From: Carcharhinus amblyrhynchos
Taxonomy: Eukaryota
DNA: 64,000 nucleotides
Direction: 5' to 3'
Assembly: GCA_965287045.1 (NCBI GenBank)
Contig: OZ336874.1
Location: 22,196,001-22,260,000, forward strand
Shown here: in pieces, positions 1 to 64,000 of the stretch
Position numbering within the stretch: the stretch's first letter is position 1
How the letters are laid out: each line of letters opens with the position of its first letter
Program-made: the position numbers and the translations under genes
The notes under the pieces: model-generated
What the model was told of the DNA's origin: nothing
Databases searched by the model: none
What the model saw: only the letters and a program-made list of their open reading frames with translations

Positions 1-455
1 TTTAATGTTATAAAACATCCCAAAATGCTCCACAGGAGCAAAACCAGACAAAGGCTGAGGACAAGCTGACAAAGGGGATATTTGGAGTGAACAAAAGCTT
101 GGTCAATGAATTTGCTGATTAGAATTGTTTTAAAGGAGAAGAGGTAAGGTGGGGGGGTGTATAATATGAAAGGAATTTGATGGTTTGCAGCCTAGGCAGC
201 TGAAGGCACAGCTGCAAATGGGGGAAAAGGAGTCGGGCTACACGTGACCATAAATATGGAACACAGATTTCAGGGAGTGTTGTCGGCCTACAGGAAGCAA
301 GGAATCAGGCAATGGAGGGGTTTGAACACAAGGATGTGAATTTTAAATCTGAGTCAACGTGGATCAGAAAGCTCAGCGCTGATGGGTGACTTGGCATGTG
401 TTAGAATACAAGACAGAAGAGACAGACTTTTGAAAGAGTCGAAGGTTATGGAAGG
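1..455 (-). mobile_element. Old L2/CR1-group LINE 3' fragment
   Basis: Decayed motifs such as gcctaggcagctgaaggca and ggatgtgaattttaaat, typical of the antisense L2 3' region. Confidence 0.5.
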
Positions 456-457
456 CA

Positions 458-632
458 GAGGCTGGATGATTAGCAGAAACAGTCAAATTATTAGTTGGAA
501 TAGTCAAGTATGAATAACAATAATAATAATAATTACACAGCCCCCACCTCCTACACCTTACCTCTTCTCTGGAATAATCAGGCTGGACGATTAGCAGGAA
601 TAGTCAAATTATTAGTTGGAATAGTCAAATAT
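458..632. repeat. Short direct repeat (~53 bp x2, offset 122)
   Basis: aggctggaYgattagcag.aa.agtcaaattattagttggaatagtcaa at ~458 and ~580. Confidence 0.85.
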
Positions 633-718
633 TAAGGTACAGAACCTTGGGCTAGGGTTTCAGCAAGAAGTCTTACAACACCAGGTTAAAGTCCAACAGG
701 TTTATTTGCTAGCAAACA

Positions 719-762
719 CCACTAGCTTTCAGAGCACTTGCTGCTTCTTCTTCGTCAGGTGA
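719..762 (-). ncRNA. Minimal hammerhead motif, inverted copy (stem II degenerate)
   Basis: Minus strand reads ucac-CUGACGA-agaagaagcagcaagugcucu-GAAA-gc-UA-gugg. Confidence 0.55.
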
Positions 763-802
763 ATGGGAGATGTTTTCACAAACAGGGCATATCATCTCCC
801 AC

Positions 803-843
803 TCACCTGACGAAGGAGCAGCCAGCGCTCCGAAAGCTAGTGG
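803..843 (+). ncRNA. Minimal type I hammerhead ribozyme motif (Penelope-associated)
   Basis: ucac-CUGACGA-a-GGAGC(agccagc)GCUCC-GAAA-gc-UA^gugg. Both core boxes are present, stem II has 5 bp, the palindrome AGCU replaces stem III, and stem I is ucac/gugg. Confidence 0.75.
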
Positions 844-979
844 CGTTTGCTACCAAATAAACCTGTTGGACTTTAACCTGGTGTGGTGAAACTTCTTACT
901 GTGTTTACCCCAGTCCAACGCTAGCATCTCCACATCATGACTAGGGTTTCAGCAGCAGAGGGAGCAGAGGCACCAACTT

Positions 980-1100
980 TGAGGGGATCAAGGGTTAAGG
1001 GGAAAACCCGGGAGAGTAGGGATGAAAATTGTATCAGTCATGATTGAATGGCGGAGCTGACTTGATAGGCCAAATGGCCAAATTCTGCTCCAATGTCATA
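980..1100 (+). mobile_element. CR1 LINE 3' tail
   Basis: gatcaagggtta...atcagtcatgattgaatggcggagc...ggccaaatggcc...tctgctcc. Confidence 0.7.
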
Positions 1101-4100
1101 TGCTAACTAGACCAATACCTGTGGTCAGTTTTTACACTTTGTTGATACAGTTAGAAAGAATAGGGAAATTAATCAGCAAATGCTGCATTTTCAGCACTCA
1201 CAAGTTGATTTCCTCGTCAGTAATTGTCACTGAGTTGACAAAGCAATTTCAAGCATTAGAGAAACAAGATTTTGGGAATGCTGGCATGCTGAATGAAGTA
1301 AATTGTTCACTTAATTAATCTCAGCCTACATTCCCACCAAGCCTCCTTTCTAAAATTGTGTGGTCCAGAGACAAAATGTTGGCGTTTTCATGATCTGGAT
1401 TACAGACAAGACACCCACAGAGCCAAGTACTGGAGGTCAACGGTGCCCTTAAAGATATTAGGTGCAGCTCAGGATGTCCCATTATTGTAATTGCTTTTAG
1501 TTAGCCTACGGCAATACAAGCTAGTTCATATTCTCGCCACTTACAATCCACTGCAAGTGGGGCTTTTTCGCTCAAGTTCTAGCTCATCCACATTCGCTTG
1601 AGTGAGTCTTATCAGTTCTCAGTTTGGGCAGTTGCACTATTGTGGGACATAATCAGTGAACCTCACCTGTCAAGAAGGGAAAGAACGGCTAAATAATGAG
1701 AAAATGAAACTCCTAATCAAATCAGCATTGTCATGCCATTTCTGGGTCATCTGGAAAGATATGTTAATCAACCTGGCATGTCTGTCAACGTACCAAGCCA
1801 ATTGAGAAGCTGATGGAAATAGAGCAAGCTACATAGAAGCACACACAAAAGGCAGTCCTTGTATGGTATTAGGAGTGTTTGAACTGTGTTGTTTTTCTAA
1901 TTAATATATTTATTTAGCTAATTGCTCATCCTGATAATGCTGTAATTCTGCCACCAATAATGTCAAATTAAAGTGGGTGGTTCCTTTCAGCCTTAATGCT
2001 GAATCCAACTGTATTTAAAAAATGCACTTCTCGTGCACATGCTTGCCCAATTTAACATTAGCTATCTGCAATTAAAAAAGCAAACACTTTGCAATGCAAG
2101 TTGTATAATTTTACTTGGCTTGTTTGTGGACAATATAACAATCCAATATTAAGTATCTGAATTCTTTTCAAGTTATTACTTTAGAAATATTATTGCAAGA
2201 AGATGAATGAGAATAATGTGGCATTTTCGCGTGTGATGGATAACATTAGAGTCTGGAAAGGAAGGAGACCTCATCTATTTTAAAATAAGGTTTCATCCGG
2301 TTGAAATGTGTAGCATCAGCATAGATTTCAATGCTGTTTTGCATTATCTTATTCCAGGCATCCTAACTTCACAAGAGATTCAAAGTGCACTAACCGAATG
2401 TTCAATAATCCCAAGATCATTTCGATTCAGCATGTAAACGTATGCACTAAAGCAGAGAAAATTGCAGTGCAGGGTCCAACTCTCATTTCAACACAATGAA
2501 TTGTCTTGTTTTCCTACCAGGCCATTTGGCTGCCTCTTTTCATTACCTCTTAACTGTTTGATGTCCAGAAATAATATTGCCCCGTTCCAGGGCCATATAG
2601 TTTCCTCTCACATCATTCAAAATTTAAAGTCAAGCAAAATTGTACAGTGACTGAAAAAGCCGAAAATGGTGCTGGTATGAAGGGGAAGGGGAAGAAGGAA
2701 GCACAAGGACATTCTGAAGCTTCTTCTGTCCAGCTCGACAGTTAAAGCTGAGCGCAGGCCTGACTGGCAACTCTCTCAAGAGGACAACAATGTGGCGGCA
2801 AGTGGAAATGGGAGCAGGGAAAGAGGAAAAGGAGAATATATTCTCAAAATTATCAAATACCCTCAGTGAAATAGAACTGTGATTGGATATTCATCAGATA
2901 AGCAGAGAAGTAAACATTTTGTTCCAATCCCATCAAGAAAGGTTAAAATGCATCTGACGGAAAGCCACGGGCTACACTTCATCTTACTTTTCTCCCCTCC
3001 CACGCTGATTTTAAAAAGATAACTTGAATTCCAGTTCACGTTATGTACATAAAATCGTATGAAGCTAATCTCAACCAGATGTCTGATGGTTTTTCTGGGT
3101 GGAGGAGAGTTTGTTGGTCAGACACTGGAGCCAAGAAATATTCCTTTCCAACATCCATCCTTCTGAGAATCTGAATCAATTCATGAGATAAGGATCACTT
3201 TTAATCAACAAATGCTCAATGCCACATTTCTGTAGTCTCAACCATCTTGTAACCATTTGTTGCTTGATAAATCATTGGAATAATTTATTTGCCAAACGCA
3301 CACACAGTTTCTGAAGTTGGTCACAAATAAAACGTGACAGAAGAGTCAACTAACCACCGAAAGTAGTGATCATGTACGTCATTCTCAGAAAGACAGATTT
3401 AGATTGCAGGAGTGACCAACCTCAACTTGGTTCTGTGACGTTATATTGAAATCACAAATTCTTAAGAACTGATGAAACCACATTACTCAACTGCCTAGAA
3501 TCATTACTGGATGTGAGAAGGTTGGGAAACAGAAAGCATTTTCTCTGAAACTGCGGAGTTTTTAAAAGATTGTTCATTTATGGGCTGTGACCACGTGTTT
3601 GTGCACTAATGGGCCAAATCTTCCAAGGAATAATAATCACTCCTACTTTGCTGTGACATGCCAGAGCTCCACATTTCTGGTTGGGACTTCCAGTCCCAGT
3701 GCCTCCATAAATACGGAGCGTAACTAAAATGGAACTGCTTCTTCAAAGCACTGGAGCATCGAGAAAGACAAGCCCCTTTTTATGACACTAGCTGCCATAT
3801 TCTGGTAAGAGTTAATTTAAATATCCCAAAGTTTCTTTGCAAAGCCACAGAGAAAACATAGCAGCATAAAAGGTTTAGGATGGCAGGTGGATGGGGTGGG
3901 AGGTAGATGAACTGGTACATTGACAGATGGATAGAGTAGTATGTGCAAAGTGGGACAGGTGAATAGAATGGCAGGGTGACAGGTAGGTGAGTGGGCATTT
4001 AGATTGGGAAGAGTTGTCAGGTCAGGTTGGTACGAGTCAGCAAAGTAGTTGCAGAAGGCGGGTTCAATGTGAATGACTGGGGGTGGTCAGCTGCACAGTT

Positions 4101-4830
4101 ACTCACACAGTTTTGTGTTTAAGAATGTGTCTCAGGAAAATTGTCCATCAGAAGTTCAAACTTTCCAGACAATTTCCACATGTGTTTGGACTTCTGAGGG
4201 GTCCCAACATGTATCTTGACAGGAAGGGGGCAGGGGGCATAGGGGGTACATCTGGTTTCTGGAAATCTAGAAATCAGAAGATCTGGGACAATACATTACA
4301 TGAAATGTTTTGAACATATTAAGTGGTAATAGAATTTACATTTCAAATTAAAATTCTTATGGTTTTATGCCTGATCTATATTCACTTCCATCTCAGTTTG
4401 AAATAAGCTCAGTATTGCATGTTGAATTGGGATTACAGCTACACTGTGAGACCAAAATATCATCTGTGGTACTTGCGTACACTTACTTTATAAATCATAG
4501 GATTCTGTATCAGTGCGGACAATGACAGAAGTGCATTAAATATCTACCAAAACTATGCAGACCCGGAAAAGCATGCAGCAATCTGTGTGCAATACTGATT
4601 TGTTATCAGTGCTGCCATTTTAGATCACAATCACTTGTTTTCCACTTTCCCTTATTCTTACACGGCTCAACATGCACCAGCAGCAGGAAGGACCCTCTGC
4701 CAGTACTAGTTAAAAGCATCAATTGCTTACTGGTGAGTAATGGTTGATGCCAACAGTCTTATCCTCCCTCTATCACTGAGAATCACAGCATATGCTTTGG
4801 CATAATGCAAATCTAAAGTCTCCACACACT

Positions 4831-5467
4831 AAATATTCTAAAGCAAATTTATAAAAGAATAATACCATACTGTATACGATATTAAACAAATTGCCTTTGT
4901 GTATTCCCTTATAGTGCCCATTTTCTGTATGCCTTTGCTTGTCTAGTTCTCCTTTGTGGTGCTACCCCACTGGCTGCAGAATGGCTGATGAAAAGCTGCT
5001 AACTTTCAATGGAGGAGACTGCAGATCGCCTTAAAGCGTAATGTTGTGATATTTTAGGGCTACAAACAGGGCCCTGGCTACAAACAGTACCATCTGAGTA
5101 AGGGTAGCAGTAGTTAGTAAGAACGGGTGAGATTTCTGTCCATTGCTCCAGACTACAACTTGCATGACGAAATGCGCGTGTTGACACAGCAACTCAGACT
5201 ACCTGAATCTTCTGTAGCACATCACACACCAAGAGCATCCTGTGACCTCACAATGACATTTGCTCATCCTTCTCCTCCTTGGAGGTTAGGATCTTCCCTT
5301 CCTAACAACACCGTAGTGTACCTACACCACATGACTTTCAGCACATCTATAAGGATGAAGTGAAGCAAGTGAACATTAGCTGGTACAAAGTTGGCATTAC
5401 ACTGAACGAGCGCAGGATAATTGTGCGTTGGAATCACTGTACCAGTTTTCAAAGGCTGTGTAATGTA
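4831..5467. repeat. Direct duplication, copy 1 (~637 bp)
   Basis: Near-identical to 5904-6540 (offset 1073). Paired ORF-track entries 5127/6200 and 4999/6072 reflect the same duplication. Confidence 0.95.
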
Positions 5468-5903
5468 GAACTCCTTGGCTTTTACGAAATATCTGGGCTC
5501 AGTCCATTCACAGTGTAGGACAGAAAACAAGTGCCATAAATGGAAAGAGCTTCATTCCTGTTCCATTTGTTTCGCTGTACTGAACAGCATTAAATATGGT
5601 TACAGTTCACATCTGTTTAAAACTATTATCAAATTAATTAATTGAGGATGTGCGAGTTAGTTATGTTAACTATTTCAGCCTCTAAAGTTACTGGCACTCA
5701 GGGTAAAGAAAAGTTGGCAAACTTTAATATAAATTCGGAGAGGGAGAAGCTCCAAAAAAATCATGCACCATTTTGTATCTTTTTAAAGTCACAAGCAAAT
5801 GTTACTGCATTACATTTGCAAACAAGGAGAAACTTTCCACATCTGTTTCATAAAGTCGAAAGCTCTTGAATAGCTTTCCCAAAACGCATTTTGGTTCGAA
5901 CAA

Positions 5904-6540
5904 AAATATCCTAAAGTAAATTTATAAAAGAATAATACCACACTGTACACAATATTAAACAAATTGCCTTTGTGTATTCCCTTATAGTGCCCATTTTCTG
6001 TATGCCTTTGCTTGTCTAGTTCTCCTTTGTGGTGCTACCCCACTGGCTGCAGAATGGCTGGTGAAAAGCTGCTAACTTTCAATGGAGGAGACTGCAGATC
6101 GCCTTAAAGCGTAACGTTGTGATATTTTAGGGCTACAAACAGGGCCCTGGCTACAAACAGTACCATCTGAGTAAGGGTAGCAGTAGTTAGTAAGAACGGG
6201 TGAGATTTCTGTCCATTGCTCCAGACTACAACTTGCATGACGAAATGCGTGTGTTGACACAGCAACTCAGACTACCTGAATCTTCTGTAGCACATCACAC
6301 ACCAAGAGCATCCTGTGACCTCACAATGACATTTGCTCATCCTTCTCCTCCTTGGAGGTTAGGATCTTCCCTTCCTAACAACACCGTCGTGTACCTACAC
6401 CACATGACTTTCAGCACATCTATAAGGATGAAGTGAAGCAAGTGAACATTAGCTGGTACAAAGTTGGCATTACACTGAACGAGTGCAGGATAATTGTGCA
6501 TTGGAATCACTGTACCAGTTTTCAAAGGCTGTGTAATGTA
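5904..6540. repeat. Direct duplication, copy 2
   Basis: Differs from copy 1 by scattered substitutions; separated by a ~436-bp unique spacer. Confidence 0.95.
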
Positions 6541-7184
6541 AGCAACTGAGGAACTGAACTATGACACAAATTACCGAGAATAAAACAGTCAGAGGTGATC
6601 AAACTTGTACAGTCAATTGGAAGTAGGAACATCGCCTACACAATACAGCTTGCCATGAACTGGAGCAGATTCACATATGCCGCTACTGGCATATAACATA
6701 TTCCAATATTCTTCATTGTGCAGACGAACTGTAATGAAACTGCTGTGCGATTTCCCCGCACTGTCTCATGTTCACAGTCTTTAAGTGCACGTGCATCATC
6801 AGGTGCATCAAAATGACATGCTGACAGTTTTGGAACACTGCAACATATTACTGTTTTGATTGATTCAGTGCTTCAACACTTGTATTTCTTGAGACTGACC
6901 CGAATTGAGAAGGGAAACTGAAAGGAGAAATTGAGAAAAGAAACTGTCCCATTTCTATGGAAACTAAGATTAAATTGAGAATGGAAACAAAAACTTCTGA
7001 GGAGACTAAAGCTGACCAAAACCACATAAAAGAACCATCAGAGTTTAAAATGATGATCTCAATAGTGCAGTACAGGCAGGCCGAGAATAGAGAAATAAAT
7101 AATTACTGTAGCTGTTTGTGTTACTTGAAGATAACATTGGTGGATCCAGGTCATCTAGACTGTCAAGAGCTTTGGGCAGAAGTT

Positions 7185-7285
7185 GGGATTGGGATATTGA
7201 ATTTGATGATCAGTCATGATCAAATTGAGTGACGAAGCAGGCTCGAAGGGTGGTATGGTCTGCTCCTGCTTCTATGGTTCTGTAA
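7185..7285 (+). mobile_element. CR1 LINE 3' tail
   Basis: gatgatcagtcatgatca...gcaggctcgaagggtggtatggtctgctcctgcttct; another copy at ~60895-60995. Confidence 0.65.
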
Positions 7286-7736
7286 GCAGAGCTTACATCT
7301 GCAGAGCACAGATGTACACCATTTTTGATGAAGACCTGTGGAATTCAAGTTGGCTGAAGTGCTGCTAGTGGCTGGGACTCAAATTAAATCCTACAAGATG
7401 ATCTAGGATGGAATGTTACCAACCAACTGAACCCAGAGGTAACATAAATTGGACACTGAAAGACATTTAAGAGTCCAAATCAAAAAAGCATGTTGATGAA
7501 CAGGCTGGAACTTTGTAGTTTATCGAGAGGAGGATACAGACTTGGACGCATCTTAAAGCTCCTCAAACTCTAAAAGATCGCCTTTATTTGGCCAGACGTT
7601 GAATTGCACATAACATGCGTTATGTTAAAACCACCTCTATTCACAATGAACAATATGTTTAACGTAGCACAGGGAGATTGGATCCTGACTGAACACTCAA
7701 ATCTCACAAAACTGGTTCAGGCACAGCAATATTTTA

Positions 7737-8017
7737 ATTAGTTTAAGTTTATTTATTAGTGTCACAAGTAGGTTTACATTAGCACTGCAATAAAGTTACT
7801 GTGAAAATACCCTCATCGTCAGAATCTGGAGCCTGTGGGTATACTAAGGGAGAATTTAGCTAAACCAAAGCACCTAACCAGCACGTCTTTCAGACTGTGG
7901 GAGGAAACCCATGCAGACACGGGGAGAACGTGCAGACTCCGCACAGGCGGTGACCCAAGCCAGGAATCGAACCTGGGTCCCTGGCGCTGTGAGGCAGCAA
8001 CTGTGAATCATGCTGCA
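7737..8017 (-). mobile_element. HE1-like V-SINE, tail type B
   Basis: tRNA-derived head, V-domain (tgcacgttctccccgtgtctgc), and tail ttttcacagtaact...cttgtgacactaataaataaact. Confidence 0.85.
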
Positions 8018-9294
8018 TCCTTAATTATTTCCGAAAGAATGAAAGAGCAATGGACAGTACTCAAAGTAGCGGCTCCGACGATTAGCATAACTTAAATAAA
8101 GAAAATATCCTTTTATCGTTTCTGTCATTAGTTCACTTTGGTTGATTTAAGTAATAATCTGTGCTTTCCACGTGTATCATTAATAGAAGGGGACGCTCAT
8201 TAAAGAAAATGGAAAACCATGGATTGTGCATAGCAGGAGTTTACATAAAGTGGGCCAGAGTTTAAATTTGGATTGCCAGAGGGTTAAATCAGTTAGCCTC
8301 TGAAGACAGAAACAGGGATTGCAATACGTGATTACCCTGTGCCCATTCAGCGAAATGCAGGCAGGAGGCCAACTTCATGTTGCCTGCTCATTATAATCAG
8401 TTCTGTGTGCAACTAATGCTAACCGTGGTGTTCACTGGCTGTACGTTTTAGCTGAGGTCTGTATGGTTACTTCCAACTTAAAGCCAGCCTGCACTGCCTA
8501 AAGGGAAGGTACACTGTGGCAAATGTAAGCACTGAGATCATTAAGAATATAGTGTGCTGTACAATAATCAAAATGGTTCACTGTAAGGCAGCATGTACAC
8601 CGAGGTTTCTGGATGCTGTGCTGGGGATTTTGATAGAAGAAATGAAATGAAGCAGAGATGTCTTGGATCTTCAGTGGGACTAGAGGCCTTTGACGTAGCT
8701 GCTCAGAAAGCAATGGCAAGAGATGGTGTCAAAGGTCAGTGCCAGAGGTGTAGCTTCAAGAACATGGATACGGTGCAGGAGAAAGTTTAACACTGTCACA
8801 CAAATAGCCAAAGATCACTGAATATATTTTCAATTGTTAAAGCTACTTGCCATACTCCGACCCACCTGCCAACAATATCTACCAAACAGGACACATATCT
8901 CACATTCAAATGCTTCATCTCACCCTCACTTGCACATACTTAACTCTGTTGCAAGTCTCAAAGCCACATCCCAGCTTGTAGATACTGCCAACTATTTCAA
9001 CCAGAACGGCCACGTGATCTGCACAGATTGCTTGGCATTCTTCACCATTTCATTCTCTTTTGTATGAGAAGTTGGTGCACAGGAATTAATTGAAGGAGAG
9101 AGGCATGTCTGCTGGAGTCTTTGCTAAAAACTTAGGGCTGAATTGCAATACTTGATGCATTGAGAATGTTGTTGGAAAGCTTGTGGTCAGCATGGAGGTA
9201 TCTATCTAGCACCAACTTGCACAGAGCTATGCACAGAACCTGGAACCCCATCTTTTCCAGTGTAGAAATGTGGCCAGCTCCTTAAGAACAGATT

Positions 9295-9655
9295 TTGTTT
9301 ATTCATTCACAGGACAAGGGCGTCACTGGCTGGCCAGCAGTTATTGCCCACTCCTAGTTGCCCGTGGGCAGTTGAGAGTCAACCACATTGCTGGCTCTGG
9401 AGTCACATGTAGGCCAGACCAGGTAAGGATGGCAGATTTCCTTCCCTAAAGGACATTTGTGAACCAGATGGGTTTTTCCGACAATCAACAACGGTTTCAT
9501 TGTGATCAATACATTCTTAACGCCAAATTTTTTTTTAAATTGCATTCAAATTCCACCAATTGCTGCGGCAAGATTCAAACCCGGGTCCCCAGAACAATAG
9601 CTGAGTTTCTAAAGTAATAGTCTCTCGATAATACCACTAAGTCCTCGCCTCCCAC
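9295..9655 (-). mobile_element. tRNA-derived SINE with CR1-type tail (family also at 15960, 27975, 61100)
   Basis: Core gggaaggaaatctgccatccttacctggtctggcctacatgtgactccag on the minus strand. Confidence 0.8.
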
Positions 9656-9934
9656 TGCAGACCTGACGATGATGCAGCTTCTGAAAGCTGATGTTTCAGC
9701 TTCCATCGCAGTATCGAGCCAATGTTTGAGTGGGAGCTGAACCTTGTTACCACGGAAGCTCACATCCTAGCCATGATGGATCTCACTACCTGTATGCAAT
9801 GCAGCTTCCAGGGTATCACAGCACCGAGCACTCTGTCCCCTAATATACCTCCTCCCCCAAGACTGTCTATAGATAGGTCTTTTGCTGAGAGCCCCTCTCT
9901 CACTCCTGTTCCTCCTAGTCTGGCAGCTTGTTCT

Positions 9935-10322
9935 GTTCTGCATTGTCTTTAGAGAGAAGGTTAAGAGGTGACTTATATGAGGCATATAAGATGATCAGAG
10001 GATTAGATAGGGTGGACAGTGTGAACCTTTTCCCTCAGATGGAGATGGCTAGCACCAGGGGACATAGCTTTAAATTAAAGCATGATAGATATAGGACAGA
10101 TGTCAGAGATAGGTTCTTTACTCGGAGAGTAGTAAGAGCATGGAATGCCCTTCTTGCAACAGTAGTGGACTCACCAATATTAAGGGCGTTTAAATGGTCA
10201 TTGGATAAACATTTGGACGATACTGGAATAGCGTAGGTTAGATGGGCTTTAGATTGGTTTCACAGGTTGGCACAACATCAAGGGCCGAAGGGCCTGTACA
10301 GCGCTGTAACGTTCTATGTTCT
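9935..10322 (+). mobile_element. CR1/HER1 LINE 3' end, 5'-truncated
   Basis: ORF 9928..10236 (LERRLRGDLYEAYK...TRGHSFKL...FFTRRVVRAWNAL) is a CR1 ORF2 C-terminus. Tail gttctatgttct; candidate TSD gcttgttct on both sides. Confidence 0.9.
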
Positions 10323-10539
10323 TTGCTTGTTCTCCCAATCATGCTCAAATGTTGAGAGGAAGTCCACCCATGTCTGAGAACAACAGGTTTGTGCACATTC
10401 CTTTGAGTCAACAAAATGTACTTTCGCACCAGTCCGACCACACCCTTTAACCAACAATACAGAGCAATCAAAATTCACAGAACTGTAGCAAACTGCTAAA
10501 ACGAATTAAACAGCAACTTAAGCTGTATGTAGTGGCGGT

Positions 10540-10568
10540 GGGGGGGGGGGGGGGGGGGGCGGGGGGGG
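10540..10568. repeat. Poly-G tract (others at 21488-21506, 52585-52599; poly-C plus (CA)n at 53984-54014)
   Basis: Direct reading. Confidence 0.9.
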
Positions 10569-11461
10569 CAGGGTTCTTCGTGCTGCTACACATGTTCAGC
10601 TGTATGAGGTTAAGAGACAGCATGGGCTAAAGAGTGGAGCACCAAATGGCAGTGTTGGTGTCCAGTTGATTAATGTCATGATGTGCTTCCTTTGCACATT
10701 TCCTGTGGATATGCCATGCTCACACACTAACCCCTTTATGAATGGGACATTCGCACATTTCACAGCAGAATTATGATTGCTCACTACAGATGTCAATTTG
10801 GAATCTTAAGGGGCCTCATTGCACCCCCAAAAAACCTGTGCAACCTGGTCCAATCTCCCACTCTTTGTGGACTTCCAAAGAACGTTAATGCGGTCAGACA
10901 TGCACAAATCTCTTTCCTTGAGACAACGTTAGGGTTCTTGAAAGGTTACTGGTCTTCAATCACAATGCTGGACTGATCTTTTTCAGTGTAATTAAGGGAT
11001 GCAATAGTAGATGTCACTATGACTTTTACTGTAACATTAAGCTGTGGATCTCATCTAGAATTGGTCTCTGACTTGGTTGGGTGAGCCGGAACAATGTTTA
11101 ATTGTGCATTTTAGCTGTATAACCATTCTCAGCAATACTGTGGCATTTCTGTTGCTCGTGCAGTGCAGATATTGTTGAAAATCTGAATTTCGTTTGCTTC
11201 ATTGTGTCATTAGTTCCTGTGTATCGTGTTGTTTCAGTTGCCGAACCAGAAATGTAAATACTGCAATGCCGTATAGATGAGCTCAAACTTGTTATCTGGA
11301 CTTTAATTTACTGTTGGGAAAACATGGTATCCTTCTCTGAATAGTTCTTTTTGAAGGCTAAGAGGCTAATAAAGAAATGAGGATCATAGTGATTTGTTTT
11401 TGTTGATGCAGTTGTCACACGAGAGAATGCAGGTATGGTGTTACATCATCACATTTAAAAG

Positions 11462-12095
11462 AAAATAACTTACAACTATATAGTGCCCCTCATGTCTTTG
11501 GAATGTCCCAAAGCATTTCATCACCAATGTAGCACTTTTTAAAATTAAGTCAGTTTTGTAACACAGGAAAACATGTCAGTCAATTTGAGCATAGCAAGAT
11601 CACAAACAACACTGTTAACTGATCAAATAATCTCATAGAATCAAAGAATCCCTGAAGTGCAGAAGGCAGCCATTTGGCCCATCAAGCCTGGACAGACAAC
11701 AAACTCACGTAGGCCCTTTCCATAACCTCTGACACTAAGGAGTGATTTAGCACGCCCAACCTAACCTGCACATTTTTGGCTTGTGGGGGAAAACCAGAGC
11801 ACCCAGACACGGGCAGAACATGCAAATTTCACACAAACAGTCACCCGAAGCCAGAATTGAACCCAGGTCCCTGGTGCTGTGAGGCAGCAGTGTTAACCAC
11901 TGAGCTAACGCGTCACCCTCTGTTTTCCATGGTTTTATTTGAGGGTAAATGTAGCCAGACACCCGGAGAGCTTCCTTGATCTTCTTCAAATGGATTCTTT
12001 CACATCCATCGGAAAAGGGCAAACTTAATTTAAACCTGAAGATGCCACATCTGAAAATGCAGCACCCCTTCAACACTGCACTGAAATGTGAGCTT
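11462..12095 (-). mobile_element. DeuSINE-type (SacSINE1/AmnSINE1-like) element split by an HE1 insertion
   Basis: 11462-11633 and 11919-12095 are the reverse complement of the same Deu-domain and tail motifs seen at 60325-60765. Confidence 0.6.
11634..11918 (-). mobile_element. HE1-like V-SINE, tail type A (HER1/CR1 tail)
   Basis: Head ...gtgaggcagcagtgttaaccac; tail catagaatc...ggcccatc. Confidence 0.85.
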
Positions 12096-12103
12096 TGATA
12101 GAT

Positions 12104-12262
12104 AAAGGCAAAATTCTGCAGATTCTGGAAACAAAAACAGAAAATCTTAGCAGGTCTGACAGCACCTGTGGAGAGAGAACAGAGCCGATGTTTCTGACTC
12201 AAAACGTTAGCTCTATTCTCCCTCCTCAGACGCTAAGTTTTTCTAGCGTTTTCCATTTTTGT
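12104..12262. mobile_element. Second Penelope-like family, short inverted remnant
   Basis: aaaacagaaaatcttagcaggtctgacagc...gagaacagagc and gctctattctc...tttttctagcgttttccatttttg are imperfect inverted arms. Same motifs as 32301-32448. Confidence 0.55.
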
Positions 12263-13223
12263 ATAAGTTTACACACATGTTCAAGTTTCTGTTTTTTGGG
12301 CTTGAACATCCAACTCACGGGTGAGTCACAAAGATGCCAAAGATGACATCTGAAGATGACATTACTAAGGCTACAATCAGATCTGAACAAACTTACGTTT
12401 ATTGCAATGAGGTCTTGAATTGTCAGCGGTAATAATCAAAACAATTGATTACAGTAGTTAATGCACCTCACCCAATTTTACAATTGGGGCTGGGCTTGGC
12501 TTGATTACACTTTTACCTTCAATCTCTCTGAGCATCATCATCTTGTTTGCATCAAATTAATTTACAATCCTTTGATATTTGGTGACATCAAATGGTATCC
12601 GTTTACTCAACAAAAATCCAGGAACCTTTGAACATTTCCATTTATGAGTTAACTTCCACCTTCTATGAAGTACATGAGTACAGCTCATAAAGATTAACCT
12701 CAAAGGTTTCCCAAGAACATCATCTTTGGAAGATTCCATGAAACCAAGTCAATAAACTATTGATTATAAATGTACACAGGAAAGCACAAGGCACTGAAAT
12801 ATTGCAAAAGACTGTCTTATGGTTAGACTCTGCTCCATTATATCTGTGCCAATTATACTCCTTTAATTTTTTAGTGACTTAGAATAATTGATTAAATGTA
12901 GGTATTTTCACTTCGAAAAGATTGGCTGCCAGCAAACCAAATTCAACTCCGACTTATTTTTGCCAGTGCAAGAAATGGCACCTCAGATCATATAAAAAGA
13001 CTAACATCGGTTATTCTTGTGGAATGAAGTAATGATAAAAGTTAATCATGTCTTTTATGACATTCAGCACGCTCCTGGTCTCTATAATTCTGTGTGTGTA
13101 CAAAAGAGGAAACATTTTTTGAATTGTTTAAATTTGCTTGGTCCCTTTGTTCCCTGGAAAGTATTTCTTAGCCTGAATGGTGAAAACCATGGCGGTTGCT
13201 TAAAGCACATGGAGATTAATCAT

Positions 13224-13543
13224 AGGCTCATAAACGCCCTACAATGCAAAAGGAGGCCATTCAGTCCATCAAACCTGCACTGACAACAATCCCACCCAAG
13301 CCTTATCCCTGGACCCACACATATTTACCCTCCTAAAAGCCCTGACAGTAAGGGCATGTTTTAGCATGGCCAATCCATCTGACCTGCACATCTTTAGGCT
13401 GTGGAAGGAAACCGGAGCACCTGGAGGAAACTCATGCAGAGGGAGAACATGCAAACTCCACACAGTCACCTGAGGCTGGAATAGAACCTGGGCCTCTGGC
13501 GCTGTGAGGCAGCAGTGCTAACCACTGTGCCACAGTGCTGCCC
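13224..13543 (-). mobile_element. HE1-like V-SINE, tail type A
   Basis: Full head gggcagcactgtggcacagtggttagcactgctgcctcacagcgccag on the minus strand. Confidence 0.9.
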
Positions 13544-14333
13544 AGGCTAGGATTGTTCTACTGATGGTGAGAGATGAAAAAGATACAACATAACTTCACA
13601 CAATTTGTTACTCTTTGATGAGATAGTTCAGATTATTTACTATCAATGAATCTAGGTTATAATTTAACATTTATTTTTAAAGAATAAATTAATTTGTTTG
13701 GCATCTAAACCCTATGTCATGGCCTAATGTAACATTATTTTGTTTCCTTCATTTGTAAAGAAAGAGTAAAAGAGTACGACTAATTAGATCCCTCATCTGA
13801 GGTGCCAGTGCAAACTTAATTGGCCCAGTGATCTCCTTCTGTGATGTTCTATTCCATCAGATAAACAAAATGGTAAAACTAATAAACCAAAACAAGATGA
13901 AGTGAGGCTTCCGTTCAACACAGAGCCACATTAAAGCTTTACCTGGATATCTGTCCACGCAAAGACATTCCCTGGGACACAGGGAGCAAATGATCACATC
14001 TGGGAGCGATCGGAAATTGAGCTCCCAAGAAACTAGAGCAAAAAGTAAACAACTTGCAAAGCATAGCTGATTAAATTCAAAATTAGCTAACATACCAGCT
14101 AAGTGTTTTGAGGAAAACTACTAAAATACTTTGTAAAGAGTGTTTCAATAATTTACATGCGACTATATGTTTTATTTGAATTCATTTGTAGCATTGTGCT
14201 GAAGCATACTTCTGAACATTTGCCACAAGACAGGTTTAATTTTATGGTTCCTGCACTAACGTATCAGTCAGATGCACAAGAACATGCTCTTTTTTAGCCA
14301 GTGATGACAACAAATCTTTCTGTGGTGAATATT

Positions 14334-15050
14334 AGGGTGGATGGATTACCCGTATCCCCCACCCTGACTTAAAAGTTGATCAACACAATGCTGATGTGAA
14401 AGCTGGCTGCTCCCATCAATTATACGCTATAGGGACCTTAATTAGCTGAGAGTATGCATTCAATTCCTCAGGGACCGGGAGTCCTACTTTAGTGAGCTGT
14501 TGACCAATCTGACAGTCTGACAGATCTGCAGTCCCAGCCAAACCAGAAGTCAGTAGTAGCCACTGCTGGAAGTACAACCAGTCCTCAGAAAGATGTTCCC
14601 AGGTACCAGGTAAATCCAATGATTTTGGGCAGGCATGGCTGGGAGATCCTGGAAAGTGGATGGCGGTGGGGGAAGGTTGGAGAGGCTGGGGAAGGGACGA
14701 AGGGAATGCCTCCAATGGGCACAGAGGACTCCCCAAAGGAGGTCACCTCCTTCATGTCTACCAGCTGCCCATGCAGTGAAGGCTGCTGAGCTCACCATCA
14801 ACTGCCAACTGAAAATTGTGGTGGAAGTGGAATTAAGGTCCTTAAGTGGCAGTTAGTTGTCTACTTAAGGGCTTCAAAAGGCCATGGGGCGGATGGACAG
14901 ACTGTTGCATTATCCACCACAACCGCACCCCCTTCCTGACCATAATACAAAGGAGGGGTCAGACTGGGAGGGGAGGTGGTGCCACCTTTATTTAATGTGC
15001 ACCCTGACCTTCAAATGCACCATGGAGAGGGGAGATGCAGAAATATCACC
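14334..15050. mobile_element. GC-rich decayed non-autonomous DNA-transposon-like repeat
   Basis: Abrupt GC-rich block with degenerate inverted termini (gggtggat.../...atatcacc) and internal ccttaattag/cttaag motifs. Family not identified. Confidence 0.4.
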
Positions 15051-15959
15051 TCGACATGGAGGACACTCAGTAAAGCTATGAATAAACAACATATTCGGCA
15101 AGAATCTCTGGCCTCCTAGCAAAGCTTTTCTCTATATGTTCATCAGCTTTAAGTTGCTTAACATCGAAGAAGAATCTGTGAGTCAGCAAGGTAATTTGAG
15201 AAAGCTTGCTTTAATAAATGGTTTGAATGATGACTTCTGCTAATTTATTTATGAAGTCACTCATAGGTACCCAGCGCAGAGCTGCAGACATCAGCTTTCT
15301 AGGAACCTCAAGGGACCGACTGTGGTTACATAATCCTCGACGATTTAAGAGCATCATTTCACGCAAAGGCTTTCAGCAAGTTTTCCAGCCCTACTTAGAG
15401 CAGAAGAATCTTTTTTAGTGCAGCATTAAAGGACCTGATACCACGATGCAAACATGCATACAAACACTGGATTTTACATGACCCTTCCTGGGTGTGTTTA
15501 CTGTTGGGGGGTGGGGGGGATGCAGTTAGAATGGGGCTGGTGGCCATCTCACCGCCTTCCTGCCCACCTCTGATCCAGACTCCATAACATACGCAGCTCC
15601 TGAATTCAGCAGCCCATCTGCCGTATTTAAATTTATTGGTCAATTAGGCTTATTATCAAATCTGTTGACCTGAATAATACATTGCCCAGGCCAAATAACA
15701 GTTAGCATGGGCAGAGTAGGCAGGCTTTCTGAGGCCTACATGAAAAAAAGGTGAGAAAGCGCAGGGAGGCACCTCACCCTGTGGTGCCCTGCATGCATTG
15801 GGTCAGCCTCCCGAGATGTCATCCCCTTTTTCTCGTGCCACTTCCCCTTACTCCCTGCTCTCTGAGCACTAGGGACCCTCACAATCCTTAAACCCCAGGA
15901 CTGGCGTATTATTATAAGCCATGATCCTCTGTATGTTTCTTGCTGCAGTCCCAAAAGCA

Positions 15960-16315
15960 CCCATGGCTGAGCTCAGGCACTCCAAGACTGATGGATTTGC
16001 ATACCAATCAGCTAATGTTCTGGGGACATGGGTTTGAATCCCATCATGGCAGGAGGTGGAATTTGAATTCAATAAAAAAAAATCAGGAATCAAGAATCTA
16101 CTGATGACCCTTGTCGATTGTCAGAAAAACCCATCTGTTTCACTAATGCCCTTTAGGGAAGGAAATCTGCCATCCTTATCTGGTCTGGCCTACATGTGAC
16201 TCCAGGGCCACAGCAACGCAACTGACTCTCTACTGTCCTCTGGGCAACTAGGAATGGACTGAAAAAAAATGGCCAGTCAGGAACACCCATGTCCCATGAA
16301 TCAGTAAGAAAGAAA
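15960..16315 (+). mobile_element. tRNA-derived SINE (same family as 9295), nested in a GC-rich repeat at ~15465-16500
   Basis: gggtttgaatcccatcatggcag...gggaaggaaatctgccatccttatctggtctggcctacatgtgactcc. Confidence 0.8.
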
Positions 16316-17489
16316 GATTGAGTGGCAAGCCTTGAGGACAGGATTTCCTTTCACTGAGAGAGAAATGTCCCACTGTGAAACAATCTAGCCTGCCCACAGC
16401 AGGGCAGGCTTCCTCATTGCTGGCCTCCAGCCCAGTTTCCTTTGGACTAATTTTACAGTTGTAACCTTTAACTCCAGAAATAAACTTCAGTGGAAAATTA
16501 GGCCATCACTAAAATGAGTTGTAATAAATTTCAAGCTTCACCATCATTAGGGAAAAAAAATTCTTCCCAAGGTTGTTAGGTTTTCTCTATTTTCCATGTA
16601 TAAACCTTGTCAGTGAATGAGGGGGTACTAATGTACTATGAGGATCATCACTGCCAAGTTCAATCAATTCTTCAGCTAACGTCTCCAGGTGCGTCCATCC
16701 TATACAGGATAGTTATCATGGATAGGATTCTTGGCCAATTTCCTCTGTCTATCCAAAGATACTGAGGTCAATTGTCCGCAATCCCCGGCTGAGATCAATT
16801 AACTGGGAACAAATTGGGAATTGACCCAGAACAATCCTGGTTTGCATGGCTCGGCTACTCACTGAGTAAACATTCTGAAGTGCAGGAAGCATAAAAATTA
16901 AGATCAAAGGATTGTGCTGTGGTGAGAATTGTATATATTGACACCGAACAGAATGACTGGACACTTTTGCCTGTAATAAAACACTATTATACAGACTCTC
17001 AAGCTGGTTAACTACTCTTCAAACATTATTGTTAGAAGCCATCCACTTAATCACTATCTGGAAACCACATGCACATCTGTAAAATTAATAGTCTTACACT
17101 TGATGCATGCCCATAGGGTGTGGGAAATGTTTATAAGGCGTGAAGCATGATAAATGGCACAAATGACCCATTCACTAAAAATTAATCAATCAAGGCAACA
17201 CTATCTGTTAAGAGAAGCATTTGAACCGATTATTATCTATGAAATGGTATTTGGAGTCAATAAAAATGGAACCTCTGCAAAAATTGCTCATAAAAATCTT
17301 TTGTAAGAAAACCCATTCACTAATAACAAAGCAAATGAACAAACTGCAATCATGAAAAATCAGATCTTCTCAGGGAATGAGTGATAGTAATGGGAACAGA
17401 AACAAACACCAGAATCACAAAGCCACATATACCAGGAGAGGGGGATGGACAGGCCGGGTGTGTTTTTCATTTGTAAATCGATGGCTTTG

Positions 17490-17840
17490 GGATTGTGTAA
17501 GAGAGCTCTTTAAAATGGAAAAGGTTTTGATAAAGTTCCATGTTTCCTTGTGGAGAGAACAGTAAAGATAGAGGCCACTATTCTAAAGACACCAAGAAAG
17601 CAAAAAGGGAATTCAGAAGTAACTTCTTTACCCAGGGGATGGCGAGAATGTGGAATTTATTAGCCAAAGCAGTGTTTGTGTCAAACAGTATAAATGCATT
17701 TATGGGGCGGTTAGGTAAGCAGATGAGGTTCTGCTAACAGAGTTAAACAAATGATGGGAAGTGGTTCGAGTGGAACATTAACGCTGCATGGATTGGGTGA
17801 GCAGAATGGCCTGTTTTCAAGCCATATATTTTGTATAATT
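17490..17840 (+). mobile_element. CR1 LINE 3' fragment
   Basis: ORF 17540 (RGHYSK...FRSNFFTQGMARMWNLL) resembles a CR1 ORF2 C-terminus; tail gaatggcctg. Confidence 0.75.
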
Positions 17841-18429
17841 TTGGAAGATGACGGAGTTCATGAAACATCACTGATTCTCATTAGATTTATTCGATCGTAG
17901 CGTTCTTGCATTTTGCAGAATGGTATTCAGTGCACAATACCACCACAATATCTCAATATCTTAATTTCTTCCTCAGTGTAGAATCCTAAAACTGCAGTGT
18001 TGACACGTTATGGAACCTGTGGCAAATTTACACAAGGAAACAATAACACTGCCACAAAGAAAGAATATCAAAGGAGTACTGGGGTTCCAACTATGCGTAG
18101 GAACAATCTAAATGGATTTGTGAAGATATTTTTGATTCAGTATTTTGAGTAAGATTGCACACGTGCCCTAAAATATACATGATTTCACAATAATTATCAC
18201 ACAAATAATGTTTATGATATTTACAGTTTTTATAATATGTTTATGATATTTACAATATCGCTGCATTATAAAACATTTTAGATAGTTATGGAGTAATAGG
18301 GCCAGATTTGCTTGTCACGGGCAGGAAACGGGAGATGGAAATATAATCCAACCCCACTCAGCAGCCATTTAATTTGGTGCCCCCTCCAATCAAGACATTT
18401 ACAGGGCCTCGGGGAGACCACATCAAGAG

Positions 18430-18980
18430 CACTGTGTGAAATTTTGGTCTCCTTATCTAAAAAAAGGGTATATTTTCCAGAGAGGGAATGCAGCAAACGT
18501 TCACCTGACCGATTGCTGGGATGACAGGATTGTCATATGAGGAGAGATTGGTCCTGTATGTACTGGAGTTTGGAGTTTGAAGAATGACAGGGGATCCAAT
18601 TGAAGTGTGTACAATTCTGATAGAGCTGGACAGGATGGATGCAGGGATGTTGCTTCCTCTGGCTGGCAGGGGGAATCTAAAACAAAGGGGTCACAATCTT
18701 TGAGCTTGGAATTGGCCGGGATTTAGGACTGAGATGAGGAGAAACTTCTTTACTAAAAGGGTTGTGAGCATATTGAACTCTCTACCACAGAAGGCTGTGG
18801 ATGCCAACTTACTGAGTGCATTCAAGAAGGAATTAGAGAGATTTCTAGACTCTAAAGACATCAAATCGTTATGGGGAGAGCACAAAAGTATGGTGTAGAG
18901 ATAGAGAATCAGCCACGATGATATTGAATAAACCGAACGACCTAGTCCTGCCCCTAGTTTCTACCATTCTGTTGATTCTA
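18430..18980 (+). mobile_element. CR1 LINE 3' fragment
   Basis: tttggtctccttatct...gagatgaggagaaacttcttt...atcagccacgat. Confidence 0.85.
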
Positions 18981-19254
18981 TAAGCCACAGTTTTGTTAAC
19001 CAGCCCTTAACCCCCTACCTTGTCAAACATCCTCATAAAATCCATGTTGACAACATCCGCCGCATTCCCTTCATCAACCTTCTCTGTTACTTTATCAGGA
19101 AATTCAATTAATTGGTCAACCATGATCGGTCTTTATAAATCTGTGAACAGATTATGCTCTTTTTTGTGAGATACATCAGATGTCAACAGGTTGCTATAAA
19201 TTTATAATTCAAATTGAAGGTTTCCCAGCACATTTGTCAAGCGTGAATAATGAA

Positions 19255-20625
19255 TTTGACCAAGTCAAAGGCATTAAGGAGTTTCAGCAAATCTGGAGTC
19301 AATGGGAATCAGCAGGATGACTATCCACTGGTTGTAGTCATACTCAGCATAAAGGAAAATGGTTGTGGTTGTGGGAGGCCAATCAACAAGCAGCAGGGTA
19401 TTGCTGTAGGAGGTCCTCGGGACCCAATTATCTTCAGCTTCTTCAGCAATGAAGATGACCTTCTTTCCATCATAAAATCAGAAGTGCGGATGTTCACTGC
19501 ACAATGTTAAGCACCTTTTGTGACTCCTCCGATACTGACGCAATCCATATTCACATGCAGCAAGATCTGGACAACATTCTAGCTTGGCTGATGATCGGTA
19601 AGCAGTATTTACACCACAGAAGTGCCAGGTAATTACTGTCTCCAAGGAGAGAGAATCTAACCATCTCCCTTGACATTAAATGTCATTAATATTGCTGAAT
19701 CCCCCATCATCAACATCCTGGGGTGGTTAGACCGGACTAGCCATAACATTTTGTGGCTAAAGGAACAGGTGAGAGGGTGGTTTTTGAATGGTGAGTAACT
19801 CACCTCCTGACTCTCCAAAGCCTGTTCACCATCGACAAGGTATAAATTGGGAGTGTGATGGAATACTCCACTCGCCTGGATAAGTGCAGCTTGAGCAACA
19901 CTCAAAAAACTCAACACCATCCAGTACAAAGCAACCTGCTTGATCAGCACCAACCTAAACATTGAAGCCCTCCACGACCAATGCACAGTTACAGCAGTTT
20001 TTACTGTATACAAGGCGTAAGTAAACAACTCACCAAGGCCCCTTCCAAACCTACAACCTATAACAGCTAGAAGGACTAGAGTAATCTGGGAAGACCGCCA
20101 CCTGAAAGTTCCCTCCAAACCACAAACCATCCTAATTTGGGACTATATCGCCATTCCTTCACTGTTGCTGCATCAATACTCTGGAACTCACTCCTTGAGC
20201 TCATTGTGGGTGAAATAGACGCAATTCAAGAAGGCAATTCACCACTGTTGAATAATGGGTTAAAAGTTATGCTAATGAGGGAGTGATATGCATCAAGATG
20301 TAACGGTGGCGTCAACAGTCACATGCAAGAGACTGACAAAAGATGGAATGTTCCGTACAAGGGAGAGATGCATTTATCTTGAAACTTAGAATGTACTATA
20401 AAATAAATAAAAGAGTTTTTGAAGAAACATATTGATGTTAGACCAAAGTTACTCATATGTAAAAGGAAACCTTCCCAATGTAGCACAGGCCAGAAGTTAC
20501 CAAAAGAGAGAGACAAATATAATTCAAAGTGGAAATCAAATCAAAAAGCAACCACTACCTTCTCAAGGAATGGACAATAAATGTTTGCCTTGCCAGCCTC
20601 ATCAATATCCAATGAAAGAATTTTT
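19255..20625 (+). mobile_element. CR1-group LINE 3' half, interrupted by a solo LTR
   Basis: Decayed RT motifs (PIIFSFF.ND...SEVRMF), ctcaacaccatccagtacaaagca, tail caataaatg...ccaatgaaagaat. Same family as 57685-60110. Confidence 0.8.
20246..20550. mobile_element. Solo LTR (305 bp) with 5-bp TSD
   Basis: accac|TGTTG...AAGCA|accac. Removing the insert restores the CR1 sequence ttcaccactaccttctcaagg. Internal AATAAA at ~20402. Confidence 0.8.
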
Positions 20626-23289
20626 TAAAAAGCTACCTTTTTTTTCAATTCTGGATTATCAGAATAAAATTACATCCTTTAGCTAATGAGTTAGGGCCCT
20701 CAATACTGATTTATGGCTTAACCACAGCTTAAGTCTCATATCAAAAGTTCATTTTTAAGACCACCTGCAGATTTTAAGCAGTTATCTAGTCTGACTTGAG
20801 CAGATTTAAACAATAGGGGGAAAATAGATGCTGCCTCTTTAAATAGCGTACAATAATTATCATACTTGACAAAGAATGAGATGAGAGGAACTTCAAATCA
20901 TAATAGGAGCTGTTTTTATGCATATGAATATGAACTCCAATAAGTATAAAAAGATGTAGCTTATATTTGATAATTAATGTTGTGACATCGTTTTGAATGC
21001 CCTATTATAAGTACATCAAAGTGTTCTTTGAATTTACGTGCCTTCCTAGCCCACATTTCCCTACCTCTCTAATAAAAGCACAAAGTCATCCCAATAGGCA
21101 AATTATTGTAAAACCTTAGAACCAACTAAAGTGTTGCCATAGAAACTGTATTTAAACAGCATTCTCATCTGAAGTTTGTGAGCAATAAATGGTGAAATAT
21201 ATGCAAGGCAGAAGCGCTTTCAAACAACTATTATATAAAGATGTTCTGGAGAGTTTAAAAGTGTAGAATTTACCTATGAGCTTTGGTGACTGCCTAAAAA
21301 AAAACTTACTGAACAAACCCATATTGCACTCTGCCACCCTGACAAAATCCAACCTACCTTATCATGCAACAGCAGAAAGAAAGGTTCTCAATGTCATGCT
21401 ATCCCCATCCTGTGCAAGCAGGCGACTTATGTGCTGAAAATGACCAGAATCCTTACACTTTAATCCAACATATCAATGGATAAACACGGGGGGGGGGGGG
21501 GGGGGGTGAAATCAGAAAACAGCTGCATTTCAGTATGAACGTAACACTTGAAACTTCAAACAAAATGACGAATCAAACTTGAAAAAAGGCCCCCTGAATT
21601 TCTCAAAAATCAAGTTCAAGAAACATATTTCAAATTCACACTGGGTAGATACCCATTAGCAAAAAAAGGATTTTAAGAGCTCAAATGGTTGAAGGAAAAT
21701 GATGAATATTCATTTAGCTAACAGTTGAGGACATTTATTCTGGTTTAACCTCATAATCTCGTCCGAATAAAAACTCTCGAACAGGTCAGTGATTTTCCAT
21801 TACTGATAAGTTTTATTTATTAACAAGTCAGAGGGAAAAAAGCTGTGCTTTGAACGTGGAAATGGTGAAAACAGTCAAGAAGGAGTAAAGGAAAGACAAA
21901 AGTTGTGACACAACATTGACAAAGCTCATAATAATCCCTTATCATAATGGTTCAGTGTGGTTGTCCTGAGCCCGAGAGAAAGTGGGAAGCGCTTGCTGAA
22001 AGCAGCTTAAGATAGAGACCATAAAATTTAACCACTGTGGTTGTGGTTTCCTCAAACCTCAGACAGATAGAGAGTTAAATGCCTAAAAAGCCATAGAGAA
22101 ACATTAATTATTCCAAACCCAAAAGAATGTACAGTTTTGAATATACCCTATAATTCCCATTGGTCATGCTGTGGCATATTTTATAAGTCAGGGTTGTAAA
22201 TAAGAGATATTTTTGTTATGCTCATACTTTTTACATATGGTTGTAATTATGATCGTCAAACTGTGGCCATGTCTGCGTATCAGAGAGAATCTGCCATGAC
22301 AGAACCAGAGAATCTCTGACCAATTTATGAAATTAGTAGCATGGAGAAAAAAATAAGAAAAATATTGTCCTGGCCTGAAATGCAGTTAATATTATTTAAC
22401 AAGTTTCTAATTGACATACTGTAGCATTTTACCCTGTGGCATTCCATTGTGAAACACAGCCTTTCCAACTTGTTTGCTCTGCATTAACACAGAAGAATGC
22501 CACTGCAGTTACAAGAAACCATTGAAAGAATTAGGATTTATAGGATCCAAGTCCATTCCTTCCTGTTGTACTCCACTTGCTGTGTAGCATCTGGAAGGTT
22601 TCCAAAAACAAATAAGTTATATAAAACTTTATTACTGCAAAACCACTAAACGAGGTGCATTTCCTTTAACACTTACCTTTTGCCGACAGTTAACATGGCA
22701 GAAGTATTCTTTTTCTCTACAGGAAATTGTTTGTTTCCATTTGTATTTTAACAACTTAAGAGGAAAAAAGTTACGTTATTAAAAGAATTATTAAGGTCCT
22801 GATGCTTCTCAATTCATAGCACCATGCAGGTACTGATGATCAAACTCATAGAATTCCTTAAGTTTCTCTTTTCTCATCTTTTCCCAATAAATTATTCACC
22901 ATGGAATCCATACTTTGTTCCACATTTTAAGAATAATGGTAAACTAGGTGGGACATGCACCTCATTTAGAGGTGCAGGAACCATCATTGCTTATCCCATC
23001 TTCTCACAGCACAATATAGGGGCCCATAAACGTGAAAAGATTTTCTTTTTCATGCATTGAAAATAAACTGTTAAAGAACTGAACATTTTGGGATAGTTCA
23101 TTTCAAATATTGAATGCATTATGCTTGATGCTATGGATTTAGCATTTGGCTCAAGAGTTCCAAGTTCTACTCAATAAGCGATAGGCAAATAAAACTAATT
23201 ACGATTACTCCATTTGAAAAAGACAATTATCAAATTCACTTGTAACATGAAAACAAACAAGTCACTTCCCTAATGTATGCATACATAAT

Positions 23290-23595
23290 AGGGCAGCATG
23301 GCGGCACAGAGGTTAGCACTGCTGCCTCACAGCTCCAGGGACCCGGGTTCAATTCTGGCTTTGGGTAACTGTCTGTGTGGAGTTTGCAAGTTCTCCCCGT
23401 GTCTGCGTGGGTTTTCTCCAGGTGCTCTGTTTTCCTCCCACAGCCCAAAGATGTGCAGGTTAGGTTGACTGCCTTTGCTAAATTGCACCTTAGTGTCAGG
23501 GGTCTAGCAGGGTTATGGCAATAGGGCCTGGGTGGGATTGTTGTCACAGCAGACTCATTGGGTTGAAGGGCCTCCTCCTATTGGGATTCCATGAA
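23290..23595 (+). mobile_element. HE1-like V-SINE, tail type A
   Basis: gggcagcatggcggcacagaggttagcactgctgcctcacagc...gggttcaattc (A and B boxes). Confidence 0.9.
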
Positions 23596-23997
23596 CTTAT
23601 TATTATCACCTGCCTTAAAATCAGTTATAGTTGCAAAAGCCCAGAAGTAGGAGATATTTCAGTACACTTTCTATGTTACAATAGTCACAGCACCTCAATT
23701 CATTGGTTATAAAGCATTTTGAGACATCCTAATGTTAGAAAGGAACTTTCTTTCATTCTCAATTCCTTCTGCAGTTACTCTATTTAAACTTCAAAAGTAA
23801 ACTCTAGCATATTAACGTAAAGAGCAAGGCGACCTAAATAATAGGCAATATCGGGATCACGTTTCACAACATGAATATAGCCACAGTGGGTTTTTTTGTT
23901 GGTTAAATATAGGAAGTAATAGGACAGTCTATACATTGAACGGAACAAACGAGCTGTGGAAAAAAAGAAAGCAAACAATAAAGACACTTGTGATCTC

Positions 23998-24160
23998 CAG
24001 AACGATAGGATCCCTACAATACAGAAAAAGGCCATCCAACCCATTGAGTCTGCACCGACTTTCCGAAAGAGCATCCTATCCATGCCCTTCCCCGAGACCC
24101 TATCCCCATAACCTGCACATTTACCGTGCCTAATCCATCTAACCTGCACATCTTTGGACT
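23998..24160 (-). mobile_element. HE1-like SINE 3' fragment
   Basis: ccctacaatacagaaaaaggccat...aacctgcacatctttggact; head missing. Confidence 0.75.
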
Positions 24161-24451
24161 CTTTGATAGTTAGCAAACAAAATAATAGCAGATTTGTTAA
24201 ATGAGCATTTTGCATCCATTTACTAAGTGCAGGAAAAGAAACAAATACAATGGAACCTAAAGAAAAAGAGAGAGAAACTTAATGAATTTAATGCAAGTTT
24301 TTCTAAAGAAATAATGACAAGAGAAATACTTAAGAAAAAGAATAAATCTCCTGGGTCTGACAGTGACAAAGCCCAGGTTATGTAAAGAGATAGGTGTTGA
24401 AATGTCTGTTGCATTATCTCTCAATGCCCAAAGCTTCCTATATTCAGGAAT

Positions 24452-24733
24452 TCATAGAAGCTCTGCAGTGCACAAGGAGACTATTCGGCCCATCGAGCCT
24501 GCACCGACACCAATTCCACCCAGGCCCTATCCCCATAATCCCACATATTTACTCTGCTAATCCCTCTGAGCGTGGCCAATCTACCTAAGTCGCACATTTT
24601 TGGAGTGTGGGAGGGAACCGGAGCACCCAGAGGAAACTCATGCAGAGAACTCCGCAGTCACCCAAGTCCGAAATTGAACCAGGTCCCTGGTGCTGTGAGG
24701 TAGCAGTGCTAACCACTGCGCTGCCATGCCACC
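24452..24733 (-). mobile_element. HE1-like V-SINE, tail type A
   Basis: Head and tail motifs as in the other copies. Confidence 0.85.
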
Positions 24734-24734
24734 C

Positions 24735-26250
24735 TTTAAATTGGAAAAACTATTATCCACTACTTCAGAAGGAAGGGAGAGTTAAAGTAGACCTGCTGCT
24801 GTAATATCAGTTATGGGCAACATACTGGAACTTATCATGAGAGACAGATTTGAACCTCCTCCAAAGATTCCCTGCATCACAGATGTCAGTCTTCTGCCAA
24901 TTCGGTTCACTTCATGTGATATCAAGACAGCTACGGGCCTTGACAGCATTCTGGCAGTCACACTGAAGATTTGTTCTCCAGAACTTGCCGTTCCCTTTAC
25001 CAAGCTGTTCCAGGAAACTGGCATCTATCCGGCAATGTGGAAAAATGCCCAGCTATGCCCCATCCACAAACAGGGCAAAGCTAACCCAGCCAAGAACCAC
25101 ACAATCAATCTAGCCTCAATCACAAACAAAAATGTGGAAGTGTGAATGGCAGTGCTACCAAGCAACACTCCTTCATTAATAGCCTGATCACTAACACTCA
25201 GTTTGGGATTCAAAAGGGTCACTTAGTTCCTCACTTCTTTATAGTCTTGGTTCAAGTAGCTATAATTAACAGGTGAAGTGAGGCCGACTGCCCTTGACAT
25301 CAAGGCAGCATGTGACCAAATGTAACATGAAGGAGCCCAAACCAATCTGCAGTCAGTGGAAATTAGGGGAGGGCTTTCCACTGGTTGGAGTAATACTTTG
25401 GATAAAGGAAGATGGTTGCGGTGATTGTAGGTCAATCATCTCAACTCCAGGACTTCACTGCAGGACTTCCTCAGGGTAACGAAAGAAAGAGTAGGACCTA
25501 TTAAGGACCACAGTGATGAATTGTGTGCAGAACCAGATGACGTAGAAAGGATTCTAAATGAATACTTTGCATCAGTGTTCACTAGTGAGGGAGATAACAT
25601 GGGTTTAGAAATCAGAGAGAAGGACTGCCATACAATCAAAGAACTTAACAAAGACAGAGGGGAGGTTTTAAGTGGTTTGACAGGCTTAAAATGGATAAAT
25701 CTCCAGGGCTGCATGAAATGTAGCCCAGATAATGGGGTGAGGAAGGGGAGAAAACAGCAGTGACGCTGGCAATCATTTTCAATTCCTCTCTGGCCAACGG
25801 AGAGGTGCTAGGGGATTATAGGACAGTCAATTTGATACCATTATTCAAGAAGGGAGGTCAGGATCAACCAGGAAATTACAGGCCAGGCAGTGTAACCTCT
25901 GTAGTGTTCTCTTGTAGACAATTTGTGCTAAGTGATATTCATTAAAAAGCGTTCAGCAGGTCAGGCAGCAGCTGTGGGGAGAACTAGGCAACATAATCTT
26001 AGAATTAGAAATGGGCTTTATAGGAGTGAGATGAGAAAAAAAAACCTTTTCAAACCAATTGAAAATATGGAATTCTCTCCCTCGTATGATTGCGAATGCA
26101 AGGTGAATGGAAATTTTCAGGGCTGAGATTAATAGATTTTGTTGAGTCCTTACCCAAGAGATATGGAACAAAGGCATTGATTAGCCATGATCTAACTGAA
26201 TGATGAACAGGCCTGTAAGGCTGAATGGCAGGTCCAGTTCTAATGCTTCC
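24735..26250 (+). mobile_element. Cluster of CR1 LINE ORF2 fragments from at least two families
   Basis: ORFs 24813 (LKICSPELAVPFTKLFQ..GIYPAMWKNAQLCPIHK), 25521 (ILNEYFASVFT) and 25760 (PLFKKG..PGNYRP.S.TSVV); 3' tail at ~26000-26250. Confidence 0.85.
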
Positions 26251-27938
26251 ATGTACATTAGCATATAACTCAGTTCATAAAAAACAATCAAAGAAGCAAA
26301 CAGCCTCCCTGTAGGATACTGAAATGGAAACATCTGTTTTTGTTCTCCCACTGTCTAGATGTCCAATTAAGTTGTGCTCTGTCCCTTCCTTAAAAATCTT
26401 CCTATTAATAGTCAAATTTAAAGCAAAATTCATGCGAATTACTGTTGTTCAATCTGAGCTCAAAATTCTATTGGGGTTTTTGATTGTCATACTTTTCACA
26501 TAATAATTACATACCTACAGTTTGATAAAATGAACTGAAGCTTAGGCCGTATAGAGTTGAAGAACACTGAAGTTGGTCAGCTATGATCTGATCATTTAAT
26601 AAAAATTTCATGCCTACCCACTAGAATAATTAGATTATCACAGACAGAAGTGGCAGCAAATTTATGGGTGAGCTAATAGAATGTCTTTCCTTCTCTTTTG
26701 GTACAGCCATTTGCTTCTAACTTTGAAATGCTTGAAGCAGTTGTCACTGTAAATATTGTACCTATATTTCACAAACCACCTTAAAAGCGTATTTACAGAG
26801 CTCATATTAATCATTCAAGGACACAGGCACACCACTCGCTTAGGTAAACATTTCAATCCCGTCACCTCAAAAAATGTCACACATGTCTGCAATTCTCTTA
26901 TGACAGGTACTTTGTCAAATTATCAAGAGGAGGACAGTGGTACTTTGTTTCTTCCTCATAAACACACCCAAGTTCAAGCCTGACCCAACCTACTTCAAGT
27001 TTGCATCTTTTTCATTGTGACATTAGTCTGTTTAATTCAATTTGTTCAGCTTTTTTTCAATTACTGTAAACAAAGTTTTGCTTCTTTCCTTGAGAAACTC
27101 TTACAAATTAGCAATTACTGCGCAGCCATAATATTTACAAGTAACTTGTTTATCTTTCATTTGGTTACTGCCATTATGTTTTGTTAATTTTCATTGTATC
27201 AAATTGCTTAAGATAATATTGGACGTTTTAGTATTGGTTAAACATTAAATCTGGAGTCTATGGAATCCTGTAATGTTTACTTAACGCTGAGAATGAGATG
27301 CGCAGAGGTGAATACCTTTGGTAAAAGCACGATACAAATCCAATCTTAAAGCACACACATCTGCACTTTTTTATAGCATGAACCAGAGTTGCTGAATTTA
27401 GCTGCATGCATCTGTTACACTTTTAGAAAGCTAGACCAAGTAACTTGTGTACACAAAGCAATCTCTACTGGGGGATAAAATTCGATAACTAAACTTCTGA
27501 TTGTCCACAACGTAAACACTTGGCACTACTTAAATTACCAATACAAAGTTTCGCTCAAAGACATGCCCACACTCATTCAATATACAATTGTCAAGCATCA
27601 TCACCTTGCAAAGCAACATTTAAGCTGCACTGGCATCATTATTTCGTCCATTAATCTGGCCTTCCTCCTACAATCTTAGGGACACCCAATCACAAAATCC
27701 TGATTTATTCGATTTCTTTTTTAATGTTTTCATCCTCCGTTATGTTCTCTGTCGGGAGCCTTGATCAGACAACTTGGTTCCTCAAATTAAAACTAAGAGC
27801 CCCACCGCTGTTTTTCCTTAGCACGGACCAATTTAATTCTGTGATTATTTATTTTATGATCGATCAGTGGCATGCTGTTATTCAATGTGACTCTTGAAAT
27901 GTTCTTAAACCATAATTTTGATTTATAAAAAGTAAAAG

Positions 27939-27942
<4 letters not shown>

Positions 27943-27972
<30 letters not shown>
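27943..27972. repeat. (TA)n microsatellite
   Basis: Direct reading. Confidence 0.95.
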
Positions 27973-27974
<2 letters not shown>

Positions 27975-27975
<1 letters not shown>

Positions 27976-28315
27976 GGAGGCGATGGCCTAGTGGTATTAT
28001 TGCTAGATTATTAATCCAGAAACTCAACTAATGTTTGGGGTTCCAATCCCACCATGGCAGTTGGTGCAATTTGAATTCAATAAAAAATATCTGGAATTAA
28101 GAATCTGCTGATGACTACGAAACCACTCCCGATTTCAGAAAACCCCATCTAGTTGACCAATGTCTTTTAGGGAAGGAAATCTGCTGTCCTTACCTGGTCT
28201 GGCCTACATGTGACTCCAGAGCCACAGAAATGTAATTGACTTTCAATTGCCCTGAAGATGGACAATAAATGCTGGCCCACCAGTGACGCCCATGTCCCAC
28301 GAATGAATAATAGAA
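27975..28315 (+). mobile_element. tRNA-derived SINE (same family as 9295), full length
   Basis: gggaggcgatggcctagtggtatt...caataaatgctggcc...cgaatgaataa. Confidence 0.85.
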
Positions 28316-28506
28316 ATATATATGAAAAAAAAGCTTCATGCAAGACTTTGGATTCAATGGAAAGATTCCATCAACTATCCTTCAGGAGTCTGAAGGAACA
28401 AACTGAATAACTCATAAGGAGTCTGGTCAGCTATCAGCTGCGTCAATGGGAAACTGCCCTGCACTTTAAGGAATGGTTGAGGCAGTGGCAAACCAGAGGC
28501 CACTAC

Positions 28507-28755
28507 AGTTTAAAGCTTATTCATTAGTGTCACAAGTAGGCTTATATTATCACTGCAATGAAGTTACTGTGAAAATCCCCTAGTCGCCACACTCCGGCAG
28601 CTGTTCAGGGGAGGAAACTAGAGCAGTCGGAGAAAACCCATGCAGACACAGGGAGAACGTGCAGACTCTATACAGACGGTGACCCAAGCCAGGAATCGAA
28701 CCCGACTTCCCTGGCACTGTGAGGCAGCAATGCTAACCACTGTGCCACCATGCCA
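28507..28755 (-). mobile_element. HE1-like V-SINE, tail type B, internally deleted
   Basis: Tail attagtgtcacaagtaggctta; head gtgaggcagcaatgctaaccactgtgccacc. Confidence 0.85.
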
Positions 28756-29004
28756 TTCACAACTGTAACTTTAACTGGAAATGTGCTCTATTATCAGTGA
28801 AAACAACACATCAGAATTTGATTATGCCTTTCTAGATATTGACAAAATTATTTTGCGATGACAAGTTATTATTAACTACAACATGAGTACAAAGCAGTAC
28901 TGGCAAAATCCAGTGTATGTACTTCAGTAACACATAGTAACTGGTTAGTATATATTTCAGCTACACGTTGAACTTACAACTGCCACAACAATGGGACCCC
29001 CCAG

Positions 29005-29312
29005 CTAGAAACATAGAAACCCTACAGTACAGAAAGAGGCACTGACCACGATCCCACCCAGGCTCTACCCCCATATTCCTACATATTTACCCACTAATAC
29101 CTCTAACCTACGCATCTCAGGACACAAAGGGCAATTTTTAGCATAGCCAATCAACTTAACCTGCACACCTTTGGACTGTGAGAAGAAACCAGAGCACCCA
29201 GAGGAAACCCATGCAGACATGTCTCCACACAGACAGTGACCCAAGCTGGAATCGAACCCAGGTCCCTGGAACTGTGAAGCAGCAGTGCTAACCACTGTGC
29301 TACCGTGCCACC
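29005..29312 (-). mobile_element. HE1-like V-SINE, tail type A
   Basis: Head and tail motifs (tagaaacatagaaaccc tail repeat). Confidence 0.85.
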
Positions 29313-29780
29313 CACACTACTTCAGCTGTTTTGGCTTGTCAGGAATTTAAGCCTATTTCTAAGGACTACACACAGCTTTTTCAGGTTTGGGCAAGAGGGG
29401 AGGTGGGGGTTAAAAGGAATTTTGAATGCTTCGGTTCATATACACTTCAATCTAGCTGTATACATATTTGTCATACAGCCAACTGTTCGCCATTGTAAAG
29501 CTGCCAACAGCTTAACCTATCCCTTCTGGAGATTGTCTAAAACTGAATGTTCTTGACTACAATAGGCTTAGAAACCACTCATTAACATTTTCAGACAAAC
29601 TTCCAGCTGGTCATTGGCAGGGTCACAATGATGAGGAACTTTTATCCTGTATACAGAATTCCAGAATAACAAATTAGCTAAATCCAGGAGTTTACAATGA
29701 ATTCAAGATGACTGTAGGTGAAGCATAATTTCTGTTTGTATATATTTTGAATGTAAATCTTGGATAAATTTAGAGTACAG

Positions 29781-30093
29781 TGGCAGCATGGTGGCACAAT
29801 GGTTAGCACTGCTGTCTCACAGTACCAAGGACCTGGATTTGATTCCTGGCTTGGATTACTGTCTGTGTGGAGTCTACATGTTCTCCCCGTGTCTGCGCGG
29901 GTTACTTCCGGGTGCTCCGGTTTCCTTCCACAGTCTGAAAAATGCGCTGGTTAGGTGTGTTGGCCATGCTAAATTCTCCCTCAGTGTACCCGAACAGGCG
30001 CTGGAGTGTGGCTCCTAGGGGATTTTCACAGTAACTTCACTGCAGCGTTAATGTAAGCCTACTTGTGACACTAATAATTAAACTTAAAACTAA
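29781..30093 (+). mobile_element. HE1-like V-SINE, tail type B, full length
   Basis: tggcagcatggtggcacaatggttagcac...ttttcacagtaacttcactgcagcgttaatgtaagcctacttgtgacactaataa. Confidence 0.9.
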
Positions 30094-30699
30094 AAGTATT
30101 TTTCTATTGTTTGTGAGAATTGATTAAATTGTGATTCAATGCACATTTGACCACTGAAAAGGTTCACATTGATCCAGTTGCAGTGCCTGCAACTCTCATA
30201 GTTCTCCTTTTGCAGCTAAATTTGAGATCCCAGCAGGTGCACTTCTAACAGAGGTCAATGAACAGCAATGTCACGCTCGAAAAGAGGTGACTTTTCCCCT
30301 CCCTAGCCCATTTGGCTCATTGTAGAACCTTTACAATCTCTGCCCATATCAGATAATCTCAAAAGTCAGATAAAAGGTGTTCTTACATTTCATGGTTCAC
30401 GACCACACCAGTTGTGGTCGTGATTCTGTGAGCTGAAGAGCCTAGCATTGAGTGGGTAAAGATGCTCTGTCTCCTGGAAAAATATCAAGGAAGCAGCACA
30501 GTATGTTAATAAAGCTTTAGGACAACCAAACTACAAAGAGTTCAATATAGAAAGAGAATGGAGACACTGAACTGTTCCACGGCAAAAATTCTGATTAAAC
30601 TGGCATTAAACTTGAGGAAGAATGTGAAGGCATTAGCGTATATGAGAACTTTTTTTGGGGACGGGGGATCACAATTAAGCTTCGTCTCAACAGAGTGCG

Positions 30700-31420
30700 A
30701 AAATGGGGCTGTTCTCCTCAGAGAAGACTGACAGGAGATATGATAGAAGTATTCAAAATCAAGAAGGATGTGGACAGATTATAAAGGAAGACCCCATTGG
30801 CAGAGGGCTCGTGTATCAGATGCCACTGATTTAAGGTGAATAGCAAAAACATTCAAGACTACATAAGGAAAAATTAATTTGCATAGCATGTGGTTAGGAT
30901 CTAGAATGTGCTGCCTGAGAGTATGGTGGAGACTGATTCAATCACAGCTGTTGAAAGGAAATTAGGCCTGGTGGCACAGTGGTTAGCACTGCTGCCTCAC
31001 AGCACTAGGAACCCGGGTTCAATTCCCGCCTTGGGTAACTGTCTGTGTGGAGTTTGCACATTCTCCCCATGTCTGTATGGGTTTGCTCTGGGTGCTCCAG
31101 TTTCCTCTCACACAAAGATACGTGGGTTAGGTTGGTTGGCCATGTTAAATTGCCTCTTGGTGTCAGGGAGCTTAGCAGTGTAAATATGTGGGGTTACAGG
31201 GATAGGGCCTGAATGGGATTGTTGTCAGTGCAGGCTCGATGGGCCAAATAGCCTCCTTCTACACTGTAGGACTCTATTCTATTCTACACTGAAGAGAATA
31301 ATTTGCAGGACTACAAGGAAAGGGTAGATTTGAGGATTTTAGCTGAGTTGCCTTTGCAGTGAACTGACACAGAAATGTAGGGCCAAATGGCCTCCTTCTT
31401 TGCTATTGTGATTCTGAATA
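30700..31420 (+). mobile_element. CR1 3' fragment with nested HE1 SINE (30968-31287, +, tail A)
   Basis: CR1 motifs ggagatatgatagaagtattcaaaatc and gggccaaatggcctccttct flank an HE1 copy. Confidence 0.8.
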
Positions 31421-32300
31421 ATGCTCAAATCAACTGGCACCTGACCTGTGAAATAATACAGTCCACATAAAATCACAGGTGCCATTGCAAGCCAGCCTCT
31501 CTCCCAATCTGTTTCTTGCTGATACCAATGTGTACAAATTTCACTGTAACCTGCCAGCCCTGCTGACCCCAGATCACCCTTTACCTGTGAAATATCCTCC
31601 TCATCCCTGCCTTACAATGGCATGCTAAAGATAATGCTATCTGCCAAGCAAAAATTGCCTCAGTGCATTCACACATTAGAAAATTAGTTTCCAAAAATGT
31701 TGACTATGAGTAAATCACTCTTCTAGTGAAAAGATGGTAAATCAACAGAAGACTTCTCTCATGTTCCTCATACTGAACCTAGGTTATGACAGCGGGGTTT
31801 GCAGTCTGGGCATAACTGAACTAAAGATGCTCTATATTTTTAGACAGTCCCATAACTCATGCAATACTGAATGTTCAACTGGTGGACACTTGTGTAATAC
31901 AAGTTTGGTGTAATGTCATCATGGTCCATTATCAGGCAAAATGAAGCCAACTCATAAACTGGTGATTAAAGAGGTACATCTTAGCCATAATGTGAGGCTT
32001 GGCCATTTACAGACTTCTACAGTTTATTTATTTTGGGACTGTTGTTGCTACGGTATGCTTTAACCATAATAAACCAACTTCTTCAAAACTCCAGGATGAA
32101 AATATAGCTATATTTCTGAAAATAGCCAGATTTGGTTTCTATCATTTTCTACAAAACTTTCATTTCTGCAATAGCACTTTATATTTATCAAATAATGCTG
32201 TTTACATTGCCAAATAATGAAAATTCATCCAAGCAGAAAATAGTTGGATGGCCACTTCTTTCATTGTTATTGTCACAATAGGCAATTCAGTGGTTAAAGT

Positions 32301-32448
32301 AAAACACTGCAGATACTGGAATCTGAAACAAAAACAGAAACAGACTCAGCTCTGATGAAGGGCCATGTAGACTTGAAACATTGACTCTATTCTCTCCCTA
32401 CAGATGCTGTCAGACTTGCTGAGATTTTCCAGCATTTTCTGTTTTTGT
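32301..32448 (+). mobile_element. Second Penelope-like family, terminal fragment with degenerate hammerhead
   Basis: CTGATGA (32352-32358)...GAAACATT (32375-32382), followed by gatgctg...ctgagattttccagcattttctgttttt. The left part (aaaaacagaaa) is its inverted counterpart. Confidence 0.6.
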
Positions 32449-32449
32449 A

Positions 32450-32715
32450 CCATAGAATCATAAAGTCCCTACAGTACAGAAGGAGGCCATTAGGCCAATC
32501 AAGTCTGCACTGACCACAATCCACCCAGGCCCTATTCCCATAACTCCACATATTTACCCTGCTAATCCCCTGTGGATTGTGGGAGGAAACCGGAGGAAAC
32601 TTCTGCAGACACGGGGAGAATGTGTAAACTCCACACAGATGGTGACCCGAGGCCAGAATTGAACTTAGGTCCCTGACACTGTGAGGCAGCAATGCTAACC
32701 ATTGTGCCACTGCAT
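32450..32715 (-). mobile_element. HE1-like V-SINE, tail type A
   Basis: catagaatcataaagtccctacagt...gtgaggcagcaatgctaacc. Confidence 0.85.
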
Positions 32716-33318
32716 CGCAATCCATCAGTAGGTGATCTATTACAGAGCTTCAAGAAGGATATGGGGTGGTCAGGGGTGGGGGATTGAATTACCTTTGTAC
32801 GCAAACAAATATGCTGCACGTTAGCATAAGCAGAAATTAAATGAGGAAATTTTAGACACACGCACAAGATGCATTTGTCTAAATGCAGCCTTGAAATCAA
32901 ATTTGTACCACGCCTTGAAAATTCTTTGAAATGTTTATGTATTCATGCAGTAGTTTCTTCACTTCTCTTTCAGATACAAACATCCTATTCAATCCTGTTT
33001 CCTCCCCAGGCAAACACTAGTCATCCATGCACATATATACTCCCACTGCTCCCCCCACCCCTTCACAAACAGCTTCTTAAACAATTTTACGGGTCACTAG
33101 TAGCCTACTAAATGTTCTCCCGTATGTTTTCACAAGGTGCTCGCAACCATCGTTTCAAAATTCTCCCAAACTACCAGCAGCTCACATCAGTGTCCCATGA
33201 ATGCAAGAGGAATTCTGAAAACTGAACAAGTCCACAGAGGAGGATATGCACTAAAGGGAGAGTTACAATAAATTTTAGCAAATACGCAGCTCAAAGCAAA
33301 AGCTCAAATCATGACAAA

Positions 33319-34420
33319 TGTTGTATTTTGGTTGTGACTGGCTAAGGAATAATTTCAGAGACTTAGATATGTCTGAACAATAACAGATTTACTGGATTAA
33401 TATAACTTAATACAGACATACAAGGATACTGAAGTTAACCAGTCTAAGCCAAGAGCTTTCTTCTTCTCAACTCTTAATCATGTGTCTGTCCCTTATATCA
33501 TCATGTAGATGGTATCGCTTCTCCAGCCCCACACAGTAGCCCTTTCAGCCCTGAACGCCTGAATACTGCATCCCCACTACTTCCTCATATCTTTGTTCAA
33601 ATTTATTTTACATTTATATTTGCATACAAGCCTCATCTTCCCCCAAGTCTCTGACTTCATCAGTTGGGTCAGTCTGGAGGTTTCACGATTCTCTCTGATC
33701 ATGTCCTTGTCAGGTCCACCCTTTGGACTTCTTCAATGGGCTTGGTGGGTCTTCAGTAAGAGTTGCAGTATCTTGTGCATTATCAGTTTAAATCTTAACA
33801 TCTGGTTCCGGTATCTGGGAACTAGATTTCATCCTCTTTTTCCTCTTCTTGCTGATTTGATTTTGTGGGTTCATCCCTTTCTTTACCTTTGATATATTCT
33901 CTATCCTTGTGTGTTGAGTCAACTCTAGTTCCCTTTGACGATTTTATCTGTCTTTCTTCTGGAATGATGACTATTGTAGCCTCTTGATCGTACATCTTGG
34001 GTAATCTTGCTGCTGCCTCTGGAAATAATTGTTTAGGCAAAATAGGAAGTTTTGAGGAAGGCATTTGATCACCTTGTTGCTTGCCGTCAGTTTCCAGTGC
34101 CTGGATGTAGCAGTAAGATTAGTGTCTTTCCAATGGGAAAGAGATGGACATTGTACAGTTTGATTCTTTCTCTAGTTCTGGTAATTTTTCACTGCTTGCA
34201 TCCTGGGCTACCACTTTTGGTGGATGGATAGATGTGGATGCATTTACAAAGGATCACCACTGTCTGATAAATATTGTATTGTACCAATGAAGTCCATCGC
34301 TCAAGTTTCATCTTCCATCTTCTCTGCTGATACATCGAATGACGCTTGCACTCAGGTATTAGTTGGCCCAGTTGGTTCAGTACCTTCTCGATGAGAACAA
34401 GTTTACTCTCTGTCAATTCT
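33319..34420 (-). mobile_element. Gypsy-like LTR retrotransposon 3' remnant with 3' LTR (33319-33570)
   Basis: Minus strand: disrupted frame ending TRT*SERIVKPPD*PN* (compare RSGRxxKPPxRL at the Gypsy pol C-terminus), then polypurine tract aggaagtagtgggga, then TGCAGTATT...AATACAACA (252 bp, TG..CA, imperfect TIR). Confidence 0.7.
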
Positions 34421-34509
34421 TACTCTTCTAAACTCCAGTGGATACAAGCCTAGCCTGTCCAACCTTTCCTCAATAGACAATTCACCCATGCAAAATATTT
34501 GTCTAATAA

Positions 34510-34605
34510 TAAAAGCAAAAGCTCTGAAGGATGGACTTGAAGTGTTAACTCAGTTTCTCTCTCCTTGGATGCTGCCAGAACTGCTGAGTTTTTCCAGCAT
34601 TTTAA
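34510..34605 (+). mobile_element. Second Penelope-like family, decayed 3' fragment
   Basis: gttaactcagtttctctctcc...gatgctgccagaactgctgagtttttccagcatttt aligns by eye to 32380-32440. Confidence 0.5.
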
Positions 34606-34699
34606 GGTTGAACCCTTGCTGTATGACCAGATATCGCGAGCTCTTAAATTATGACATGACTGTTAATCTTTCAACATGTACGCATTGAATGTTACGCTT

Positions 34700-34956
34700 C
34701 TTATGGAGATTTTCCACCTGTGGTCTGCTGCTGAAAGCAACAGAACAGCCGGAATTCTCTGACTGTTCACGCTGGCTGGATTCTCCGGTCCTGCTTGCAG
34801 CATACCCCCGCCTGCAGGTTTTCCAGCTGCATGGGTTGACATCAATGGGAATTCCCATCGATAGCAGCGGGATCAGAGAATTCTGCCACTAGCAAACAAC
34901 ACGTCACCTCCAGCCGGTGGGAAGCACATGGTGAGGAGGCCAGAGAATCATGCCCA
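34700..34956. mobile_element. GC-rich MITE-like element
   Basis: Ends gagaatcatgccc, resembling the terminus of 37762-37888; internal gaattctc/gagaattc inverted motifs. Confidence 0.5.
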
Positions 34957-37145
34957 TCAATTATAAAAGTTGAGGCACTAAGTTACCCCGGAAAAGAGCT
35001 TAATTGCATTATATTATACTTTGCATAATTCATGTAACATGTTCAGCAAAGAGATTTTCCAGTGTGTTATCACTCCTCCCAAGAGTAGTACTCTAAGGGT
35101 TAATTTACATTTCCTCATTAACTTCACTTCTTGGAGTCAGCTGCTTCTCCCCAAGACACAATAACTTTGCTGGAAATATTTTAAAAGTGTAAAACTCAAC
35201 AGCATGGATTATAAAATAGACCAGCGTCGCTTACAACTCACGGGAAGCTTTCTAATTTGTCCACAACTTTGTCAACATCCAAAAGAAAGCAAATGCTTCA
35301 GTCAAACGATATCAAACTGCCACAAATGCTCCCAGGGGATGTCTACACTCCACTGGGTTGGAAAGTCAGATCAGTGACCCCTATGTTAGCAATCCCCGCA
35401 CGGAACTGAAGGAAATGGTGACACTGCTAACAATGGAAAGGTCAAGTGGCTGGCGGTCGCTCAGTGACCCAGACTGCAGAGGTCAAGGGCTTCAGGTAAC
35501 ATCAGGCTTAAGGCTGAATGTGTGCATGATCGATCTGTTTCAACAAATCAGCTTTGGTCAATTAAGCTCCACACGGCACACTGCTTCTCATTGCAGGGGT
35601 CCTGACTTTAAAGCAAGGAGTTAGACAGCAGGCCTCGTAAATACAGCTCCAAATATGCAGCAGTAAATTGAGGCTGATGTTTCTGGGGCACAGGGATGTC
35701 ACAGCCTAACCAATTCAACGTAGTGACAGAAACAGGCATCAGTCATTTCCAGTGGATAACTACTTGCAGCTTTCCTGTAGCATGAACAAAGTGTGAAAAC
35801 ATCACTTTGGATCAGCATTATCTTTCTCCCTCCAATCATAACACATTTTGCCATTAATCCTCAAGGGAGGAAGGTATTACATGGGGGGAAAAGGTAGTTC
35901 TATAAATGACTGCTGGATCTAACTACCCTGTCGTCCTTGAGATCAGCAGGAGAGACAGACGTGACAGTCACGGAACCAGGCACCGAGTGAGTCCGGGTGG
36001 GACTGCACAGGTGTAATCACATTTAAAGTGTGGAGTTAACAAAGTAACCAGAGCACTCCGCCCTCCAAACTATTCATTGGAAACAACAGTTTTGTGCATT
36101 CAGAGGACAAAGGTAATGTATGCACCCATTCCACCGCCAGCACCCACAGTTCAAGGATGTGTCCCTCATACTCTTCATGCCGTGGGAAGAACTGTACACT
36201 GATAAAGACAAAGCACTGAATTAAAACTTCATGTAAAGAGATAACATGGACAAAAAAAACTCATTTACACTCTTCAGTCTGGTGGTCATCTACATTGTGG
36301 TGCTTTTATTAAATTGAAGCAAGAACCTTTTTAATAACTGCACTTCAACCCGAATATAGCCCTGCATACTGCTAAGAAATCATTGTACAGATACAGCTAC
36401 CTAAAAAGGATAAACAGTTTTTTTTGAACCACTCCTTGGCTTTTCTCTGTCCAGTTGACTTGACTCTATAAATCAGTTCATTGGTTAATGTTAAATCTGT
36501 ACTTTAATTCCAGCCCTCATCAAGTTTCAGAGTGGGAATAACTTGAAAAATTCAACTTTAGTTGAAAAAAAACTTAATAAAAGTTCTACATTAAAGACAA
36601 AAAAGACACAATAGCTTAATTTCAATATCTGGATTAACTCTCTAACCATTAACCTATTTCCATTGTTTGGAATTATTAACAAACCAGCTTAAGTGAGGCA
36701 GGAAAATGTTTCTAAAAGGGCTAGTAAACGGCAAGGGAAGTAGGCGAGTCTGTGAGGGAACCAACAGAAGCAGAATCCTTTAATAGTGACTGAGGCTGGA
36801 GGCCCAGCAAGCAGCAGAGAGGGTGGAGGGACTGCTCTCAAATCAAAAATTATGATGCTGCACTTGAGTGCAGGTACATGATTGATTGGTGAGTATTTTA
36901 ATCTTTTCTTCATCCACGTCTAAACCAGGGCATTGATTTAAACTAAGAGTTGGGGTTTTAGAAATTTCAAACAAGGCAAGGAAGCCAGTACAATATTTTG
37001 GTCCCTGATATGTTTATAGTTGAGGGGGTCTGTAAAATTCTGTGGGTGTTCTTCTGCCACCTACTTGTCCACCTACATAAGAACATAAGACATAGGAGCA
37101 GAGGAAGACCATACAGCTCGTCGAATTGCTCAATGTGATCATGGG

Positions 37146-37450
37146 ACCTGGGTTCAATTCCCGGCTTGGGTCACTGTCTGTGTGGAGTTTGCACATTCTC
37201 CTCATGTCTGCGTGGGTTTCCTCCGGGTACTCCTGTTTCCTCCCACGGTCCAAAGATGTGCAGGTTAGGTTGATTGGCCATGCTAAGAAATTGCCCCTTA
37301 GTGTCCAGGGATGCGTAGGTTAGAGGGATTAGTGGGTATAATATGTAGGGACATGGGGGTAGGGCCTGGGGTGGGATTGTGTTCAGTGCAGACTCGATGG
37401 GCTGAAGGGCCTCTTTCTGCACTGGAGGGTTCTAGGATTCTATGATTCTA
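37146..37450 (+). mobile_element. HE1-like V-SINE, 5'-truncated, tail type A
   Basis: gacctgggttcaattcccggcttgggtcactgtctgtgtggag...ttctaggattctatgattcta. Confidence 0.9.
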
Positions 37451-37761
37451 GATAGGTCAGCAGATTGGAAACATTATAGAAACCAGAAAAGTATTATTTA
37501 AAAAAAGATAGAAAATAGCTCATAAAAGTAAACAAACAAAAAAAAAATAAAAATACCATTACCTTGTACATAAAATAAGAGAGTAGCTAAAGTAAATATT
37601 GATCCTGTCGAGGACAAGACTGGGAATTAATAATGGGAATCAAGGAAATGGCAGGAGCATTGAACAAATATCTCTCTTCACAGTAGAAAACACGAAAAGC
37701 ACGCCAATAATTGCAGAAAATCAGCAGATAAAATGGAAGGATGAAACTTAAAATAATCATT

Positions 37762-37888
37762 GGGCGGGATTCTCTGGCCGCACTCGCCCCAAGGCCGGAA
37801 AATCCCACCCAAGGTCAACAAATCTTTGCATGGTCCCTGTCCCACCCGCTACGGTTTCCATGGCAGGCGAGACAGAAAAATTCTGCCC
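37762..37888. mobile_element. 127-bp MITE nested in CR1
   Basis: att|GGGCGGGATTCTCT...AAAAATTCTGCCC|att: imperfect TIRs and a candidate 3-bp TSD. A related copy at ~62698-62800 shares aaaatcccacccaaggtcaacaaa. Confidence 0.7.
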
Positions 37889-39199
37889 ATTATCACTAGA
37901 AACAAAAATCTGAGAAAGTTAATGTGATTAAAGGAAAGCAGGTCCCTTGGATCTTATGGCTTAAAAAGAAGTGGCTGAGAAATAGTGGACATATTCGTTA
38001 TAATTTGCTAAAATTCCCTAGATTCTGCAGATTGGCAAACTGCAAATAACCTATTCAGGTTATTCTCTGTCACTGGGAAACTACTGGTACCCATTATTAA
38101 TGAGGTAATAACAATACATTTAGAAAATCTCAATACAATCAATGTCAACACAGTTTTATGAAAGAGAAACTGTGTTTGACAAATTTATTAGAGTTCTTTA
38201 AGGATGTAACAAGCAGGGTGGATAAAAGGGAACCAGTAGATGCAATGTATTTGGGTTTCCAAAAGGCACTTAGTAGATGCCATGTTAACAATTTACAGCA
38301 AAATATAACAGCTCATGACTTTAGGGGTGATATATTGGCACAGATAGGGTATTGGCTAACTAATAGGAAACAGAGTTTGGATAAATGGATCATTTTCAGG
38401 TTGGTAAGTTGTTATTAGTAGAGTACCACAGGGATCAGTGATGAGGCCTCAATTGTTTACAATCTATATTAATCACTTTGATGAAAGGACCAAGTGCATT
38501 GCAGCCAAATTTGGAGACGGGTACAAAGATAGGTAGAAAAGTGAGTTGTGAGGAGGATACAAACGGCTGGAGTTTCATTCATGGTTTCCAGTCATGTTGA
38601 TGGACTGAAATGTAAGTTGGAAATTGGGAAATGTAGGCAGTGGAATCTTAGCGAGATTTAGGAAGAGTAAGCAGACTAAGAGGCTACCTAATTAAAGATA
38701 GCGAGTGAGCTTCACAAGCAGGAGATTAGTTTAACTTTAGAAAGTTTAAAAATCAAAGGTGGTCACAGCTGCCAGACCGATACTGTAAAGAGAAATCCTA
38801 CCACTGAATGGTCTGTGGCCACTGGGATTGCTTGTGGGAGGGGGGGCATTAAAAATTACATCAGACATTATTGGCCCGATGGTCTGCCACCTCCACCTAT
38901 GAATCAAGGCTTCAGCTTCATTGGGGTATGGCAGGTGAAAACGAATGCTCTCAATAGCACGGTAATTAGTCAAATTGGTCAGTCTCAGGGCAGGGCAGCC
39001 ATTTTTTTCAGTTTAAATCTTACATTATTTCAGCGAAGGGCAGCCATTCCCCATCAACACAGCCTCCATAAATACACATCAGAGACAGGAACATGCCCAC
39101 TTCTGGTCCCACCACTTAGTTGTAACAAATATTCAGCACAAAATGTCTGGAAGGGGATAGACAGGTCAACTTAGCAGATGGAAGTGAGGATATCCCCTT

Positions 39200-39498
39200 T
39201 GTTTAAGTTTATTTATTAGTGTCACATGTGGGCTTACACTAACACCGCAATGAGGTTACTGTGAAAATTAGCTAGTTGCCACATTTTGGTGTCTGTTTGG
39301 GTACATTCTAGTGTCTGTTTGGGAGAATTTAGAATGACCAATGCACCTAACCAGCACGCCATTTGGACTGTGGGAGAAAAAGGAGCATCTGGAGGAAACC
39401 CACGTAGACACAGGAAGAACATGAAGGTTCCACACAGACAGTGACACAAGTCAAGAATCGAACCTGGGTCTCTGCCGCTGTGACACAGCAGTACGAAC
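39200..39498 (-). mobile_element. HE1-like V-SINE, tail type B
   Basis: gtttaagtttatttattagtgtcaca tail; V-domain and decayed head. Confidence 0.8.
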
Positions 39499-39756
39499 CT
39501 GTGTCACCCTGTTGCCTCCAGAAAAATAGAATAGCAAAGTACTATTTCAATGGAGAGACACTGCAGAATGCTGTGATTCAGAGGGATATGGGTGACCTTG
39601 TACATGAAACACCAAAGGCTTTCATTCCAGTACAGTAAATAATTAGAAAAGCAAATGGAATATGGCCTTTACTGGAAAGGGCAAAATGTACTTGGATTCT
39701 GTGTAGATTTTATCTCCTTAGTTTTATTTTTTCCTTGGATATAACTCTATTATTGC

Positions 39757-40114
39757 TGTTATACCTCATCATGGGGCAGATGTTGGTAATTCTAGGACAC
39801 GTTGATTGCTCAACTATCATGAGAGTACCCATTAAACACACCAGTAAGGAAGGATTTTAGTGCTTCTTGGCACATAGCAAGGGTGTCACACCCAGCTACT
39901 ATTTCCAATGCAAGACTGCCAGCTATGCTACACAACTTGTGGGAGGGGGGACGGTGGAAGGTGGAGGTGCTGTGTCTGCAAGAAACTTGAGTGCAAAGGT
40001 GAAGGTTGACTGTTCCAACTGCATCAGAGGGCCTAATTTTAACTCTGTACAAGTGATTGGATTTTGATTGAGTTAAAATCTTGACCAGTCGCCTCTGAGA
40101 AGTACTGAATAACA
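39757..40114. mobile_element. Possible solo LTR (358 bp)
   Basis: TGTTAT...ATAACA termini; flanks (ttgc/ttca) give no clean TSD. Confidence 0.4.
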
Positions 40115-43100
40115 TTCACTGTGGCTGTAGTGTAGTCTGTTATTTGGACCAACCTGCACTTTCTGGTTGAATGGAGAAAGAGGAAGGATGATTTGAGAAT
40201 TTAAACAGATATCTATTCATTCGAAGAACAAATGTCCATCAAGCGGTTCGCTATTATAAGGACTGGCACTTGTATTCCATTTGAATTATTAAAAGACCCT
40301 TAAAAAGTTTTCATTTGGGGGAAAAAGAATTATATCTTATATCAGGACTCAAAGGAAATTGTTGCAAATATGGTCACTGACTAATGTTAATAATTGAACA
40401 GACCTTGCAACAGATTAAAAATTTTACTCAGATGCACTTGGATTACTGGCCACAAACTAATGAGCAGCAATATATTGTAAATCTTATCAGTGTTGAATTC
40501 TCCTCCTCCATCCCTAACCCCAACTTAGTTGCCAAAGGTACTACCTCAAGCTTTTTAATCTTATACACAAACTAGGAACATCTGATAAGGTTTTCAATTC
40601 TGTCACCTATTGTACTTGCAAGATTTTTAAAAATCTATACTTTTATTAGTTCAACAATGTTCTCTTTATGAAATACTCGACCGATTTAATTTACTTTTGC
40701 AGGTGGAAGGAGGAAGAACTAACTTTTGTAATTGAATTAAGGCACATTATTCTGATGCCCCACACATTCTTCTATACATCTCTGTGTTATCCCCCCCTAA
40801 TGTGTTGATCTCCTGTAACTAGAAAAACAAAAGTGGCACAGAAACCCAGCAAGTGTTACCATTGTCACTTTAGTCCTCCTTTAGTTGTACAGCGAATAAA
40901 ACTAGAATTTTCTTTCAATAAATCCTCATTATTCCTACTGCAGAAAGTGTTAAATTTTTTGATAGAAACTGGAAAGGGAAAATTTAAATATACTAACTTG
41001 TGGCACAAGATCGGCATTTATACAATACATTCAGTAATTAGGCTGACATTGCAAAGCCTACACTGAGTTTTTAAGTCTTTTAAAAAAAATTAAAAAGCTT
41101 CACTCCATGAGTTCACTATAATTGTGGCAAAAAAAATAAAAGACAGCAGCTTAGAAACAGCAACGGTCAAAAACTTTTCAGTATTCTTCACTGCATTGCA
41201 GATGCCAGCCAACGAATCACAGGCATCGTAGATGTAGACAATCAGCTTTCGATGCCAAGCCCAGTTCCACTGGCAACCATTATTGGCTCCGTGCAAGTGC
41301 CTTAATCTCTTGGCATGAGCAGGGCAAAATGGTGGCTCGCAAATCAATGGTACAGAAGCACAAACACCACAAAAGTGTCTCCGTGCTCTGCAGAATATGA
41401 CAATTTTAAACCCAAAAAGTCGCTTTTTTTTGTCATCCTGCCTCTCAAATTATTTCAAAACAAGTGAAGATGTTCTATGCCATCCAACAAAAGCACCAGT
41501 CTGCAACCTAGGGCTTTCGGCTTTCTGTTTTTTTCCTCTTTCTTTGATTCAGGCTGCGATACCAATACTGAGCCATTTTCTCAACATAGTTTCTCTTCCG
41601 TCATATGACTGACGCCGTGCCATTTACATGAGGCAATTTTTGCAAGATCAAAACCGTTTCCATCCGAGCAGTGACCATGAAATAAATTATCAATATTACA
41701 GAAGAAATTGTTGAGGCTACAATGCTCATTAATTAAGTGTATATTTTCTGCCCAGTTGATGAACTTTTGCTTCAATAGATCTCAATTGAAAAAAAATTAA
41801 GCAACAATGAATGAGTTAGTTTGCAATTCTTTTTGTGTGCACATGTACATGAGATACAAAGAAAAGTGGCAAGTTTCTAAAGAATTAATTCATGTCACGA
41901 CACGTGAAGCAAGTTGAAAATTAAAGCTTAATTTTATTTTCGACTGAGTGAAGCGTCATTAAGTTCAGAATTGACTGAAAATTACTGGGCGCAAATATAT
42001 CTGTTGCACATTATCAGATGCCTTACATTTCACTTCCTTTCATTAATGAAAATCTGAAATGCTTGTGTTTTTTTATCAATCCTAACACCGTGATGGTTAA
42101 TGATTCCCATGGAGTTTTAAAACAAAATAACTTCCAATACCCTATAGCACGTTAACATGTAAATAGTGACTGCAGCAAAAGGCTGTAACAGCAAACTGTG
42201 GGCATAAGATTTCGGGAAAAAAAAATGACAGCATGAATGTGTGGCAGAAGAGCGGAGTTGGAAAAAGAAGAGAAAGACCAAGTTCTGTTCTGTAGCAAAT
42301 GTCCCTTAGCTGGATCAAACTGCTCTACGATTGGATTGGCAGAAGATGCTGCTTAAGCTGTCTGGAATGGACACTTTTTTTCTTCCCTCCAACTTTCCAA
42401 TTCCTTCGATCTGGCCGTAGCAGTGGCTCAAAGCCCAAGGTGCCAAAAATGAGATTCTGAAAATCCATTTGACACAGACAAAAAAAAAGACTGCTGGAAG
42501 TGGACACAAATGTCCTTTGCAGCATTTATTCCCCTAGACACTATTTTTTGATATTTTTTTAAACCATGTGCTAACAGATTGCACTCAGGGGAATGTACAA
42601 ACATGACTTATACTTTTATAAAAAATGAAACTGCAACAAGCCTTCTCTCTGCAGCAAGTCAGTAATTTCCTTCCACAAATATGATATCAGCCGAATGCAG
42701 CCACGGGCACAGGAACGAAAAGTACGTCTTCCAAAGATGAGGGAGCAAATAAAAACATGAAACATGTACCGTTAAGTTGGGATAAGTAAGCCATGTTATT
42801 CAACTTAGACGTAATGGACCAAATGGTCAGTTCCTGTGTTGTAGCACTATACGTTTTTTTCATTGTTTTAATTGGCATCTTCATACACTCTGGAGATTTC
42901 ATTTGGTTGTATTTTTCCAGGTTATAGTTGTTGCAGTACGAATTCGTGAATACACTCCAAAATACAAAATTACATATTTCACTCTCACTAAATATAAGAA
43001 AAATAACTACTAGTCTGTTTGACTGCAAGGAAGGAGTCTAAAGTTCCAGGCAAAATATGCTTCAATTATTTATTTTCAATTATTGAGAACAAGGATTAGT

Positions 43101-44874
43101 AGAGAAAAATGTTTGTAGAAGTAGGCAATAGAGTTTGTGAATGCATGCAGGGAAAGGAATGTTATGAAACAAGCACAACTGTTTTTCAATAAACCAGGCC
43201 TTATTCTGCTGGAAATTCAAATTGCCAAAATAAAATAGCCATTGATGCAAAATGTTACAGATGATGACAACATATTTACTAAAAGATAAGTAAAATGTTG
43301 GTGAATGTATCTATTCAAGCACACTTTACAAATCTGACATCACTTACACCATCAACTCCAATTTTGCCAGTAGAACCATCATGTACATTTGCATTGTTGG
43401 AAGGAAGAAGGGGAGGGTTGAAAAAGAGCTTATTGTTTTTTCTGACACACCTATGCCCAATAGTTCATTTCCTTTGCAGTCTAATCGAACCCAGTGAGCC
43501 TTCATAAATCTGACCTTGGGGATCTGGTTTACTGTACAGATACGGTTCAGGGTGGGAAAAATTTATATTCAGGAAATTACAAATGACAATCTTAGTAAAG
43601 TTGTAGCTTTTGTTCCCAGAGATATCTCTTGAATTGCAATATTAGAAACCTGCACTCTCAAACGTGCAATAAAAGGCTAGATCTCAATGTTTTCAAAATT
43701 AATCAATATCTTGTCTTTACTGTAGCCATTAACTGTAGCCTGTCTCCTTTCAATTATAGGGAATCAAAAATGGCAACAATGTGGGAATGCAATGAACAAA
43801 TCTAGAGATGGGGGTGGGTGAGGGTGATGTTGGATTTCTCTGCACTTGAAGAGAAAAGCCAGCAGGTGATGATTTCAAACAGTGAAGAATTCCTCACTTT
43901 TATTTGAAAGCGCCTGACAGACTTTTTTCTTTATTTTCTGAATACTATGAGAATCATGTGCTCCAACAGCTCTCATATGCCAGTGAGCAAGGCATTGTCG
44001 CATAAAGCAGACACACACTGCAAACAGGCAGGACGTATATTGAGGCCCACTGTTTTGCAAATGCTGGAAAGAGATACGTTGTCAAACACAAGAATGCATT
44101 TCTCCTGATGAGTGCAAGGTGAAACCCTTCGGCAACAAGTCTCTCTTTTCAGCAATGTGCTACCAAGAGACTTTCAAATTGACGATTTCCCCGAAATGGG
44201 ACAGGGCAACAGAGGAAGTTGTGAGAGAAGGCAATGTGAGCGGGCATGTTAACTTCAGCCAGTCTCGCATATCTCCCTGTGGTTAGGTAAGGATGGCTAT
44301 TGGCAAGGTTCTTGCCTCTCAACCATCATTTTTGTTTGACAAGAGAAACCTAGAGGGAAAAAATGAACAACAATCATTACCAAAAAAGGGCACTTAAAAT
44401 ATTTCAAATCCAAGTTCTCTTGAAAAAGACAACCTTTGACAACTTTTGGTCAACCTTAAGATCATCATGGGAAACAACTGACTAAAGAGTAATATGCATT
44501 CCATGTTTAAGCCGGTGTTTCAGTATCTACTTTCAAAGATGAAATCAAGATTCCACCTATGGATACAAACCCAAGGGATAAATACGCTTTCAATCAATTG
44601 CTTAAATGAAAACTGATGCAGTTATCACATTTCAGTTTTACAGTTATTTTCAAGGAATGAATATTCCTGAAATAATCCTAGAGTGTATAAATTTAGTATC
44701 CAATGTTCACAAGCTTCCCATCAACAATCTTGTGACATTTTCTGTCTAAAACTAAGGCCTGAAACATAATATGATCAGAAATAATTCTGTGAATGTTTTG
44801 TTGTGCGTGATTGTGATGCAAGTTCAAAATGATAGACAGGATAAGGATAATTTTGATGAATTAAAACTTCTTTA

Positions 44875-51380
<6,506 letters not shown>

Positions 51381-51410
51381 CTGCGTGAGACAGATCGGAG
51401 AGTACATCAT
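51381..51410 (-). CDS. NFIB: Nuclear factor I/B, coding part of exon 1 (MMYSPICLTQ)
   Basis: Minus strand reads gcaccgcg ATG ATG TAC TCT CCG ATC TGT CTC ACG CAG|gtagtt. The peptide matches the canonical vertebrate NFIB N-terminus. The phase-0 GT donor fits the phase-0 acceptor of exon 2. Too short to appear in the ORF track. Confidence 0.95.
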
Positions 51411-52450
51411 CGCGGTGCCAAAAAAAGAGACAAGTCAAACCCAGGAGTAACTCCAGCAGATCTTAGGGAGAGGAGGTTCTGAGTAACGTGTTATCCATTC
51501 ATATAGTTGTCGGATTTAAAAAAAAACTCTCTGATGTGGAGAGTCGCAAAGTCTGTCGGTATTCGCGCCTAAAGATCCGATGGCAAGTTTCCCAAAGCAA
51601 ATCTGGAGTCAAGATTTTTTTTTTGTGTGAATTTTCCAGTGGGATATCCTGGATCTGTTTGCAGCCACAGTACAAATGGTGCAGCAGAGAGAGAGAGAGA
51701 GAGAGAACTGCCAGTGTGAACATCCAATCCAAGATCAGACAAGGGAGGGGGAGAGAGAGAGGGTGGACAAAACACAAGGCGAAACTTTCTATTCGATGCA
51801 GTCAAACGTGAGCTGCCAGAGTACAGACTGGGTCCCAGGACTGGCACTGGGATTGATAGAGGGAGGCTGGGCTGGATTGGGAGGGGGGAGGGGGAGCGGG
51901 GGGGGGGAGGGTTAGCCAGGTACAATTGGAGAATAAAATTCTCCTCTGCAGTTTTTTTTTGGGGGGGGCAGGAAGGAGGTGACCCAGCTGCACCCCCCTC
52001 TCTCGGGATCTCTTCCAGCAAGCCTCACCGACTTCACAGATTTCTTTTTTTATTATTATTTAGATAAACTCAGCCTCCTTCCTCCGTCTTTCTCCTCCTC
52101 CTGCTCTCAGACAGCACACACACACACACTCCTTATCCACCAATCTTCTCCGCCAGTGAGAATGCTTACGAGAGAGGGGGGCAAATGCTCCAGATTTTGT
52201 TTAAAAGCTTACCGAAGCATTATGTCATTTTACAAGCGGAAGACTTTGCCCCTGTCCGTAGACAGCAACATGGAAAATCCCCAGATCGGAAAGTGGGGGG
52301 AGAGGTGGGTGGGGGGAGGCGGAATAAGGCAAAAGTGCAACTTCCACTAGCGCAGCTCGTCGGCTTTTCCTGCTAATCCAGTACAAAACTGGCCAAAAGT
52401 CGGCGTCCAGAATGTCTCTCCAACACCCAAACACACACAACCTTTGGCTG
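51411..52450 (-). promoter_or_regulatory. NFIB 5' UTR and proximal promoter, CpG-enriched with polypurine/polypyrimidine tracts
   Basis: Directly upstream of the ATG. CpG is raised relative to the introns, with (GA)n at 51686-51706 and G-runs at 51861-51911. TSS not determinable from sequence. Confidence 0.7.
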
Positions 52451-53559
52451 CAAACTTACCGCACAGCCCAAAAGCTATGCGCAGGATAATATGGGAGTTT
52501 CTTTCTCTGAAAAGAAATCATTTTGGTTTCTGTTTGCATTGGGAAATCGTCACTGTGTCCCGCTCTGTAAGGTCCCAATATGTTGGGGGGGGGGGGGGGT
52601 GTAATTAGTGTATATTATTTAGAATTAATCCAGCAGTTTTGTGTGGTTCCGCCTTCAAACTAATGTTTTCAGCATGTTCGCACGGTTGGGTCCACTGATA
52701 TGTACCCATAATCTCTCCCCTGTCGGAATGCAAGTGCGGGCTCACTGGTGGGCAATCGGACTAAATCCAGTGATTTCTCATTGAGTGTAAAGTTACCGGA
52801 GTGGGAATTGCACAACTCCTGTATTTTTCCCCCCCTGTATTTCAACCTGGTGTTGTGAGACTTCTCACTTTCTTTTAGAACGCATTTTTCTAGCTAAGAT
52901 GTGGCCACTTGCCCATCTCGCCTGTTCATCTGGATAGCTTATATTATTTTTTTTCTCTCTGAGTATCTGGTTACTTTCCTCTCTCTTTTGAATGTACAGT
53001 ATCTCATCGCCCGGGTTAATATCATCCGTTATAGGTTCCTCCTTGCTTCCTTTTTATTACAAGATTGTGCAATAGTTTTAAATCACGTAGAAACAAAGTT
53101 CTGGCCTGAACTTTTTTTTTGTAACTTAGTTATTTTAAAGCAAGCCTTTCCTTGCCATTCGAAGTTGTCTAGGGGTAGGAAATCCATTAATAAATTTGTC
53201 TTAATTCTGCACAGAGTATAATTTACAGGGGCGTAGATAGCTTGAAACCGATATGGTTGCATTTGGTCCCCTTGTAATCTTTCTTAAAAAATTCTGTTTC
53301 GCGGTAAATTCAACTTAAACCATCCACTAACTTTGTTTCCTCTTTACTCCTTTCGTTCTTTATACCATACTGTACTTCGACCACTTTCCCAACTTCTAAT
53401 CAGTCACTGCATCTACAATGGGAATGTCATTGAAAAGCTCCCAATTCAGCACTCTTACCTAAACGAGGTTTAATTATTAACAAAGAAAATTACATTTAGT
53501 AATTTAATTTATTTTTTTTACACACACACACAAAAGTGCACCTGTTCAAAATCCAGCGG

Positions 53560-55900
53560 GTTAACAATGACTTCAAAACCTGTGCCAGCCTCAGTATTAA
53601 TATTTATACCTAACGTGTTCGCTTCCTAAGCTCGAATTCACTGAACCTTCCGCAGGTTTTGTTATTTATCGCGCGGCTCCGTACGGCTTTAGCATTTTAA
53701 TTTCACAGTGGGAAGAGTGGGAGGGGGAAGGAAGGAAATCTGCAGCAAAAAAAAAGCTCAGGGCAGTTTTTGAACGTGATCTCAAATGTCCTAGTCTCTA
53801 TTTACCTTTAGGGTTGCAGCCCAATCTTATTAGGAGTGGACGTGAGCAAAACTTTTTTAAAAAAAATATACGTCCCCCAGCCGCAAGTCGTGTGCGACCA
53901 CTGTACAGTACACAAGCACTGAAATAGGTACTGCAATTCTCAATCGCGTTCAGTCAGCGTTTTTTTTAACTTCTCCCCAGCCACCCCCCCCCCCCCCCAC
54001 ACACACACACACACGTTCACGGTCCCTTCTACTTCAAGTGAAAAGTTACAGGAATGCTCAGGAAGTTTGAACTTGAGTTAGCGCTATTCATATTTCTGGA
54101 TGGGTGCATTTGAGAGCGTTCCCCTCCCCATGTCTATAGCGCCTTTTCCCCCTGCTGCGGTGCAGAGGCAGTTGCTGACTTTCTCCTCTTCTCTCAAGTT
54201 CAACGGCAGTAGTTGGCCTCGCTTCTGTAGCCATGAGCATTCCGATCACGCCACATCGGCATGTGTGGTGTCAAACACCAATCCTTCCCTCCCCTCCCCC
54301 ACCCCCCAAAAAAATAAACCAACCCACCAGTCTATTAATAAAGATACCCTCTTGGACCACCTCCTGCAGGAGACATGGTGGGAAGATTTAAAAAAAATAT
54401 AGAAGGGTATTAAGAATGAGTGTGTGTATGGGGGAGATGCAGAATGAGAATTCAAAATGAAAATAGAATCTGAGAGGTGGGGAGGGAAAGAGATGCAGAG
54501 AATGGAAAGGGCGGACTGCAGTGTCTGCTTTCAGCCAACACAACGTTGCCATCAATCTCAAATTCTTCTGGAACTGTCGAGCCAAACCAGAGGAAGAGAG
54601 AAAAAAAAATCTAAAAGTCGGGAAATGTGCCAAGCTCAGCGCTTTTTTGGACGCAATCACCAACCTACTCCTGATTCAGTGCTGGCACTGGGAACACATC
54701 TGATAGCGGCGTGACCTACATCGAGAAAGCTGGCGATTGCAGACATAAACAATCAAACAGTATCGCCAAAAATAATAATAATAAAACAAAACACAAAGTG
54801 AAAGCAGCATTGAAGAAAGAGGTCTCCCTGCAGCCACGAACCTAAGGAAAGAATAACGCGGCATTATCTTTTGTAACACATACCATTGCACAGTGTTGCT
54901 AATAAAATGTACTGAATTTTTTTGCAGTTTGCCCTACAAGGCTTCACATTTTCTCCTCAAGTTCAAACTGAGCTTCTGCAAAAAATAAACTGCTAAAAGG
55001 CTTTTTTTTCCCCCTCTCTCTGCAAACCGGAAGAGATACCTCGACTTTTTTTAAAAAAAGCAGCGGCAAAGTCAAAGTCGGGCAGTTTGCCCTTGCCAAA
55101 GTCTTTCTTTCTCGCGATCCTTCTCGCTTCCTCTTTCTGTTGGAATCCTGCACTTGGCTGCGATTTGGACTCACTGCTGGGCGGGCACATTGCTTAAGCC
55201 TGCCCCTTCCCTCTCTGTCTGCGAAGCTTGCTCTCAAATCCTTGCCTTTCGGGGGGGAATCGTTCAGCATTTTATTCTTCCCCCAGGCAACGGTTTCCTC
55301 TCTCTTAGTTTTTTTTTGTTTCCCACTTGGATCTTTATTTTCTACCTTTTTCAACTGTTTGTGGTTTTAAGTATTTGCATAGATCACTCTCACTTTCGGT
55401 ATCTTATCTATAACGGGTTTGCTGCCAATGTGTATCTTTTCCTCTCTTGTCATTTTTAAACATTGGATTATTATTATTATTATTTTGATTTATTATTGTC
55501 ACATCTGCTCGGATACAGGACTCTATCTTCCCCAGTGAATGTTTTGTGCTTTGATTTCTCTTGCTGCCTGCCACTGCTTTCTTACACTGCAGTGAGTTTC
55601 AAGCAAGTCGCTTTACTCCTCTTTCTCATGCACTCTCTCCTCGGTCTGCTGGGACCAGAAGAAACAACGAATTCTCACAGCGCTTGCTCTTTTAACACAG
55701 GCACCGATTATAATGAAAGGCGGGGAACTCTGCCTGTATCGGTGCGCTCGAATGCAGCAGAGGAGCTATTTAAAGTTAGGTTGTAAAACCAAAAAGAGGG
55801 GGGTGGCATTTGTTCTGCCATATTCACGATTCCTGCTAAGTCATTCCTAACCCGCTCCCGAAGATTACTGTGCTTAGCGCGTATGTGGGGTTTAGCTTGC
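53560..55900. promoter_or_regulatory. Second CpG-enriched, TE-free region; candidate upstream/alternative or divergent promoter
   Basis: Many CpGs and short A/T and C runs typical of vertebrate developmental-gene 5' regions; no repeats. Confidence 0.45.
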
Positions 55901-57104
55901 AATCCAATTTGTTCAACCCACACATTTATTTGCTCGGTATCTGTTACAGGGAGGCAAAAAAGCTGGAAGTCTTGCAACATCTTATTTCCAACACCAACGG
56001 CAGCCCGCAGGAATGAAAAGTTTTATCCAAACATGCATTCAATGAATTTTCAAACAAGGTCATTTACCATTAAGAGACAGAATTCGTGTCTAGTATATAC
56101 TGAAGTCTTTAAAACAGCATTGTCAATCAAGAACGCAACATAGAGTCGGTTAAAGGTCCCATTTAAGGTGATAGGGAGCTTTGATAAGGTACTTTACTAA
56201 AAAGCAAAGACAATTAGAGGTCACCAGACTATTAAAGCTGTGGGACCACCAGTTCCACATTAAGTAATGACAATCGTGGATAACTTGTTTGCAATATAAT
56301 TATTCATTTTTGGACCTTTGATGTTTCAAGGTCATCTCTCTAAATAGCAAATGGTCACAGGATATAGAAACTATTGCATAATAACTTAACTGCATGAGCT
56401 CTGAATGAATTATTTTATTGTGAAAAGGTTTACAATCAACCACAACTTTATTCTGTAAGATCACGACATGATTTTAATTTGAGTGGAGCAGTGTAAGAAA
56501 GTATTGTGCTTGTGCATGTTTAGTGATAGATTACTTGCTAGTTCCCAAGTAATCTTGTGAACTTTGTGTTGCATGGGTGTCCTTCAACAGTTTTGGACCT
56601 CCTTAATAGTATCAATAATATGATGCAAGTATTTCTTGCAGATGACACGTATACACAATAGTTATGGAGCTAGTAAACAAAGAAAGGCATCAAATTATGG
56701 GGAAAAATCCTTCACATGCTTAGAAAGATAGAATGGTTACAAAACAGAATGAGGTTATTCAGTCCATTGTTTCCAGGCTGGTTTCTTGCAAGTTTCTCCC
56801 CTACCCTTTCTTTCAACCCTGCAATGAACATCACCGAAAGTGTCCCAGGACTTGATAGTCAGTGAAGCTGCATGAATAACATGGTCAAACAGGTTGAGTT
56901 TCACCCTGCAACTCCTTTTACAGGCATCAATGGCATAGCATAAGAACAAGAGAAATTTCTGGTCAGCCGTGTGATAGAAGGAAGATTGAAGCCTCAACAT
57001 CGCTATTCCAAGCTGCAGACTAGAACATGCAAATAGAAGTATGTGTTGTCACAGCAACCCAGACTTCCTGTTATTTTTGGGGGGGTGGGGGGAGGGTAGA
57101 GGAT

Positions 57105-57270
57105 GGTTGGTTGGTTGGCTCAGCTGGCTGGATCAGTGCTGCCAACAATGTGAGGTTCAATCCTTGTGCCAGCTAGCATGGTTTTGGGACCTGTCTCCTT
57201 TACCTTTTCTCAGACGGAGATCATGGTGCTGTGGGTCACATCTCCTTCGGGCAGATAACTGAAGAAGAAG
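57105..57270 (+). mobile_element. Decayed tRNA-headed SINE
   Basis: A-box-like tggctcagctgg and B-box-like ggttcaatcc. Confidence 0.45.
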
Positions 57271-59020
57271 ATTACATTCACTCTCTTTGTTTTGCTTTGT
57301 ATGTGTACTTCCCTCAACCACGTGGCTAAGTAAACTACTACTAATTATCCAAGAATTCAGAATTGGACAACCAGATATTTATACAGAAGAGCTACCAACA
57401 TTTGTTTCAGAACGATCAAATTATTAGCATTAATATTTTTGAAATCTCAGAAGGAATTTGATTTTAATTAGCTTGTGGTACTTTACAATTGGACTAGGTA
57501 TAGGCTTCTAGCACCAAAGATTACAGTAGTAGTCCAGAATTGAGGTATTAATTTGACTTGATCTTCAAATCAACATAAGGGTAGGATTGAAAACAAGAAC
57601 TAGCTGAATGTTCAATAACATCTCCACATTTTTTTCAATTTATAAATAAAACTGTGGGCTGTGTCTTTATGCTATACACAAGATTTTTTATTCTTTCATG
57701 GATAGGCCAACATTTATTGCCCATTCCTAATTGCCATTGAGAAGGGGTGGTGAGCTGCTGCAGTGAACCTACAGTGCTGTCAGGTGTTTGAGGATTTTGA
57801 TCCAGTCACAGTGAAAGAATGGCAATATATTTCCAAATCAGGATGTTAAGTGGCTTGGAGGGGAATTTCCAGATGTATCCCTATGCATCTATTGGTCCTG
57901 TCCTTTTAGGTGGTAGTGATTGTGCGTTTGGAAGGTGCTGTTTAAGGAACCCCCTGCATTGTGTCTTGTAGATGGTACACTCTGCTGTCATTGTGCATTG
58001 GAGAGAGTGAATGTTTGTGGAAGGAATGCCAATCAATTGGGCAGCTTTGTCCTGGATGGTGTCCAGCTTCTTCAGTGTTGTTGCAGTCATCCAGGCAAGT
58101 GGACAGCATTGCATTACACTCATTACTTGTGCCTTGTAGATGGTGGACAGGCTTTGGGAAACCAGGAAATGGGTAACTTGCCACAGACTTTCCTGCCTCT
58201 AACTTGCTATTGTAGTGACAGCATCTATATGGTTAGTTCAGTTCAGTTTCTGATCAATGGTAAACCCCACAATATGAATAGACATGGATTTGGTGTTGGC
58301 AATGCCATTCAATGACAAGGGAAGATGATTAGATTCTCTCTTATTGGAGATGGTCATTGCTTGACACCTGTCCAACGCTTGTCATTTATCAGTCCAAGGG
58401 TTTATTACAGTTAGACATGATCTGCTACAGTATGTGAGATATTATGAATAGTGCTGAGCATTGTGTAGTCATCAGGGACCTTCCCACCTCTGAGCATATG
58501 ATGGAGGGAACATCATTGCTGAAGCATCTGAAGAGACTTTGGCTGAGGAGACCAACCTGAGGAACTCTACACTGATGTCTTGAAACTAAGATGATTAATC
58601 TCCAACAATCCACAACCATTTTTCTTTGTACACTGATGTCCTGGAATTGAGATGATTAATCTCCAACCTTCCACAATCATTTTCCTTTGTGCTAGATATG
58701 AATCCAAGTTTTTCCCGACTCCAGTATTACTCAGGCTCCTGGATGCCATACTTGATGAAGTGCTGCCTTGGTGCCAAGTCAGTCACTCTCACCTCACCAG
58801 TTGACTTCAGGTCTTTTGGCCATGGCAGTGCCAGGGCTGTAATGAGATCAGGAACTAAATGACCCTTGCAGAACCCAACCTGAATACCAGTGAGTAAGTT
58901 ATTGCAGAGTTAGTATCACTCGATAGCACTACTTATGACCACTCATCACTTTATTGATGACTGAGCTTAGACTAATCGGGTTGTAAATGGTTGGGTTGCA
59001 CTTGCCCTGCTTTTTGTGGA

Positions 59021-59560
59021 AAGGATGTGGAGATGCCAGCGTTGGACTGGGGTAAGCATAGTAAAAAGTCTGACAAAACCAGGTTAAAGTACAACAAGTT
59101 TATTTGATAGTACAAGCCACAAGGTTTCAGAGCGCTGCTCTTTCATCAGGTGAGTGGGAGTCATGTTCACAAACAGGGTATAATAAGACACAAACTCAAT
59201 TGACAAGATAATGGTTGGAATGCGAGTCTTTACAGGTAATCAAGTCTTAAAAGGTACAGACAGTGTGAGTGGAGAGAGGGTTAAGCCATAGGTTAAAGAG
59301 ATGTGTATTGTCTCCACATTACACATCTCTTTAAGCTGTGCCTAACCCTCTCTCCACTCATTGTCTGTACCTTTAAGACTTGATTACCTGTAAGGATTTG
59401 CATTCCAACCATTATCTTGTAAATTGAGTTTGTGTCTTATTATCCCCTGTTTGTGAACATGACTCGCACTCACCCGATGAAGGAGCTGCACTCCAAAAGC
59501 TTGTGGCTTGTACTACCAAATAAATCTGTTGGACTTGAACCTGGTGTTGTGAGACTTCTT
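59021..59560 (-). mobile_element. Penelope-like fold-back element, same family as 666-940, inserted into a CR1
   Basis: Arms of ~245 bp (~59063-59307 and ~59320-59560) with a 12-nt loop. Unpaired tail 59023-59062 is the reverse complement of ~897-936. Direct repeat ctttttgtgga at 59010-59020 and 59558-59568. Confidence 0.85.
59117..59153 (-). ncRNA. Minimal hammerhead ribozyme motif
   Basis: Minus strand reads ucac-CUGAUGA-a-AGAGC(agc)GCUCU-GAAA-cc-UU-gugg. The plus-strand partner at 59470-59506 has mutated boxes (CCGAUGA, AAAA). Confidence 0.65.
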
Positions 59561-60324
59561 TTTGTGGACAAGACACACCTGGGGGAAATTCCACACTGCT
59601 GAATAGATGACAGCATTGTTACTGTATTAGAATAGCTTTGGCTCAGGGTGTAGCTATTCCTGGAGGACAAGCCTTCAGTACTGTTGTCGAATATGTTCAG
59701 GGCCCTTAACCTTTGCTGTATCCAGTAACTTCAGCCCTTTCTTGATATTATATGGAGTGGATCAAATTAGCTGAAGACTAGCATCTGTGATGCTAGGGAC
59801 CTCCAGAGGAGGCCAAGACACTTCTGACTAAAGATATTTGCAAATACTTCAGCCTTGACTTTTGTGCTGATGTGCTGGGCTCCCCCATCATTGAGGACAT
59901 GGATATTTGTGGAACATTCTCTCTCAGTGAGTTGTATAGTTGCCCCCACCATCCCCAATTGGACATGGCAGGATTGCAGAGCTTAGATATGATCGCTTGG
60001 TTGTGGTATTGTTTAATTGTCTATGACTTGTGCTTCCACTGTTTGGCATGCAAATAGTCATGTGTTATAGATTCAACAAGTTGATAGCTTATTTTTAAAT
60101 ATGCCTGGTATACCCTCCTGCATTTTTTTATGGTAACCGGACCAACGTGAAAGAAAGTAGACACAATGTACTTTAGGAAATTAAGGTCGTTTAAAAAAGC
60201 AGATGTGCCCCTCTAATTCTACAGCAATGAATCAAAGACCACTAAACGCTAACTAAGCCAGATTTTCTTAATCTAACTAAATAAGTTAGCAAATATATAT
60301 TAAATTTGGAAGATTTCAGCAGGT

Positions 60325-60765
60325 CAGCTGTGGCTATGTTGGTAGCTGTCTCACCTCTTAATCAGGAAGTTGTGGGTTCAAGTCCCACTTCAGAACTTGG
60401 GTACAAATAGAGATTAACATAGGTTACTGAGGGATTATTGACCTGTCAGATATCTTGCCTTATGAGTAAGATGTTCTTCTCAGCTGGATGTATAACATTC
60501 AATACATTATTTGAAAGAAGAGTAGGTGAGTTATCCCTAATGATCTGACCAATATTTATCCTGCAATCAAAGTCAAAGAAACAGATTGCTTGGCCATTCC
60601 CACACTGCTATTTTTGGGAGCTTGCTGAACCCAAATTGGCTGTTGTGTTTACAGTGACAAGAAGTACTACTTGTCGTAATAGTAGTAATACATCATAAAG
60701 TACTTCATAGGCTGTCAAGAACTTAGGAACATCCTCTGATCATAAAAGATACTGATATAAATACT
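60325..60765 (+). mobile_element. DeuSINE-type (SacSINE1/AmnSINE1-like) element
   Basis: tRNA head gggttcaagtcccact; Deu-like core gaagagtaggtgagttatccc...caatatttatcc...tgggagcttgctg...aaattggctg; L2-like tail. Confidence 0.7.
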
Positions 60766-61099
60766 AGTTTTTCTTTTTAGGTCCTATAAATTACATTTTG
60801 GTACTGATTGCTTCAAACTTCAAAATTAATCATCCAAAATTTCAAGAAGATGTTAGATATATCTCTAGGGATATGGGGCGGGGGGGGAGGGGGGAGGGGG
60901 ATCAAGATATTGAATTTGATGATCAGCCATGATCAAAATGAATGGCAGAGTAGACTTGAAGAGCTGAATGGCCTACTCCTGCTTCTAGTTTCGATATGTT
61001 GGTGATTAATTTTGACTTTTCCATAGATTGATTCTACAGATATTTTAATATTAATACAGATATTTGTCTTTTTCAACAGATGTTTTTCAAGAAAGTTTT

Positions 61100-61410
61100 T
61101 TTTTATTCATTCGCGGGATGCGATTGTGATTGTTATTGTCTGGGCCAGAATTTATTACAGTCTGCCATATTGCTGTGGGCCTGCAATCACATATAGGCCA
61201 GACCAGATACAGATTCCCTAAAGGACAGTGAACCAAATAGGTTGTTATGACAATTGACAATGGTTCTATTATGACCATTAAACTTTTAGTTCCAGTTTTT
61301 TGTTGAATTCAAGTTTTACTCATGGTGGGATTTGAATCCAAGTCCCCAGAACATTACCCTGGGTCTCTGGATTACTAGTCCAGGGAAAATACCTCTACAT
61401 CGCTGCCTTT
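61100..61410 (-). mobile_element. tRNA-derived SINE (same family as 9295)
   Basis: cacatataggccagaccag...catggtgggatttgaatcc...ctctggattactagtcca. Confidence 0.7.
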
Positions 61411-63059
61411 TACCAATGTGTACATTCACTCCACAAGTGCAACCAGTTCTCATGGCCCAAAACAGCAACCTTTAGCTTGTTCTCCTTTTGTTGTTTCCTG
61501 CTTCTTTCTCCTTCAATCCATAAAATAACTAGCAAGTTCTGACATGTTGAAGCTTTTTTGCTGTTAGTAGTGACTTGGTATGTAAATGTTAAGGTTTGAA
61601 TAACATAACTTTAATTAGGTCCCACCTTATGTGCTGAGATTCAACGAAACATTAGTTTTTGCAACAAGGGTTCAAAATCCAGAGCTGTGCATTTTGTTTA
61701 CTAATGGTGCTGGCAATTGTACTTTGCCCCTAATTGTAGCTCTATGATTGGCTTGAAGTATCAGGAAATATTGGAGTTAGCACCATTACAAATGGTAAGC
61801 ATTGAATCCCACTACAAAATCTTTAGATGTCTCAAAAATCTATTACACTTCAAAAGAAGGCTTTGATAAATAGTGTGTTTTAATCGTAAAGATTCATAAC
61901 TAAAGCTATAGTTTTAGCAGGCACAAGAGTCTTACACAATTTACTATACAATGCAATGAAACAGCTGAAAGATTTCTTTTCCCAGTTTATGCATTTTTTT
62001 AAATTAGAAAGGGAAATCAGTTCAAATCCTATAGTTTTTCTTCAGTGCAAAAAGATATTGTATTATTAAACAGATTAGTGCATGGGAAGATTGAAAGAAT
62101 CGAGGTTTCCTTACAAGTTGCAGAGTATTGTTGGGGTGGGGGTGAATGGAGAAGAAATTCTCTTTGTTTGACAGTTTAAAAGTTTGCTGTTTGAGGCATA
62201 ACATCGACAAAACTAGAGTTGTAACATGGAACTCAATTCTCAATACAGCTAAGCCTGAATTGAAAGTACTTTTTATTACTGATCAATTGGAACCATTCCT
62301 CTATAGTCGAAGAATAGCATCCATTCATGTTGACCTCATATAATATCATGACATCATTCTGATTTTGAACTTTCTTGGTTTCTGGGGTTGTTTGCTTAAT
62401 CAGGGTCAAAACGTGCATGTGTACCTCACATCTTGAAAAAAACTGTATGCTGGGTTTCCGTAAAAAAAAGTTAACAAAAGGGTTCAGTGTCTTTCAAGAG
62501 GGCATACCTAGGCGTAAGGAAAGCTAGCCATTTCGTAAAGCTGGCTATTATTGTAAGGATTCTATTGATCATTCACAATCAGAGTTTTGCGTTTTAGACC
62601 AGCTGACAACGTTGAGAATTGCATTCTCTGCCCCGTGCCACAAAGACCATTATGGCTTGAAGGCTATTCTTTTCCAGCCAGGAGGCAAAAACAAAGAGGG
62701 TGGAGTTTTATAGGCTCACACGTCCCAAAACCAAAAAAATCCCACCCAAGGTCAACAAACCTGCCCATGTTCCACCCATCACCTGCTCTGATTCCTGTGG
62801 CAGATGGAGCAGTAAAGTATCAGCCAGAAACTATGGACCACATTCTTCTATAGAGCTTATACCAAGAGAATGTTGTGAAGGTCTAACTGTCTGACTTCAA
62901 TTTCCCACGTACAACATCATCTTAATGATTTTAGTGTTGGGAGGGAACTCCAAAATTAAAATGTTGCTTTGAAAACCTCACATCTCCCATATTAGGGGGA
63001 CTTAAAAAATAACCCAAGTTTTCCATTGAGGTAAAAACCAAGTGCATTAGTCATACCTG

Positions 63060-63530
63060 AAGGATAAGAATGTATGAAATAGGAGCAGGAGTAGACCATT
63101 TGGCACTTTGTGCCTGTTTAATACAATCTTGATTGTTCTTCTATCTCAACTCCACCATCTGAAATTATCCCCCTGCATCTTAATTTCCTTAGTACCCAAA
63201 AGTCCATTATCTCTGACTTGAATATATTCAACAACTGGCCATTGAAGATTATCTAGGGTAAAAAAATAATTCTAAGATTCACAACACTGAGTGAAGAAAT
63301 TTCTCTTCATCTCAATATCTCAGTCCTAAATTCTGGGAGTATGTCCCCTAACTCTAGATTTTGCAACCAGGGTAAACATCCTCCCCACAGCTATCTTTTC
63401 CTTTGTTTAAATTAGACAACGTTTCATTTATATAAATTTGAGAGGAGTTAGGCTTAGTCTACTCAATCTCCTGTTATTTTCATTGCCTCTATGTTGAGTT
63501 TATTCTTTCTCAAATAAGAAGACAAAAGTG
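63060..63530 (-). mobile_element. CR1 LINE 3' fragment
   Basis: aaataggagcaggagtagaccatt...gtgaagaaatttctcttcatctc, reverse complement of the 18430-18980 type. Confidence 0.8.
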
Positions 63531-64000
63531 GACAGATGGATGTGGCCAATTGTTCTGGTGCCATATGACTGGGATGTTCAAAACCTGATGCAGTGTCCTC
63601 TGATCCTACCCACACACTCATTTGCCTCTTCTTCACCAAACTAATTTCAACTTCTGCACTTTAAACTTCCCAGTTTTAACTGTTGAAAAAGTTGATCTGA
63701 CTTGAATCAACCAGGGAGCAGCCATTTTTTGTCAGCCAGGAAGAAACGTATCAGTAATGCAGGTCCAGGAACTTAGATTGGATGCTGATATGATTTCAAG
63801 CTTCTGAGGAGAGAGAAAATAGAGGGGAAAAAAAGGAGCGAATAGGGCCAAAAGAACAGAGAGGGGAAGGAAGGCAGCAGGTGATAGGGAAGCATAATGG
63901 GTGGAAAGAGGATATGAGGGAAGTGTAGTCTTAAATTTTGTGTATGGAAATAAGAACAGTTTTATTTGAGGATCTTAGATTTTGCATTTATTTTTGTAAC

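Follow-up and report, generated by a model that had tools for sequence, protein, structure and literature searches.

The locus described here raises the question of what a short fold-back insert with a hammerhead ribozyme motif on each strand is, and how it came to lie in an intron of the gene NFIB in a shark. The window, by which we mean the whole 64,000-nucleotide stretch of Carcharhinus amblyrhynchos DNA that was analysed, holds this insert near its left end. We are confident that the insert is a pair of head-to-head, 5'-truncated 3' ends of a Neptune-type Penelope-like element (PLE) set in a 14-bp target duplication, likely the outcome of one old event and likely inert. The locus is thus a real, ordinary PLE insertion scar, and what stays of interest is mechanism, namely microhomology at two ends and arms that come from different pLTR variants.

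A perfect 14-bp direct repeat, CTAGGGTTTCAGCA (100% identity between the copies), encloses 275 bp that divide into two inverted arms and a 39-bp tail (Table 1), an arrangement that the first-pass annotation had described correctly. Alignment of one arm with the other gave 110 columns, comprising 95 matches, 11 substitutions and 4 gap columns, for a divergence of 11/106 positions, and the two inverted-repeat segments are predicted to form a single long hairpin on either strand (z = -19 for plus and -23 for minus, relative to 100 shuffles). The left arm starts 34 nt upstream of hammerhead position C3 (-34) and the right arm 14 nt upstream (-14), and they meet at a central junction, 792/793, that is blunt and has no palindrome. 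No contig bridging both flanks across the insert was found in 7 distinct sequencing runs, where a gap in contigs is uninformative; as the empty site was not seen, the duplication of the target is deduced from the repeat.

Table 1. Features of the insert and its surroundings, in window coordinates.
Feature	Position	Strand	Remarks
Target-site duplication, left copy	652..665	+	14 bp
Left-end microhomology	661-665		Also matches the family short end, with one mismatch
Left arm, inverted 5'-truncated PLE 3' end (pLTR)	666..792	-	Short end, without tail
Degenerate minimal hammerhead	719..762	-	Boxes kept; GAA duplication; G10.1-C11.1 pair lost
Right arm, direct 5'-truncated PLE 3' end (pLTR)	793..901	+	
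Intact minimal type I hammerhead	803..843	+	CUGACGA 807-813, extra A814, GAAA 832-835, AGCU palindrome
PLE tail, parent pLTR-to-ORF junction	902..940	+	Ends at ORF start codon ATG 937-939
Target-site duplication, right copy	941..954	+	
Right-end microhomology	941-943		CTA, also the continuation of the parent ORF
NFIB exon 2 (DNA-binding domain)	44929..45459	-	5' end of host intron 2
Second independent fold-back of the family	59024..59566		543 bp; arms are longer and it has its own duplication of 10-11 bp

Just to the left of the insert is a 56-nt direct repeat (459-514 and 580-635, 91% identity) whose copies are spaced by an (AAT)n run together with a stretch rich in pyrimidines, and no further copy of it was found in the window. 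To the right, at 960-1100, is a fragment of a different high-copy repeat, and contig depth was very high at 997-1119 in four of four sequencing runs.

Nearest named homologues of the exon listed in Table 1 are shark NFIB proteins (98-100% identity), and this exon agrees with a PDB NFIB chain at the paralogue-specific positions shown. With exon 1 at 51381-51410 on the minus strand, exon 3 at C5:22070255-22070308 and later exons further on, the positions of exons 2 and 3 place the insert inside the ~170-kb minus-strand intron 2, ~44 kb downstream of exon 2, where it had originally been assigned. Since the NFIB exons lie on the minus strand, the left-arm motif is in the sense of NFIB, as had also been proposed, and the right-arm motif is antisense. 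A weak match (8/12 residues) to an alternative first exon in an NFIB isoform of another shark was seen at 53227-53262 on the minus strand.

Contigs from the runs of four other organisms span a junction of the insert, with 32, 29-34, 27 and 27 element letters; the threshold for a junction-spanning contig was 31 element letters, which the contig with 32 passes. It seems likely that the insertion is old and common to other organisms.

The arms belong to a very large family. A 29-mer taken from the sequence downstream of the hammerhead has at least 23,553 exact matches in the genome, and a 28-mer from the upstream side has 4,385 (0 for the reversed-pattern control in each case). Walking inward from the arms led to a GIY-YIG-type coding region, and in one parent copy (L091), next to which lies an inverted copy of 259 bp, an uninterrupted ORF of 893 aa encodes DKG and YIDD motifs, a CHSNLCKTC linker and a VYLIRC...YIG motif. 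This ORF matched Pfam RVT_1 (E=2.4e-9); the GIY-YIG match, found on another copy (L032), was weak (E=5.9e-4, below the Pfam cut-off). PF00078 is present in homologues of the parent ORF and PF01541 often is, with close relatives among shark proteins and more distant ones that share the domain set. The CHSNLCKTC linker, at residue 755, conforms to the CX2-5CxxC motif between reverse transcriptase (RT) and endonuclease, which Neptune and Nematis share according to the accessible text of 10.1101/2021.04.23.441226; the sequence thus points to a Neptune-type endonuclease-bearing PLE as the probable parent, by way of a linker motif common to Neptune and Nematis. The parent with RT plus GIY-YIG that the first-pass annotation had proposed to look for was thus found.

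The arm and tail of the window insert align to L091 and to two further copies, L172 and L181. Right arm and tail differ from the 3' end of L172 at 8 of 149 positions, and L172 has GIY-YIG coding sequence upstream, which bears out the option of a truncated PLE insertion that had been suggested at the outset. L181 (G000:C1:80677000-80686900, insertion 2751-8222), which is related to the subfamily of the window insert, is a complete decayed insertion with an inverted truncated copy, a truncated direct copy, a full ORF, a final pLTR with tail, and a 13-bp duplication; the hammerhead helix II of its internal pLTR is unlike that of its two terminal ones. In young copies (L062-L100) the arms are ~99% identical and open frames reach 909 codons. 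With a parent ORF, 5'-truncated inverted copies, a tail at one end and a target duplication, the window insert has the properties of endonuclease-bearing (EN+) PLEs.

Some family copies in the first 5 Mb of C1 recur with identical flanks, in the groups L123, L127, L141 and L145; L126, L129, L144 and L147; and L125 and L128. These lie inside larger duplicated segments, and one group fuses a piece of the 5' end of the ORF directly to the 3' UTR.

Among the loci examined were 78 head-to-head pairs, or 74 after removal of shared flanks, spanning 89-4,993 bp. Exactly one tail was present in 57 of the 74. A duplication score of at least 9, which was reached by 1/300 random pairs in the control for direct repeats, was found in 40/74; of the pairs that lack a duplication, some may be unrelated copies that happen to be neighbours. 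In all 39 analysable duplication-bearing pairs (39/40, with L032 dropped), one tail end near the start codon was combined with one short end ~36 nt upstream, and the duplications were 9-16 bp long (median 12). Several anchors were used to gather the loci, and 29 loci were picked for their likeness to the window insert, so these proportions are not genome-wide.

The range of lengths and junctions bears on a reading that we regard as very unlikely, in which the insert is a non-autonomous, retrozyme- or MITE-like palindromic unit of ~275 bp copied by PLE enzymes. The first-pass annotation had offered this mini-element as an alternative, and a DNA search does return many look-alikes of 254-307 bp. 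These were picked by their similarity to the query, however, and each has its own central junction; unit length is continuous up to 5 kb. The 7-nt-loop variant of the motif, which is the one that the window insert carries, has 282 exact genome matches, and among distinct loci with this variant an inverted partner is present in 16/29, in units of 232-1,412 bp. Animal non-LTR retrozymes are described in the available text of 10.64898/2026.07.22.740005 as head-to-tail tandems with at least two hammerheads on the same strand, whereas the units found here are inverted with one motif per strand, and in place of a fixed amplified monomer they vary from 89 to 4,993 bp with differing junctions. A cluster of arm starts 2-10 nt before the hammerhead core (15/96, in a set partly selected for the motif, vs 4 in the preceding 50 nt) also fits a recurring unit, and explains why similar-sized stumps recur. 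On balance the mini-element reading is largely refuted.

The same cluster of arm starts has a TATA-like word ~30 nt upstream, as was likewise noted for Adineta pLTRs in the accessible text of PMC3846280, and transcription may start just before the hammerhead core. Two other patterns in the arm starts were considered and set aside. A pile-up at +17 to +50 from the core consists mostly of alignment breaks at subfamily differences, and starts at the predicted cut site (+33) are represented by 2/96 within 3 nt (+30 and +32), the window insert itself being at -14/-34.

The right-arm motif agrees in every element with what the first-pass annotation claimed: the conserved boxes, a 5-bp helix II (815-819/827-831), the AGCU palindrome in place of helix III, and a short helix I of three Watson-Crick pairs and one G-U, with a predicted cut after A839. 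It has the CUGANGA and GAAA boxes, helix II with the G10.1-C11.1 pair, helix I and palindromic 15.2-16.2 of the minimal type I hammerhead, and its pattern occurs once in the window and in none of 100 shuffles. The claim that the left arm has the same boxes holds for the boxes themselves, but a 3-nt insertion (the GAA duplication, which follows A9) and a C-to-U change at 11.1 disrupt helix II, and the motif falls outside the minimal type I description. Neither motif was recognised in the Rfam scan that had been recommended as a check, which found no hammerhead family at E<=10 in positions 1-3000. Matches to miRNA precursors (mir-452, 32.6 bits; mir-188, 25.8 bits) were rejected against gathering scores of 70 and 72, and such weak matches are attributable to the hairpin.

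Folding predictions support the competition between hairpin and ribozyme that had been anticipated, and make it one-sided. The predicted probability of the plus helix II is 0.97 in isolation but 0.00 once the whole insert is folded, and the penalty for imposing a hammerhead fold would be 55 kcal/mol on the plus strand and 62 kcal/mol on the minus strand. Because the layout is head-to-head, the complement is always transcribed first, and because the motifs are on different strands no dimer can fold in cis. According to these models both hammerheads are likely locked in the hairpin and inactive in the window insert. Published minimal hammerheads had no activity as monomers and low activity as dimers in the portion of PMC4209133 available, and the hammerhead of an Anolis element, as reported in the accessible text of PMC11167929, cleaves only with protein and is dispensable for insertion.

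Conservation was assessed in 30 dispersed copies picked with an anchor that lies outside the motif, with three rows truncated in the motif region retained. Identity to the majority was 0.907-0.915 in the core (136/150 and 107/117 positions) vs 0.900-0.906 in the flanks (454/501 and 1050/1167), and G12, which is in a CpG, matched the majority in 19/29 copies. The boxes are thus no better kept than the flanks, an outcome that the first-pass annotation had itself named as counting against its ribozyme reading. Among 12 recurrent variants, helix II covaries: pairs 10.1-10.3 are paired in 12/12, with G-C/A-U swaps at 10.2 and 10.3, in a set of motifs selected by their core and without control for relatedness among variants. 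As helix II covaries between subfamilies and the core decays like the flanks, it is likely that the motif is selected in active parents and not in inserted stumps, which would decay neutrally. The young subfamily (L062-L100) has many helix II variants, and position 17 is mostly U, not A (36/47 motifs).

Another observation concerns splicing. Read on the opposite strand, helix I and the CUGA box give CAG/GTGAGT, which resembles the consensus of a 5' splice donor. This site lies in NFIB sense at 799-810 on the minus strand, and every inverted copy in the family has one on each strand.

A donor-like site on the NFIB strand would suit a regulatory role for the insert, co-opted within intron 2 as hairpin or ribozyme, be it as a dsRNA substrate, a cryptic splice donor or a means of transcript cleavage, as would the very stable hairpin predicted in NFIB sense and the apparent presence of the insertion in other organisms. 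We nevertheless think this highly improbable, as the damaged hammerhead is the one in NFIB sense, the arms have diverged, and the same family is represented in the 264-kb NFIB region (G000:C5:21996001-22260000) by four or more fold-back units as well as several single fragments, as expected of a high-copy repeat.

How such an insertion forms can be outlined for the PLE reading. The GIY-YIG endonuclease of the element would make a staggered cut, and each DNA 3' end would pair by a few bases with element RNA and prime reverse transcription. One end would do so at the short-end site; the other would use the ORF start codon, which lies ~36 nt beyond it, and would thereby produce the tail. Both cDNAs would end early (after ~130 and ~150 nt in the window insert) and then be joined, and gap filling would produce the target duplication, with the hammerheads as passengers of the pLTR.

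Microhomology, scored as overlap of the duplication with the continuation of the element, was compared with a null in which the same pipeline was run on simulated insertions. At the short end the mean was 2.0 nt vs 0.9-1.0 in the null (P<0.0001), and at the tail end there was a modest excess, with a mean of 1.8 nt vs 1.2-1.4 (P = 0.003-0.04). Against priming through microhomology, the accessible text of Frangieh et al. (PMC11167929) describes in vitro initiation at a site that has no homology to the cut DNA. The two arms were also compared in 47 pairs in which both reach the hammerhead, 44 of them readable. Helix II had the same length in both arms in 34/44 pairs, where 12.5 would be expected at random, and unequal lengths in 10/44, including 7/44 in which one arm has the recurrent 13-nt variant and the other the recurrent 17-nt variant.

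The competing account, for which we would give rather low but appreciable odds, is self-priming, in which one cDNA or template folds back and both arms come from a single molecule. It was proposed for Adineta PLEs from palindromes at junctions (PMC3846280, accessible text), and both the excess of arms with a shared helix II length and the ~99% identity of arms in young copies are in keeping with it. Matching arms are also what self-priming predicts, so the 34/44 weigh against double priming. A fold-back copy could not, however, mix 13-nt and 17-nt variants, and L181 bears both of them in its two direct pLTRs; target microhomology is present at both outer ends, at two different fixed sites, and the junction of the window insert is blunt.

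Microhomology at both ends, together with arms of different pLTR variants, favours priming from both target ends over self-priming. From the genomic scars we infer that such priming usually uses one transcript or subfamily, and sometimes two different pLTRs. The fuller proposal, which we hold with even confidence for and against, is that each of the two 3' ends at the staggered cut uses 1-5 nt of microhomology to prime at its own fixed RNA site, the two sites sometimes being on different pLTR copies, and that many cDNAs run off the RNA 5' end ~6 nt before the core, marking the pLTR transcription start. Priming of this kind would account for inverted pLTRs and for a tail on one side with no need of self-priming.

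PLE integration, which is left open in the accessible text of the in vitro study (PMC11167929), can be read out statistically from the short inverted insertions that this shark genome holds in their thousands. Discordant arms, and microhomology on both sides, can tell priming from both target ends apart from self-priming. Double priming, if true, would give a single explanation for inverted pLTR and tail, and bears on the use of PLE proteins for DNA insertion. In the literature covered, which had most subscription papers and supplements outside its scope, we found no paper on this shark PLE family or on twin priming in PLEs.

Several known systems resemble the window insert in part, each being compared here through the accessible text of its report. 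Like non-LTR retrozymes (10.64898/2026.07.22.740005) it is protein-free, PLE-derived and carries a type I hammerhead, but it is inverted and dispersed and its length is not fixed. With the minimal hammerheads of PLEs (PMC4209133), among which pairs of motifs on opposite strands, spaced by 100-700 bp, were already published, it shares the lack of helix III, palindromic 15.2-16.2, an extra base between 9 and 10.1, the G10.1-C11.1 pair, a short helix I and a variable helix II; it differs in its degenerate minus-arm motif, and sharks are absent from the text of that report examined.

Poseidon PAc from Anolis (PMC11167929) likewise has two adjacent reverse-transcription start sites that delimit a tail, and its protein cuts and extends both target strands, as the proposed shark route would have it. 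It belongs to a different clade, with a start site 111-118 nt into the ORF that is not target-homologous, whereas that of the shark element is at the start codon and has a small microhomology excess. The closest likeness is to the EN+ PLEs, including Adineta Pen2a_Av (PMC3846280) and those of Craig et al. 2021 (10.1101/2021.04.23.441226), for which an inverted pLTR, a one-sided tail and a target duplication were already described: a head-to-head, inverted 5'-truncated copy, a tail of 30-40 bp at one end that runs into the ORF start, and a target duplication of ~9-16 bp. What sets the window insert apart from these is its shark host, a very high copy number, and arms cut to ~130-150 nt, which is why it has no coding sequence.
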